Positions 1 to 46,737 of a DNA stretch of 46,737 nt are shown piece by piece (within the stretch, counting starts at the first letter, position 1; each line of letters begins with the position of its first letter). Where the stretch lies: positions 7,458 through 54,194 of the forward strand of contig JAYOED010000004.1 of assembly GCA_038106575.1 (NCBI GenBank). Reading direction: 5' to 3'. This DNA is from Burkholderiales bacterium. GTDB lineage: Bacteria > Pseudomonadota > Gammaproteobacteria > Burkholderiales > SG8-41. A program made the position numbers and the translations under genes. The notes beneath the pieces were generated by a model. That model ran no database searches and had not been told where the DNA came from. It saw nothing but the letters and a program-made list of their open reading frames with translations.

Positions 1-820
1 GGGTCGCGGCTATGCCTTGTTCGCGCAGTTCTTCGATACTGATTTTTCCGTTCAAGTAATTCCACGCCTGGCGGTAACCGACACAGCGCACGGACGGCGT
101 GTCGGGATCAGGCGCGTATTCGTCCCGCAGCCTGCGCACCTCCTCAACCAGTCCCGCCGACAACATAGCGTCGAAACGCTGTGCGATGCGTTCTTGCAGC
201 ACGGCGCGATCGCCTGGTACCAGCGCGATACGGATTGGCGTGTACGGGAAATAGACGTACTTGGGTTGTTTCAGTAGGTCGGTCATCGACTTGCCGGAGA
301 CATAATAAATTTCCAGTGCGCGCTGGATGCGCTGCGCATCGTTCGGATCGAGTCTTGCCGCGGTTGCGGGGTCAACCTTGCGCAGTTTTCCATGCAGCGC
401 CGGCCACCCTTCCTCTTTGGCCATGGTTTCGATGATCAGCCGTACCGCTGAATCGGCTTCGGGCAGGTCGTTGAGGCCCTCAACCAGTGACTTGAAATAG
501 AGCATGGTGCCGCCGACCAGCAGCGGAATGTTGCCGCGTTCGGTGATTTCGCGCATCAGCGCCAGCGCGTCATTGCGAAATCGCGCTGTCGAGTAGCTTT
601 CGTGCGGTTCGATAATGTTGATCAGATGGTGGGGGGCTCTTTTCAGGGTTTCCGCATCGGGCTTGGCAGTGCCGATATCCATGTCCTTGTAGATCTGTGC
701 CGAGTCGACGCTGATGATTTCACAGGGCAGCGTAGTGGCGAGCTGTATCGCCACCGCGGTCTTGCCGCTGGCGGTAGGGCCCATCAGCAGGATGGCAGGA
801 GGTTGTACCGGGGGAGACAT
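1..820 (-). CDS. miaA: tRNA dimethylallyltransferase (3' end runs off the window; missing from ORF track)
   Basis: Manual translation from ATG at 820: MSPPVQPPAILLMGPTASGKT...IISVDSAQIYKDMDIGTAKP...HHLINI. P-loop and DSxQxY..DIGTAKP motifs; directly downstream of mutL. Confidence 0.97.
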   Translation of the reverse strand, partial: MSPPVQPPAILLMGPTASGKTAVAIQLATTLPCEIISVDSAQIYKDMDIGTAKPDAETLKRAPHHLINIIEPHESYSTARFRNDALALMREITERGNIPLLVGGTMLYFKSLVEGLNDLPEADSAVRLIIETMAKEEGWPALHGKLRKVDPATAARLDPNDAQRIQRALEIYYVSGKSMTDLLKQPKYVYFPYTPIRIALVPGDRAVLQERIAQRFDAMLSAGLVEEVRRLRDEYAPDPDTPSVRCVGYRQAWNYLNGKISIEELREQGIAAT

Positions 821-847
821 AAAATAATAATATAAAACAACAGGTTA

Positions 848-2608
848 TCATTCGCCGCGGCGGAACCATTTATCGAGTTCACGCACCGGCAGCGGATGCC
901 AGGTCGGCCGGCCGTGATTGCACTGGCCCGAGCGTTCGGTGGCTTCCATGTCGCGAAGTAGTGCGTTCATTTCCGAAACGGTCAGCTTGCGGTTGGCGCG
1001 TACCGCGGAATGACAGGCCATTGCACTGAGAAGTTCATTGCGACGTTCGGTGGCAATGCGGCTGCCGCCGTATTCCCGGACTTCGTGCAGTACGGACAAA
1101 GTCAGCGCCTTCACGTCGGCGTCGGCCAGCAGCGCTGGCACCGCGCGCACGTTCAATGCCCCGGGGCCGGCAGGAGCGATGTCAAACCCCAGATCGCGCA
1201 GCGCATCGTGTTCGTCCTCTGCAGTGGCGACGTCGAGCGCCTCGGCGGCGAAATGAACCGGCACCAGCAACGGCTGCATCGGTATCGTGCGATCATCCAG
1301 CGCGGATTTGAGTTTTTCGTAAATGATGCGTTCATGCGCGGCATGCATATCGACGATGATCAGGCCGTCGCTGTTTTCGGAGAGGATGTAAATGCCGGCC
1401 AGTTGCGCCAGCGCAAAGCCCAGCGGATTATCGCCACCGGATGGTGGCAATGCCGGCGCCGTATGCGGTTCATTTGCAGCCCGCGGCGCAAACATCGTGG
1501 CATAGGCGGTTGCGGGCTGCGCGATACCCAGCGGCATGGCGTACTGGGTGCGGAAATGCGAAGCGGGCGTGGGAATGGCACTCGCGGTGGCAGCCACAGC
1601 CGATACCGGCGTCGCGGCACCGGCGGAGGCCGACAATGCCTTGTGTAAGGCGTGAAAAATGAACTGGTGTACGGCGCGCGAATCCCGAAAACGCACTTCG
1701 GCCTTGGCTGGATGGACATTGACATCAACCAGTTGCGGGTCGATGTCGAGAAACAGTATGTAAGCTGGGTGACGGTCATGGTGCAGTACGTCGGCGTAGG
1801 CCTGGCGTATGGCGTGCGCCACCAGCTTGTCGCGTATGCAGCGGCCGTTGACGAAAAAATACTGGGCATCACGTGTACTTCGGGCATGCGCAGGAGAGCT
1901 GATGGCGCCCCGCAGCGCGATCGGTCCTCCAGTTTCTTCGACTGCCAATGCACCGGCGCCGAATTCTTCACCGAGCACGGCGGAGATGCGTGCCGCCAAA
2001 GGCTGCGGTTTCAGCTGATAGCGAGCACGGTTGTTGTGCGTCAGAGCGAAAGCGACGTCGGGTCGCGATAGCGCGATACGGCGGAAGGCTTCTTCGCAGT
2101 GCGCGAATTCGGTCGGTTCGGACTTGAGGAATTTCCGCCGTGCCGGGGTATTGAAATACAGCTCACGCACTTCGATGCGGGTGCCACGCGGCAATGTCGC
2201 CGGTTCAGCTTTGCCCAGCGCGGGGCCTTCGCTAGCAATGCGCCAGCCATGGCGGTCATTAGAGCGGCGGCTGGTCAGTGCGAGACGCGAAACCGAGGCG
2301 ATGCTGGCCAGGGCTTCGCCACGAAAACCGAAGCTGCCGACGTGTTCGAGATCGTCTAGCGAGGCAATTTTGCTGGTGGCGTGGCGCGCCAGCGCCAGCG
2401 GTAGTTCCTCGCGGGTGATGCCGCCGCCGTCGTCACTGACCGTGATCTGCTTGATGCCACCGCCGGCCAACTCGACGATGACGGCCTGCGCGCCAGCATC
2501 GAGGCTGTTTTCCAGCAGCTCCTTGAGCGCCGAAGCCGGGCGTTCGATGACTTCGCCCGCGGCGATCTGGTTGATCAGAAGTTCGGGAAGAACGCGGATC
2601 GCTGACAT
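848..2608 (-). CDS. mutL: DNA mismatch repair endonuclease MutL
   Basis: NQIAAGEVIERPASALKELLENSLDAGA, GFRGEAL, and C-terminal DMHAAHERIIYE / ACH / CNHGRP endonuclease motifs. ATG at 2608 (MSAIRVL) preferred over the track start at 2695. Confidence 0.98.
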   Translation of the reverse strand: MSAIRVLPELLINQIAAGEVIERPASALKELLENSLDAGAQAVIVELAGGGIKQITVSDDGGGITREELPLALARHATSKIASLDDLEHVGSFGFRGEALASIASVSRLALTSRRSNDRHGWRIASEGPALGKAEPATLPRGTRIEVRELYFNTPARRKFLKSEPTEFAHCEEAFRRIALSRPDVAFALTHNNRARYQLKPQPLAARISAVLGEEFGAGALAVEETGGPIALRGAISSPAHARSTRDAQYFFVNGRCIRDKLVAHAIRQAYADVLHHDRHPAYILFLDIDPQLVDVNVHPAKAEVRFRDSRAVHQFIFHALHKALSASAGAATPVSAVAATASAIPTPASHFRTQYAMPLGIAQPATAYATMFAPRAANEPHTAPALPPSGGDNPLGFALAQLAGIYILSENSDGLIIVDMHAAHERIIYEKLKSALDDRTIPMQPLLVPVHFAAEALDVATAEDEHDALRDLGFDIAPAGPGALNVRAVPALLADADVKALTLSVLHEVREYGGSRIATERRNELLSAMACHSAVRANRKLTVSEMNALLRDMEATERSGQCNHGRPTWHPLPVRELDKWFRRGE

Positions 2609-2814
2609 GAGGGAATTATAAGCGTTGGGAGTACGGTTATAGGCCGTTTGCATCAAGGCATAAATACCAATCGGAAAAACCGTGTCGCGTGACAAGGGCG
2701 CCGCGGAGTTTTGTCTTATAATCAGGCAGCATTGCGCGCAGCCAAAGTGCCGTTTCCCACAGCCCGGTTCAACAGTCTAACCTTCAAATATTAAGTGCAA
2801 CAAAAGGGGAGTAC

Positions 2815-4401
2815 ATGCCTCAGATCATAGGTGTGCCAAAAGAAACGGTAGCGGGGGAAAAGCGCGTAGCGACTGTTCCCGAAGTCGTCGAGAAGCTGAT
2901 CAAACTCGGTTTCAAGGTTCGTGTCGAGTCCGGCGCAGGCGATGCCGCCAACGTTAGTGACGATGCCTATCGTGCGGCGGGAGCCGAAGTGGCTGCCAAC
3001 GCCCCGGAACTGTGGTCCGGTTCGGATATCGTATTCAAGGTGAGTGTGCCCACTTCAGCGGAAGTCGGTCTGCTGCGCGAAGGCGGCACGCTGATCGGTT
3101 TCATCTGGCCGGCGCAGAATCCGGAGTTAATGCAGCAGCTCGCTGCAAAAAAAGCCACCGTGCTGGCCATCGACTCGTTGCCACGCCAACTCTCTCGCGC
3201 GCAGAAAATGGATGCACTGACGTCGCAGGCCGGCGTTGCGGGTTATCGCGCCGTCATCGAAGCCGCCAACGCCTTCGGCCGTTTTTTCAACGGTCAGATT
3301 ACCGCCGCGGGCAAGCTGCCGCCGGCCAAGATATTCATCGCCGGTGCCGGCGTTGCCGGCCTTGCCGCGATCGGCACTGCAGCTGGGCTCGGCGCTATCG
3401 TTCGCGCCAACGACACCCGTGCCGAAGTCGCTGACCAGGTGGTGTCGCTGGGTGGTGAGTTCGTCAAGGTGGATTACGAGGAAGAAGGATCGGGCGGCGG
3501 TGGTTACGCCAAGGTCATGAGTGAGGGTTTCCAGCAGGCGCAGCGCGAAATGTATGCGCAGCAGGCACGCGAGGTGGACATCATCATCACCACCGCGCTG
3601 ATTCCCGGTAAACCTGCGCCTCGCCTGATCACCGCCGAGATGGTGAAGTCGATGAAACCCGGCAGTGTCATTGTCGACATGGCGGCCGAGCGTGGCGGCA
3701 ACTGCGAGCTGACCGAACCCGGGCAGGCTGTGGTGAAACATGGGGTAACCATCATCGGCTATACCGATCTCAACTCGCGTCTGGCCAAGCAGTCGAGCAG
3801 CCTTTACTCGACCAATCTGTTTCGCCTGACTGAAGAGTTGTGCAAGACCAAGGACGGCGTGATCAACGTCAACATGGAAGACGACGCCATCCGCGGCCTG
3901 ACTGTAATCAAGGGCGGTGGTATCACTTGGCCGCCGCCCCCGATCAAAATGCCTGCTCCGCCGACAAAGCCAGTTGCGGCGGCCAAGCCGGCAGAAAAGA
4001 AGGGCCACGGTCACGATGCTGGAGGACAGATGCCGGTGAAAACGCTGGCAGTGGTGTTCGGCTTGGGCGCGCTGGCTTTCTGGTTCCTCGGGGCCTACGC
4101 ACCTGCGGCTTTCCTTGGACACTTCACGGTGTTTGTGCTGGCCTGTTTTGTGGGCTACATGGTGGTGTGGAACGTGACGCCTGCATTGCATACGCCTCTG
4201 ATGAGCGTGACCAATGCGATCAGCAGCATCATCTGCATCGGTACTCTGGTGCAAGTGGCGCCACCGGTGGCGGAGATGGCGGGTTCGCGCCCGGGGTCAT
4301 GGATATTGGGACTGGCTGTGGCCGGTATCGTGCTGACAACAATCAACATGTTCGGCGGCTTCGCGGTGACGCGACGCATGCTTGACATGTTCAGGAAGTA
4401 G
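2815..4401 (+). CDS. pntA: NAD(P) transhydrogenase alpha subunit
   Basis: [39 protein letters not shown], and membrane tail [17 protein letters not shown]. Confidence 0.97.
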
Positions 4402-4411
4402 GAGGCCGATG

Positions 4412-5827
4412 ATGTCATTCAGCCTCGTTACGGTCGCCTACATCGGCGCCACCATCCTGTTCATCCTCAGTCTCGGCGGCTTGTCGCATCCCGAAACCTC
4501 CCGCCGCGGCAACCTCTATGGCATCATCGGCATGACCATCGCCGTTCTGGCCACGGTCTTCGGGCCGCAGGTGACCGCCGAGGGTTACGCTTGGATCGTC
4601 GCGGCCATGGTGGTCGGTGGGTCGGTCGGGCTCTATGCCGCTCGTACCGTCAAAATGACCCAGATGCCTGAACTGGTCGCGCTAATGCACAGCCTGGTCG
4701 GTCTGGCCGCAGCACTGGTCGGCTTTGCCACCTACATTGATCCGGCCGCCACTGCGGGCATGCAGGGTGCGGAAAAGGTCATACACGAAGTGGAGATTTA
4801 TGTCGGTATCCTGATCGGACTGGTGACGTTCTCCGGCTCGGTCATTGCTTTCGGCAAGCTGTCTGGCAAGATCGGCGGCAAGCCGATGCTGCTACCCGGG
4901 CGGCACTGGCTAAATCTCGCCGGCCTGCTGATCGTGATTTACTTCGGTGCACAGTTCATCAAGGCTGGCTCTGTCGAAGCCGGCATGGTGCCCTTGATCG
5001 TGATGGCGGTAATTTCACTGCTGTTCGGCGTGCACATGGTAATGGCCATTGGCGGTGCCGACATGCCCGTCGTGGTGTCGATGCTCAACAGCTACTCGGG
5101 ATGGGCGGCTGCAGCGACCGGATTCATGCTTTCAAATGACCTTCTGATTGTCACCGGTGCGCTAGTGGGTTCCAGCGGTGCGATCCTGTCCTACATCATG
5201 TGCCGGGCCATGAATCGCCACTTTATCAGCGTGATTGCCGGCGGTTTCGGTACCGGCGGCGGCGCGCCTTCAGCCAAGGCGGGCGAGCAACCGCCCGGCG
5301 AAGCTGTTCCGGTCAGCGCCGCCGAAACGGCGGAGATGCTGCGCGAGGCGAAGAACGTGATCATTGTGCCCGGCTACGGTATGGCGGTCGCGCAGGCGCA
5401 GCACACGGTGTTCGAGATTACGAAACTGCTGCGCGAGAAGGGTGTCAATGTGCGTTTCGGCATCCATCCGGTTGCCGGGCGTATGCCGGGGCACATGAAC
5501 GTGCTGCTGGCGGAGGCCAAGGTGCCCTATGACATCGTCATGGAAATGGATGAGCTGAACGAAGACTTTCCGGACACAGACGTTGCGATGGTCATCGGTG
5601 CCAATGACATCGTCAATCCGGCGGCGCAGGATGATCCGGCGAGTCCTATCGCTGGCATGCCGGTGCTGGAAGTGTGGAAAGCGAAAACATCGGTGGTAAT
5701 GAAGCGTAGCATGGCCTCGGGTTACGCGGGAGTTGATAACCCACTGTTTTACAAAGAAAATAATCGCATGCTGTTCGGCGATGCCAAGAAGATGCTGGAC
5801 GAAGTGATGGCCGTTCTGAAGTCATAA
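4412..5827 (+). CDS. pntB: NAD(P) transhydrogenase beta subunit
   Basis: [71 protein letters not shown] at 4401-4405. Confidence 0.97.
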
Positions 5828-6081
5828 CCATGCAAAGTAGCGTGTGATGAAAAATCTGCTGATTGCGCTGTCGTTATCGCTGGTTTACGGTTTTGCGGCT
5901 GCCGCCAAAGGTGGTTAGTCTGCTCGGGGAATGAAGGCGGACGCCGCTGCCGCGAAATCTGCCTCGGTTATCGTGCAGGGCGTATCAGCGCGGGCTAAAC
6001 GCGGCGTGAATGCCTGAAATAGGAAACCAACAAGGCCTTCATGTCTGTGACGAAAAATATCGTTAAGGTTGTTTGGAGAAC

Positions 6082-6111
6082 AAAAGGGCCGCTGATGGCG
6101 GCCCTTTTTTT
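6082..6111. terminator. Intrinsic (probably bidirectional) terminator between pntAB and the convergent DUF3047 gene
   Basis: AAAAGGGCCGC-tgatg-GCGGCCCTTTTTTT: GC stem with an A-tract before and a T-tract after. Confidence 0.85.
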
Positions 6112-6132
6112 ATGAAGACCCCAGTAATTACT

Positions 6133-6900
6133 TTACTGCGTGGCTGCTTTCCCGGGTTGTTCGGACACGCCGAGAAACCGGATGTTGCCGTACCAGGCCT
6201 GCGTCTGCTCTCCGGTGTTGTCGGTATCGGTCATGATGCCTATCGCGGTAATGCGTCCCGGTTCCTCGCTGAAGGCGCGGCGGAAATCCTCGACCACGTT
6301 GCGGCGGACATGCTGCCAGATGCCCAGGTTGTCAGGCCCGGATTCAGCGACGATCATCCTGATGCGGGAAGTGTGCATGTTGAGGATTACGGTGTCGCGC
6401 GGCGCCCTGTTTTCCCAGATGTACATCAATGTGGCGTATGGTAGTTGCTGTCCGCTCAGTAGGTGGATGCCGGCGAAAAATAGACGCTCCTGCGCCGGCA
6501 TACTTTCGAGATCGCCATCAAAACTGACCACCAGTCGTACCGGAGAATCCTCAAGGTGTTTTTTGGTGTTGTCGGCTCTGGAGATAGGCTTGTCGATTTT
6601 CCAGCTCCAGTCGAGCAGCGGCTGTTTTCGGGGATCCAGCGACAACGGATGAATCAATCCCGATGCGGAGGAGCTGGCATTGGCATGGACGACGGTGATA
6701 CCGTTTTCACGGACCAGTCGGTACTCGGTAGGACGCTTGAATCCAGACAGTATCCACGGTTCCCAGCCCGGCGGCAGCTTTGCCCCCGGCGCATGACCCG
6801 AGAAGCTGCGAATTTGTCCAGGTAGCTGATCATGCGGCAACTGTGTGCAACCTGCCGCAAGCAGCAGAACGCCAGCTGCGATGCTCCAGTTCCTGATCAT
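6133..6900 (-). CDS. DUF3047 family lipoprotein
   Basis: Lipobox LAAGC; family-typical LxWxWK, YATLMYIW, RNVVEDFRRAF.EEPG and IMTDTDNT motifs. Confidence 0.8.
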   Translation of the reverse strand: MIRNWSIAAGVLLLAAGCTQLPHDQLPGQIRSFSGHAPGAKLPPGWEPWILSGFKRPTEYRLVRENGITVVHANASSSASGLIHPLSLDPRKQPLLDWSWKIDKPISRADNTKKHLEDSPVRLVVSFDGDLESMPAQERLFFAGIHLLSGQQLPYATLMYIWENRAPRDTVILNMHTSRIRMIVAESGPDNLGIWQHVRRNVVEDFRRAFSEEPGRITAIGIMTDTDNTGEQTQAWYGNIRFLGVSEQPGKAATQ

Positions 6901-6985
6901 GAATTCTCCGGATCGTGCGCGTGATTAAACCTTGTTGTAACGCAGATTCTAGGCAATCGCGCGCAGCGGGGCGAGTGCCGGGGGG

Positions 6986-8314
6986 TCAGGGGTTGACGGC
7001 GATCCGCGCCGGGGCGAGCGGCGGATTTTTCGAGAAATAGCGTTTAATGCCGGTGAAAATTGCATCGGCCATCCGGCCCTGATGCTCCGGGCTACGCAGT
7101 TTCAGTTCCTCGTCGGGATTGCTAATGAAGGCGGTCTCGACCAGGATCGACGGGATGTCCGGCGCCTTCAGCACGGCAAATCCGGCCTGCTCGACGTAAT
7201 TCTTATGCAGCGAGTTGATGTTGCTCATTTCGGAGAGCACCGCCTTGGCCAGCTTCAGGCTGTCATTGATTGATGCCGTCTGTGAGAGGTCGAGCAGCGT
7301 CTGCTTCAAATAGGAATCCTTGATCCTGAGGTTGACGCCGCCGATCAGATCGGCATCGTTTTCCTGTTTGGCCAGCCAGCGTGCAGCGGCTGACGTCGCG
7401 CCGCGTTCGGACAGGGTGAAAACCGACGACCCCCTGGCTGAGGGCTTGATGAAGGCGTCAGCATGAACCGACACCAGCAAATCTGCTCTGATGCGCCGGG
7501 CTTTTTCGACACGGGCGCCCAGAGACATGAAGAAGTCTGCGTCGCGCAGCAGCACGGCGCGCATGCCGGGCTCGTTGTCGATGCGTTTCTTCAGTTTGCG
7601 GGAAATTGCGAGCGTGACGTTTTTTTCGAGAGTGCCGCGATGGCCACGTGCTCCCGGATCTTCGCCGCCGTGGCCGGGGTCGATCGCGATCGTGATCAGT
7701 CGCTGCGAGGGCGGGCGATTGGATGGTGCTGCTGGCGTAGGCGCTTCCGGTGCCACGGCCGCAGGTTCGTTGACATTTCCGGAATGGGCCGCTTCATGCT
7801 GTTTCAGGAAGGCCAGCAGCGGATCCGGCGGCTGCGGCGGATAGATATCGAGCACCAGGCGATGGCCGTATTCGCCGATCGGCGGCAGCGCGAAGGCTTC
7901 CGGTTTGACCTGGGTCTTTAGGTCAAAGACCAGACGCACCGTTCCCGGCTTGAAGCGGCCGACACGCACGCCCTTCAGATAGGGGTCCTCGACGCTGATT
8001 TTCCCGGAGATCTCGTTGAGGGTCGCGCTCAGGGCGACATCGTCGATGTCGAGCACCAGCCGGTCCGGATTGTCGATGCTGAAAAACTTGTAGCGGATCG
8101 CCTGCTGCGATTCGATGGTGATCCGTGTGTAGTCCGGTGCCGGCCACACCCGGGTCGAGGTGACCAGTGTATTTGCAGCGTAAGCGGATACGGCGAGGAA
8201 AGCCGCGGAGAGTGCGGACAGCAGCAGCGGAAATACACGGAAACAGCGGGAGAATGACGGCGTTACCGCCGTCAGGCGGATGACGGATTCCAGTCTGTCA
8301 GCTGATCGAAACAA
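6986..8314 (-). CDS. amiC: N-acetylmuramoyl-L-alanine amidase (AMIN + Amidase_3)
   Basis: RVWPAPDYTRITIES AMIN domain, IDPGHGGEDPGA, SVHAD, PSILVETAFISN; follows tsaE. Start codon uncertain (TTG). Confidence 0.93.
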   Translation of the reverse strand: MFRSADRLESVIRLTAVTPSFSRCFRVFPLLLSALSAAFLAVSAYAANTLVTSTRVWPAPDYTRITIESQQAIRYKFFSIDNPDRLVLDIDDVALSATLNEISGKISVEDPYLKGVRVGRFKPGTVRLVFDLKTQVKPEAFALPPIGEYGHRLVLDIYPPQPPDPLLAFLKQHEAAHSGNVNEPAAVAPEAPTPAAPSNRPPSQRLITIAIDPGHGGEDPGARGHRGTLEKNVTLAISRKLKKRIDNEPGMRAVLLRDADFFMSLGARVEKARRIRADLLVSVHADAFIKPSARGSSVFTLSERGATSAAARWLAKQENDADLIGGVNLRIKDSYLKQTLLDLSQTASINDSLKLAKAVLSEMSNINSLHKNYVEQAGFAVLKAPDIPSILVETAFISNPDEELKLRSPEHQGRMADAIFTGIKRYFSKNPPLAPARIAVNP

Positions 8315-8763
8315 CGACTGCCTACCTCCGTGTGCGCTGACAATTCAGCCGTGCGTCCCGCATCGGCAACTCGTAATTCGATTTCCAGATCCGCAGCCGG
8401 CAGGCCGGGGGCTTTTTCCGGCCACTCCACGAGGCATACGGATTCCGGATTGAAATACTCGCGGAAACCGCTTTCCTCAAGTTCCTGTGGATCAAGGAAC
8501 CGATAAAAATCAAAGTGATACAAGTATAACCTAGAAAATTTATAAAGTTCAAGCAGGGTGAAAGTAGGACTTTTGACCCGGCCCTGATAGCCCAGGCCGA
8601 GGAGAATGCCGCGGGCAAGGGTGGTTTTGCCGGCGCCGAGGTCCCCGCGCAGATGGATCACCATACTCGGCTCCAGCAGACCCGCGACGGCGTTGCCGAG
8701 CGCGAGGGTGTCAGCCTCGTCGGAGAGATACAGCTTGCGGCGTTTATGATGCGGGGTATGCAA
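8272..8763 (-). CDS. tsaE: t6A biosynthesis ATPase TsaE
   Basis: GDLGAGKTT, VKSPTFTL, YHFDFYR and LVEWPE motifs. Start uncertain (TTG). Confidence 0.96.
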   Translation of the reverse strand: MHTPHHKRRKLYLSDEADTLALGNAVAGLLEPSMVIHLRGDLGAGKTTLARGILLGLGYQGRVKSPTFTLLELYKFSRLYLYHFDFYRFLDPQELEESGFREYFNPESVCLVEWPEKAPGLPAADLEIELRVADAGRTAELSAHTEVGSRCFDQLTDWNPSSA

Positions 8764-9837
8764 GAGCGTGCGGGCCAGAAAATTGTCGATTGGTCGGGGC
8801 TCCGGCGCGACATCGGCCGCTGGGGAGACGAACTCGGGTTTCAGCAGATCGCCGTTGCCGACTGCGACCTGTCGCAGTCAGAACCGCGTTTGGCTGAATG
8901 GCTTGCCCGCGGCTGGCATGGCGACATGGATTATATGGCACGCCACGGAATGAAGCGCAGCCGTCCCGCCGAACTGGTCTCAGGAACGCTGCGCGTGATC
9001 GTTGCCCGGATTGATTACACGCCGCCCGCGGCGCGCGACAGTTGGGCGGTCATCAACGACAGCGCGCGTGCATTCATCTCGCGCTATGCGACTGGGCGTG
9101 ATTACCACAAGGTGTTGCGCGGTAAGCTGCAGCGGCTGGCAGAGCGGATTGAGCGGGCTGCTGGCGAACATCGTTACCGTGTATTTACCGATAGTGCACC
9201 GGTGATGGAGGTTGCGCTGGCCGAGAAAGCCGGCCTCGGCTGGCGCGGCAAGCACACGCTACTGCTCAACCGCGAAGCCGGTTCGGCATTTTTCCTGGGA
9301 GAGATTTACACCGAGCTGCCGTTGCCGGTCGATGCGCCGCAGACTGAACATTGTGGCACCTGCCGCAAATGCATCGACATCTGTCCGACGCAGGCCATCG
9401 TCGCGCCGTACCAGCTCGATGCACGGCGCTGCATTTCCTACCTAACCATCGAGCTGAAAGGCAGCATACCGGCAGCGCTACGACCGCTGATCGGCAATCG
9501 CGTTTACGGTTGTGATGACTGCCAGCTCGTGTGTCCGTGGAACCGCTTTGCACAGGTCTCTAAAGAGACGGATTTTGCTGTGCGCAACGGCCTGGACGAT
9601 GCGTCACTAGCTGATCTGTTTTCCTGGAATGATGCCGAATTCTCGGCACGGCTGGCCGGAAGCGCGATCCACCGTATTGGTCATGAACGCTGGCTGCGCA
9701 ACCTGGCAGTGGGACTGGGGAATGCGCCGACGTCACCGGAAATCGTCGCAGCACTGCGTGCGCGTGCCGATGATCGGTCGGCAATGGTGCGTGAACATGT
9801 AGCGTGGGCGCTGGGGCGCCACACAGATAAAACTTAG
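8758..9837 (+). CDS. queG: Epoxyqueuosine reductase
   Basis: SRYATGRDYHKV, FTDSAPVME, CGTCRKCIDICPT, RCISYLTIE, GCDDCQLVCPWN. Start uncertain (ATGs at 8746, 8749, 8758). Confidence 0.96.
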   Translation: MQERAGQKIVDWSGLRRDIGRWGDELGFQQIAVADCDLSQSEPRLAEWLARGWHGDMDYMARHGMKRSRPAELVSGTLRVIVARIDYTPPAARDSWAVINDSARAFISRYATGRDYHKVLRGKLQRLAERIERAAGEHRYRVFTDSAPVMEVALAEKAGLGWRGKHTLLLNREAGSAFFLGEIYTELPLPVDAPQTEHCGTCRKCIDICPTQAIVAPYQLDARRCISYLTIELKGSIPAALRPLIGNRVYGCDDCQLVCPWNRFAQVSKETDFAVRNGLDDASLADLFSWNDAEFSARLAGSAIHRIGHERWLRNLAVGLGNAPTSPEIVAALRARADDRSAMVREHVAWALGRHTDKT

Positions 9838-10233
9838 TCAGGCGCTGAGGGTGGTGGTTGGTTCGCCGAAATCAGCGGTGATGATGTCCCATGATTCTTC
9901 CGCGGCGAGATCGGATTTCTGACCCGGGCCTTATTCCGCAGGACGAGCGACGAAGGCGGTGCGCGTGCCGTAGGAACGTGCGGCATCCAGGTTGTTGTTA
10001 TGTGCGGCGACCATCATCACCTAATACGGTTCGCAGCCGAGTAGGCGGATAGCGCCAAGATAAACCTTGGCATCCGGCTCGTAGTGCTGAAAAATCTACA
10101 CGCACAGGATGACGTCCCACGGCATACCGACGGGTTTGTCCATGTTGGCGAGACAGGCGATATCGCCATTGGACAGTGTCGAGATTAGGTATCGCTTTTT
10201 GATTCGTGACAGTCTGGCGGCGGCATCGGGCCT
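9838..10233 (-). pseudogene. Haloacid dehalogenase type II, C-terminal half only, with 3 in-frame stops
   Basis: One frame reads PDAAARLSRIKKRYLISTLSNGDIA...MPWDVILCV*IFQHYEPDAKVYLGA...EPY*VMMVAAHNNNLDAARSYGTRTAFVARPAE*GPGQKSDLAAEESWDII. This matches the HAD-II LSNG / YKPD / VMMVAAH / RP.EYGP pattern. Confidence 0.85.
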
Positions 10234-10375
10234 GACCGACGCCGCGGCGCTGGAAAGCGGGTTTCACGGCAAGCAGTGACAGATGAGCCTTGGTCTCGTC
10301 GAATTCGGCAATTGCGAATCCGGTGAGCGCATTGCGAGCTTCGGCGACCAGCGCGCAGGTTTCCCTGGAGCGCCG
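10230..10375 (-). pseudogene. GNAT (RimI-like) acetyltransferase internal fragment
   Basis: ETCALVAEARNALTGFAIAEFDETKAHLSLLAVKPAFQRRGVGQ contains GNAT motif A (LAV.P.xQRRGxG). No intact start or C-terminus; boundaries approximate. Confidence 0.7.
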
Positions 10376-10403
10376 GTGAATTGCGGTTCCCTGGCATACA
10401 ATC

Positions 10404-10961
10404 TCAACCTTGTTTTGGAATGAATTTCAATGCTACACCGTTGTTGCACCAGCGCTGCCGGGTCGGCAGCGGTCCGTCTTCGAAGACATGGCCGTGGTGG
10501 CCACCGCAGCGTGCGCAATGATATTCGGTGCGCGGCAGGATCAGTTTGTAGTCAGTCTTGGTGGCAAAGGCGCCGGGTATGGTGGTGAAAAAACTCGGCC
10601 AGCCGGTTCCGGATTCGTATTTCATCTCGGAAGTGAAGACCGGAAGATCGCAGCCGGCGCAGACAAATACCCCTGGGCGCTTTTCGCTATTCAGGTGGCT
10701 GCTGCCGGGGCGTTCGGTGCCTTCATTGCGCAGCACGATGTATTGCGCCGCATTTAGGCGCTTGCGCCATTCATCATCCGCCAGTTTTAGCGGTTGAGCA
10801 GCAGAGGGCGCCTTGAAGTTCGTGGCTAGCAGTGACCGCCAGTTTTTCTGCAGTGCCTCGATGTCCGTCATCGAACTGACCGGGGTGGCCAGTGCCATCC
10901 GTGCCAGCGTTGATCCCAGCGCCGTCAGCGCCAGACCTTGCAGAAATCCGCGTCGCTTCAT
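10404..10961 (-). CDS. msrB: Methionine-R-sulfoxide reductase B with Tat signal peptide
   Basis: GTERP, CAGC, KYESGTGWPSF, CARCGGHHGHVFEDGP, RWCNN; N-terminus MKRRGFLQG. AAGGAG RBS supports the ATG at 10961. Confidence 0.93.
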   Translation of the reverse strand: MKRRGFLQGLALTALGSTLARMALATPVSSMTDIEALQKNWRSLLATNFKAPSAAQPLKLADDEWRKRLNAAQYIVLRNEGTERPGSSHLNSEKRPGVFVCAGCDLPVFTSEMKYESGTGWPSFFTTIPGAFATKTDYKLILPRTEYHCARCGGHHGHVFEDGPLPTRQRWCNNGVALKFIPKQG

Positions 10962-11128
10962 GTCCGTGCTCTCCTTTGTAGCCATCTGACCTAGGGTCGA
11001 GCTGAAAATTCCTCAATCACGACTGCTGATTGTGACATGGCCACAGTCGGGGTATCCGCAAAATCCTTACTCCTGGGGACGGCTGGCAGGGCGGATGCGA
11101 TAATCCTGCGTCCCCAAGCGAGCGGAAC

Positions 11129-12118
11129 ATGAAAGCTATACAGATCCATCAGTACGGCGGTCCGGAAGTCCTGCGCCATGTCGATATTCCGGTGCCGGCC
11201 GCGGCTCCAGGTACCTTGCTGGTTCGGATGCACCACGCCGGCATCAACTTCATGGACATTCACACCCGGCAGGGCAAGTACGCAAAGTCGCAAACTTATC
11301 CGGTGCGGCTGCCATGCACGCTGGGCATGGAGGGTGCTGGCGTTGTTGAGGCGTTGGGCGAAGGCGTGAACACGCACCGCATTGGTGATCGCGTGGCGTG
11401 GTGCATCGTCTGGGGTAGCTATGCCGAATACGCGGTGGTGCCGGCGTGGCGGGCGGCAAAGGTGCCGGTTGCGGTGCCGCTCGATCTCGCCGCAGTTTCC
11501 GTTTTCCAGAGCCTTACCGCGCACTATCTGGTGCACGACGTCGGCCGGCTCGGCCCGGGCAAGACCTGCCTAGTGCATGCTGCCTCCGGTCGTATCGGCC
11601 AGATCATGATCCAGCTCGCGAAACGCACCGGCGCGTGCGTGCTGGCGACCACCAGTTCCGCGGACAAGATAGAACTGGCTCGCAAACGCGGCGCCGACGC
11701 GGTGTTCCTCTATGAAGGCGGTCGTTTTGCCGATGCTGCACGCGAAGCCACCGGCGGGCACGGCGTCGATGTGGTCTTCGATGCGCTGGGCAAGAGCACG
11801 CTGCGCGACAGTTTTCGTGCGACGCGAAAACGCGGATTGATCGTCAACTACGGCAGTACCGCTGGATCAGTGAGCGATCTCGATCCGCTGGAACTGGGCG
11901 AGGCCGGTTCGCTGTTTCTGACACGCCCACGCCTCGCAGATCACCTGCGCGATGCTGGGGAAATCAACCGCCGCGCCGATGCTGTTTTTGGCGCGCTGCA
12001 GGACGGCTCACTGGTAATCGATATCGCGGGGCGTTATACCCTCGAAAACGTCGAGATCGCACATGATGCCTACGAGCAGCGCAAAATGTCGGGTAAGGCC
12101 GTGCTAGATATCCGCTAA
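11129..12118 (+). CDS. NADPH:quinone oxidoreductase (zeta-crystallin/MDR family)
   Basis: MKAIQIHQYGGPEVL, GINFMD, LGMEGAG, GVDVVFD, GSLFLTRP. Confidence 0.9.
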   Translation: MKAIQIHQYGGPEVLRHVDIPVPAAAPGTLLVRMHHAGINFMDIHTRQGKYAKSQTYPVRLPCTLGMEGAGVVEALGEGVNTHRIGDRVAWCIVWGSYAEYAVVPAWRAAKVPVAVPLDLAAVSVFQSLTAHYLVHDVGRLGPGKTCLVHAASGRIGQIMIQLAKRTGACVLATTSSADKIELARKRGADAVFLYEGGRFADAAREATGGHGVDVVFDALGKSTLRDSFRATRKRGLIVNYGSTAGSVSDLDPLELGEAGSLFLTRPRLADHLRDAGEINRRADAVFGALQDGSLVIDIAGRYTLENVEIAHDAYEQRKMSGKAVLDIR

Positions 12119-12130
12119 AACGCCCGGCGC

Positions 12131-13006
12131 TTAGGCATCCGCCCAGTAAAGCCGTGCCGGATTGTCGACGAGGATTTTTTTGCGTAACGCTTCGTCGTCG
12201 CAATAGAGCGCGAACAGGTCGACCAGTTCACCCTCGTCGGGCATATCGTTGGGTACATTGGGATGTGGCCAGTCGGTGCCCCAGATCACCTGATCAGGCG
12301 CAGCTTCAATGATCGCTCGTGCAATCGGCACCGCGTCATGGAAAGGCCGCTTGCCGCTGGCCGAGACCCGTTCACCGCCGGAAATCTTCACGCAGGCGCG
12401 TTCATTCTTCAGCAGCTCCAGCAGGTTGCGCAGCGGCGCCTGATCCAAACCGCCGGATGATTTGATGCGCCCCATGTGGTCGATGATGAAGCGTACAGGC
12501 AACGCATTAAGCATGTCACGGTATTCTGCGAGGTCCAGCGCGTCGAAGTGCAGCTCGATATGCCAGCCGATATCCTTCACTCGCTCAACAATACGGCGGA
12601 AATAGTGCGGATCAGGTGCACCGCCGAGGTGACGCACGAAGTTGAAGCGAGCTGCGCGTACGCCGCCGGCATGCAGGCCTTCAAGTTCTGCATTACTGAT
12701 GTCCTTGGCGAGCAATGCGACGCCGCGATACGAGCCGTTGCTGTGTGCGATGGCATCAAGCATGGCGCTGTTGTCAGTGCCGTGCGGCGTGGCCTGCACG
12801 ATCACCGCGCGTGATAGTCCGAGGTGAGCGTGCAATTTTGCCAAGCGTTCGCGTGGAGCAGGTTCGCTTGGCGTGTATGGACGCTTTTCGGCGTAGGGAA
12901 ATTGTTCCTGAGGGCCGAAGACATGACAGTGCGCGTCGCAGGCCCTGGGTGGCGGCACATACACTGGTTTCGTGGGATGGGCGACAGGAGGGCTGATGAT
13001 GTTCAT
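12131..13006 (-). CDS. Amidohydrolase_2 family lactonase (2-pyrone-4,6-dicarboxylate lactonase LigI-like)
   Basis: CDAHCHVFGP, VIVQATPHGTDN, IDHMGR, WGTDWPHP. Confidence 0.85.
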   Translation of the reverse strand: MNIISPPVAHPTKPVYVPPPRACDAHCHVFGPQEQFPYAEKRPYTPSEPAPRERLAKLHAHLGLSRAVIVQATPHGTDNSAMLDAIAHSNGSYRGVALLAKDISNAELEGLHAGGVRAARFNFVRHLGGAPDPHYFRRIVERVKDIGWHIELHFDALDLAEYRDMLNALPVRFIIDHMGRIKSSGGLDQAPLRNLLELLKNERACVKISGGERVSASGKRPFHDAVPIARAIIEAAPDQVIWGTDWPHPNVPNDMPDEGELVDLFALYCDDEALRKKILVDNPARLYWADA

Positions 13007-13032
13007 AGTTTGAAAAAGCTCAAAATCAAATT

Positions 13033-13941
13033 CTATGTGATAGCGGGCGAGGCAGGGCTTTCCAGGCAGATCCGCCCGAGCGCTCCGCTGCGGTAATCGT
13101 TGAGTAGCGCGATTGCTGCCTTGTCGAAGTCGTAGCCCCCGCCCTTGATCTTGAAGCTGCGTTTCGCGGCGATAGCTTCGATCACCGCGACGCCGTCTAG
13201 TGTGCCCCCATTGACCGGCGTGCCGTAGCGCGTCGCCAGCAGTTTCGTGTAGCGCTTTAACAACAGTTCGGCGAGAAATATCGCCACTTCCGATTCAATG
13301 TAGGCATTGATGCCGATGCTGTGGCTGGCGGCGAGCATCAGTCCGTCGCCGGGTCGTTCGATCTTCGGCCACATCAGTCCCGGCGTATCGGTGAGGCTGA
13401 CGGTAGGTGAGAGTTCGTAACGCGCCAGCGCTTTAGTGATCGCCGGTTCATTGCCGACCTTGGCCTTGCGCTGTTTCAGCAGCGCATTGATCAGAGTGGA
13501 TTTGCCGACATTGGGCACACCCATCACAAGCAGGCGCAGGGGTTTAGTGGCGTCGTTGCGGTGAGGCGCCAGTTTTTTGGCGGCAGTAACGATTTTTGCG
13601 GCATCGCCGGGCTTTTTCGCTGACAATGAGATTCCGTGTACGCCATTCTGTGCGTTGAAATGGGCCAGCCATTGTGGAGTGACTGAGGGATCTGCGGCAT
13701 CCGCCTTATTTAATACTTTCAGGCACTGGCGCTGGCGCGAATTGCGCAGCGACTCCACCAGCGGATTGCTGCTCGCCATTGGACAGCGTGCATCGACGAT
13801 CTCGATTACCACGTCGTGATCCTTTATCGCCTTTTTGATGTTCTCGACGGCGATGGCCATGTGGCCGGGGAACCAGTTGATCGATATAGGTTGAGAGTCT
13901 GACAAAGCGATGGGCGGGGCTGACTGGGGAGTAGTCCGCAT
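13033..13941 (-). CDS. rbgA: Ribosome biogenesis GTPase RbgA/YlqF
   Basis: INWFPGHM and circularly permuted G4-G1-G3 order: NKAD, GVPNVGKST, DTPG. Start at 13941 or 13962. Confidence 0.92.
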   Translation of the reverse strand: MRTTPQSAPPIALSDSQPISINWFPGHMAIAVENIKKAIKDHDVVIEIVDARCPMASSNPLVESLRNSRQRQCLKVLNKADAADPSVTPQWLAHFNAQNGVHGISLSAKKPGDAAKIVTAAKKLAPHRNDATKPLRLLVMGVPNVGKSTLINALLKQRKAKVGNEPAITKALARYELSPTVSLTDTPGLMWPKIERPGDGLMLAASHSIGINAYIESEVAIFLAELLLKRYTKLLATRYGTPVNGGTLDGVAVIEAIAAKRSFKIKGGGYDFDKAAIALLNDYRSGALGRICLESPASPAIT

Positions 13942-14022
13942 TTTACCCCGCAGTGAATACATAACAAATTGTTTTTATTGAAATAATTGATTACTTGCCA
14001 GATCGGTTATATTCCGGTGTCC

Positions 14023-14346
14023 ATGAATCAGGCCGCCGCGCTCCGCATCGCTTTCGCCGGCATGGTCGCGCTGGGCGTGGCCGTGGGCATCGGCCGATTC
14101 GCATTCACGCCGCTGCTGCCATTGATGCAGGTTGACGCCGGGCTATGCGTTGCTGCCGGAGCCCACGTCGTGCAACTCAATGCTGCGATGACCGCAGCAT
14201 TTGCGCTGGGCCAGATACTTGGCCCTTTGACCGCCAGCCTGATGTTGGAGGCCAGCTGGAGATTTACCAGCGGCCTGGTGCTGGCTTCCGCGCTTCTGGT
14301 AATTTCCGGAGTCATGCTGTGGCGCAGTCCCCGGGCCAAACGATGA
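14023..14346 (+). pseudogene. YbfB/YjiJ-family MFS transporter with large in-frame internal deletion
   Basis: Family N-terminus (AGMVALGVAVGIGRFAFTPLLPLMQ) joined directly to an MFS C-terminal segment (MTAAFALGQILGPL); only 107 aa. Confidence 0.75.
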
Positions 14347-15197
14347 TGAAACCAGCAACCAAGAGCATGCTGCTGATGTCGATCGGCATCGGATTGATCA
14401 CTGCAAACGATGCGGCCACCAAGTATTTGGTTCTGTCCCATCCCATCGGACAGGTTATGTGCCTGCGCCAGGCGGCGACATTGCTGGTGATCATTCCCTA
14501 TCTGCTTTATTTCAATCGCTGGAATATGCTGCGGGTGGTCAACTGGCGTGGACAGCTCGGCCGGGGTGCAATGTTCCTCTTCGGATCGGTGTTCATCGTT
14601 TTGGGACTGGGGGCGCTGCCGCTGGCAACCGCGGTGACCATGCTGTTCCTCAGTCCGATCATCTTGGTGGCGTTGTCGGCGCCGCTGCTTAGCGAACGCG
14701 TCGGAGCGCATCGCTGGGTCGCGGTATTGGGCGGTTTTGCCGGTGTTTTGATCATTATGCGCCCTGGCGGCAGCGCATTCGAATGGGCGCTGCTGCTGCC
14801 GCTGGCGGGCGCGTTCATCAACGCGCTGCGCGACCTGCTGACGCGGCGGTTGTCACGCACCGAAACCTCCCTGTCGATCCTGTTTTGGTCGAATATGGTG
14901 CTGATGGCTGGAAGTGCGTTGACGGCGCCGTTCGGCTGGGTATCCGTCAGTGCTGCAGGCACGGTCTGGTTCATCGCAGCCGGCGCATTCAACATCGGCG
15001 CTCATTTTTTTATTATCGAGGCGCTGCGGGTCGGCGAGGCTTCGGTCGCGGCTCCGATCCGATATACCGCTTTGTTGTGGGCCGCACTGTTCGGTTATCT
15101 GATCTGGGGCGAACTGCCCGGCATCTGGCTGTGGGCCGGTGCTGCGGTCATAGTCGCTAGCAGCCTGTACATGATCCGCATGGAAGGGCGAACCTGA
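14343..15197 (+). CDS. DMT/EamA family transporter
   Basis: About 10 hydrophobic segments; LPLATA, LLSERVG.HRW.AV..GFAGV, AP.RY..L.WA..FG...WGE.P. ATGA overlap with the upstream ORF. Confidence 0.9.
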   Translation: MMKPATKSMLLMSIGIGLITANDAATKYLVLSHPIGQVMCLRQAATLLVIIPYLLYFNRWNMLRVVNWRGQLGRGAMFLFGSVFIVLGLGALPLATAVTMLFLSPIILVALSAPLLSERVGAHRWVAVLGGFAGVLIIMRPGGSAFEWALLLPLAGAFINALRDLLTRRLSRTETSLSILFWSNMVLMAGSALTAPFGWVSVSAAGTVWFIAAGAFNIGAHFFIIEALRVGEASVAAPIRYTALLWAALFGYLIWGELPGIWLWAGAAVIVASSLYMIRMEGRT

Positions 15198-15268
15198 ACG
15201 CATCAGTCGGGCACTGGCCTGGATTTTGCGTCGTGATTGGAAAGATTTGACGGGCTTGGAGAAAAATC

Positions 15269-16051
15269 ATGCTGAAGGGTAAATGCGCCGTCGTTACCGG
15301 CTCTACCAGCGGTATCGGGCTGGGAGTCGCCACGGCACTGGCTGCGCGAGGCGTCAATATCATGATAAATGGCCTGGGAGAGGCTGCGGAAATTGAAGCT
15401 TTGCGCGTCGGCATGGCGCGGGATCATGGCGTCAAGGTGGGCTACGACGGGGCCGATATGACCAAGCCTGCCGAGATCGGTGCCATGATGGCGAAAGCGG
15501 AGCAGATGTTCGGTGCGGTGGACATACTCGTCAACAATGCAGGCATCCAGTTCGTTTCCCCTATCGAGGAATTTCCCCCGGAAAAATGGGATGCGATTAT
15601 TGCCATCAACCTTGTGGCGCTGTTTCATACCATCCGCCACGCCTTACCCGGCATGAAACGGCGCATGTGGGGGCGCATCATCAATATCGCATCAGCTCAC
15701 GCTCTGGTGGCTTCACCTTTCAAGTCGGCCTATGTGGCGGCCAAGCATGGTGTTGCCGGGCTGACCAAGACCGTGGCGCTGGAAACCGCAACCTTTGGCA
15801 TTACCGTCAACGCGATCTGTCCGGCATACGTGCTGACGCCGCTTGTTGAGAAGCAGATTCCGGACACCGCCAGGGCGCGCAGGATTACTGAAGCACAGGT
15901 GATGAGCGATGTGCTGCTTGCCGCGCAGCCAACTAAACAGTTTGTGACCATTGAGCAGGTCGCCGCTCTGGCCTGTTTTCTGGCCGGCGACGATGCAGCT
16001 TCAATTACCGGTAGCCTTCAATCGATCGACGGCGGCTGGACGGCCCAGTAA
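15269..16051 (+). CDS. bdhA: D-3-hydroxybutyrate dehydrogenase (SDR)
   Basis: TGSTSGIG, NNAGIQFVSPIEEFP, ASAHALVASPFKSAYVAAKHG, DGGWTAQ. Confidence 0.92.
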   Translation: MLKGKCAVVTGSTSGIGLGVATALAARGVNIMINGLGEAAEIEALRVGMARDHGVKVGYDGADMTKPAEIGAMMAKAEQMFGAVDILVNNAGIQFVSPIEEFPPEKWDAIIAINLVALFHTIRHALPGMKRRMWGRIINIASAHALVASPFKSAYVAAKHGVAGLTKTVALETATFGITVNAICPAYVLTPLVEKQIPDTARARRITEAQVMSDVLLAAQPTKQFVTIEQVAALACFLAGDDAASITGSLQSIDGGWTAQ

Positions 16052-16058
16052 CTAGGTA

Positions 16059-16403
16059 TCAGTGAAGGGTAGTGTTTTCTGTGGCCACGCGCTGCGTCAG
16101 GTTGAGTAGCATCACGCGACAGCCGATCATGACGATGCCGCCCTTGATGCGATTGTCACCGGTGTCGGTGAATTCAAAATCGTAAGCGCGTTGTAATTGC
16201 AACCGCCCCGCGGCGTTGCGAGCAGGTTTGATGTGGGTAATACCGACGGTGTCGTCGAGAAACAGCACACCTTCGGTGGCGCAGGCTGAATGCGCAGCGT
16301 TCACTGCGGCTTCACGCGCCTGCATGCTGTCCCACCAAAACCAGGCGATTGCACAAAAGCAGGTGAGGAGCAGGATTTCTGTTAATGGGAACATTGCGTC
16401 CAT
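16059..16403 (-). CDS. DUF3301 family small membrane protein
   Basis: N-terminal TM helix, WWDSMQARE.A, LDDTV, R.Y.FEF.DTGDNR..G. Confidence 0.75.
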   Translation of the reverse strand: MDAMFPLTEILLLTCFCAIAWFWWDSMQAREAAVNAAHSACATEGVLFLDDTVGITHIKPARNAAGRLQLQRAYDFEFTDTGDNRIKGGIVMIGCRVMLLNLTQRVATENTTLH

Positions 16404-16504
16404 AACGTTAACAGAGATGGTTACGGAGAGACATCACCATCTGGAACTAGAGGGGGGTAGCGCCCGGATTGGGTTAGACTCAATGGCCTTATCCGGGGGG
16501 CCGC

Positions 16505-17542
16505 ATGATCGAACTTAAGTCACGCAAGCACACTGTCGAAGACCTCGGCAGCGCCATTGAATTCTGTTATGCGAACGGCTGGACCGACGGCCTGCCGGTA
16601 ATCCCGCCGACCGCCGAGCGCATCGAGGCGATGCTGGTTGCGGCCAATCTCAAACCGGACCAGCAGTTGTCCTTCATCGAAAACCGCCAGGTTTCTGTGA
16701 CGGCGGAGAAGGTCGCGATCAATGCGGTGATGGCGGGCTGCAAGCCCGAATACATGCCGGTGATCGCGGCTACCGTCGAAGCGCTGGCAGATCCGCTCTA
16801 TGGTTACCATGGTCCGGCAACCAGCACTGGCGGCTCTGCGGTGTTCATGCTTATCAACGGGCCCATCGCAAAAAAAATCGGGCTTAACAGCGGTGACAAC
16901 CTGTTCGGACCGGGATGGCGTGCCAACGCCACCATCGGCCGCGCGATACGACTGGTCATGCGTAACGTGATTGGCACGCTTCCTGGTGAACTCGATCGCA
17001 GTAGTCTCGGTCATGCCGGCAAATACACCTATTGCATTGCTGAAAACGAGGTAGACAGTCCGTGGCCGGCGTTCCATACCACGCGAGGCTTCAAGTCTGA
17101 GCAGAATGCAGTAACCATCTTTGCCGCCTACGCGCCTCACCAGTACTCGAACGGTCTCAGCGCGACACCGGAGGGTGTGCTGGCAACGGCCTGTGCGCAG
17201 ATGCGGGTCTCCGCCGGTACCAACCGCCAGCCGCAGTATGCAATGGTGTTTGCCGGGGAGCACCAGCTGATCATGAAGAACGGCGGCTGGTCGCGCGAAG
17301 ACGTGCAGAAGTACGTATTCGAAAATACGCAGATGAAACAGGCCGACCTGCAGCGCGCGAACATCAAGCCCGGACCGGTGACCGAGGAAACTGAAAAAAC
17401 CCTGCAGCCGCTGGTACACACGCCCCAGGATCTGCTGGTGATTGCGGCCGGTGGCAGGGCCGGCGTACAGTCGTGCTATATCCCGGGCTGGGGCGGCAAG
17501 AACGGTTCGCAGAGCGTGACACGGGAAATCCGGGTTCCATAA
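16505..17542 (+). CDS. Conserved hypothetical protein (GWTDGLPxxPPT type), partner of the UGSC selenoprotein
   Basis: 345-aa ORF with host-like codon usage; motifs GWTDGLPVIPPT, EKVAINAVMAGCKPEY, RANATIGRA, IAENE. Function unknown. Confidence 0.85.
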   Translation: MIELKSRKHTVEDLGSAIEFCYANGWTDGLPVIPPTAERIEAMLVAANLKPDQQLSFIENRQVSVTAEKVAINAVMAGCKPEYMPVIAATVEALADPLYGYHGPATSTGGSAVFMLINGPIAKKIGLNSGDNLFGPGWRANATIGRAIRLVMRNVIGTLPGELDRSSLGHAGKYTYCIAENEVDSPWPAFHTTRGFKSEQNAVTIFAAYAPHQYSNGLSATPEGVLATACAQMRVSAGTNRQPQYAMVFAGEHQLIMKNGGWSREDVQKYVFENTQMKQADLQRANIKPGPVTEETEKTLQPLVHTPQDLLVIAAGGRAGVQSCYIPGWGGKNGSQSVTREIRVP

Positions 17543-17590
17543 AAATATATTTATAAACAAATACTTATGTAACAACAGAAGGAGAGCGAG

Positions 17591-18124
17591 ATGAGTATCC
17601 AGATCTACGATCCCACGACCGAAGTCAGCGGACGGACGATCAAGTTCGTGCCGCGGCCGAAGTCGTTGAAAGGCCTGCGCGTCGGCCTGGTCGACAACAC
17701 CAAGCACAACTCCGACCAGATCCTGCTGCGCATCGCCGGCATCCTCGAAAAAGAGCATGGCGCGAAGGCGCACGTGATCCGCAAGAAGAAAAGCGCGGGG
17801 TCGGCGCCCAGCCCGGAAATGATTGCCGAGTACAAGCAGAATTGTGATGTTGTCGTCGCGGGGGTCGGTGACTGAGGGTCATGCAGCTCGGGCAGTGTGC
17901 TCGACAGCATAGTATTTGAGCAGCAAGGGGTTCCGTCGGCGTCGATTGTGACGCATGTGTTCACGGTGACGGGCAAGGCGATGGCGCGCACCTGGGGCGT
18001 GCCGGATCTAAAATTCCTGGTAATGCCGCATCCGATCGCCAATCTGACGCCGGAGCAGATGGACCAGCGCGCGGCGGAAATCACGCCGCAGGTGGTGGAT
18101 CTGTTGCTGAAGGGGCAGCAGTAG
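17591..18124 (+). CDS. UGSC-family selenoprotein (Sec95 encoded by TGA 17873-17875), 177 aa
   Basis: AAGGAG RBS before ATG 17591. The frame continues through the TGA as VVVAGVGD-U-GSCSSGSVLDSIVFEQQGVP... to TAG 18122-18124. UxxC motif with a SECIS-like hairpin directly downstream. Confidence 0.9.
17882..17925 (+). promoter_or_regulatory. Bacterial SECIS element (in-CDS stem-loop)
   Basis: Hand-folded as TGC-a-GCTCGGG-cag-TGTGCT-[CGAC]-AGCATA-gta-TTTGAGC-a-GCA. The apical loop (17902-17905) begins after a 26-nt spacer from the UGA and has G at its second position. Confidence 0.78.
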
Positions 18125-18149
18125 GCGGACGGTATATCGCAGTCCGAAC

Positions 18150-18174
18150 AAAAGGGGCCAGATGGCCCCTTTTT
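18150..18174. terminator. Intrinsic terminator closing the selenoprotein operon (likely bidirectional)
   Basis: AAAAGGGGCC-agat-GGCCCCTTTTT, between convergent genes. Confidence 0.88.
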
Positions 18175-18224
18175 ATTGTTTTGACGACAGGTCAGCCAGA
18201 GAGCGGCCGGTCTCAACCAGTTCG

Positions 18225-19043
18225 TTAGTGCCGCGCCATTTCGTATAGCGGCATTACCACCGGCAGCAGCGACTGGATTTCGCTGACGCGCTTGGCCCCG
18301 GCAGGGTGGGTGCTGAGGAATTCCGGCGGTGCATTACCGTCGCTGGCCTTGATCATCTTCTGCCACAGCGTGACGCCTGCACGCGGATCGTAGCCCGCGC
18401 GCGCCGAGAGTTCGAGTCCGATGCGGTCGGCTTCCGTTTCGTCCAGACGGCTGAAGCGGGTAGCGATCAGCGCCTCATATGCGGTGTTGGTCAGATTGGT
18501 TGCACCCTGACTGAGCCCAAGCAGCGCCGCGCCGACGCCGATTGCAGTCTGGGCGGCCATGGCCTGCGATACCTGCTCGCGAGAGTGTTCTCGCAGTGCG
18601 TGCGCGATTTCGTGTCCCATCACGATGGCGATTTCGTCATCGCTGAGACTGAGGCGCGTGATCAGGCCAGAGTGGAACATGATCTTGCCCCCGGGCATGC
18701 AGAAGGCATTCAGTTCGTCGCTTTTGATAGTATTGACCTCCCATTTCCAACCCGGTGCATCGGCACGGAAGGCGCGTGTATGCGGGGTGATGCGCACGGC
18801 GATGGCGCGTACGCGCCGGGTCATGGCGGGATCGGTATTCAAAGTGCCTTTTTTCGACGTATCGGCCTTCAGCTTGGTGTAGGCCTGCAAGGCCATGCGG
18901 TTAAGCTGGCTGGAGGACACCAGCAGCAGTTGTTTGCGCTCGGCGCCAACGGCGCCACCGGAAGTGGTCGATTTGCAGCCGGGCAGCGCGGTCAGCGCCA
19001 TGATTGCGAGCACTGCGGCGGAAAAGCGGAATAGGTGGTTCAT
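18225..19043 (-). CDS. M48 family metallopeptidase lipoprotein (LoiP-like)
   Basis: Lipobox LPGC, NAFCMPGGKI, HEIAH zincin motif, ETEAD, EFLSTHP. Confidence 0.92.
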   Translation of the reverse strand: MNHLFRFSAAVLAIMALTALPGCKSTTSGGAVGAERKQLLLVSSSQLNRMALQAYTKLKADTSKKGTLNTDPAMTRRVRAIAVRITPHTRAFRADAPGWKWEVNTIKSDELNAFCMPGGKIMFHSGLITRLSLSDDEIAIVMGHEIAHALREHSREQVSQAMAAQTAIGVGAALLGLSQGATNLTNTAYEALIATRFSRLDETEADRIGLELSARAGYDPRAGVTLWQKMIKASDGNAPPEFLSTHPAGAKRVSEIQSLLPVVMPLYEMARH

Positions 19044-19166
19044 TGTTGCGTGTTCTCGTGAAGGTTGCGGAGGATTTTATCGCGCCAGAGGCTGTGTTTT
19101 GCGGTCCAAATGTGCCCTGTGCGCGTTCATTCTGCGTAAAATGCGCCCCTTTGACCGCGTAACCAG

Positions 19167-20771
19167 ATGATTCGTTTCACCCAGATCACGCTGCGGCGCG
19201 GCGCAAAGGTCCTGCTCGAAAGTGCAGACGTAGCGCTCAATCCCGGAGACAAAATCGGCCTGATCGGCGCAAACGGGACCGGCAAGTCCAGCCTGTTCGC
19301 GCTGTTGCGCGGGGAGCTCCAAGCCGACAAGGGGGAGGTAGATTTTCCCCAGCGCTGGCGTGTTGCCCATGTCGCGCAGGAGACACCGGCACTGGAGCGT
19401 GCGGCCATCGACTATGTGATCGACGGCGATGTCACGCTGCGCCATCTGGAGGCTGAACTGGCGCAGGCCGAGACCAAAAACGACGGCGAGCGTATGGGCA
19501 CGCTGTATGCCGACCTTGCCGATGCCGATGCCTGGACCGTGCGGCCGCGCGCAGAAAGCCTGCTGCACGGTCTTGGTTTCGGCCACGATCAAATGGAGCA
19601 GCCGGTTGCGAGTTTTTCAGGCGGCTGGCGCATGCGGCTCAACCTTGCGCAGGCACTGATGTGTCCCTCAGACCTGCTCCTGCTTGACGAACCGACCAAT
19701 CACCTCGATCTCGACGCCATCCTCTGGGTCGAGGACTGGCTGAAGCGATACCGCGGCACGCTGGTCATCGTTTCACACGACCGTGATTTCCTCGACGGCG
19801 TGGTTAATACTATTGTCCACATTGACAACAAGAAACTCAGACGCTACGCCGGCCATTACTCCGACTTTGAGCGCCAGCGTGCCGCCGTGGTAGTGCTAGT
19901 CGCCGGCCAGATCGAGAAGCAGCAGCGCGAACGCGCGCATCTCGAGTCGTTCATCAACCGCTTCAAGGCCCAGGCGAGCAAGGCGCGGCAGGCGCAGAGC
20001 CGGATGAAAATGCTGGCGAAGCTCGAGGATCTGGCGCCGCTGCATGTATCAGCGCCATTCCAGTTTGAATTCCGCGAGCCGCTGCGTGCGCCCAATCCGC
20101 TGCTGGTGCTCGATAGTGTCTCGGCCGGGTACCGTTCTGAAGAAGAAGGCGACAAGACGGTGCTGAAAAACGTCAGCTTTTCACTGCAGAGCGGGCAGCG
20201 CTACGGCCTGCTCGGTATCAACGGAGCCGGCAAGTCGACGCTGATCAAGACCATCGCTGGTGTGCTGCCGCCGCTTGGGGGGGAGGCGACTTTTAACAAG
20301 GGGCTGGCAGTTGGCTATTTCGCGCAGCACCAGGTTGAAATGCTGCGTAACGACGAATCGCCGCTTTGGAATCTGGCCAAGATTGCGCCGCGGGTACGTG
20401 AGCAGGAACTGCGGGCGTTCCTTGGCGGTTTCAATTTTCCTGGCGACATGGCACTGAGCCCGATTACTCATTTCTCCGGTGGCGAAAAGGCCCGGCTCGC
20501 GCTGGCGATGATCGTCTGGCAGCGCCCCAACCTGCTGCTGCTCGACGAGCCGACCAATCATCTTGATCTCGAAACCCGAGAGGCGCTAACGGTCGCGCTG
20601 GCGCAGTTCGAGGGTACGCTGGTGCTGGTGTCCCATGACCGCCACCTGTTGCGGGCGACAACTGACCAGTTCCTGATTGTCGCCGACGGCATGCTGCAGC
20701 CGTTCGATGGCGATATGGACGATTACCGCGACTGGCTGTTCAAGACCAAGCTGACCGCAGATCGGGTGTAG
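19167..20771 (+). CDS. ABC-F family ATPase (YheS-like)
   Basis: Two NBDs: GANGTGKS / FSGGWRMR / LLLDEPTNHLD and GINGAGKST / FSGGEKAR / LLLDEPTNHLD. No TM domain. Confidence 0.92.
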   Translation: MIRFTQITLRRGAKVLLESADVALNPGDKIGLIGANGTGKSSLFALLRGELQADKGEVDFPQRWRVAHVAQETPALERAAIDYVIDGDVTLRHLEAELAQAETKNDGERMGTLYADLADADAWTVRPRAESLLHGLGFGHDQMEQPVASFSGGWRMRLNLAQALMCPSDLLLLDEPTNHLDLDAILWVEDWLKRYRGTLVIVSHDRDFLDGVVNTIVHIDNKKLRRYAGHYSDFERQRAAVVVLVAGQIEKQQRERAHLESFINRFKAQASKARQAQSRMKMLAKLEDLAPLHVSAPFQFEFREPLRAPNPLLVLDSVSAGYRSEEEGDKTVLKNVSFSLQSGQRYGLLGINGAGKSTLIKTIAGVLPPLGGEATFNKGLAVGYFAQHQVEMLRNDESPLWNLAKIAPRVREQELRAFLGGFNFPGDMALSPITHFSGGEKARLALAMIVWQRPNLLLLDEPTNHLDLETREALTVALAQFEGTLVLVSHDRHLLRATTDQFLIVADGMLQPFDGDMDDYRDWLFKTKLTADRV

Positions 20772-20797
20772 GGCCGGGTTGAAGTAACACGCAGCAA

Positions 20798-21658
20798 TTA
20801 CCAGGATGCACTGCCGCGTATGGTCGTGCGCTCCATGCGCCGGCGCAGCGGCAGGGCATAGTCGAACACCGCTTTGTGCTGGGTGGCGCAGTTATCCCAA
20901 AGCAGCAGGTCGTTTATCTGCCACTGGTGTCGGTATATGAATTCCGGACGCTTCAGATGTTCGAACAGAAAGTCCAGTGTTTGCCGGCTTTCATCCTCGG
21001 TTAAACCGGTGATGCGGGTGGTGTAGCCCTCATTTACGAACAGACATTTTTTTCCGGTGTCGGGGTGGGTGCGTAACACGGTATGTTCAATATCCGGCGG
21101 CGCGGTGCGGCCTTCGGTCTTTAGTGGCGTGCGGTTGAATTCATTGACCTTGCGCTCGTAGGTGTAACTGTAACTGTTGACCGCCCTGCGGCCGTCGAGT
21201 CTGGCGATCATCTCCGCAGGCAGCGATGCTGCTGCTGCAACAGCACTGGAAAACAGAGTGTCACCCAGCGACCGTCCCGGCTGCTGCGGTATTTCAATGG
21301 CATAGAGCAAGGAGCAGCGGCTAGGCTCCCTTACATAGCAGTGGTCGGTGTGCCAGTAGCGGCCGGCATCGGTGACGCCAATTGGTTCGCCGTCCTCGAT
21401 GATGTTGGAAACGACGAAGATTTCGGGATAACCGGGCTTGCTGAAGCGCGAGCGGATATTGACGTCGATTTCGCCAAAGCGCTGGCTGAAGGTGATCTGC
21501 TGCTCCGGCGAGAGTTTTTGATTGCGGAATACGATAACGGCATGTTCGTGGAAGGCTGTCAGTATTTCTTCGAACAGGTCGTCAGATACAGGACGCGAGA
21601 GGTCGAGGCCAGTGATTTCGGCCCCCAGCGCCTGACTAAGCTTGCGGATGTTGAGCAC
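20798..21658 (-). CDS. TauD/TfdA family Fe(II)/2-oxoglutarate dioxygenase
   Basis: LGAEITGLDL, WHTD (HxD), GDTLF, WDN.ATQH, RxMxRTT. GTG start at 21658 avoids overlap with the upstream gene; ATG 21709 is the alternative. Confidence 0.92.
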   Translation of the reverse strand: MLNIRKLSQALGAEITGLDLSRPVSDDLFEEILTAFHEHAVIVFRNQKLSPEQQITFSQRFGEIDVNIRSRFSKPGYPEIFVVSNIIEDGEPIGVTDAGRYWHTDHCYVREPSRCSLLYAIEIPQQPGRSLGDTLFSSAVAAAASLPAEMIARLDGRRAVNSYSYTYERKVNEFNRTPLKTEGRTAPPDIEHTVLRTHPDTGKKCLFVNEGYTTRITGLTEDESRQTLDFLFEHLKRPEFIYRHQWQINDLLLWDNCATQHKAVFDYALPLRRRMERTTIRGSASW

Positions 21659-21683
21659 GGGTCGATTCCGCAGGTGCGCGTTC

Positions 21684-22661
21684 TTAGTTGAGCGTGATTC
21701 CTGCGGCATTGATGATCTTCGCGGTCTGCGCAAGATCATCGCGCATGAATTTGCTGAATTGCTCCGGTGACTGTGTGCGGATGTCGAAGCCGATTGCGGT
21801 CAGCCGCTTTTTCAGCTCAGGCGCGTTCAGTGCGGCGATGATTTCGTTGTTCAGGCTGTTGACTACAGCGCGCGGCGTACCTGCGCGGGTGACGATGCCG
21901 AACCAGGTACCAGCTGAGTAATCCTTAAGCCCGGCTTCACCCGTAGACGGAATATCGGGCCAGTTCGGGTGGCGTTGTTCAGCGGCGAAGGCAATAACCT
22001 TGGTGCGGCCGGCCTTGGCATGCGGCATGACGGTGGAGGCGCCGGTGATGATCAGGTTGATCTGGCCGCCGAGCACAGCGTTCATTGCAGGGCCAGAACC
22101 CTTGAACGGTACGTGCAGCAATTTGATGCCGACTATATTTTCGAGCAGTGCTCCACCAAGGTGGTTGGTCGAGGCGGTGCCGGGCGTGCCATAGCTCACG
22201 GTTCCCGGTTTAGCCTTGGCCATTGCGATGACTTCCTTGATGTTGTTGGCTCTCACGGAAGGATGCGCGGCTATCACAAACGGGACGTACACGGCCTGGG
22301 TGATGGGCGCAAAGTCCTTGGTTACGTTGTAAGGCAGTTTTTTCACTACGTTCGGATTGATCGACATCGTGGTCTGCGTGATCAGGCCGATGGTATAGCC
22401 GTCGGGAGCAGCGCTGGCCATCAGGTCGGCGCCGATCATGGTGCTGGCGCCACCGCGGTTGTCGGTAACGAACTGCTGGCCGAAGCGTTCCGACAGCTTG
22501 GCGGCGATGCCGCGGCCAATGAGATCAGTGGTTCCTCCGGGTGGGTAGGGTACGATCAGCCGCACCGGCTTGGTTGGGTATTGTTCCGCAGCCTGGGCTG
22601 CGGTTGTTAACAACGTTGCGGCCAGCAGCGCAATCAGGGTAGTTATCGTGGTTTTGGCCAT
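21684..22661 (-). CDS. Bug/TctC tripartite tricarboxylate transporter substrate-binding protein
   Basis: Signal peptide, YPTKPVRLIVPYPPGGTTD, PDGYT, HVPFKGSGPA. AAGGA RBS before ATG 22661. Confidence 0.93.
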   Translation of the reverse strand: MAKTTITTLIALLAATLLTTAAQAAEQYPTKPVRLIVPYPPGGTTDLIGRGIAAKLSERFGQQFVTDNRGGASTMIGADLMASAAPDGYTIGLITQTTMSINPNVVKKLPYNVTKDFAPITQAVYVPFVIAAHPSVRANNIKEVIAMAKAKPGTVSYGTPGTASTNHLGGALLENIVGIKLLHVPFKGSGPAMNAVLGGQINLIITGASTVMPHAKAGRTKVIAFAAEQRHPNWPDIPSTGEAGLKDYSAGTWFGIVTRAGTPRAVVNSLNNEIIAALNAPELKKRLTAIGFDIRTQSPEQFSKFMRDDLAQTAKIINAAGITLN

Positions 22662-22680
22662 GTTGTCCTTCTCGTTTGTT

Positions 22681-23370
22681 TTATGAATAAGCCTGTTCCA
22701 AGCCTTTGCTTCGAAACAATACCGCATGTTCCGGTTTTCGGAAAAAATCGATCATTGCCTGCGCAGCGGCAGCTTGTTTGGATACCACGAACAGACCGGC
22801 CGAGGTCTCCAGCGTTTTTTGCACTGAGGCAGGAATGGGTCCAACCACTTCCAGTCCCGGCACTGCCATAAGTTCTGGAATCTGTTGCAAAGCCAGTTCC
22901 GCTTTGCCGGCAACTACCAAGGTGCCGATATAGCCGCCGGGGCGGTTGACAGTCTTGCTCTTCATTTGTTCGGCGATGCCAAGTTTTTCGATCAGCGTCG
23001 GGATGTACATGCCGCTCGCACCGTGCAAGGTGTGGGCGATGGACTTTGCCGCGAGTAGTGATTTGCGTAGCGCATCAACGCTGGAGATATCCGGATGCGG
23101 CGTGCCTTTGGCGACGCCGACACCGACCACGGCCCGGGCAAATGGGAGGCAGCTGGCAGATACGATGAAACCGGCCTCCACAAGCTCCTTAACTGCACCG
23201 CTGCCAAGGATCACTACGTCACCGGGTTCGCCAGCCCTGATTTTTCCAACCATGCCCTTGGCTGAACCGGCGGTGATGGAAGCCTGGTTGCTACTGATTT
23301 TTTCGTAGGCGGGTATCAGCGCGTCGAGCACCGTGCGCGTGCTGTTGGAGGTGAGTATTTTAAGTTCCAT
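22681..23370 (-). CDS. ModA-like substrate-binding-fold protein without signal peptide
   Basis: G.GV.KG.P.PDISS...LR..LL.AKSIA, GASG, LGIAEQM, G.AEL..QQI.EL..VPG...VGP.P. Begins directly with the mature-type strand MELKILTS. Confidence 0.75.
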   Translation of the reverse strand: MELKILTSNSTRTVLDALIPAYEKISSNQASITAGSAKGMVGKIRAGEPGDVVILGSGAVKELVEAGFIVSASCLPFARAVVGVGVAKGTPHPDISSVDALRKSLLAAKSIAHTLHGASGMYIPTLIEKLGIAEQMKSKTVNRPGGYIGTLVVAGKAELALQQIPELMAVPGLEVVGPIPASVQKTLETSAGLFVVSKQAAAAQAMIDFFRKPEHAVLFRSKGLEQAYS

Positions 23371-23376
23371 GGCGGT

Positions 23377-24033
23377 TCAGTTCATCGGTTGCGCGGTGCG
23401 TGCAAATTCGGCATCGACTGCCTTCTCATGGGCGATCAGCTTTTGCACGCTCGGACGCTGCTGCAGCCGTTCGTAATGGGCCATGCAGTGCCTGAACTGC
23501 GACAGGTCGAGCTTGAAGCTCAGCGTGCGCCGCATGCACCAGTGGAAGTAGGCATCGGGCGTGGTGAAATGGTCAAAGAAGAATTCGCGGCCGGAGAGCA
23601 GGTTGTCGGCAATCCGGTATTCCTCGAACAGCAGCTTGTTGGCGACGCGCTTCACCGATTCGGCGGAGTCGGGAAGATCGCAATAGTTTTCGGGACGCGC
23701 GTTCGGCGTCATCTTCGGATGGATGCCCGAAGCGAACCAGCACATCAGCGAGATCGCCTCGATTTCCTGCTGCTGGTCTGCCGGCAGCAGCCTGGCCTGC
23801 GGGAAATTGCGGTGGACCCAGATCTGGATCGCTGGGTTCTCGGTCAGCGGTTCGCCGTCGATCACCAGCACCGGCACCTTGTGCTTGGGATTGAGCTTCA
23901 GGTATTCCGGTGTCTTCAGCTGTCCCGAGCGCGAATTCATGTTGTGCACCGTGAATTCGGCTCCGGCCTCGGTCAGTGCGACGAACGGCACCAAGGCGCA
24001 AGTCTTTGGGGCGTAATAGAGCTCAAGCTTCAT
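23377..24033 (-). CDS. Glutathione S-transferase (beta-class-like)
   Basis: LYYAPKTCA, LNPKHKVPVL, LTENPAI, FTTPDAY, RPSVQ. Confidence 0.9.
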   Translation of the reverse strand: MKLELYYAPKTCALVPFVALTEAGAEFTVHNMNSRSGQLKTPEYLKLNPKHKVPVLVIDGEPLTENPAIQIWVHRNFPQARLLPADQQQEIEAISLMCWFASGIHPKMTPNARPENYCDLPDSAESVKRVANKLLFEEYRIADNLLSGREFFFDHFTTPDAYFHWCMRRTLSFKLDLSQFRHCMAHYERLQQRPSVQKLIAHEKAVDAEFARTAQPMN

Positions 24034-24044
24034 GCGCGCTCCCG

Positions 24045-25199
24045 TTACAGGGTGTTTTCAGAGCCGAAAATTACTGTGCACTGGCTTGAGAGTACACCTC
24101 CATTCCCATGTGCGAGCGCAACGTCGCAGTTCTTCACCTGCCGTTCGCCGCATTCGCCGCGCACCTGGCGGATGGCCTCGATCATCACCAGCAGGCCGTA
24201 CATGCCGGGATGACAGTAAGACAGGCCGCCGCCGGAGGTGTTGACCGCGAGTTTGCCGCCGGGAGCGATGGCTCCGCCCGAAACAAAGCGTCCGCCTTCG
24301 CCCTTGGGGCAGAAGCCGAGATCCTCAAGAAACAGGATCGGATTGATGGTGAATGCGTCGTAGAGCGACAGCATCTTCACATCTTTTTGCTTGACGCCGG
24401 CCATTTTGAAGGCTTGCGGCCCCGAGACCGAGGCGCCGGTGACGGTGAAGTCGGGCAGGCTGGAGATGTTGGCATGTGACAGCGTCTCACCGACGCCGAG
24501 CACGTAGACCGGCTTTTGTTTTAGCGATTTGGCCCTCGCCGCCGAAGTCAGCACGATGGCACCGCCGCCGTCGACCACCAGGCAGCAGTCGCGCACCGTG
24601 AACGGATAGGACACCATGCGCGCGTTGAGCGCCTGTTCGATGGTCAGCGGTTCTTTTTCCCAGGCCTTGGGATTGAGCAGGGCCCACTTCCGCGCTGACA
24701 CCGCCACTTCGGCAAGATGTTCGCGGGTGGTGCCGTACTGGTGCATGTGCCGTGCCGCCGCCATCGCGTAGGCGCTGATCGGCAGGATCGGTCGGTAGGG
24801 CATTTCGTAGGGATTGAATTCGCGCGGGCTGGCGGCGGCGCGCGAGACCGAGCGCTGGGTGCTGCCATAGGCGATGACCGCAACTTCGCAAAGACCCAGC
24901 TGTATGGCCATCTGCGCATGCGCAACATGGGTCATGAACGACGAGCCGCCGATCTGCGTGCCGTCGAATACCTTGGGCTTGATGCGCAGGTATTCGGCCA
25001 GCGACATCGGGCCCATGCGTACCTGGGTGGCGGCGACGAACAGGGCGTCGACATCCTTCAGTTTTAATCCGCAGTCGTCCAGCGCACGCATCGTCGCCTG
25101 CGCCATCAGGTCAACCGGCGAGGTATGCGGTGCGACCAGGCCGAGATCGGATTCTGCCGCGCCGACGACTGCGATGCTGCCACGTTGGAGTCCTCTCAT
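24045..25199 (-). CDS. Thiolase-fold protein (SCP2/Ltp2-type, no canonical nucleophilic Cys)
   Basis: AVVGAAES, IGGSSF, YAMAAARHMHQYGTT, DCCLVVDGGGA, LYDAFT, NTSGGGLSYCHPG; adjacent to a DUF35 gene. Confidence 0.88.
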   Translation of the reverse strand: MRGLQRGSIAVVGAAESDLGLVAPHTSPVDLMAQATMRALDDCGLKLKDVDALFVAATQVRMGPMSLAEYLRIKPKVFDGTQIGGSSFMTHVAHAQMAIQLGLCEVAVIAYGSTQRSVSRAAASPREFNPYEMPYRPILPISAYAMAAARHMHQYGTTREHLAEVAVSARKWALLNPKAWEKEPLTIEQALNARMVSYPFTVRDCCLVVDGGGAIVLTSAARAKSLKQKPVYVLGVGETLSHANISSLPDFTVTGASVSGPQAFKMAGVKQKDVKMLSLYDAFTINPILFLEDLGFCPKGEGGRFVSGGAIAPGGKLAVNTSGGGLSYCHPGMYGLLVMIEAIRQVRGECGERQVKNCDVALAHGNGGVLSSQCTVIFGSENTL

Positions 25200-25585
25200 T
25201 TGGCTTCTCCCGCAGGCGTGAATACAGGATAGGGCAGGGCTTTGTCGTCGCCGGGATGCACTTTGAACTTCACGCGCATGCCGATTTTGACCTGCACCGG
25301 ATCGATATCCTCGACACGGCTCATCAGGCGGTATCCCTCATCCATGTCGATCATCGCCACGTTGAGCGGCGGCTCGCCCTTGTAATGGACGACTGTCGTG
25401 GTGTAGACCGTGCCCAGTCCTTTCGATACCCGCCATTCGATGTTGGCGCTTCCGGTTTCCGGCGCGATCGCGCGCGGGTAGAAGAACGCCTTGTTGGTGT
25501 CCTTGTTCACCTGATAGGCGAGTTCGCCTTTCTTCAGGTGCTCGACGTAGGTGCCGAGCGGCGATTGTTTCATCAGGTCGGTCAT
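25196..25585 (-). CDS. DUF35 OB-fold protein (thiolase partner)
   Basis: GELAYQ...FFYPR, WRVSKGLGTVYT.TVVH, NVAMIDMDEGYRLMSRV, IGMRV. AAGGA RBS before ATG 25585; 4-nt overlap with the thiolase gene. Confidence 0.88.
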   Translation of the reverse strand: MTDLMKQSPLGTYVEHLKKGELAYQVNKDTNKAFFYPRAIAPETGSANIEWRVSKGLGTVYTTTVVHYKGEPPLNVAMIDMDEGYRLMSRVEDIDPVQVKIGMRVKFKVHPGDDKALPYPVFTPAGEAK

Positions 25586-25625
25586 CACTGTTTCCTTTGT
25601 CAGACGGTTTTTTGGATTTCTGGCT

Positions 25626-26426
25626 TTATTTCTGTGATTCGAGGAATTTGAGCGTAGCTTGTGCGCAGCGATCCGGATAGGCGCCGGCGGCATGCCAGGC
25701 GTCGCCTTCAAGAACCAGCAATTGTGCCGATTTGACCTGCGATACCCACGCCTTTACGCCGTCCACCGAACGCAACCCGCTGCCGGTGGTGGTAATGATC
25801 AGGGTCGGGCAGGTGATGCGCTTGACGTCTTCGCGGATGTCGAGCTTCGGTACCCAGCGCAGATAGCCCTGAAGCGTCGACAGCGGCGTTTTGCCCTGCA
25901 TGTTGTTGATCCACCAGTCGATCTCGGCCTGCGTGGCCACGCTGCCCAGTCGTCCCTGCATGGTGTGAAGCGCCCAGTCGAGCACGCCTTTGCTGTTGAT
26001 GTGCTTCAGCCAGTCATCGACGCCGGCGGCCGGCAGTACCGGCGGCGTCACCCCGATCAGGGTCTTCACCAGCCCCGGACGGCTCGCGGCCATTGCCAAA
26101 GACATCGAGCCGCCACTCTTGGCGCCAACGAGATGTACGCTGGCACAGCCGAGATGGCGGATCAGCGCTTCAACGTCGTCGAGCAGTTCGCCCATCGACC
26201 ACTCGTGATCCGCCGGCATCGGCGTCGAGCGGCCGAAGCCGCGCAGGTCGATGCGCACCACGCGGTAATGGCGCATGAAATGCGGCACCCAGGCCCGCCA
26301 GGCTTCACCGGATTCGGCGAGGCCGTGCACGAAGAGGAGTGTTTCCGGTGTGCGCCAGGGATCGGTGCAGTCATCAATGGTGTAGAAGATTTTGCAGCTG
26401 TCAGGGCGGTTCAGGGTGTATTCCAC
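25626..26426 (-). CDS. Alpha/beta-hydrolase fold protein (GAKSG elbow)
   Basis: FVHGLAES, DLRGFGRS, HLVGAKSGG, ITCPTLII, C-terminal His (DAWH). Confidence 0.85.
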   Translation of the reverse strand: MEYTLNRPDSCKIFYTIDDCTDPWRTPETLLFVHGLAESGEAWRAWVPHFMRHYRVVRIDLRGFGRSTPMPADHEWSMGELLDDVEALIRHLGCASVHLVGAKSGGSMSLAMAASRPGLVKTLIGVTPPVLPAAGVDDWLKHINSKGVLDWALHTMQGRLGSVATQAEIDWWINNMQGKTPLSTLQGYLRWVPKLDIREDVKRITCPTLIITTTGSGLRSVDGVKAWVSQVKSAQLLVLEGDAWHAAGAYPDRCAQATLKFLESQK

Positions 26427-26429
26427 GGC

Positions 26430-28049
26430 TCAGGCCTTTTTGTTTTTCAGTCCGAAATCGATCAACGCCTGCGCGCGCACCTTGTTTTTCTGTACCTTGG
26501 CGCTACCGGTCATGCCGATCGCTTCGAAGTTGTCGACGATTTTCAGATAACGCGGCACGCGGAAGTTGGCCAGCAGATCCTTGCTCCAGGCGATCAACTC
26601 TTCCGGCGTCGCGGTTTTTCCCTCGCGCAGGATCACGTAGGCCGCGGGCACCTCGATCAGCCGCGGGTCGGGAACGCCTACCACCTGAGCCTGCTTGATC
26701 GCCGGATGTTTGTGCAGCACATCCTCGACCTCGGCAGGGGCAACATTTTCACCACCGACACGGAACACGTCCTTGATGCGGGTGAGGAATTTCAGCCGGC
26801 CGTCTTCATCCATTACGCCGAGGTCACCGGTGTGCAGCCAGCCTTCGGTGTCGATCGTCTTCGCGGTCTGCTCGGGCATTTTGTAATAACCCTGCATCAC
26901 GCTCCAGCCCCGCACCTGGATTTCACCGGTCCAGCCTGGCGGCTGTGCGGATCCGTTTTCAGGATCGATGATGCGTACCTCGACATCATCGAGGATGTGG
27001 GCCCAGCCTTCGATGCGTTTTTCGATATCGTCGTCATATTTCGACATGCAGACGTTGGGAGAAGCTTCCGAGAGGCCGTAGGCCTGTACCAGCCCCTTCA
27101 TGCCCATCTGCTCGACCACCCGCCGTGACACTTCGGGGCCGCAGGACACCCAGCCGTTGCGCAGTTTAAGCGGATATTTCTTGAAATCAGGATGATTAAG
27201 CAGCATCAGGAACATGGTGTCGTTGCCGGAGGTGTGCGTGCATTCCTCACTCCACATCGTTAACAGGGCTTCCTCGGCATCGAAGGTCGGCGACGAGAAC
27301 AGGCAGGCGCCGGTGACCAGCGCCGCAAGCAGCGAAAGCGTGGTGCCAGCAACGTGATAGAACGGGCGTGCGCTGTAATAGCGGTCGCCGGCCCGGAGAT
27401 GGAAGCGTCGGGCGACGCAGACTGCATTTCTAAGCATGTTGTCGTGGCTCAGCATTACGCCCTTAGGGTGCGAGGTCGTGCCTGAAGTGAACTGCATCAG
27501 CAGGATGTCTTCGGGTTTCACTTCCGATGGCCAGGCTTCCTCGAAAGCCGCTCCCTTGAAGAGGAGATCGTCAAAGCCTATTGCACCTTTCGGGATGTCC
27601 TTGCCCAGAACCACGACGGTTTGCAGCAGCGGCAGTGCCGGATCGGGCAGGGCGCGGTCGACTGCCGGGCAGATGCTGCGCAGCATGGCGATGAAACCGA
27701 TCTTGAGGAAACGGTCGGCGATGAACAGCACCTTCACGTCGGCCTGATGCAGGCAGTATTCCAGTTCGTCAGCCTTGAATCGGGTGTTGACCGGCACGGT
27801 AACCGCGCCGATGCGTGCGGCAGCGTAGAAAAAAATCACCCACTCCAGCGTATTGCCCATGCACACGGCAACGTGGTCGCCGCGACTGATGCCTAGCGCC
27901 CGCAGTCCCTGCGAGACTTCGCGCACTTTGTCGCGCAGTTCCGCCCAGGTCAGTCGCCGCCCGGCGATGACCAGCGCCTCGTGCTGCGCATGCGCCGTGG
28001 CTGTGGTGTTGAGCACCTCGGCGAGAGTTTGCGGTTTCCAGACAGGCAT
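26430..28049 (-). CDS. AMP-forming acyl-CoA synthetase
   Basis: FTSGTTSHPKG, AYGLSE, WLHTGDLG, RIKD, GGENVAPAEVE, GSAKVQK. Confidence 0.93.
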   Translation of the reverse strand: MPVWKPQTLAEVLNTTATAHAQHEALVIAGRRLTWAELRDKVREVSQGLRALGISRGDHVAVCMGNTLEWVIFFYAAARIGAVTVPVNTRFKADELEYCLHQADVKVLFIADRFLKIGFIAMLRSICPAVDRALPDPALPLLQTVVVLGKDIPKGAIGFDDLLFKGAAFEEAWPSEVKPEDILLMQFTSGTTSHPKGVMLSHDNMLRNAVCVARRFHLRAGDRYYSARPFYHVAGTTLSLLAALVTGACLFSSPTFDAEEALLTMWSEECTHTSGNDTMFLMLLNHPDFKKYPLKLRNGWVSCGPEVSRRVVEQMGMKGLVQAYGLSEASPNVCMSKYDDDIEKRIEGWAHILDDVEVRIIDPENGSAQPPGWTGEIQVRGWSVMQGYYKMPEQTAKTIDTEGWLHTGDLGVMDEDGRLKFLTRIKDVFRVGGENVAPAEVEDVLHKHPAIKQAQVVGVPDPRLIEVPAAYVILREGKTATPEELIAWSKDLLANFRVPRYLKIVDNFEAIGMTGSAKVQKNKVRAQALIDFGLKNKKA

Positions 28050-28082
28050 TATTTATAACTATATGATTTAAAATATAATTTA

Positions 28083-28853
28083 CTATTTTCCGGTAAATTT
28101 CGGTTTACGTTTTTCCTTGAATGCGGTCACGCCTTCGACATGGTCATGGGTCATGCGCGCGCCGCTGATTGCCATGACTTCCAGTTCCAGCAACTGCTCG
28201 AGTGTCGGTGTGTACATGTACTGGAACATGCGCTTGGCCAGGGTCAACGCGTACGTGGCCGATCCGGCAATCTCGCGCGCCAGTTCCTGCGCGGCGTTTT
28301 CCAGTTCGGTATCCGGCACGACCCTGCTGATCAGCCCCATGTCCTTTGCCTCCGCCGCGGGTAGCTTGCGCGCGCTGTAGACGATCTCCTTGGCCCGCGA
28401 GATGCCGAGATGCTGGGTCAGGAAAAAGATTGCGCCGCCGTCGGGTGGAATGCCGACATTCTTGAAGGCCATCAGCAGATAGGCGTTTTCACTGGCAATG
28501 ATGAGATCGCAGGCGAGCGCCATGCTGGCGCCAATGCCGGCTGCGGGTCCGCGGATGGCTGCGATCACCGGTTTTTCCAGGTGATGCAGGTTGATGATCA
28601 TCTTCTGGTGGCCCTTGGAACGTTTGCGGCCGCTGACCACGTCGTAGCCGCCCATAGAGCCGACGTCGCCACCGGCGCAGAAGGCGCGACCGGCGCCCGT
28701 GAGCACGACGGTGCGCACCGTATCGTCCGTATTCATTTGGGCGAATGCGTCGGCAAGGTCGTGATACATCTCGCCTGAAAGGGCATTGAGCTTGTCGGCG
28801 CGGTCGAGCAGGATCGTGGCAATGCCTTCATCGACGGTGATCTTGATGCTCAT
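28083..28853 (-). CDS. Enoyl-CoA hydratase/isomerase (crotonase; PaaG-like)
   Basis: AFCAGGDV, KPVIAAIRG, LACD, GIPPDGG, AFKEKRKPKF. Confidence 0.92.
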   Translation of the reverse strand: MSIKITVDEGIATILLDRADKLNALSGEMYHDLADAFAQMNTDDTVRTVVLTGAGRAFCAGGDVGSMGGYDVVSGRKRSKGHQKMIINLHHLEKPVIAAIRGPAAGIGASMALACDLIIASENAYLLMAFKNVGIPPDGGAIFFLTQHLGISRAKEIVYSARKLPAAEAKDMGLISRVVPDTELENAAQELAREIAGSATYALTLAKRMFQYMYTPTLEQLLELEVMAISGARMTHDHVEGVTAFKEKRKPKFTGK

Positions 28854-29857
28854 GAATGGCTTCCTTCATCGTCAGGCTGGCGAAGGGTCTGCAGTCGCTT
28901 CATCGCTTCATGTGCTTCAACTTCGATGCGTGCAACAATCGCCGCCACTGGTTCAATGCGGTCGGCAAATACCACGCCCTGGCCGCAGGAGAGCATGGCT
29001 TTTTCATAGTCGCCGGTTTCGTAGGCCTTGCGCGCGTGGGTGCCCATGATATGGGGCAGCAGCGTCGCGTTGTCCGCATGTTCCTGCTCAAGTTGCTGGA
29101 TCATCGCGACATGTTCGGTCTTCAGCGCGCGCTGGGTGTTGCGCATGCTTTGCAGCAGCAGCGTCGTGTCGGTTTCACTGGCACTGAGCAGCCGCTCCTT
29201 GTATTTGCGGTGGGACCAGATTTCCTCGGAGACCAGAAAACGCGTGCCCATCGCAACGCCGTCCGCGCCCATGGCTAGCGCTGCGACCAGCTGTGCGCCG
29301 GTACCGATGCCGCCGGCGACAATCAGCGGAATTTTGATGGTACGGGCAGCTGCGGTCGCGGCGACCATGGTGCCCACCGGTTCGACGCCGGGATGGCCGC
29401 CTGCTTCGGCGCCGACCACTGTTACCGCGTCGACACCCAGCGATTCGGCTTTTTTGGCGTAACGCACGCCCGGCACCTTGTGCAGCACGATGATGCCGGC
29501 ATCCTTCAGCCGCTTCAGGTACGGTTCGGGATTGTTGCCGGCGGTTTCAACGTATTTTACGCCTTCATCGAGTACGGCGTCGATCAGCGGATTGACGCGG
29601 TCGATGCCGTCGCGGCTTACGCGGATCATGATGTTGACGCCGAAGGGTTTGCCTGCGGCGAGTTCGCGGCAGCGACGGATGCCGGCGCGCAGCGCCGCCG
29701 GGTCGAAAAAACTCGCCGCGGTCATGAAGCCGATCAGCCCCGCACGTGCCACCGCGGCGACGTACACCGGCTCCGCCAGCCACATCAGCCCGCTGGCGAT
29801 GACCGGAAGACGGATGCCGTAGAGATCGGTGAGGCGTGTCTTGAAGGGCACGCTCAT
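28850..29857 (-). CDS. FMN-dependent nitronate monooxygenase / FabK-like enoyl-thioester reductase family
   Basis: KPFGVN, VETAG, GAEAGGHPG, AGGIG, GADGVAMGTRF, GQGV. Confidence 0.88.
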   Translation of the reverse strand: MSVPFKTRLTDLYGIRLPVIASGLMWLAEPVYVAAVARAGLIGFMTAASFFDPAALRAGIRRCRELAAGKPFGVNIMIRVSRDGIDRVNPLIDAVLDEGVKYVETAGNNPEPYLKRLKDAGIIVLHKVPGVRYAKKAESLGVDAVTVVGAEAGGHPGVEPVGTMVAATAAARTIKIPLIVAGGIGTGAQLVAALAMGADGVAMGTRFLVSEEIWSHRKYKERLLSASETDTTLLLQSMRNTQRALKTEHVAMIQQLEQEHADNATLLPHIMGTHARKAYETGDYEKAMLSCGQGVVFADRIEPVAAIVARIEVEAHEAMKRLQTLRQPDDEGSHS

Positions 29858-31974
29858 TTCAGCACTACCAGCGCGTCTGCGGCAACCACGCCGCCGGCAT
29901 TGACGAACAGCGGATTGATATCGATTTCGGCAATGCGGTCGGCATGATCTGCGGCCAGCAGAGACAATCTCGATATCGTATCGGCCAGCGCTGCGATGTT
30001 GCAGACGGGTTTTCCGCGGTAACCCTGCAGCAGCTTTGCTCCCTTGATGCCTTGAATCATGGTCATCGCGGTTTCAGCATCGAATGGCGCGTAGCGGTGG
30101 GTTACATCATGCATGATTTCGGTGAACACGCCGCCCAGACCCGCGGCGACCAGGGGACCGAAATGCGGGTCGTTGACGACACCGAGAATGACTTCCTCGC
30201 CGCCGGCCATCTGCTGGATCAGGATGCCGTCGATGCGTGCGTCGGCCTTGTACTGTTTCGCCTCAGTCAGTACTTCACGTGCCGCCTGTTTTAATGCGTC
30301 GAGGCTGTTGATATTGAGCCGAATCACGCAGGCCTCGGTCTTGTGGGGAATGTCGGCGGATTCGATTTTCACCGCCAGCGAAAACGGCAGCGGTGGGGCG
30401 GTCAGTTTTTCCACCGCTTCCGGGGTAAGCAGGACTTCCTCCGTGACCGGAATGCCGTAAGCCTTCAGCAGCAACTTTGAGGCATGCTCACCCAGGGTTC
30501 CGGTGGCAGGAAGATCCAGCTGTTGCGGTGCGACCAGCCGCTTTCCAGTACGTGCCTGCGTGGCTTCGAATTCGCTGCGCTTGCGCGAGAAGTCATGCAG
30601 CGCCGCCAGCGCGTCGACTGCGCGCCCCGGGGCAAGAATGCACGGTACGCCGTGCGTTTCCAGCCAGCCCAGTGCCTTCGCGTTGTCGTCCGGCGATGTC
30701 GGCCAGTTGAGGATCAGCGGCTTGTCGGTGTCCTGCAGCATGCCGACCAGGCCCTCGGCCCATTTCTGCACCACGCCGCCGCGCGGCGAGCGGGCGACGA
30801 TGGCATCGATGTTGGGATCGGCCAGCACCTCACGCATTGTATTGGTGTATGAGGCGAAGTTGTCGTTGTAGCCGTTGGCGGTGGTGTCGATGGGATTTTC
30901 GATGGAGGCGTAGGAGACCACGATGCCGCGCAGCCGTTCACGCGTGGCATCGCTGAGTTTGGGCAGCGTCAGGCCGCGGGATACACAGCGGTCGGCGAGC
31001 AGTACGCCGGCCCCACCCGAAAGGGTCATCACGCCGACACGGTTGCCGCGCGGCAGTTTTTTTGCGCGGAAAGCCTTGCAAATATCGATCAGGTCATCGA
31101 TGTCGTGTACTTCGATGAATCCGCCTTCGCGGAAGGCGGTGCGGAATAGTTCATAGCCTGCGGTCAGGCGGGCGGTATGTGAATTTGCAGCCTTGCTGCC
31201 GATGTCGGTGTTGCCGACTTTCCACACCAGCACCGGTTTGCCGAGTTCCAGCGCACGAGCGCCGAGGCGGCGCAGGCGTGTGCCCTCGGTGGTGCCTTCG
31301 AGGAACGCGGTGAGTATCTCGACGTCGGGACGCTCGATCAGGTATTCCATCCAGTCCAGTGCGGTGAGGTCGACCTCGTTGCCGGTGGAAACCACGTGGT
31401 TGAAGCCGAGGCCGTGATAGCAGCCGGTCGCCACCACGCCGAAACCGAATCCCCCCGACTGGGTGACCATCGCAATGGGGCCTGCTTTAAGTGTTTTCAG
31501 CTGGAGAGTGCCGCCGAATCCGAGCCGGTAGTTTTCGGTAAGGTTGGTCAGCCCCAGGCAATTGGGGCCCACTACACGCACGCCGCTGGACTCGATTGCA
31601 GCCAGCAGTTTTTCATTCAGCGCGCGGCCGGCGTCTCCGGCTTCGCCGAAACCTGCAGAAAGTATCAATGCGAAAGGAATACCTGCTTTGCCGCACTGTT
31701 CGATGGCGGCGGGCACCAGGGAGGCCGACAGTGCGATGAGCGCGACATCGCATGGCTTTGGCACCGCAGTTACGTTGGGATAGCAGGACAGTTCCCTGAT
31801 TTCGTAGTACTTGGGATTGACCGGATAAATTTTTCCCGTATAGCCGTATTCCATCAGCAGCTTAATTGGCTGGCCGCCGATGCGTCCCATATCGGCTGAA
31901 GCGCCGACGACGGCAACACCGCGCGGACTCAGTAGTCTCGACAGATCGGGAGTGGCTTGCCCGGTTGACCTCAT
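29854..31974 (-). CDS. NDP-forming acyl-CoA synthetase (acetate--CoA ligase family, fused alpha/beta)
   Basis: VAVVGAS, YPVNP, GPNCLG, TQSGG, VSTGNE, SHTA (phospho-His), NPID, and ATP-grasp C-terminus (HKTE, EIDINP). Confidence 0.92.
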   Translation of the reverse strand: MRSTGQATPDLSRLLSPRGVAVVGASADMGRIGGQPIKLLMEYGYTGKIYPVNPKYYEIRELSCYPNVTAVPKPCDVALIALSASLVPAAIEQCGKAGIPFALILSAGFGEAGDAGRALNEKLLAAIESSGVRVVGPNCLGLTNLTENYRLGFGGTLQLKTLKAGPIAMVTQSGGFGFGVVATGCYHGLGFNHVVSTGNEVDLTALDWMEYLIERPDVEILTAFLEGTTEGTRLRRLGARALELGKPVLVWKVGNTDIGSKAANSHTARLTAGYELFRTAFREGGFIEVHDIDDLIDICKAFRAKKLPRGNRVGVMTLSGGAGVLLADRCVSRGLTLPKLSDATRERLRGIVVSYASIENPIDTTANGYNDNFASYTNTMREVLADPNIDAIVARSPRGGVVQKWAEGLVGMLQDTDKPLILNWPTSPDDNAKALGWLETHGVPCILAPGRAVDALAALHDFSRKRSEFEATQARTGKRLVAPQQLDLPATGTLGEHASKLLLKAYGIPVTEEVLLTPEAVEKLTAPPLPFSLAVKIESADIPHKTEACVIRLNINSLDALKQAAREVLTEAKQYKADARIDGILIQQMAGGEEVILGVVNDPHFGPLVAAGLGGVFTEIMHDVTHRYAPFDAETAMTMIQGIKGAKLLQGYRGKPVCNIAALADTISRLSLLAADHADRIAEIDINPLFVNAGGVVAADALVVLK

Positions 31975-32088
31975 CTCGGCATCAATCCACCCGCATGTGC
32001 CGGCAAGGCGATTGGCACGAGCAGCAGGGCGAGTGAAATTATCTTGTGAATGTTGTGCTCCCGGAAATAGTTATTAAATCCAGTTGAT

Positions 32089-32703
32089 TTATTGGTCGAT
32101 ATGACGTGTTACAAGCATTGCGGGACGCTGATTGAAGCCGTCAAACCATACCGAAAGCCGGTTGTTTCCGTGACGCCAGCTCTGGCTGGTGAACCGGAAG
32201 TCAGCGTAACCCAGTGCGCAGCCGATGGCGACATGCCCGATGTCTACCTGTGTTGCTGCGAGCTCGCCGGCTTCGCGTTCAAGCGCAGTCACCGCGTTAC
32301 ACACCTTGAGTTCAAATGCGGCGAGCATTTCCGGAGATTGCTGCGGTTGCGGCCGAAGTTGTTCATTGCGCCACAGCATCAGGTTGTCCATCAGATTGTT
32401 GCCCAATGCATGGCGTCGCAGTGCCGTCCAGCGCGCAGCGCCTTCAGCTGGAAAGAGTTTGCGACCGTCGTGCAGGCTGTCAAGGTATTCGCAGATCACC
32501 GTCGAATCGTAGAGAGCAGTTCCGTCATCCAGCACTAGTGTTGGGATTTTTCCCAGCGGATTAGTTTTCAGAAGTTCGAGGTTGGGATTGGTCATGGCCA
32601 CCTTCGTGCGTACGCATTCGAAGCGTTCTGCAAGTCCGCACTCGTGAGCAAAAATCATGACCTTGCGCACGAACGGCGAACGCGAGGACCAGTGCAGTTT
32701 CAA
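32089..32703 (-). CDS. Glutathione S-transferase family protein
   Basis: SRSPFVRKV, NPLGKIPTL, LYDSTVICEYLD, CALGY. TTG start at 32703 overlaps the upstream stop (TTGA). Confidence 0.9.
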   Translation of the reverse strand: MKLHWSSRSPFVRKVMIFAHECGLAERFECVRTKVAMTNPNLELLKTNPLGKIPTLVLDDGTALYDSTVICEYLDSLHDGRKLFPAEGAARWTALRRHALGNNLMDNLMLWRNEQLRPQPQQSPEMLAAFELKVCNAVTALEREAGELAATQVDIGHVAIGCALGYADFRFTSQSWRHGNNRLSVWFDGFNQRPAMLVTRHIDQ

Positions 32704-33485
32704 GGCAACCGCTTCATGTAGGCGACGATGGCCTCGGCCACCGCTACCGGTTGCTCGGGAAGCAGGGCGTGCGCGGCGTTGTCGATGCTGACAATCTGTA
32801 CACGGTCTGCGCCCCATTCATCTCGATAGCAATTGATGCTTTCCGGCGGCGACAGTGGATCGTTGAGCGCCAGCACATCAAGCACCGGAACCTTGCCGGC
32901 AGTCCACCACTCCGGTTTTGGCGTGGCTTCAGTGGCAGCGCGTTCAGCGTGCATCACGTCTTCGTCCCAGCCCCCGAGCCAGACGCGAGCATCATTGCCC
33001 GGCGCGAAGAAGACGTGCTGCAGGTGTTTCAGCCGCACGTCTTCTGGCAGGCGCATCATGTGGCATTTATTGATGGAGTCACGCAGATCTGCGGCCAGCG
33101 GCCAGGTATGTGTCGCGGCGAGCAGGATCACCCCGCGGGTGAGTTGCGGGTAGTCCGCTCCCATCGTGCGCGCGACGAAATTGCCGAAGGCATGACCGGC
33201 AACCACGGCCTGCCCGCCGCCATCGTGTTCGATTACCGCAGCGACATCCCGCGCGTAGTCGTGCAGCGTGATGTTACGCAGTGGACCGCTGCTGCCGCCG
33301 AGTCCCCGCGGTTCCGGGCACAGCACGCGGAAACCCTGGGCTGCGATTTTTTCGGCGATGATGTCGAAATCGGCGGCGCTGCGACCCAGAGAGGGAAACA
33401 TCACCAGGCGCGGTCCGCTGCCTTGAGCGTGGACAGCGATTTGGCCGGAATCATGATGTACAACGTAGGTCTGGGGTGAGGGCAT
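32700..33485 (-). CDS. Alpha/beta-hydrolase fold protein (GHAFG elbow)
   Basis: PSLGR, EPRGLGGS, AGHAFGN, NDP, AAHALLPEQP. Confidence 0.85.
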   Translation of the reverse strand: MPSPQTYVVHHDSGQIAVHAQGSGPRLVMFPSLGRSAADFDIIAEKIAAQGFRVLCPEPRGLGGSSGPLRNITLHDYARDVAAVIEHDGGGQAVVAGHAFGNFVARTMGADYPQLTRGVILLAATHTWPLAADLRDSINKCHMMRLPEDVRLKHLQHVFFAPGNDARVWLGGWDEDVMHAERAATEATPKPEWWTAGKVPVLDVLALNDPLSPPESINCYRDEWGADRVQIVSIDNAAHALLPEQPVAVAEAIVAYMKRLP

Positions 33486-33669
33486 GGGGATGAAATGATG
33501 AGAATGCGCTGATTGGCGATTCTACCGTCCCGGCATGGCCGCATCGCCATGGCTTTCCAACATGTGGGGCAAGTGACTTTTTTTAGGTCAATGGCGTTGT
33601 CGCGGTGCGCAGGCGCCACCTATAATCAAAGGCCTAACCCGCAATTACCAGTTATAAGTTGTACACCAA

Positions 33670-34121
33670 TAAAACGACGTGAAGAAGCATTATTAAGCGT
33701 ATTGTGTCTGGCATTTTGCGCAGTGGTTTCTGGATGCTCGTGCTGGCGATGATTGCGCGTCCGGCAGGCACCGATCCCGGGGCGCTGTAGATCGTGGTTT
33801 ATACATCTGGAGGCGCCTGCAGCTTCAGGGCGGCAAGATCTGCGTGCTCGGTTTGAGTTCGCCGCAGCGTCTCGCTGGCGTGTTCGCGAATGCGCCTACC
33901 TTCCGCGAACAGGTTATTGATGCGGTGTATTCGGCGTGGCGCGGGTTTCTCGGACCTAAGGGTTTGCGCGCATCGTGGAGGATTAGGACTAGAAGGCTGA
34001 GCTTGAAAAGAATGCCTGGTGTCGCGAGTTGAAGGGCGTGTCCGAGGCGCGCAGGTGCCTCGAGTAAGAACACTGCCTGCTTGAAAAAATCCTGGCCGGG
34101 CTGGGCCTGGTCAAACGTTAA
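33670..34121 (+). pseudogene. Decayed TctC/Bug substrate-binding protein remnant
   Basis: Fragments in shifting frames: signal-like LLSVLCLAFCAVVSG; LAMIARPAGTDPGAL*IVVYTSGG; GKICVLGLSSPQRLAGVFANAPTFREQVIDAVYSAWRGFLGPKGL; LEKNAW...LE*EHCLLEKILAGLGLVKR*. Confidence 0.75.
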
Positions 34122-34142
34122 CAAACTTTTTCAGGAATCCGC

Positions 34143-35846
34143 ATGGCCGAGAAAACCCATCCCGTGTCACAGCCGCAGAGTTGGGAGCTGATCGTTGAAA
34201 AAGATGTGCCTATCACGCTGCGTGACGGCGCAGTGATTTATTGCGATGTGCTGCGTCCGGATTGCCGGGAGAAGGTGCCGGCGCTGATGAATATCGGGCC
34301 GTACCAGAAGGACAAGCTGTGGCGGCCGCCGGCGGATCTCGAGGAAGCGGCGAATCCATATCTAAACTGGGAAACCGCCAATCCGCTGTGGTGGTGTCCG
34401 CGCGGCTATGCGCTGATCCGTGTCGATTCGCGCGGCTCCGGCAAGTCCCCTGGTCAGTCAGATCCCAATTCCTACCAGGAAGCTGTCGATTTTTACGACG
34501 CTATCGAATGGGCAGCGAAACTTCCCTGGTGCTCCGGCAAGATCGGCACGACTGGCGTGTCCTATCACGCCAACTGCCAGTGGCGGGTGGCCAATCTGCA
34601 GCCGCCGTCACTGAAGGCGATACTGCCGTGGGAAGGGCGTGCTGATCTCTACCGCGACCAGGCCTATCACGGCGGCATTTTTGCTATGGGGTTCATCTCC
34701 AGCTGGCATAACACCCAGACCGCACATCACCTTTTGGGGCGGCCGCGCGGCTACAACCCCAACGCCTTCCGCAACGACTTGCTGTGGAACTGGATGAGCA
34801 ACAACCTCGACTCCGAGTATTGGCGGGTGCGCAGTGCGCAGTGGGAGAAGATCAACGTGCCGGTGTTCAGCGCCGGAAACTGGGGCGGCTTCTCGCTGCA
34901 CCTGCGCGGCAACATCGAAGGCTTCGTCAATGCCGCGTCGAAATATAAAAAGCTCAGGGTGCATACCGGTTCGCATTTTCATCCATTCCATTCCGAAGAA
35001 GGGCGACTCGACCAGCTGCGCTGGTTTGACTACTGGCTTAAGGGAATCGACACCGGGATCATGGACGAGCCGCCGGTCAAGATCGAGGTGCGCACTGGCG
35101 GCAGTACCAAACCCTACAAATTCCGCTACGAGAACGAGTGGCCGCTGGCGCGTACCCAGTGGAAGAAAATGTATTTGAACATCGAGCGTGCGCAGGGCAG
35201 AGATATCGACAGCGTCGAAGGCGCGCTGGATGAAAAGGCTCCTGCCAAGGAATCGAAGCTTGCCTATTCCGCCAGCGGTATCACCAAGGCCGGTGTCGCA
35301 TCTTCATCGACTGCATTGATGCTGGCCGCGCAGAACAAGATGGGCGTCGCGTTCGAGACGCCACCGCTGAAAGAGGATACCGAGATTACCGGGCCGCTGA
35401 TGCTCAACCTCTGGGTGTCGAGTTCGACCGAAGACATGGACATCATGGTGACTTTGCGCAACATCGACCCCGATGGCAAGGATGTGTGCGAGGTCGGACA
35501 GCAGGGACAGTCGGTGCCGGCGGTGACCAAAGGCTGGCTGCGCGCCTCGCACCGCAAGCTCGATCAGGCGCGTACGCTGCCGTACCGGCCTTTCCACGCG
35601 CACAACGAGCGGCAGTGGCTGCAGCCGGATGAGGTGGTCGAATGTCAGGTCGAAATCTGGCCGACCTGCATGGTGTTCAGGAAGGGACACAAGATCCGCA
35701 TCGACATCCAGTCGCGCGACGGCGCCGGCAGCCAGATGTACGGTCACTATCACGCCGATTACAACCTCGGCGCCGAGAACACGATTTACTCAGGCGGCGA
35801 CCGCCTGTCTTATCTGCTGCTGCCGGTGATCCCGGCGAAAGCTTGA
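34143..35846 (+). CDS. CocE/NonD family serine hydrolase
   Basis: ITLRDG, PYQK, DSRGSGKS, DAIEW, GVSYHA (GxSY nucleophile), WFDYWLKG, C-terminal jelly-roll (GWLRASHR). Confidence 0.92.
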   Translation: MAEKTHPVSQPQSWELIVEKDVPITLRDGAVIYCDVLRPDCREKVPALMNIGPYQKDKLWRPPADLEEAANPYLNWETANPLWWCPRGYALIRVDSRGSGKSPGQSDPNSYQEAVDFYDAIEWAAKLPWCSGKIGTTGVSYHANCQWRVANLQPPSLKAILPWEGRADLYRDQAYHGGIFAMGFISSWHNTQTAHHLLGRPRGYNPNAFRNDLLWNWMSNNLDSEYWRVRSAQWEKINVPVFSAGNWGGFSLHLRGNIEGFVNAASKYKKLRVHTGSHFHPFHSEEGRLDQLRWFDYWLKGIDTGIMDEPPVKIEVRTGGSTKPYKFRYENEWPLARTQWKKMYLNIERAQGRDIDSVEGALDEKAPAKESKLAYSASGITKAGVASSSTALMLAAQNKMGVAFETPPLKEDTEITGPLMLNLWVSSSTEDMDIMVTLRNIDPDGKDVCEVGQQGQSVPAVTKGWLRASHRKLDQARTLPYRPFHAHNERQWLQPDEVVECQVEIWPTCMVFRKGHKIRIDIQSRDGAGSQMYGHYHADYNLGAENTIYSGGDRLSYLLLPVIPAKA

Positions 35847-35868
35847 CGAAGATCACAGGAATCCGACG

Positions 35869-36729
35869 ATGCCTTACACCACAATCAACGAACTGAAAAT
35901 CAATTATGAGATCGCCGGCTCGGGCACGCCGCTGCTGATGTTTGCTCCGGGTGGATTCGGCTCGACCATCGCGCGCTGGACCGCTGCAGGTGGCAAGCGC
36001 GAGTGGAAAGAAATGGATGGACTGGCGGCCTTGTCGAAGCATTTCAGGACCATTGCCTACGACCGGCGCGAAGCCGGATTTTCCGGGGGGCGCGTCGAGG
36101 CCCTGACGTGGGAACACTACGTGCAGGAAGCCATGGCCATGCTGGAGCATGCCGGAGAGAAAAAGGCGCTGATCCTCGGCAGCTGCATGGGCGCCGCACT
36201 GGCCACCGCATTCGCCGAACGCCATCCACAGGCCTGTCTTGGGCTCTATTTGCACTGGCCGGTGGGAGGCTATCGCTGGCTGCTGAAGGGCAGAAATTTT
36301 TTCCAGCGCCATATGGATTTCGTCAAGGCCAACGGCTTTGCAGCAGTGGTAAAGCGCGCGCCTGAGAAACGCAGTTTCTGGGAAGACGCCGAAATCGGGC
36401 CCTGGGGTTCGCCGACGGTACACGATGCCGAATTCGCGGCGCAGTATGTCAAGCAGGACATGGATCGCTATTTCGGCATCTGTAGACAGACCCGGGATGC
36501 GCTTTTCAATGATACCCAGTTTTCCGGTGCCGGTCCCGAGGTACTGATGAAGATGGACATCCCCACCTTCATCCAGTCCGGCTACGACTCCTCGCATGCC
36601 CACTCGGCGTCCTGGGCGACGAAGGAATTAATGCCGAATGCGGAGTTGTGGGATGTACTGCCGCCGCATCAGAACGGGGTCAACACGCTGGAGCAGATAC
36701 TCCGCTTCAAGGCTAGTTTGAATTTGTAG
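35869..36729 (+). CDS. Alpha/beta-hydrolase fold protein (GSCMG elbow)
   Basis: GSGTPLLMFAPGG, YDRREAGFS, ILGSCMG, IPTFIQSGYD. Confidence 0.85.
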   Translation: MPYTTINELKINYEIAGSGTPLLMFAPGGFGSTIARWTAAGGKREWKEMDGLAALSKHFRTIAYDRREAGFSGGRVEALTWEHYVQEAMAMLEHAGEKKALILGSCMGAALATAFAERHPQACLGLYLHWPVGGYRWLLKGRNFFQRHMDFVKANGFAAVVKRAPEKRSFWEDAEIGPWGSPTVHDAEFAAQYVKQDMDRYFGICRQTRDALFNDTQFSGAGPEVLMKMDIPTFIQSGYDSSHAHSASWATKELMPNAELWDVLPPHQNGVNTLEQILRFKASLNL

Positions 36730-36758
36730 TCGTCATATAAAACCAAAAGGAGGAAACA

Positions 36759-37727
36759 ATGAAAACATGGATCAATACCATTCTGCTGGCGGCGGCTGCA
36801 CTGCCTTGGCTTAGCATCAACGCAATGGCTGCGGATTTTCCGGCGCGGCCGATCCGTATTGTCGTCGGCTTCACGCCCGGCGGGCAGCCTGACATTTTTT
36901 CGCGGATGATCGGCAACAAACTCAGTGAGACTCTGGGGCAACCGATTGTCATCGACAACCGGCCGGGCGCCGGCGGTTCGATAGGCACCAAGATTGTTGC
37001 CGATGCGACGCCGGACGGGCACACGCTGCTTTGTGTGTCTGCGTCGCATGTTATTGCACCCAACGTGCGCAAGCTGCCTTATGACCCGCAAAAGGATTTC
37101 TCCGGCATCACGCAGATTTACAACGCTTCCTATCTGCTGGTGGCTGCGCCCGCGCTCAAGCTCAAGAATGTCAAGGAGCTGATTGCATTGGCCAAAGCCA
37201 GACCGGGCTCGCTCAACTTCGGTTCCGCAGGAACCGGCAGCGGCACCCACTTTGCCGCGGAAGTGTTCAAGGCTGCCGCGAAGATTGATGTCGTGCATGT
37301 GCCTTACAAGGGCATTCCCGAGCCGATGAATGCGACGATGGCCAATCGAGTGCAGTTCTTCATGGCGCCTCTTGCCAGTTCGGTAAGCCTGGTGCGTGCG
37401 GGGAGGCTGACATCGATCGGCGTTACCTCCGCGAAGCGCGTGGCGATTTATCCGGATATCCCATCGCTGGCCGAATCCGGTCTGCCCGGATTCTCGTTTG
37501 ACTCCTGGGGCGGTTTGCTGGCGCCGTCGAAAACGCCCAGAGCCATTGTCAACCGCCTGAATCGCGAAGTAACCGCGGTGCTCAAGTCTGCCGAGATCAC
37601 AAAAAGCATGCGTGCCCTGGGTGCTGAGCCCGCGCCGATGTCCCCGGAAGTCTTTGACCGGAAAATCGCCAAGGAACTGCGCGAAATCGCCGCCATTGCA
37701 AAAAGCGCCGGCATCCGGCCGCAGTAA
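36759..37727 (+). CDS. Bug/TctC substrate-binding protein
   Basis: Signal peptide, FPARPIRIVVGFTPGG, DNRPGAGG, PDGHTL, HVPYKG. Confidence 0.93.
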   Translation: MKTWINTILLAAAALPWLSINAMAADFPARPIRIVVGFTPGGQPDIFSRMIGNKLSETLGQPIVIDNRPGAGGSIGTKIVADATPDGHTLLCVSASHVIAPNVRKLPYDPQKDFSGITQIYNASYLLVAAPALKLKNVKELIALAKARPGSLNFGSAGTGSGTHFAAEVFKAAAKIDVVHVPYKGIPEPMNATMANRVQFFMAPLASSVSLVRAGRLTSIGVTSAKRVAIYPDIPSLAESGLPGFSFDSWGGLLAPSKTPRAIVNRLNREVTAVLKSAEITKSMRALGAEPAPMSPEVFDRKIAKELREIAAIAKSAGIRPQ

Positions 37728-37735
37728 TACCTTTC

Positions 37736-38710
37736 ATGGCTGAAGCACTGTTTCTCGACGAGGCCTGCGTACGGCAGCTCGTCACAATGAAAGATGCACT
37801 CGCTGCCGTCGAGGAGGTTTTCGGTGAACTGGGGCGAGGCGGCGTGGTCAACGTGCCGCGGGTGCGTGCACCAATCAAGGACGGCATTCTGCGCATTACC
37901 GCAGCAGTGCTGTCCTACCGCGGGTATTACGGCGTCAAGGTGTCGAGCACCGCGGTGTTCCACAGCAACGCGGGACGCATGTTCTGCCTTTATCGCGAGG
38001 AAACCGGGGAACTGTGCGCGGTGGTGCAGGTGTTCGCGATGGGTGCATTACGTACCGGTGCGGCAAGCGGCATTGCCACGAAATATCTTGCCAATCCCGA
38101 TGCGTCTGTTCTTGGGGTGCTTGGTTCCGGACGCCAGGCGCGCACCCAGGTCGATGCGGTCTGTGCCGTGCGACCAGTGCGTGAAATCCGCGTTTGGAGT
38201 CCGCGCGCCGAAAGTCGCGAAGCGTTTTGTGCGAACGTAACAAAAATATACAAAATCAAGTGCCTGCCTGTTGATTCTCCGGAGCAGGCGGTGCGTGTAG
38301 CAGAGTTGCTGGTGACGGCCACGACGGCAACTGCACCGGTGGTGGAAGGCGCATGGCTCCAACCCGGCGTGCATATCAATGCCATCGGCGCGAACTACGA
38401 GCACCGGCGCGAGCTCGATACTTCTGCAGTTGCCGAGGCGAGTTTCATCGCTACCGACGACACCGAGCAGGTGCGCTACGAGTCCACGGATCTCGCGACA
38501 CCGGTATCCGAAGGCAAATTGTCATGGGACAGGGTGCATAGCCTGGGTAACGTGGTCGCCGGGAATCTGAAAGGCCGCACATCACGTGATGACATCACGC
38601 TGTTCAAATCGCTGGGCGTGGCGATCGAGGACGTTGCGCTTGCCGCCCGTGCCTACGAGAAAGCGCTGAAGCTGGGTGTCGGCACGACGCTGCCAGACCT
38701 GACCCGTTAA
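37736..38710 (+). CDS. Ornithine cyclodeaminase / mu-crystallin family protein
   Basis: GVKV, LRTGAASG, GSGRQA, HINAIGA, ITLFKSLGVAIED. Confidence 0.9.
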   Translation: MAEALFLDEACVRQLVTMKDALAAVEEVFGELGRGGVVNVPRVRAPIKDGILRITAAVLSYRGYYGVKVSSTAVFHSNAGRMFCLYREETGELCAVVQVFAMGALRTGAASGIATKYLANPDASVLGVLGSGRQARTQVDAVCAVRPVREIRVWSPRAESREAFCANVTKIYKIKCLPVDSPEQAVRVAELLVTATTATAPVVEGAWLQPGVHINAIGANYEHRRELDTSAVAEASFIATDDTEQVRYESTDLATPVSEGKLSWDRVHSLGNVVAGNLKGRTSRDDITLFKSLGVAIEDVALAARAYEKALKLGVGTTLPDLTR

Positions 38711-38726
38711 ACCCGGAGGATGAACC

Positions 38727-39248
38727 ATGGCGCGCATCCCGCCGCTGGAACCCGATAACGAGCCCGATGTACTGAAACCGGTGTTTGACCAGTTGCGCGC
38801 CACCCGGGGCAGTGTGCCCGGCATGTACCGCACTCTGGCGCACCAGCCGGCCATACTGGCCGCCCACCGCGCCTATTTTCACGCAGCACTTGATGCTGGC
38901 CTGTTGCCGCGTCCATTCAAGGAAAAAATTGCCTGGCGCACCGCGCGGCTGTGCGGTTCAGAATACTCGTCGGCTTCACATCGCCGCTATGCGCTGAAAC
39001 ATGGTGTCGCCGAAAGCGAACTCGCGGCCATCGACCGCGGGGATTATTCCGCATTGACGCCGCGGGAGGCTGCGGCATTGCGGTTTGCAGAAGCGATGGT
39101 CAGGGGACGGGGCAAAGTCGACGATTCCGAATTCGGTACGCTGAAAGAACATTTCACGTCGCCGGAGATCGTCGAAATCGCCGCGCTGATCGGCATCATG
39201 GAACTTGCTTCCGCGCTGGGCGCAGCATTCTCGCTCGCACCGGATTGA
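38727..39248 (+). CDS. Carboxymuconolactone decarboxylase / AhpD-like protein lacking CxxC
   Basis: MARIPPLEP, MYRTLAHQP, KEKIA, SEYSSASH, REAAALRFAE, HFTSPEIVEI. Confidence 0.82.
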   Translation: MARIPPLEPDNEPDVLKPVFDQLRATRGSVPGMYRTLAHQPAILAAHRAYFHAALDAGLLPRPFKEKIAWRTARLCGSEYSSASHRRYALKHGVAESELAAIDRGDYSALTPREAAALRFAEAMVRGRGKVDDSEFGTLKEHFTSPEIVEIAALIGIMELASALGAAFSLAPD

Positions 39249-39287
39249 CTGCGATGCCGGCGCGACCCCCACGCCGGCATCTGCAGA

Positions 39288-40247
39288 TCATTTGAGTTTG
39301 ATATTAGCCTCGCGGATCACCTTGCCCCAGCGCTCGTATTCGGCGCGCAGGAACTCGGCAGCCTGTTCCGGATTGCGGGTGTGGACTTCGCCGCCCAGCT
39401 TGGTGAACCGCGCACGCATGTCGGGGGACGACATTGCCTTCACCGATTCCGCGTTGAGGCGTTCGATGATCGGTCGCGGCGTGCCGGCCGGTGCCAGCAG
39501 TCCATACCAGTTGACCGCGATCAGGCCGGGCAACCCGGCTTCCGCCGAGGTCGGAACGTTGGGAATTGAGGCGTTGCGCTTGGCATCGAGGACTACCAGA
39601 GGGCGCATCCGGTTTGCCTTGATGTACGGCAGGGTGCTGGAGACCACGACGATCACCATGTCGACTTCACCGGCAATCGAGCCGGCCAGACCGAAGGTTG
39701 CGCTCTTGTAGGGTACATGGGTGAACTTGATCTTCGCGGTCAGCTGCAGCAGTTCGGATGCAAGATGATTGGCTGAGCCGAAGCCGCCGGAACCGTAGGC
39801 GATCTTGCCGGGGTTGGTGCGCGCCAGGTTGATCAATTCGCGCATGTTCTTCGCCGGCACCGAGGGGTGCACCACGATCGCGTTGGGAATGGTCGCGAGC
39901 AGGGAGATTGGCGCGAAATCGCGGAAGTCGTAGCCGACTTTCGGATTCAGGTGTGGGTTAGTCAGCACCGGCACGGCGCCGACCACCATCGTGTAGCCGT
40001 CAGGCGCGGACTTTGCGGCGGCGAGGAATCCGATGTTGCCGGTTGCGCCGACTCGCGGTTCCGGAACGATTTGCTGGCCCAGCGTTTCCGACATCTTGCC
40101 GGCGACCAGGCGGCCGACGGTGTCGGAGCCGCCGGCGAAGGGCAGGATCAGCCGGATCGGCTTGCTCGGGTAGCTTTGAGCCTGTGCGGCGGGTATCGCC
40201 AGGATTGCCGCACAACACGCGGCGATGACGCCATGTAATACTGACAT
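39288..40247 (-). CDS. Bug/TctC substrate-binding protein
   Basis: Signal peptide, YPSKPIRLILPFAGG, APDGYT, HVPYKS. Confidence 0.92.
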   Translation of the reverse strand: MSVLHGVIAACCAAILAIPAAQAQSYPSKPIRLILPFAGGSDTVGRLVAGKMSETLGQQIVPEPRVGATGNIGFLAAAKSAPDGYTMVVGAVPVLTNPHLNPKVGYDFRDFAPISLLATIPNAIVVHPSVPAKNMRELINLARTNPGKIAYGSGGFGSANHLASELLQLTAKIKFTHVPYKSATFGLAGSIAGEVDMVIVVVSSTLPYIKANRMRPLVVLDAKRNASIPNVPTSAEAGLPGLIAVNWYGLLAPAGTPRPIIERLNAESVKAMSSPDMRARFTKLGGEVHTRNPEQAAEFLRAEYERWGKVIREANIKLK

Positions 40248-40266
40248 GTAGATCTCCTAATTTCGG

Positions 40267-40965
40267 TTATTGTTGATTGCGTTCTTCGTTGTCGCTTTCC
40301 ACCAGCGCCCACACGCGCTTGAACGGCCCGCGGCTTTTCAGCAGTTCACCTCCGGCATCGGCTGCCAGTTGGTAGTCAATCCACAGCGGCTTACCCATGC
40401 TGGCTGCGGCGTGGGCGCGACGGGCGTTTTCCTCAAACAGGAAGGTGCCTCCGACGCATTCCTCGACGCTGGCACCAGTGATGGCGGCACCATGGGCGCG
40501 CATCAGCACGGCACGGTGCGTGCCCAGCGCCTTCGCCAGCGCGCCGCCCCGGTCGGCGTTGGTCACCAGCCGCGGATCGTCGTAAACGGGTATGCCGTCG
40601 TGGAACAGGGTGCCCATCAGGTGGATCGGACGCAGGCGGTGCTCACCGGTGGTAAAGGCGGTTGAATGCAAGCCGTGGTAATGGATTACGCTGCCGATGT
40701 CTGGTCGTGCCTTGAGGATTTCGAGGTGTATCGGATATTCGCCGGGCATCGCACCTTCGCCCGCCACCTTGCGGCCCTGCATGTCGACAACGATAAAATC
40801 CTCTGCCGCGGCCCGCGGGCCCAGCGAATGGCGTGCCAGTAGGAAGAGGCCGGGGTCGGGCAGGCGGGCACTGATATGGCCGAAGCCTTCGATAAAACCG
40901 CGCTTGTAGAGAAAATTCCAGGCTTTAAGCAGCTTTGTAATGAGTTCGTCAGGAACGGTAGTCAT
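40267..40965 (-). CDS. Class II aldolase/adducin family protein
   Basis: EGFGHISAR, EYPIH, ARPD, VIHYH, LMRAHG metal-binding histidines. Confidence 0.88.
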   Translation of the reverse strand: MTTVPDELITKLLKAWNFLYKRGFIEGFGHISARLPDPGLFLLARHSLGPRAAAEDFIVVDMQGRKVAGEGAMPGEYPIHLEILKARPDIGSVIHYHGLHSTAFTTGEHRLRPIHLMGTLFHDGIPVYDDPRLVTNADRGGALAKALGTHRAVLMRAHGAAITGASVEECVGGTFLFEENARRAHAAASMGKPLWIDYQLAADAGGELLKSRGPFKRVWALVESDNEERNQQ

Positions 40966-41076
40966 GGTGCGTGGCTTGTTCTTGTTTGACCCCGCAGTTT
41001 ACCGCGACAGTCGGCAGCCAGTGCAAAGATTTGCGTCGCCGAGCGACAGATATGAAACTTCAACCAGAAGTTGCTA

Positions 41077-41556
41077 ATGACTTGTTTCCTACATCGATCC
41101 TAGGATGACCCGTTGGATCGACGGATTTTCCTCAGCAGCATCGCAGGTGCCGAAGCGCTGCTCGCATTTCTGGGTCAGTTACTTGAGACGCAGGTCTGAG
41201 ACGCCATGGGCGAGCTCTATGTCAACGGACAGCGCACGGCACCCAGCACCCGCTTACAGCCTGGCGATCGCGTGCTGCGAACCGCAGCATTGACTGCCGG
41301 CATCCGCGCCACCAGCATTTACGTCGAAGCCAGCGCGATGGTGATCTATTTCTGCACCTGTTACGTTGCCGTGGATCTCAGGTGCGTGGTCTACAAGTCG
41401 AAGAAGGACATGCACGCTGACAACCACCAGGCCAATTACATCTAATGCTGGTTCGAGGCGGGACGCTCCATCATTGACGTGCTGGTGGTCAACCACGCCA
41501 ACGCCGAGCTAATGCAGCTGGAGAAAATGGTTGGCCAGGTGTCGCCGTTCGGTTGA
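41077..41556 (+). pseudogene. FecR-domain-like Tat-exported protein, internally deleted, 3 in-frame stops
   Basis: One frame reads MTCFLHRS*DDPLDRRIFL...QV*DAMGELYVNG...LQPGDRV|LRTAALTAGIRATSIYVE...YFCTCY...NYI*...NHANAELMQLEKMVGQVSPFG*. Stops at 41101, 41197 and 41443; AGIRxT is FecR-like. Confidence 0.7.
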
Positions 41557-41565
41557 GCGGCGGGG

Positions 41566-42699
41566 CTAAAGGATTTTCTCACCGAATTTCTTCAACGCTT
41601 TTTCGGAAAGCGTCAGTCCGAGTCCCGGCTGTTCTTTCAGGGTCAGCATGCCGTTGGCAATCTTCGGTGGGTCCTCGAACAGTTCGGCCTGCAGTGGATC
41701 GCGTTCGGGATCGGTGAAGGATTCGACGATGCAACCCGCTGGGCTGCCGGCGACGATGTGGGCGTGGATGAAACAGTCATGGTGCGGCGCGACCTGCACA
41801 TGGTTCATTTCACACAGCGCCGCGAGCTTGCGGCCCATCGTGAAGCCGCCCATCATCGTGCAGTCGAACTGCAGAATCTGGATTGCACCGTCCTCGATCA
41901 GGTCGCGGCAGCCGTAGCCGGTCAGTTCGCTTTCGCCGGCTGACAGCGGGATGTTGGTCTGCTGTGCGAGTTTCTTCAGTTCGCGATGGTCATCCGCCCA
42001 GCGTACGGGTTCTTCCAGCCAGCGCGGATTAAGCGGCAGCATTTCGCGCGCGGCCTGGATTGCAGTGGGTAGATCCCAGGCGCGGTTGACGTCAACCATC
42101 AGTTCCTTGTCGGGCCCGATTGTTTCACGGATCAGTTCCAGCCGCTGCATGTCTTCGGCCAGTGAGACGCCGCCGACCTTGGCCTTGAAGCCCTGGTGGC
42201 CCTGTGCTTTCAGCATCTGCATTTCGTCCTTGAGTTCGGACATGGTTTTGCTTTCGCGGTAATAGGCGCAGGTCACGTAGCAGGGCACTTCGCAGCGGAA
42301 GCCGCCGAACAGACGGTAGAGCGGCAGTTTGGCCGCCTTGCCAATCACGTCCCAGGCGGCGATGTCCACCGCCGCGGCAATGCGTACGACGGCTTCGCGT
42401 GTCCAGCCTTTTTCGGAGGCAATGCGCTGCGCAGTCAGCCAGAACAGCTTGTGATGCAGTTTCTCTGAGGCCAGTGGATCTTCGCCGACAATGTGATCGG
42501 CGATGCCTGACTTGAAAGCCTTGATCGCAGCCTCGATCGGCGTATAGCTGGTGGCTATCCCCACGCCTTCGATGCCGGCATCGGTTTGCATGCGCACTAG
42601 AATTTCATTGGCCTTGGGCACGATGAAATGGCTGACCCAGTGAGGGCGGCTATCGTCAGGTGCACGCAGAATATAAATCTCGAGCTTGGTAATTTTCAT
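41566..42699 (-). CDS. Mandelate racemase / muconate lactonizing enzyme family (enolase superfamily)
   Basis: AVDIAAWD, KAK (KxK), MVDVN, WLEEP, AGES, APH, PGLG. Confidence 0.92.
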   Translation of the reverse strand: MKITKLEIYILRAPDDSRPHWVSHFIVPKANEILVRMQTDAGIEGVGIATSYTPIEAAIKAFKSGIADHIVGEDPLASEKLHHKLFWLTAQRIASEKGWTREAVVRIAAAVDIAAWDVIGKAAKLPLYRLFGGFRCEVPCYVTCAYYRESKTMSELKDEMQMLKAQGHQGFKAKVGGVSLAEDMQRLELIRETIGPDKELMVDVNRAWDLPTAIQAAREMLPLNPRWLEEPVRWADDHRELKKLAQQTNIPLSAGESELTGYGCRDLIEDGAIQILQFDCTMMGGFTMGRKLAALCEMNHVQVAPHHDCFIHAHIVAGSPAGCIVESFTDPERDPLQAELFEDPPKIANGMLTLKEQPGLGLTLSEKALKKFGEKIL

Positions 42700-42730
42700 A
42701 TTGATCAGTGTATCGGTGGTGGGTCCGAGT

Positions 42731-43990
42731 TTAACGTTTTCCGCCTGCCATCTGCACGGCTTCGGGCATGCGCCGCAGCCGCCACGTCGCCACCGGGCTC
42801 ATCATGGCGATCACGCCCAGAGAGCACCAGGCGAGTCCCCAGGTAACAACGGGTGATGTCTGCACGGCGCCTGCCGCATCAAGAACCAGGCCGAATACCC
42901 ATGGAGCGATAGCGCCGGCGCCGAATCCCAGCACCGAGCGCACCGAGTAGGCGGCGCCGATGAGGCGGGGCGGCACCAGTTCGGTCACTGCCGTGGAAAA
43001 CACTGACGAATCGCCGACCGCAGCAAAACTGTAGACGAAGCAGATTACCGACAGCAGCCACAGCGGCAGTCCGATCAGCCAGCCCAGCAACAACGAACAG
43101 GTGGCGCTGATGGTGGCGAGAACTAGCATGCTCCAGGTACGTCCCATGCGATCCGACAGCCAGCCCCCAGTGACGCTGCCGACCATGCTGCCGACGTAGG
43201 CAATTGCAGCAAGCCCCGCACCGAGGCTGGCCGATGCAGTGGCGCTGCTGCCGGAGGTATAGGCTGCTGCGGCTGCCAGAAAAGCCGGCATCCATGCCTT
43301 CATGCCGAGCATTTCCCATGAATGGAAGGTATAGGCCCATGTCACCAGCATCGCGGGTTTGTTGGCGAGGATTGCGCCGACCGGCTTTTCGGCGTCGTGT
43401 TCAGCGCTCTGGGGATGAATGACGTTGGGTGTTGCGCGCAGCGCGTAAAGTGCGACGAAAATGCCGATCAGCGGCCCGAGAGCATTGGCGATGAAGGCGC
43501 CGCGCCAGCCGAACAGCGGCGTTACCGCGCCGGTGATCACCAGCGCCAGTGCGTAGCCCCCGGAAGCGGCGGCAATGTAGAAGCCCATCGCACGACCGCG
43601 GCCCTTTGACTGGAAGCGTTCTGCGATCAGCGCCAGCCCCGGCGTGTACGAGCCGCCGGAGAAAAGCCCCGTGAGGCCGTAGAGCAGTGCGGCGCTTAGG
43701 AAGCTGTCGGCAAAGAACGCGAACAGCATTGCCATGAGGCTGGAAATTCCGCTGGATAGGATGAATACGCGTTTGGCGCCATAACGGTCAGCTAGCAGAC
43801 CCACTGCGACCAGCGAGAACAGGTAACCGATGTGCCAGGCCGACTGGATTAGACCGGCTTCGCCACCGGTCATGTTCCATTCCAGTTTCAGCAGTGGGAT
43901 CGATGCTGCATAGGTGGTGAACATCACCGCAAAGCTGGTGCGGCTCGCGCACAGCCAGGTCAGCCAGAGCCCGTCGCTGTCACGTTGCAT
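42731..43990 (-). CDS. MFS transporter
   Basis: About 12 TM segments; motif A twice (GLLADRYGAK, GWLSDRMGR). ATG 43990 chosen to avoid overlap. Confidence 0.9.
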   Translation of the reverse strand: MQRDSDGLWLTWLCASRTSFAVMFTTYAASIPLLKLEWNMTGGEAGLIQSAWHIGYLFSLVAVGLLADRYGAKRVFILSSGISSLMAMLFAFFADSFLSAALLYGLTGLFSGGSYTPGLALIAERFQSKGRGRAMGFYIAAASGGYALALVITGAVTPLFGWRGAFIANALGPLIGIFVALYALRATPNVIHPQSAEHDAEKPVGAILANKPAMLVTWAYTFHSWEMLGMKAWMPAFLAAAAAYTSGSSATASASLGAGLAAIAYVGSMVGSVTGGWLSDRMGRTWSMLVLATISATCSLLLGWLIGLPLWLLSVICFVYSFAAVGDSSVFSTAVTELVPPRLIGAAYSVRSVLGFGAGAIAPWVFGLVLDAAGAVQTSPVVTWGLAWCSLGVIAMMSPVATWRLRRMPEAVQMAGGKR

Positions 43991-44009
43991 CGTGCTCAAG
44001 GCGTACCGC

Positions 44010-44780
44010 CTATTTACCGAGAAACTTCGGCGGCCGCTTTTCCTTGAATGCGGCAACGCCTTCCTGGTGGTCGTGGGTTAGGCGTACGATGCCGGAAGCG
44101 AGGGTTTCCATTTCGCACAATTGTTCGAGTGTCGGCACCGCCATCGACTGGAACATTTTCTTAGCCAGAGCCAGCGCGTAGGTCGCGGATTCGGCAAATT
44201 CCTGCGCTAGCGCCAGAGCTGCGGTCTCCAGTTCGGCATCGGCAACCACACGCGATACCAAGCCGAGTTCTTTTGCTTCGTCGGCTCCGAAGGCGCGCGC
44301 GGTATAGACTAGTTCCTTGGCCTGAGCGATGCCGAGGCGCTGCACCATGAAGAAGATCGCGCCGCCGTCAGGCACCACGCCAACCTTTTTGAAAGCCATC
44401 GAGAATTTGGTGGTATCGGAGGCGATGATCAGGTCGCAGGCAAGTGCCAAAGCGTTGCCGATGCCGTAGACCGCGCCGCGGGTGGCAGCGATGACCGGTT
44501 TGTCGAGGTTGTAGAGTTCAATGATGGTGCGATGACGTTTCTGCGAGCGGCTGCGGCCCGATTTGATGTCGGACTTAGCCATGGCGCTGACGTCGCCACC
44601 GGAACAGAAGGCGCGACCTTCACCTTTGAGTACTACCACGCGGATGTCGTCATCGGCGGCGATGGCGTTAATGTGATCGTAGAGCGCGTCCCACATCGGA
44701 TCGGCCATCGCGTTCAGCCGGTCTGGACGGTCCAGCGTGAGGACCGCGATTCCGTCGTTTTTCTCGAAACGTACGTTCAT
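44010..44780 (-). CDS. Enoyl-CoA hydratase/isomerase (crotonase; PaaG-like), paralog of 28083-28853
   Basis: AFCSGGDV, KPVIAATRG, LACD, GVVPDGG, AFKEKRPPKF. Confidence 0.92.
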   Translation of the reverse strand: MNVRFEKNDGIAVLTLDRPDRLNAMADPMWDALYDHINAIAADDDIRVVVLKGEGRAFCSGGDVSAMAKSDIKSGRSRSQKRHRTIIELYNLDKPVIAATRGAVYGIGNALALACDLIIASDTTKFSMAFKKVGVVPDGGAIFFMVQRLGIAQAKELVYTARAFGADEAKELGLVSRVVADAELETAALALAQEFAESATYALALAKKMFQSMAVPTLEQLCEMETLASGIVRLTHDHQEGVAAFKEKRPPKFLGK

Positions 44781-44790
44781 CGGGGTCAGG

Positions 44791-45717
44791 TCAGATAGAG
44801 TTCCACGGGAACACGTCCCCGGTGCGCTCGGTTGGTGTATAGAACCAGCTCTTCAAAGCCGGCAGCATGTGCTCGGCACATCGCTGCGGCGTCCAGCCGT
44901 CGCCGCGATGGATGCTGCGCAGCGGTCGCGACTGGCTCATCAGGAAAATCTCGTTCTTGCGCGTCGCGAAGACTTGGGCGTTGACATCCTTGGCTGCGTC
45001 GCTCAGCAGGAATACCGCGAGCGGGGCGTTGTGTTCGGGCGTGACCTGTTTGCGCTGTTCGATACGCGCCACGGTGGCCGGATCCTTGGGTGGCACCGAG
45101 GCCGTCATCCGTGTCCACGCCACCGGTGCGATGCAGTTCGAGCGCACGTTGAAGCGCGACATGTCCACTGCGATGCCCTTTGACATTGCCACCATGCCCA
45201 GCTTGGCGGCGCCGTAGTTGACCTGGCCCATGCCGCCGATCAGACCGGAGGTCGAGGTCATGTGCACCAAGGCGCCGGATTCCTGCTTGCGGAAATGATC
45301 AGCGGCGTGGCGCGAACAGTTGAACGCGCCTTTCAGCATCACGCCGACCACTGAATCCCAGTCGCTCTCGCTCATCTTGTGGAAAATCACGTCGCGCAGG
45401 ATGCCCGCGTTGTTGACCACGCCGTCGATGCGCCCGAAGTTGTCGAGCGCGCACTGGATGATTTTTCCGGCGCTGACGAATTCGGCAACGCTGTCGTAAT
45501 TTGCCGCGGCCTCGCCGCCGGCCTTCAAGATTTCGTTGACGACGTCCTGCGCTGGGGTCTGGTCGCCGCCCGCACCGTCGAGTGCGACGCCGATGTCGTT
45601 GACCACCACTTTCGCGCCATGTGCCGCTGCCATTTTCGCGATTGCGGCCCCAATGCCGCGGCCTGCGCCCGTCACCACGACCACTTTGCCTTCCATCATC
45701 CGGAGTTCTGCCATCAT
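44791..45717 (-). CDS. SDR oxidoreductase (3-hydroxyacyl-CoA dehydrogenase-like)
   Basis: TGAGRGIG, VVVNDIG, NNAGILRD, GQVNYGAAK. Confidence 0.9.
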   Translation of the reverse strand: MMAELRMMEGKVVVVTGAGRGIGAAIAKMAAAHGAKVVVNDIGVALDGAGGDQTPAQDVVNEILKAGGEAAANYDSVAEFVSAGKIIQCALDNFGRIDGVVNNAGILRDVIFHKMSESDWDSVVGVMLKGAFNCSRHAADHFRKQESGALVHMTSTSGLIGGMGQVNYGAAKLGMVAMSKGIAVDMSRFNVRSNCIAPVAWTRMTASVPPKDPATVARIEQRKQVTPEHNAPLAVFLLSDAAKDVNAQVFATRKNEIFLMSQSRPLRSIHRGDGWTPQRCAEHMLPALKSWFYTPTERTGDVFPWNSI

Positions 45718-45754
45718 AGCCTCTTGATCAATAAATATATGATTCTAAATGATT

Positions 45755-46612
45755 TTATGAAATTTCCGCGCGGCCGTTATTGAGCACCGTGACGCTGCGT
45801 GCCGGCACCGTGGCGCGGAAAGTGATGACTTTGCCATCGATCCATATTTCGGTGCGGATGGTTTCTCCGGGATAGACCGGCGAGGAGAAACGCCCGGCCA
45901 TGCTTTTCAACTTCAGCGGATCGTAATCGCATACGGATTTCAACAACGCATGGCCAACCACGCTGAACGTCGCGCGGCCGTGCAGGATCGGCATCTTGAA
46001 ACCGGCCTTTGCCGCGTATACCGGATCTGCGTGCAACGGATTGTAATCGCCGGAAAGCCGGTAGATCAGAGCCGCCTGCGGCAATGTTGTGACATCGCAG
46101 ACCGCGTGAGCTGGTGTTTCAGGAATCGGCTGCGGTGCCGGGGTCGGGCCTGATGGTCCGCCAAAACCGCCGTCGGCCCGGCAAAAGGTGGTCGAAGTCA
46201 GCGTGCAGATCAGATCACCGCTGTTTTTTTCGCGCACATCGCAAGCCGTCTGTAGCAGTGCGCCCTTGTCCTTGCCTTTGTCGAGAACGCCGGTGACGCG
46301 GGTCTTGCCGGTGATTGGACCTTCAACCGGCAGTGGTTTGTGAATCACGAATCCCTGTTCTCCGTGCACCACGTGGCTGCGGGTGACCCCGGTGCCGGGC
46401 GCGGCGTGCCACGGACCGGGATAGCCAAGGATGATCGCCATCGTCGGCAGCGCTTTCAGGTTTTCTTCGTAGACGAACTGCAGCTGTTTGACGTCGACCG
46501 GGTCTGCGCCGAGGCCGACGCCCAGTGCGTAGAGTATGGTGTCGCGCTTCGTCAGTTGTTGTTCAACTTGTGGAATATTCCAGTTGAGAAGTTTCTGGTA
46601 GTCGATGGCCAT
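45755..46612 (-). CDS. MaoC-type (R)-specific enoyl-CoA hydratase, double hot-dog fold
   Basis: ILYALGVG, VVHGEQ, hydratase-2 motif YRLSGDYNPLHAD, PILHG, RFSSPVYPGET. Confidence 0.92.
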   Translation of the reverse strand: MAIDYQKLLNWNIPQVEQQLTKRDTILYALGVGLGADPVDVKQLQFVYEENLKALPTMAIILGYPGPWHAAPGTGVTRSHVVHGEQGFVIHKPLPVEGPITGKTRVTGVLDKGKDKGALLQTACDVREKNSGDLICTLTSTTFCRADGGFGGPSGPTPAPQPIPETPAHAVCDVTTLPQAALIYRLSGDYNPLHADPVYAAKAGFKMPILHGRATFSVVGHALLKSVCDYDPLKLKSMAGRFSSPVYPGETIRTEIWIDGKVITFRATVPARSVTVLNNGRAEIS

Positions 46613-46737
46613 CGTGGGGTTTTGGGAGTGCGTTTGCGACCGCGGTAGCAGTCCTTTGCTGCGGTGTGGGTGTCATGTGCTGATTTTCGCAGCTATACTA
46701 TCACGGTGTTTTTTACCGGCGAACCGCGACCACAATG

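Follow-up and report, generated by a model that had tools for sequence, protein, structure and literature searches.

A two-gene unit encoding a selenoprotein

The window, that is the whole stretch of 46,737 nucleotides that was analysed, contains two consecutive genes on the forward strand, the first coding for a protein of 345 amino acids (hereafter, the partner) and the second for a small selenoprotein. The intergenic distance between the two is 48 nt. The features of the locus are the following:

16059..16403, minus strand: DUF3301 gene, divergent, upstream of the pair
16505..17542, plus strand: 345-aa partner gene (P0002), from the open reading frame and its translation
17580..17585, plus strand: Shine-Dalgarno-like AGGAGA, 5 nt upstream of the selenoprotein ATG, by direct reading
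17591..18124, plus strand: 177-aa UGSC family selenoprotein gene (P0001) with the motif U95-G-S-C98, translated with TGA as U
17873..17875, plus strand: in-frame TGA, read as selenocysteine (Sec) residue 95; the frame is continuous only if TGA is a residue
17888..17904, plus strand: SECIS-like hairpin found by folding, 12 nt past the TGA, with a 7-bp stem (UCGGGCA/UGCUCGA) and a GUG loop
18150..18173, plus strand: intrinsic-terminator-like hairpin and T-run (10-bp stem, 6 GC pairs, loop of 4), between convergent genes
18225..19043, minus strand: M48 peptidase gene, convergent, downstream of the pair

The first-pass annotation had described the pair as a self-contained two-gene unit, and this is borne out by the divergent DUF3301 gene upstream and the terminator-like hairpin downstream. 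The motifs that it had quoted are also all present: in the 345-aa protein, GWTDGLPVIPPT at residues 25-36, AINAVMAGCKPEY at 71-83, RANATIGRA at 139-147 and AENE at 179-182; in the Sec region of the small protein, once TGA is translated as a residue, U95-G-S-C98, E110-QQ-G-V-P and P146-H-P-I-A-N. No signal peptide was apparent by eye at the N-terminus of either P0001 or P0002.

The small protein and the decoding of its UGA codon

P0001 matches PF24696 with 199 bits (E 8e-59, cut-off 25), residues 4-173 lying on profile positions 1-171/172, and NF041046 with 154.4 bits (cut-off 125). By these matches P0001 belongs, over its full length, to the catalogued UGSC family, and the earlier suggestion that it was undescribed has to be abandoned as both curated cut-offs are exceeded. 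The name "UGSC-containing protein" was given by Zhang and Gladyshev, in the portions of their papers considered here (PMC2398784, PMC1976440), and a fusion of the protein to a domain called "Unknown_1" is reported there (PMC2398784). Within the passages considered, the literature naming the family states no function, no link to GrdB and no obligate partner. A search of the UGSC protein against solved structures by sequence returned nothing significant (best E 0.44).

The TGA could be a true stop or an assembly error, in which case the locus would hold two open reading frames of 94 and 82 amino acids and no selenoprotein. Indeed, translation table 11 splits the frame there, and gene callers truncate such genes. 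Such a reading is extremely improbable, as the UGSC profile match spans the TGA (positions 1-171/172) and the same column is occupied by Cys in place of Sec in homologues. In particular, at least 37 of 39 aligned homologues carry Cys at the Sec position of the U/C-G-S-C column, C98 being invariant, while the 62 complete UGSC matches in metagenome loci have TGA there in 48 cases and Cys in 6. The genome itself contains nine UGSC copies, each with exactly one in-frame TGA (9/9) at that place, and a similar hairpin follows it in most of them. The Sec machinery is also complete, with selA (579 bits), selB (433 bits), selD (420 bits) and a tRNA-SeC identified by ARAGORN. As to the SECIS element, the 7-bp hairpin is included in the minimum-energy fold of its 43-nt context, whereas a wider fold of 71 nt has no unusual stability (z -0.90) and an Rfam search of the region gave no family at threshold; the case for a SECIS is thus made by the local hairpin and its recurrence among the paralogues. 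Taken together, comparison of copies and homologues shows, as far as sequence can tell, that the UGA at residue 95 is decoded as Sec.

The AlphaFold2 (AF2) model of the UGSC protein (pLDDT 91.4) consists of five parallel beta-alpha units, and its Foldseek matches are flavodoxin-like, CheY, NQO and azoreductase folds, with TM scores of 0.36-0.49. No thioredoxin fold was among the matches listed for this predicted model, and its five-fold beta-alpha parallel sheet differs from the "likely Trx-like" fold proposed in the portion of the UGSC literature considered here (PMC2398784).

A selenocysteine module in common with GrdB

When the UGSC profile was aligned with hhalign to GrdB, the selenoprotein B of glycine/sarcosine/betaine reductase (GrdB/GrdF/GrdH), a match of Prob 88.5% and E 2.7e-6 was obtained over 94 columns, with Sec placed on Sec and PHPIAN on PHPLGN. 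The score of this alignment was 49.3, as compared to 16.3 for the reversed template, a maximum of 25.5 in 100 column shuffles and 16-22 for five unrelated families. The GrdB reference comprised 13 full-length proteins from a single phylum (380-537 bits on PF07355). In the alignment, the Sec-bearing C-terminal stretch of GrdB, of some 100 residues, corresponds to UGSC residues 75-175; E-x-x-G-[IV]-P and P-H-P-[IL]-[GA]-N are common to both, and H147-P148 is conserved in the two families alike. The differences are also clear, in that the invariant second Cys is at U+6 in GrdB and at U+3 in UGSC, and the GrdB body of about 330 residues is absent from the 177-aa UGSC protein. The GRDB Pfam model PF07355 gave no match to the UGSC protein at E<=1, and is blind to the shared module because it ends just upstream of Sec. 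Profile comparison shows the UGSC Sec module to be homologous to the Sec region of GrdB over these roughly 100 residues only.

The first-pass annotation had seen a parallel to both GrdB and PrdB; it stands for the Sec region of GrdB and is weaker for PrdB-like proteins, whose profiles matched UGSC with Prob 38.6-43.8% and scores of 34-36 (0 of 100 shuffles reached 36.3). The latter are selenoproteins that metagenome surveys label "Proline reductase PrdB". They share the layout of UGSC, namely a beta-strand, U/C-x-x-C, a helix, E-x-x-G-I-P and F/H-P-L-G-N, and are short members of the GRDB family, unpaired with proteins of the 345-aa partner family. Their match to GrdB reaches Prob 99.6-100%, which makes them clear GRDB members, whereas UGSC is a distant relative only. 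One PrdB-like selenoprotein (407 aa, U156) is carried by the same genome; searching the PrdB-like protein against solved structures by sequence gave no match.

The partner protein

P0002 has no family match in Pfam or NCBIfam, and no family could be assigned to 52 of its relatives in the same databases, in which only scattered single chance matches were found. The partner family is large, with at least 5130 clusters at 50% identity; the nearest clusters in the ESM Atlas are unnamed or automatically named "Thioredoxin family protein", with no Pfam family, and are taken as a lead only. The conserved residues of the partner are D28, G78-C79, R139, N141, R146, C177, E180 and W187. In particular, among 92 independent sequences R146 and E180 are found in 92/92, D28 in 91/92, C79 in 89/92 and C177 in 87/92, the last two being the only conserved cysteines of the family.

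Two derivations from the Stickland reductases were considered for the partner and rejected. As a split GrdB body it gives a profile Prob of 0.2% with GrdB and of 0.1-0.6% with PrdB-like proteins; as a GrdE-like pyruvoyl subunit it gives 0.3% with GrdE. A kinship of the large subunit with these proteins is not sustained, since all values are below 1%.

Against solved structures, the partner sequence had no significant match (best E 2.1). Its AF2 model (pLDDT 95) has class I (iron-sulfur) fumarate hydratases as best Foldseek matches (E 5.7e-5 to 7e-3), the top one with a probability of 0.99 and yet a TM score of 0.30 and an rmsd of about 15 A; the TM scores to the individual structures (PDB 6uqn, 5l2r, 7xky) are 0.26-0.30. 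There is no likeness in sequence or profile, as 15 class I fumarases of the same order gave Prob 0.1% against the partner profile in hhalign, and fumarate hydratases have three cluster-binding cysteines where the partner has two. The resemblance of the predicted model to fumarate hydratase is a weak lead. It would suit a non-redox hydro-lyase or isomerase, in which a metal or an iron-sulfur cluster is bound by the partner cysteines together with Sec/Cys of UGSC, or these residues act as acid and base, and dicarboxylate-type neighbours (TctC and an Amdase-like gene) point in the same direction. Nevertheless, the low TM score with its large rmsd, the profile result and the presence of just two conserved cysteines all speak against it, and redox turnover is suggested by the disulfide reductases, NADPH- and ferredoxin-dependent, to which the partner is repeatedly fused (see below), so that we regard a hydro-lyase as quite improbable.

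Pairing, fusions and genomic context

The first-pass annotation had proposed a survey of co-occurrence and fusions, and the two families were found both to co-occur and to fuse. All nine UGSC genes of the 2.55-Mb genome adjoin, or are in frame with, a partner paralogue (9/9), the nine pairs having diverged to 33-45% identity. In a sample of 400 genomes of the phylum, UGSC (above cut-off) and the partner are confined to 4 genomes, each of which has both, invariably side by side; the other 396 have neither. The 80 metagenome loci contribute 85 partner genes: for 69 a UGSC gene lies no more than 1 kb away on the same strand, for 8 there is none and 8 are not evaluable. Across these samples, gene order and co-occurrence show an obligate pairing of UGSC and its partner. 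The partner genes lacking UGSC (8/77 evaluable) retain both cysteines, suggesting that in such cases the partner may use another donor or act alone.

Fusions point to the nature of the associated modules. The 120 long partner relatives listed include 80 with PF24696, 21 with thioredoxin reductase (TrxR)-type domains, 16 with no Pfam domain and 3 with other domains, and the fused TrxR parts retain a C-A-x-C-D motif. In 10 forms extended at the N-terminus, the extension is UGSC in 7, a ferredoxin-thioredoxin reductase (FTR)-beta domain in 1 and without a Pfam domain in 2, one showing CPTC and one C-A-D-C. Five of the seven UGSC extensions hold the post-Sec part only, and one of these five scores 24.6 bits, just under the Pfam cut-off of 25 bits. 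A TrxR gene that is fused or adjacent, with UGSC alongside, is found in 4/80 metagenome loci, a count that includes only matches above 250 bits, with a Pfam check in 2 of the 4 loci; the search model carried partner sequence, and matches of 20-65 bits inside partner genes are spurious. No TrxR-type gene was found among the annotated immediate neighbours of the pairs of this genome.

Several of the nine pairs adjoin TctC binding proteins, a CoA-transferase, SDR or PanE-type dehydrogenases and an Amdase-like gene. Clustering of neighbours over 87 loci identified no conserved third gene, none occurring in more than 11 loci, and the commonest recurrent neighbour was an SDR (11/87). Recurrent neighbours being scarce and of diverse kinds, the substrate class can be deduced from them only weakly.

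These data bear on the possibility that the pair is a general thiol/selenol oxidoreductase or antioxidant system, with UGSC acting in a thioredoxin- or peroxiredoxin-like manner and the partner serving as protein scaffold or substrate, with no small molecule involved. The UxxC motif of UGSC would fit this role, as would the fusions of the partner to Trx-like, TrxR and FTR-beta modules, and the literature, in the parts considered here, groups UGSC with redox selenoproteins. However, the divergence of the nine pairs and their catabolic-looking contexts better fit substrate-specific enzymes, the invariant Arg, Asn, Glu and Asp of the partner are typical of a small-molecule site, and the predicted UGSC model is not of the thioredoxin fold. 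A general oxidoreductase or antioxidant function appears unlikely.

A putative two-part reductase

The reading that we favour, and whose chances we consider evenly balanced, is that the products of the pair are the two subunits of a single cytoplasmic enzyme, a dithiol/selenol-driven reductase acting on small organic acids. The small subunit would provide a flavodoxin-like alpha/beta domain with Sec95-x-x-Cys98 predicted at the start of a helix, while the large subunit, with its invariant set of D28, C79, R146, C177 and E180, would bind the substrate. The selenol/thiol pair could then give two electrons to the substrate held by the partner, or attack the substrate directly, and end as a selenenyl-sulfide between Sec95 and Cys98. 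This would be re-reduced by cellular dithiol reductases such as thioredoxin and TrxR, a step that is read alongside the partner fusions to such reductases in other lineages. The nine diverged pairs would probably be substrate-specific isoenzymes for small organic acids. We infer the physical contact of UGSC with the partner, the direction of electron flow, the substrate class and the reaction; the natural fusions of the two proteins support such contact only indirectly. Several results stand against this scheme: a TrxR-type gene lies near the pair in only 4/80 metagenome loci, UGSC is missing near 8/77 evaluable partner genes, the GrdB likeness extends over only some 100 residues, its probability with PrdB-like profiles being under 50%, and the position of the second Cys differs (U+6 in GrdB, U+3 in UGSC).

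A closer relation to the known selenium reductases would make the pair a true Stickland-type reductase, in which a carbonyl (pyruvoyl-like) group of the partner forms a Schiff base with an amine and Sec cleaves a C-N or C-S bond. Glycine reductase is a Sec enzyme tied to dithiol reductants and is thioredoxin-dependent, and by analogy the fusions to redox modules resemble this dependence; the homology of the Sec module with that of GrdB and the retention of H147-P148 in both families are also in its favour. On the other hand, the partner profile is unlike GrdE, the GrdB body and PrdB-like proteins. The partner shows no GrdE-like pyruvoyl cleavage context, its conserved Cys lying in M-A-G-C rather than in the S-G-N-C conserved in GrdE, and nothing pointed to self-processing. 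GrdE lies directly upstream of GrdB in 5/5 control genomes, and in the 95%-complete genome analysed here neither GrdE/PrdA (PF09338) nor GrdA (selenoprotein A, PF04723) was found at E<=1. We hold a genuine Stickland mechanism to be unlikely.

Implications

To our knowledge, anaerobic Stickland fermenters are the only organisms in which Stickland-type selenium chemistry has been described. The host of the present pair is probably aerobic, as a heme-copper oxidase is present in its genome. It is possible, albeit rather doubtful, that UGSC and its partner form a large unrecognised superfamily of two-part selenium/cysteine reductases, with a free-standing GrdB-type Sec module, thioredoxin-type reductants and many substrate-specific copies in aerobic environmental bacteria, reducing dissolved organic acids; the same tentative proposal, taken as one, would make the partner a catalytic subunit with a fold unseen among solved structures. 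Were the reductase reading true, aerobic bacteria of freshwater and soil would possess Stickland-type selenium chemistry in many versions, each specific to its substrate, with a bearing on selenium demand and organic-acid turnover in these environments.

UGSC is an abundant family that has been an orphan for 20 years, and its kinship with GrdB makes the enzyme testable. Indeed, the GrdB anchor points to key residues, namely U95, C98 and H147 in UGSC and C79, C177, R146 and E180 in the partner, while the obligate partner is a candidate for co-expression with UGSC and the likely electron donors are TrxR, Trx-like and FTR-like modules. There is also a consequence for genome annotation, as UGSC and partner genes are split or truncated by gene callers.

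The selenoprotein gene and its partner

The pair consists of the genes for a 345-residue protein (P0002, hereafter the partner) and for the selenoprotein UGSC (P0001), arranged as follows:

16505-17542, + strand: partner gene, ORF of 345 residues
17591-18124, + strand: UGSC gene, open only with TGA readthrough; 177 residues, G-V-G-D-U95-G-S-C98
17873-17875, + strand: in-frame TGA, read as U95
17888-17904, + strand: hairpin 3' of the TGA, 7-bp stem with GUG loop, beginning 12 nt past the TGA
18150-18173: terminator-like hairpin

Every motif quoted for the larger protein in the first-pass annotation is found in the partner ORF, and the pair is bounded as described there, by a divergent gene upstream (DUF3301, with SDR and EamA transporter genes) and by the terminator-like hairpin downstream, where convergent M48 peptidase and ABC-F ATPase genes lie. 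The two genes are separated by 48 nt, with AGGAGA ahead of the UGSC gene, and there is no obvious third component among the flanking genes.

The window's genome (2.55 Mb, 128 contigs, 95% complete, 58% GC) encodes selA, selB, selD and tRNA-Sec. The UGSC profile alignment runs through the TGA position, Cys occupies the Sec column in homologues, and each of the nine UGSC copies in this genome has exactly one in-frame TGA, followed in most of them by a hairpin of the same type. When its local context of 43 nt is folded, the hairpin in the window is part of the minimum-energy structure; the wider 71-nt RNA fold around the TGA is not unusually stable (z -0.90), and an Rfam scan of the TGA region returned no family above threshold. 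Judged from these sequence features, the TGA of the UGSC gene is a selenocysteine codon. Selenophosphate synthetase is probably another selenoprotein, since the selD match (420 bits, G000:C110:980-1909, - strand) has a single TGA in frame. Among public-database gene calls, Sec-containing UGSC genes are present as fragments of 99-134 aa, and Sec-UGSC::partner fusions as proteins of ~415-445 aa that start directly after the Sec codon.

UGSC and the Sec module of GrdB

The small protein had been taken for an undescribed one, but it belongs, over its full length, to the catalogued UGSC family (PF24696, 199 bits; NF041046, 154 bits, cut-off 125). The family is thus already described, its function not: it is listed among selenoproteins of unknown function (PMC1976440), and the relevant passages of reviews from 2022 and 2026 still treat it as uncharacterized. 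An account of the Global Ocean Sampling data places UGSC among the most abundant families, commoner in non-marine samples, and describes it as "likely" thioredoxin-fold and at times fused to a domain named "Unknown_1" (PMC2398784).

The AlphaFold2 model of UGSC (39-sequence alignment, pLDDT 91.4) has five consecutive beta-alpha units, and Sec95 lies at the N-terminal end of helix 3. The Foldseek matches listed from the PDB are flavodoxin-like, CheY, NQO and azoreductase folds (TM 0.36-0.49), and neither thioredoxin nor GrdB/PrdB is among them. The missing PrdB is uninformative, since neither UGSC nor the PrdB-like protein has a sequence relative in the PDB.

The first-pass annotation had likened the Sec region to GrdB and PrdB. 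The Pfam GRDB model (PF07355) gives no match to UGSC at E<=1, but it stops just short of Sec and is therefore blind to this region, so that real family members were gathered for comparison: 13 full-length GrdB-type genes from genomes of another phylum (380-537 bits across the whole model, the first open frame ending at TGA in each, and GrdE directly upstream in 5/5 genomes examined), eight short PrdB-like genes from the same search, and 81 proteobacterial PrdB-like proteins, one of them from the window's genome. Profile-profile alignment places UGSC 75-175 on GrdB 329-427 (Prob 88.5%, E 2.7e-6, 94 columns), in a register that pairs Sec with Sec, E-x-x-G-V-P with E-x-x-G-I-P and P-H-P-I-A-N with P-H-P-L-G-N.

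Profile-profile scores of UGSC against GrdB and controls
GrdB, real: 49.3
GrdB, reversed template: 16.3
GrdB, 100 column shuffles: mean 15.5, maximum 25.5
Five unrelated real families (partner, GrdE, fumarase, two TrxR-containing sets): 16-22

The likeness to GrdB therefore stands with clean controls, while that to the two PrdB-like sets is weaker (Prob 43.8% and 38.6%, scores 36.3 and 33.7, with 0/100 shuffles reaching 36.3). GRDB-family members match one another at Prob 99.6-100%, and the second invariant Cys lies at U+3 in UGSC but at U+6 in GrdB. On these profile comparisons, we conclude that UGSC is a distant homologue of the GrdB Sec module, outside the GRDB family proper. The annotation had gone further and proposed a relative of the Stickland reductases, which in its stricter form implies Schiff-base activation and C-N cleavage; despite the shared Sec module this is unlikely, as the defining carbonyl subunit is missing: neither GrdE/PrdA nor GrdA was detected in the window's genome. 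As to the host, the best-named relatives come from Burkholderiales MAGs, and the genome encodes a heme-copper oxidase subunit I.

The partner family

The partner matches nothing in Pfam or NCBIfam, a consistent family match is likewise lacking among 52 diverse relatives, and no sequence relative was found in the PDB. The family is large, with at least 7992 near-length matches among 8000 candidates scored, "hypothetical" wherever named, and at least 5130 clusters at 50% identity (E<=1e-3). Conservation was read from 52 aligned relatives and then from 92 independent sequences, in which G78, R146 and E180 are each kept in 92/92, D28 and W187 in 91/92, N141 in 90/92, C79 in 89/92 and C177 in 87/92.

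Foldseek matches the partner model (AlphaFold2, pLDDT 95, pTM 0.93) best to fumarate hydratases of the class I iron-sulfur type (E 5.7e-5, prob 0.99), but at TM 0.30 and an rmsd of about 15 A. Comparison of the partner profile with 15 class I fumarases from the same order shows no similarity, and neither do comparisons with GrdE, PrdB-like proteins and the body of GrdB. That the pair represents a non-redox metal or Fe-S enzyme is in our view unlikely.

Pairing, fusions and a candidate function

The survey of co-occurrence and fusions proposed in the annotation found that the two families both co-occur and fuse. UGSC and the partner are each present in nine copies in the window's genome (partner paralogues 33-45% identical to the window's copy), and each UGSC gene adjoins a partner gene (9/9), in both gene orders; two pairs share a single reading frame through the TGA. 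Among 400 genomes of a phylum sample, UGSC is above cut-off in four and the partner occurs in exactly the same four, always adjacent; a fifth genome has no partner and a UGSC-like match that stays below threshold. From metagenomes, 80 loci with 85 partner genes were retrieved with the partner profile: UGSC lies on the same strand within 1 kb of 69 (56 upstream, 13 downstream), eight have a flank under 600 nt and are not judgeable, and eight with adequate flanks have no UGSC nearby. In the 62 complete UGSC matches from these loci, position U95 is Sec in 48, Cys in six and in another motif context in eight.

The eight genes lacking UGSC (L151, L156, L181, L205, L215, L216, L219 and L221) retain C79, C177, R146 and E180, and several of their loci appear to derive from high-GC DNA. 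One partner paralogue in the window's genome (G000:C59:2294-3310, + strand) is possibly a pseudogene, or else affected by a sequencing error: its matched region includes an in-frame TAG. The adjoining UGSC gene looks intact. The complete genome G224, from the phylum sample, has two tandem partner paralogues behind one UGSC gene (G224:C1:4572241-4574632, - strand), an arrangement reminiscent of the fused proteins of ~715 aa, P0123 among them, in which the partner is duplicated in tandem.

The 120 long partner relatives listed divide into 80 with a UGSC domain, 21 with a pyridine-nucleotide-disulfide oxidoreductase (TrxR-type) part, three with other domains and 16 without a Pfam domain; one of the last group, on inspection, is a tandem duplication of the partner. 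The redox-active C-A-x-C-D motif is kept in the TrxR parts inspected, and TrxR-type genes are fused or adjacent at 4/80 metagenome loci, with UGSC beside the partner in each. Ten N-terminally extended forms comprise five with the post-Sec part of UGSC alone, which are thus truncated calls of Sec fusions, two with a whole Cys-UGSC, two without a Pfam domain (one C-P-T-C, one C-A-D-C) and one, P0296 (470 aa; N-terminal PF02943, 76 bits), with a ferredoxin:thioredoxin reductase catalytic-chain domain, which brings the kinds of disulfide-reducing module fused to the partner family to four. The partner fusions point to a putative dithiol relay.

Family membership, Sec decoding, homology to the GrdB module, obligate pairing and the four module fusions lead us to infer, with about even confidence, that UGSC and the partner form a two-subunit reductase with thioredoxin-type recycling. 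A small substrate would be bound by the partner, with R146, N141, E180, D28 and the two conserved cysteines lining the pocket; UGSC would contribute the reducing or nucleophilic step through its Sec/Cys pair, which thioredoxin-type systems would then recycle.

Genomic neighbors

Annotated immediate neighbors in the window's genome include same-strand TctC solute-binding proteins at three pairs, an Amdase-like gene, a family III CoA-transferase, a four-rhodanese protein, an amidohydrolase, LysR and MFS genes, a 6PGDH-type NAD-binding protein and a PanE/ApbA reductase. Across 87 loci no third gene is conserved; the recurrent neighbors are SDR (11), TctC (9), NMT1-like binding protein (7), CoA-transferase (4), crotonase (4), ThDP enzyme (3) and glyoxalase-fold (3) genes. 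These neighbors are weakly compatible with varied small-acid catabolism. A general antioxidant role for the pair seems unlikely to us.

The window's genome also encodes a 407-aa PrdB-like selenoprotein (G000:C120:31987-33207, equal to L025:1252-2472, + strand; PF07355, 33.6 bits) with an in-frame TGA at U156 in the motif V-U-P-N-C and a C-terminal extension of ~200 aa that is absent from four aligned Cys-form relatives; selA and selB lie on the same contig. Just 5' of it, a TGA=U frame (L025:113-1216, + strand) contains the motif G-C-H-Y-U-M-A-H-T, which resembles an AhpD-type CxxU selenoprotein motif.
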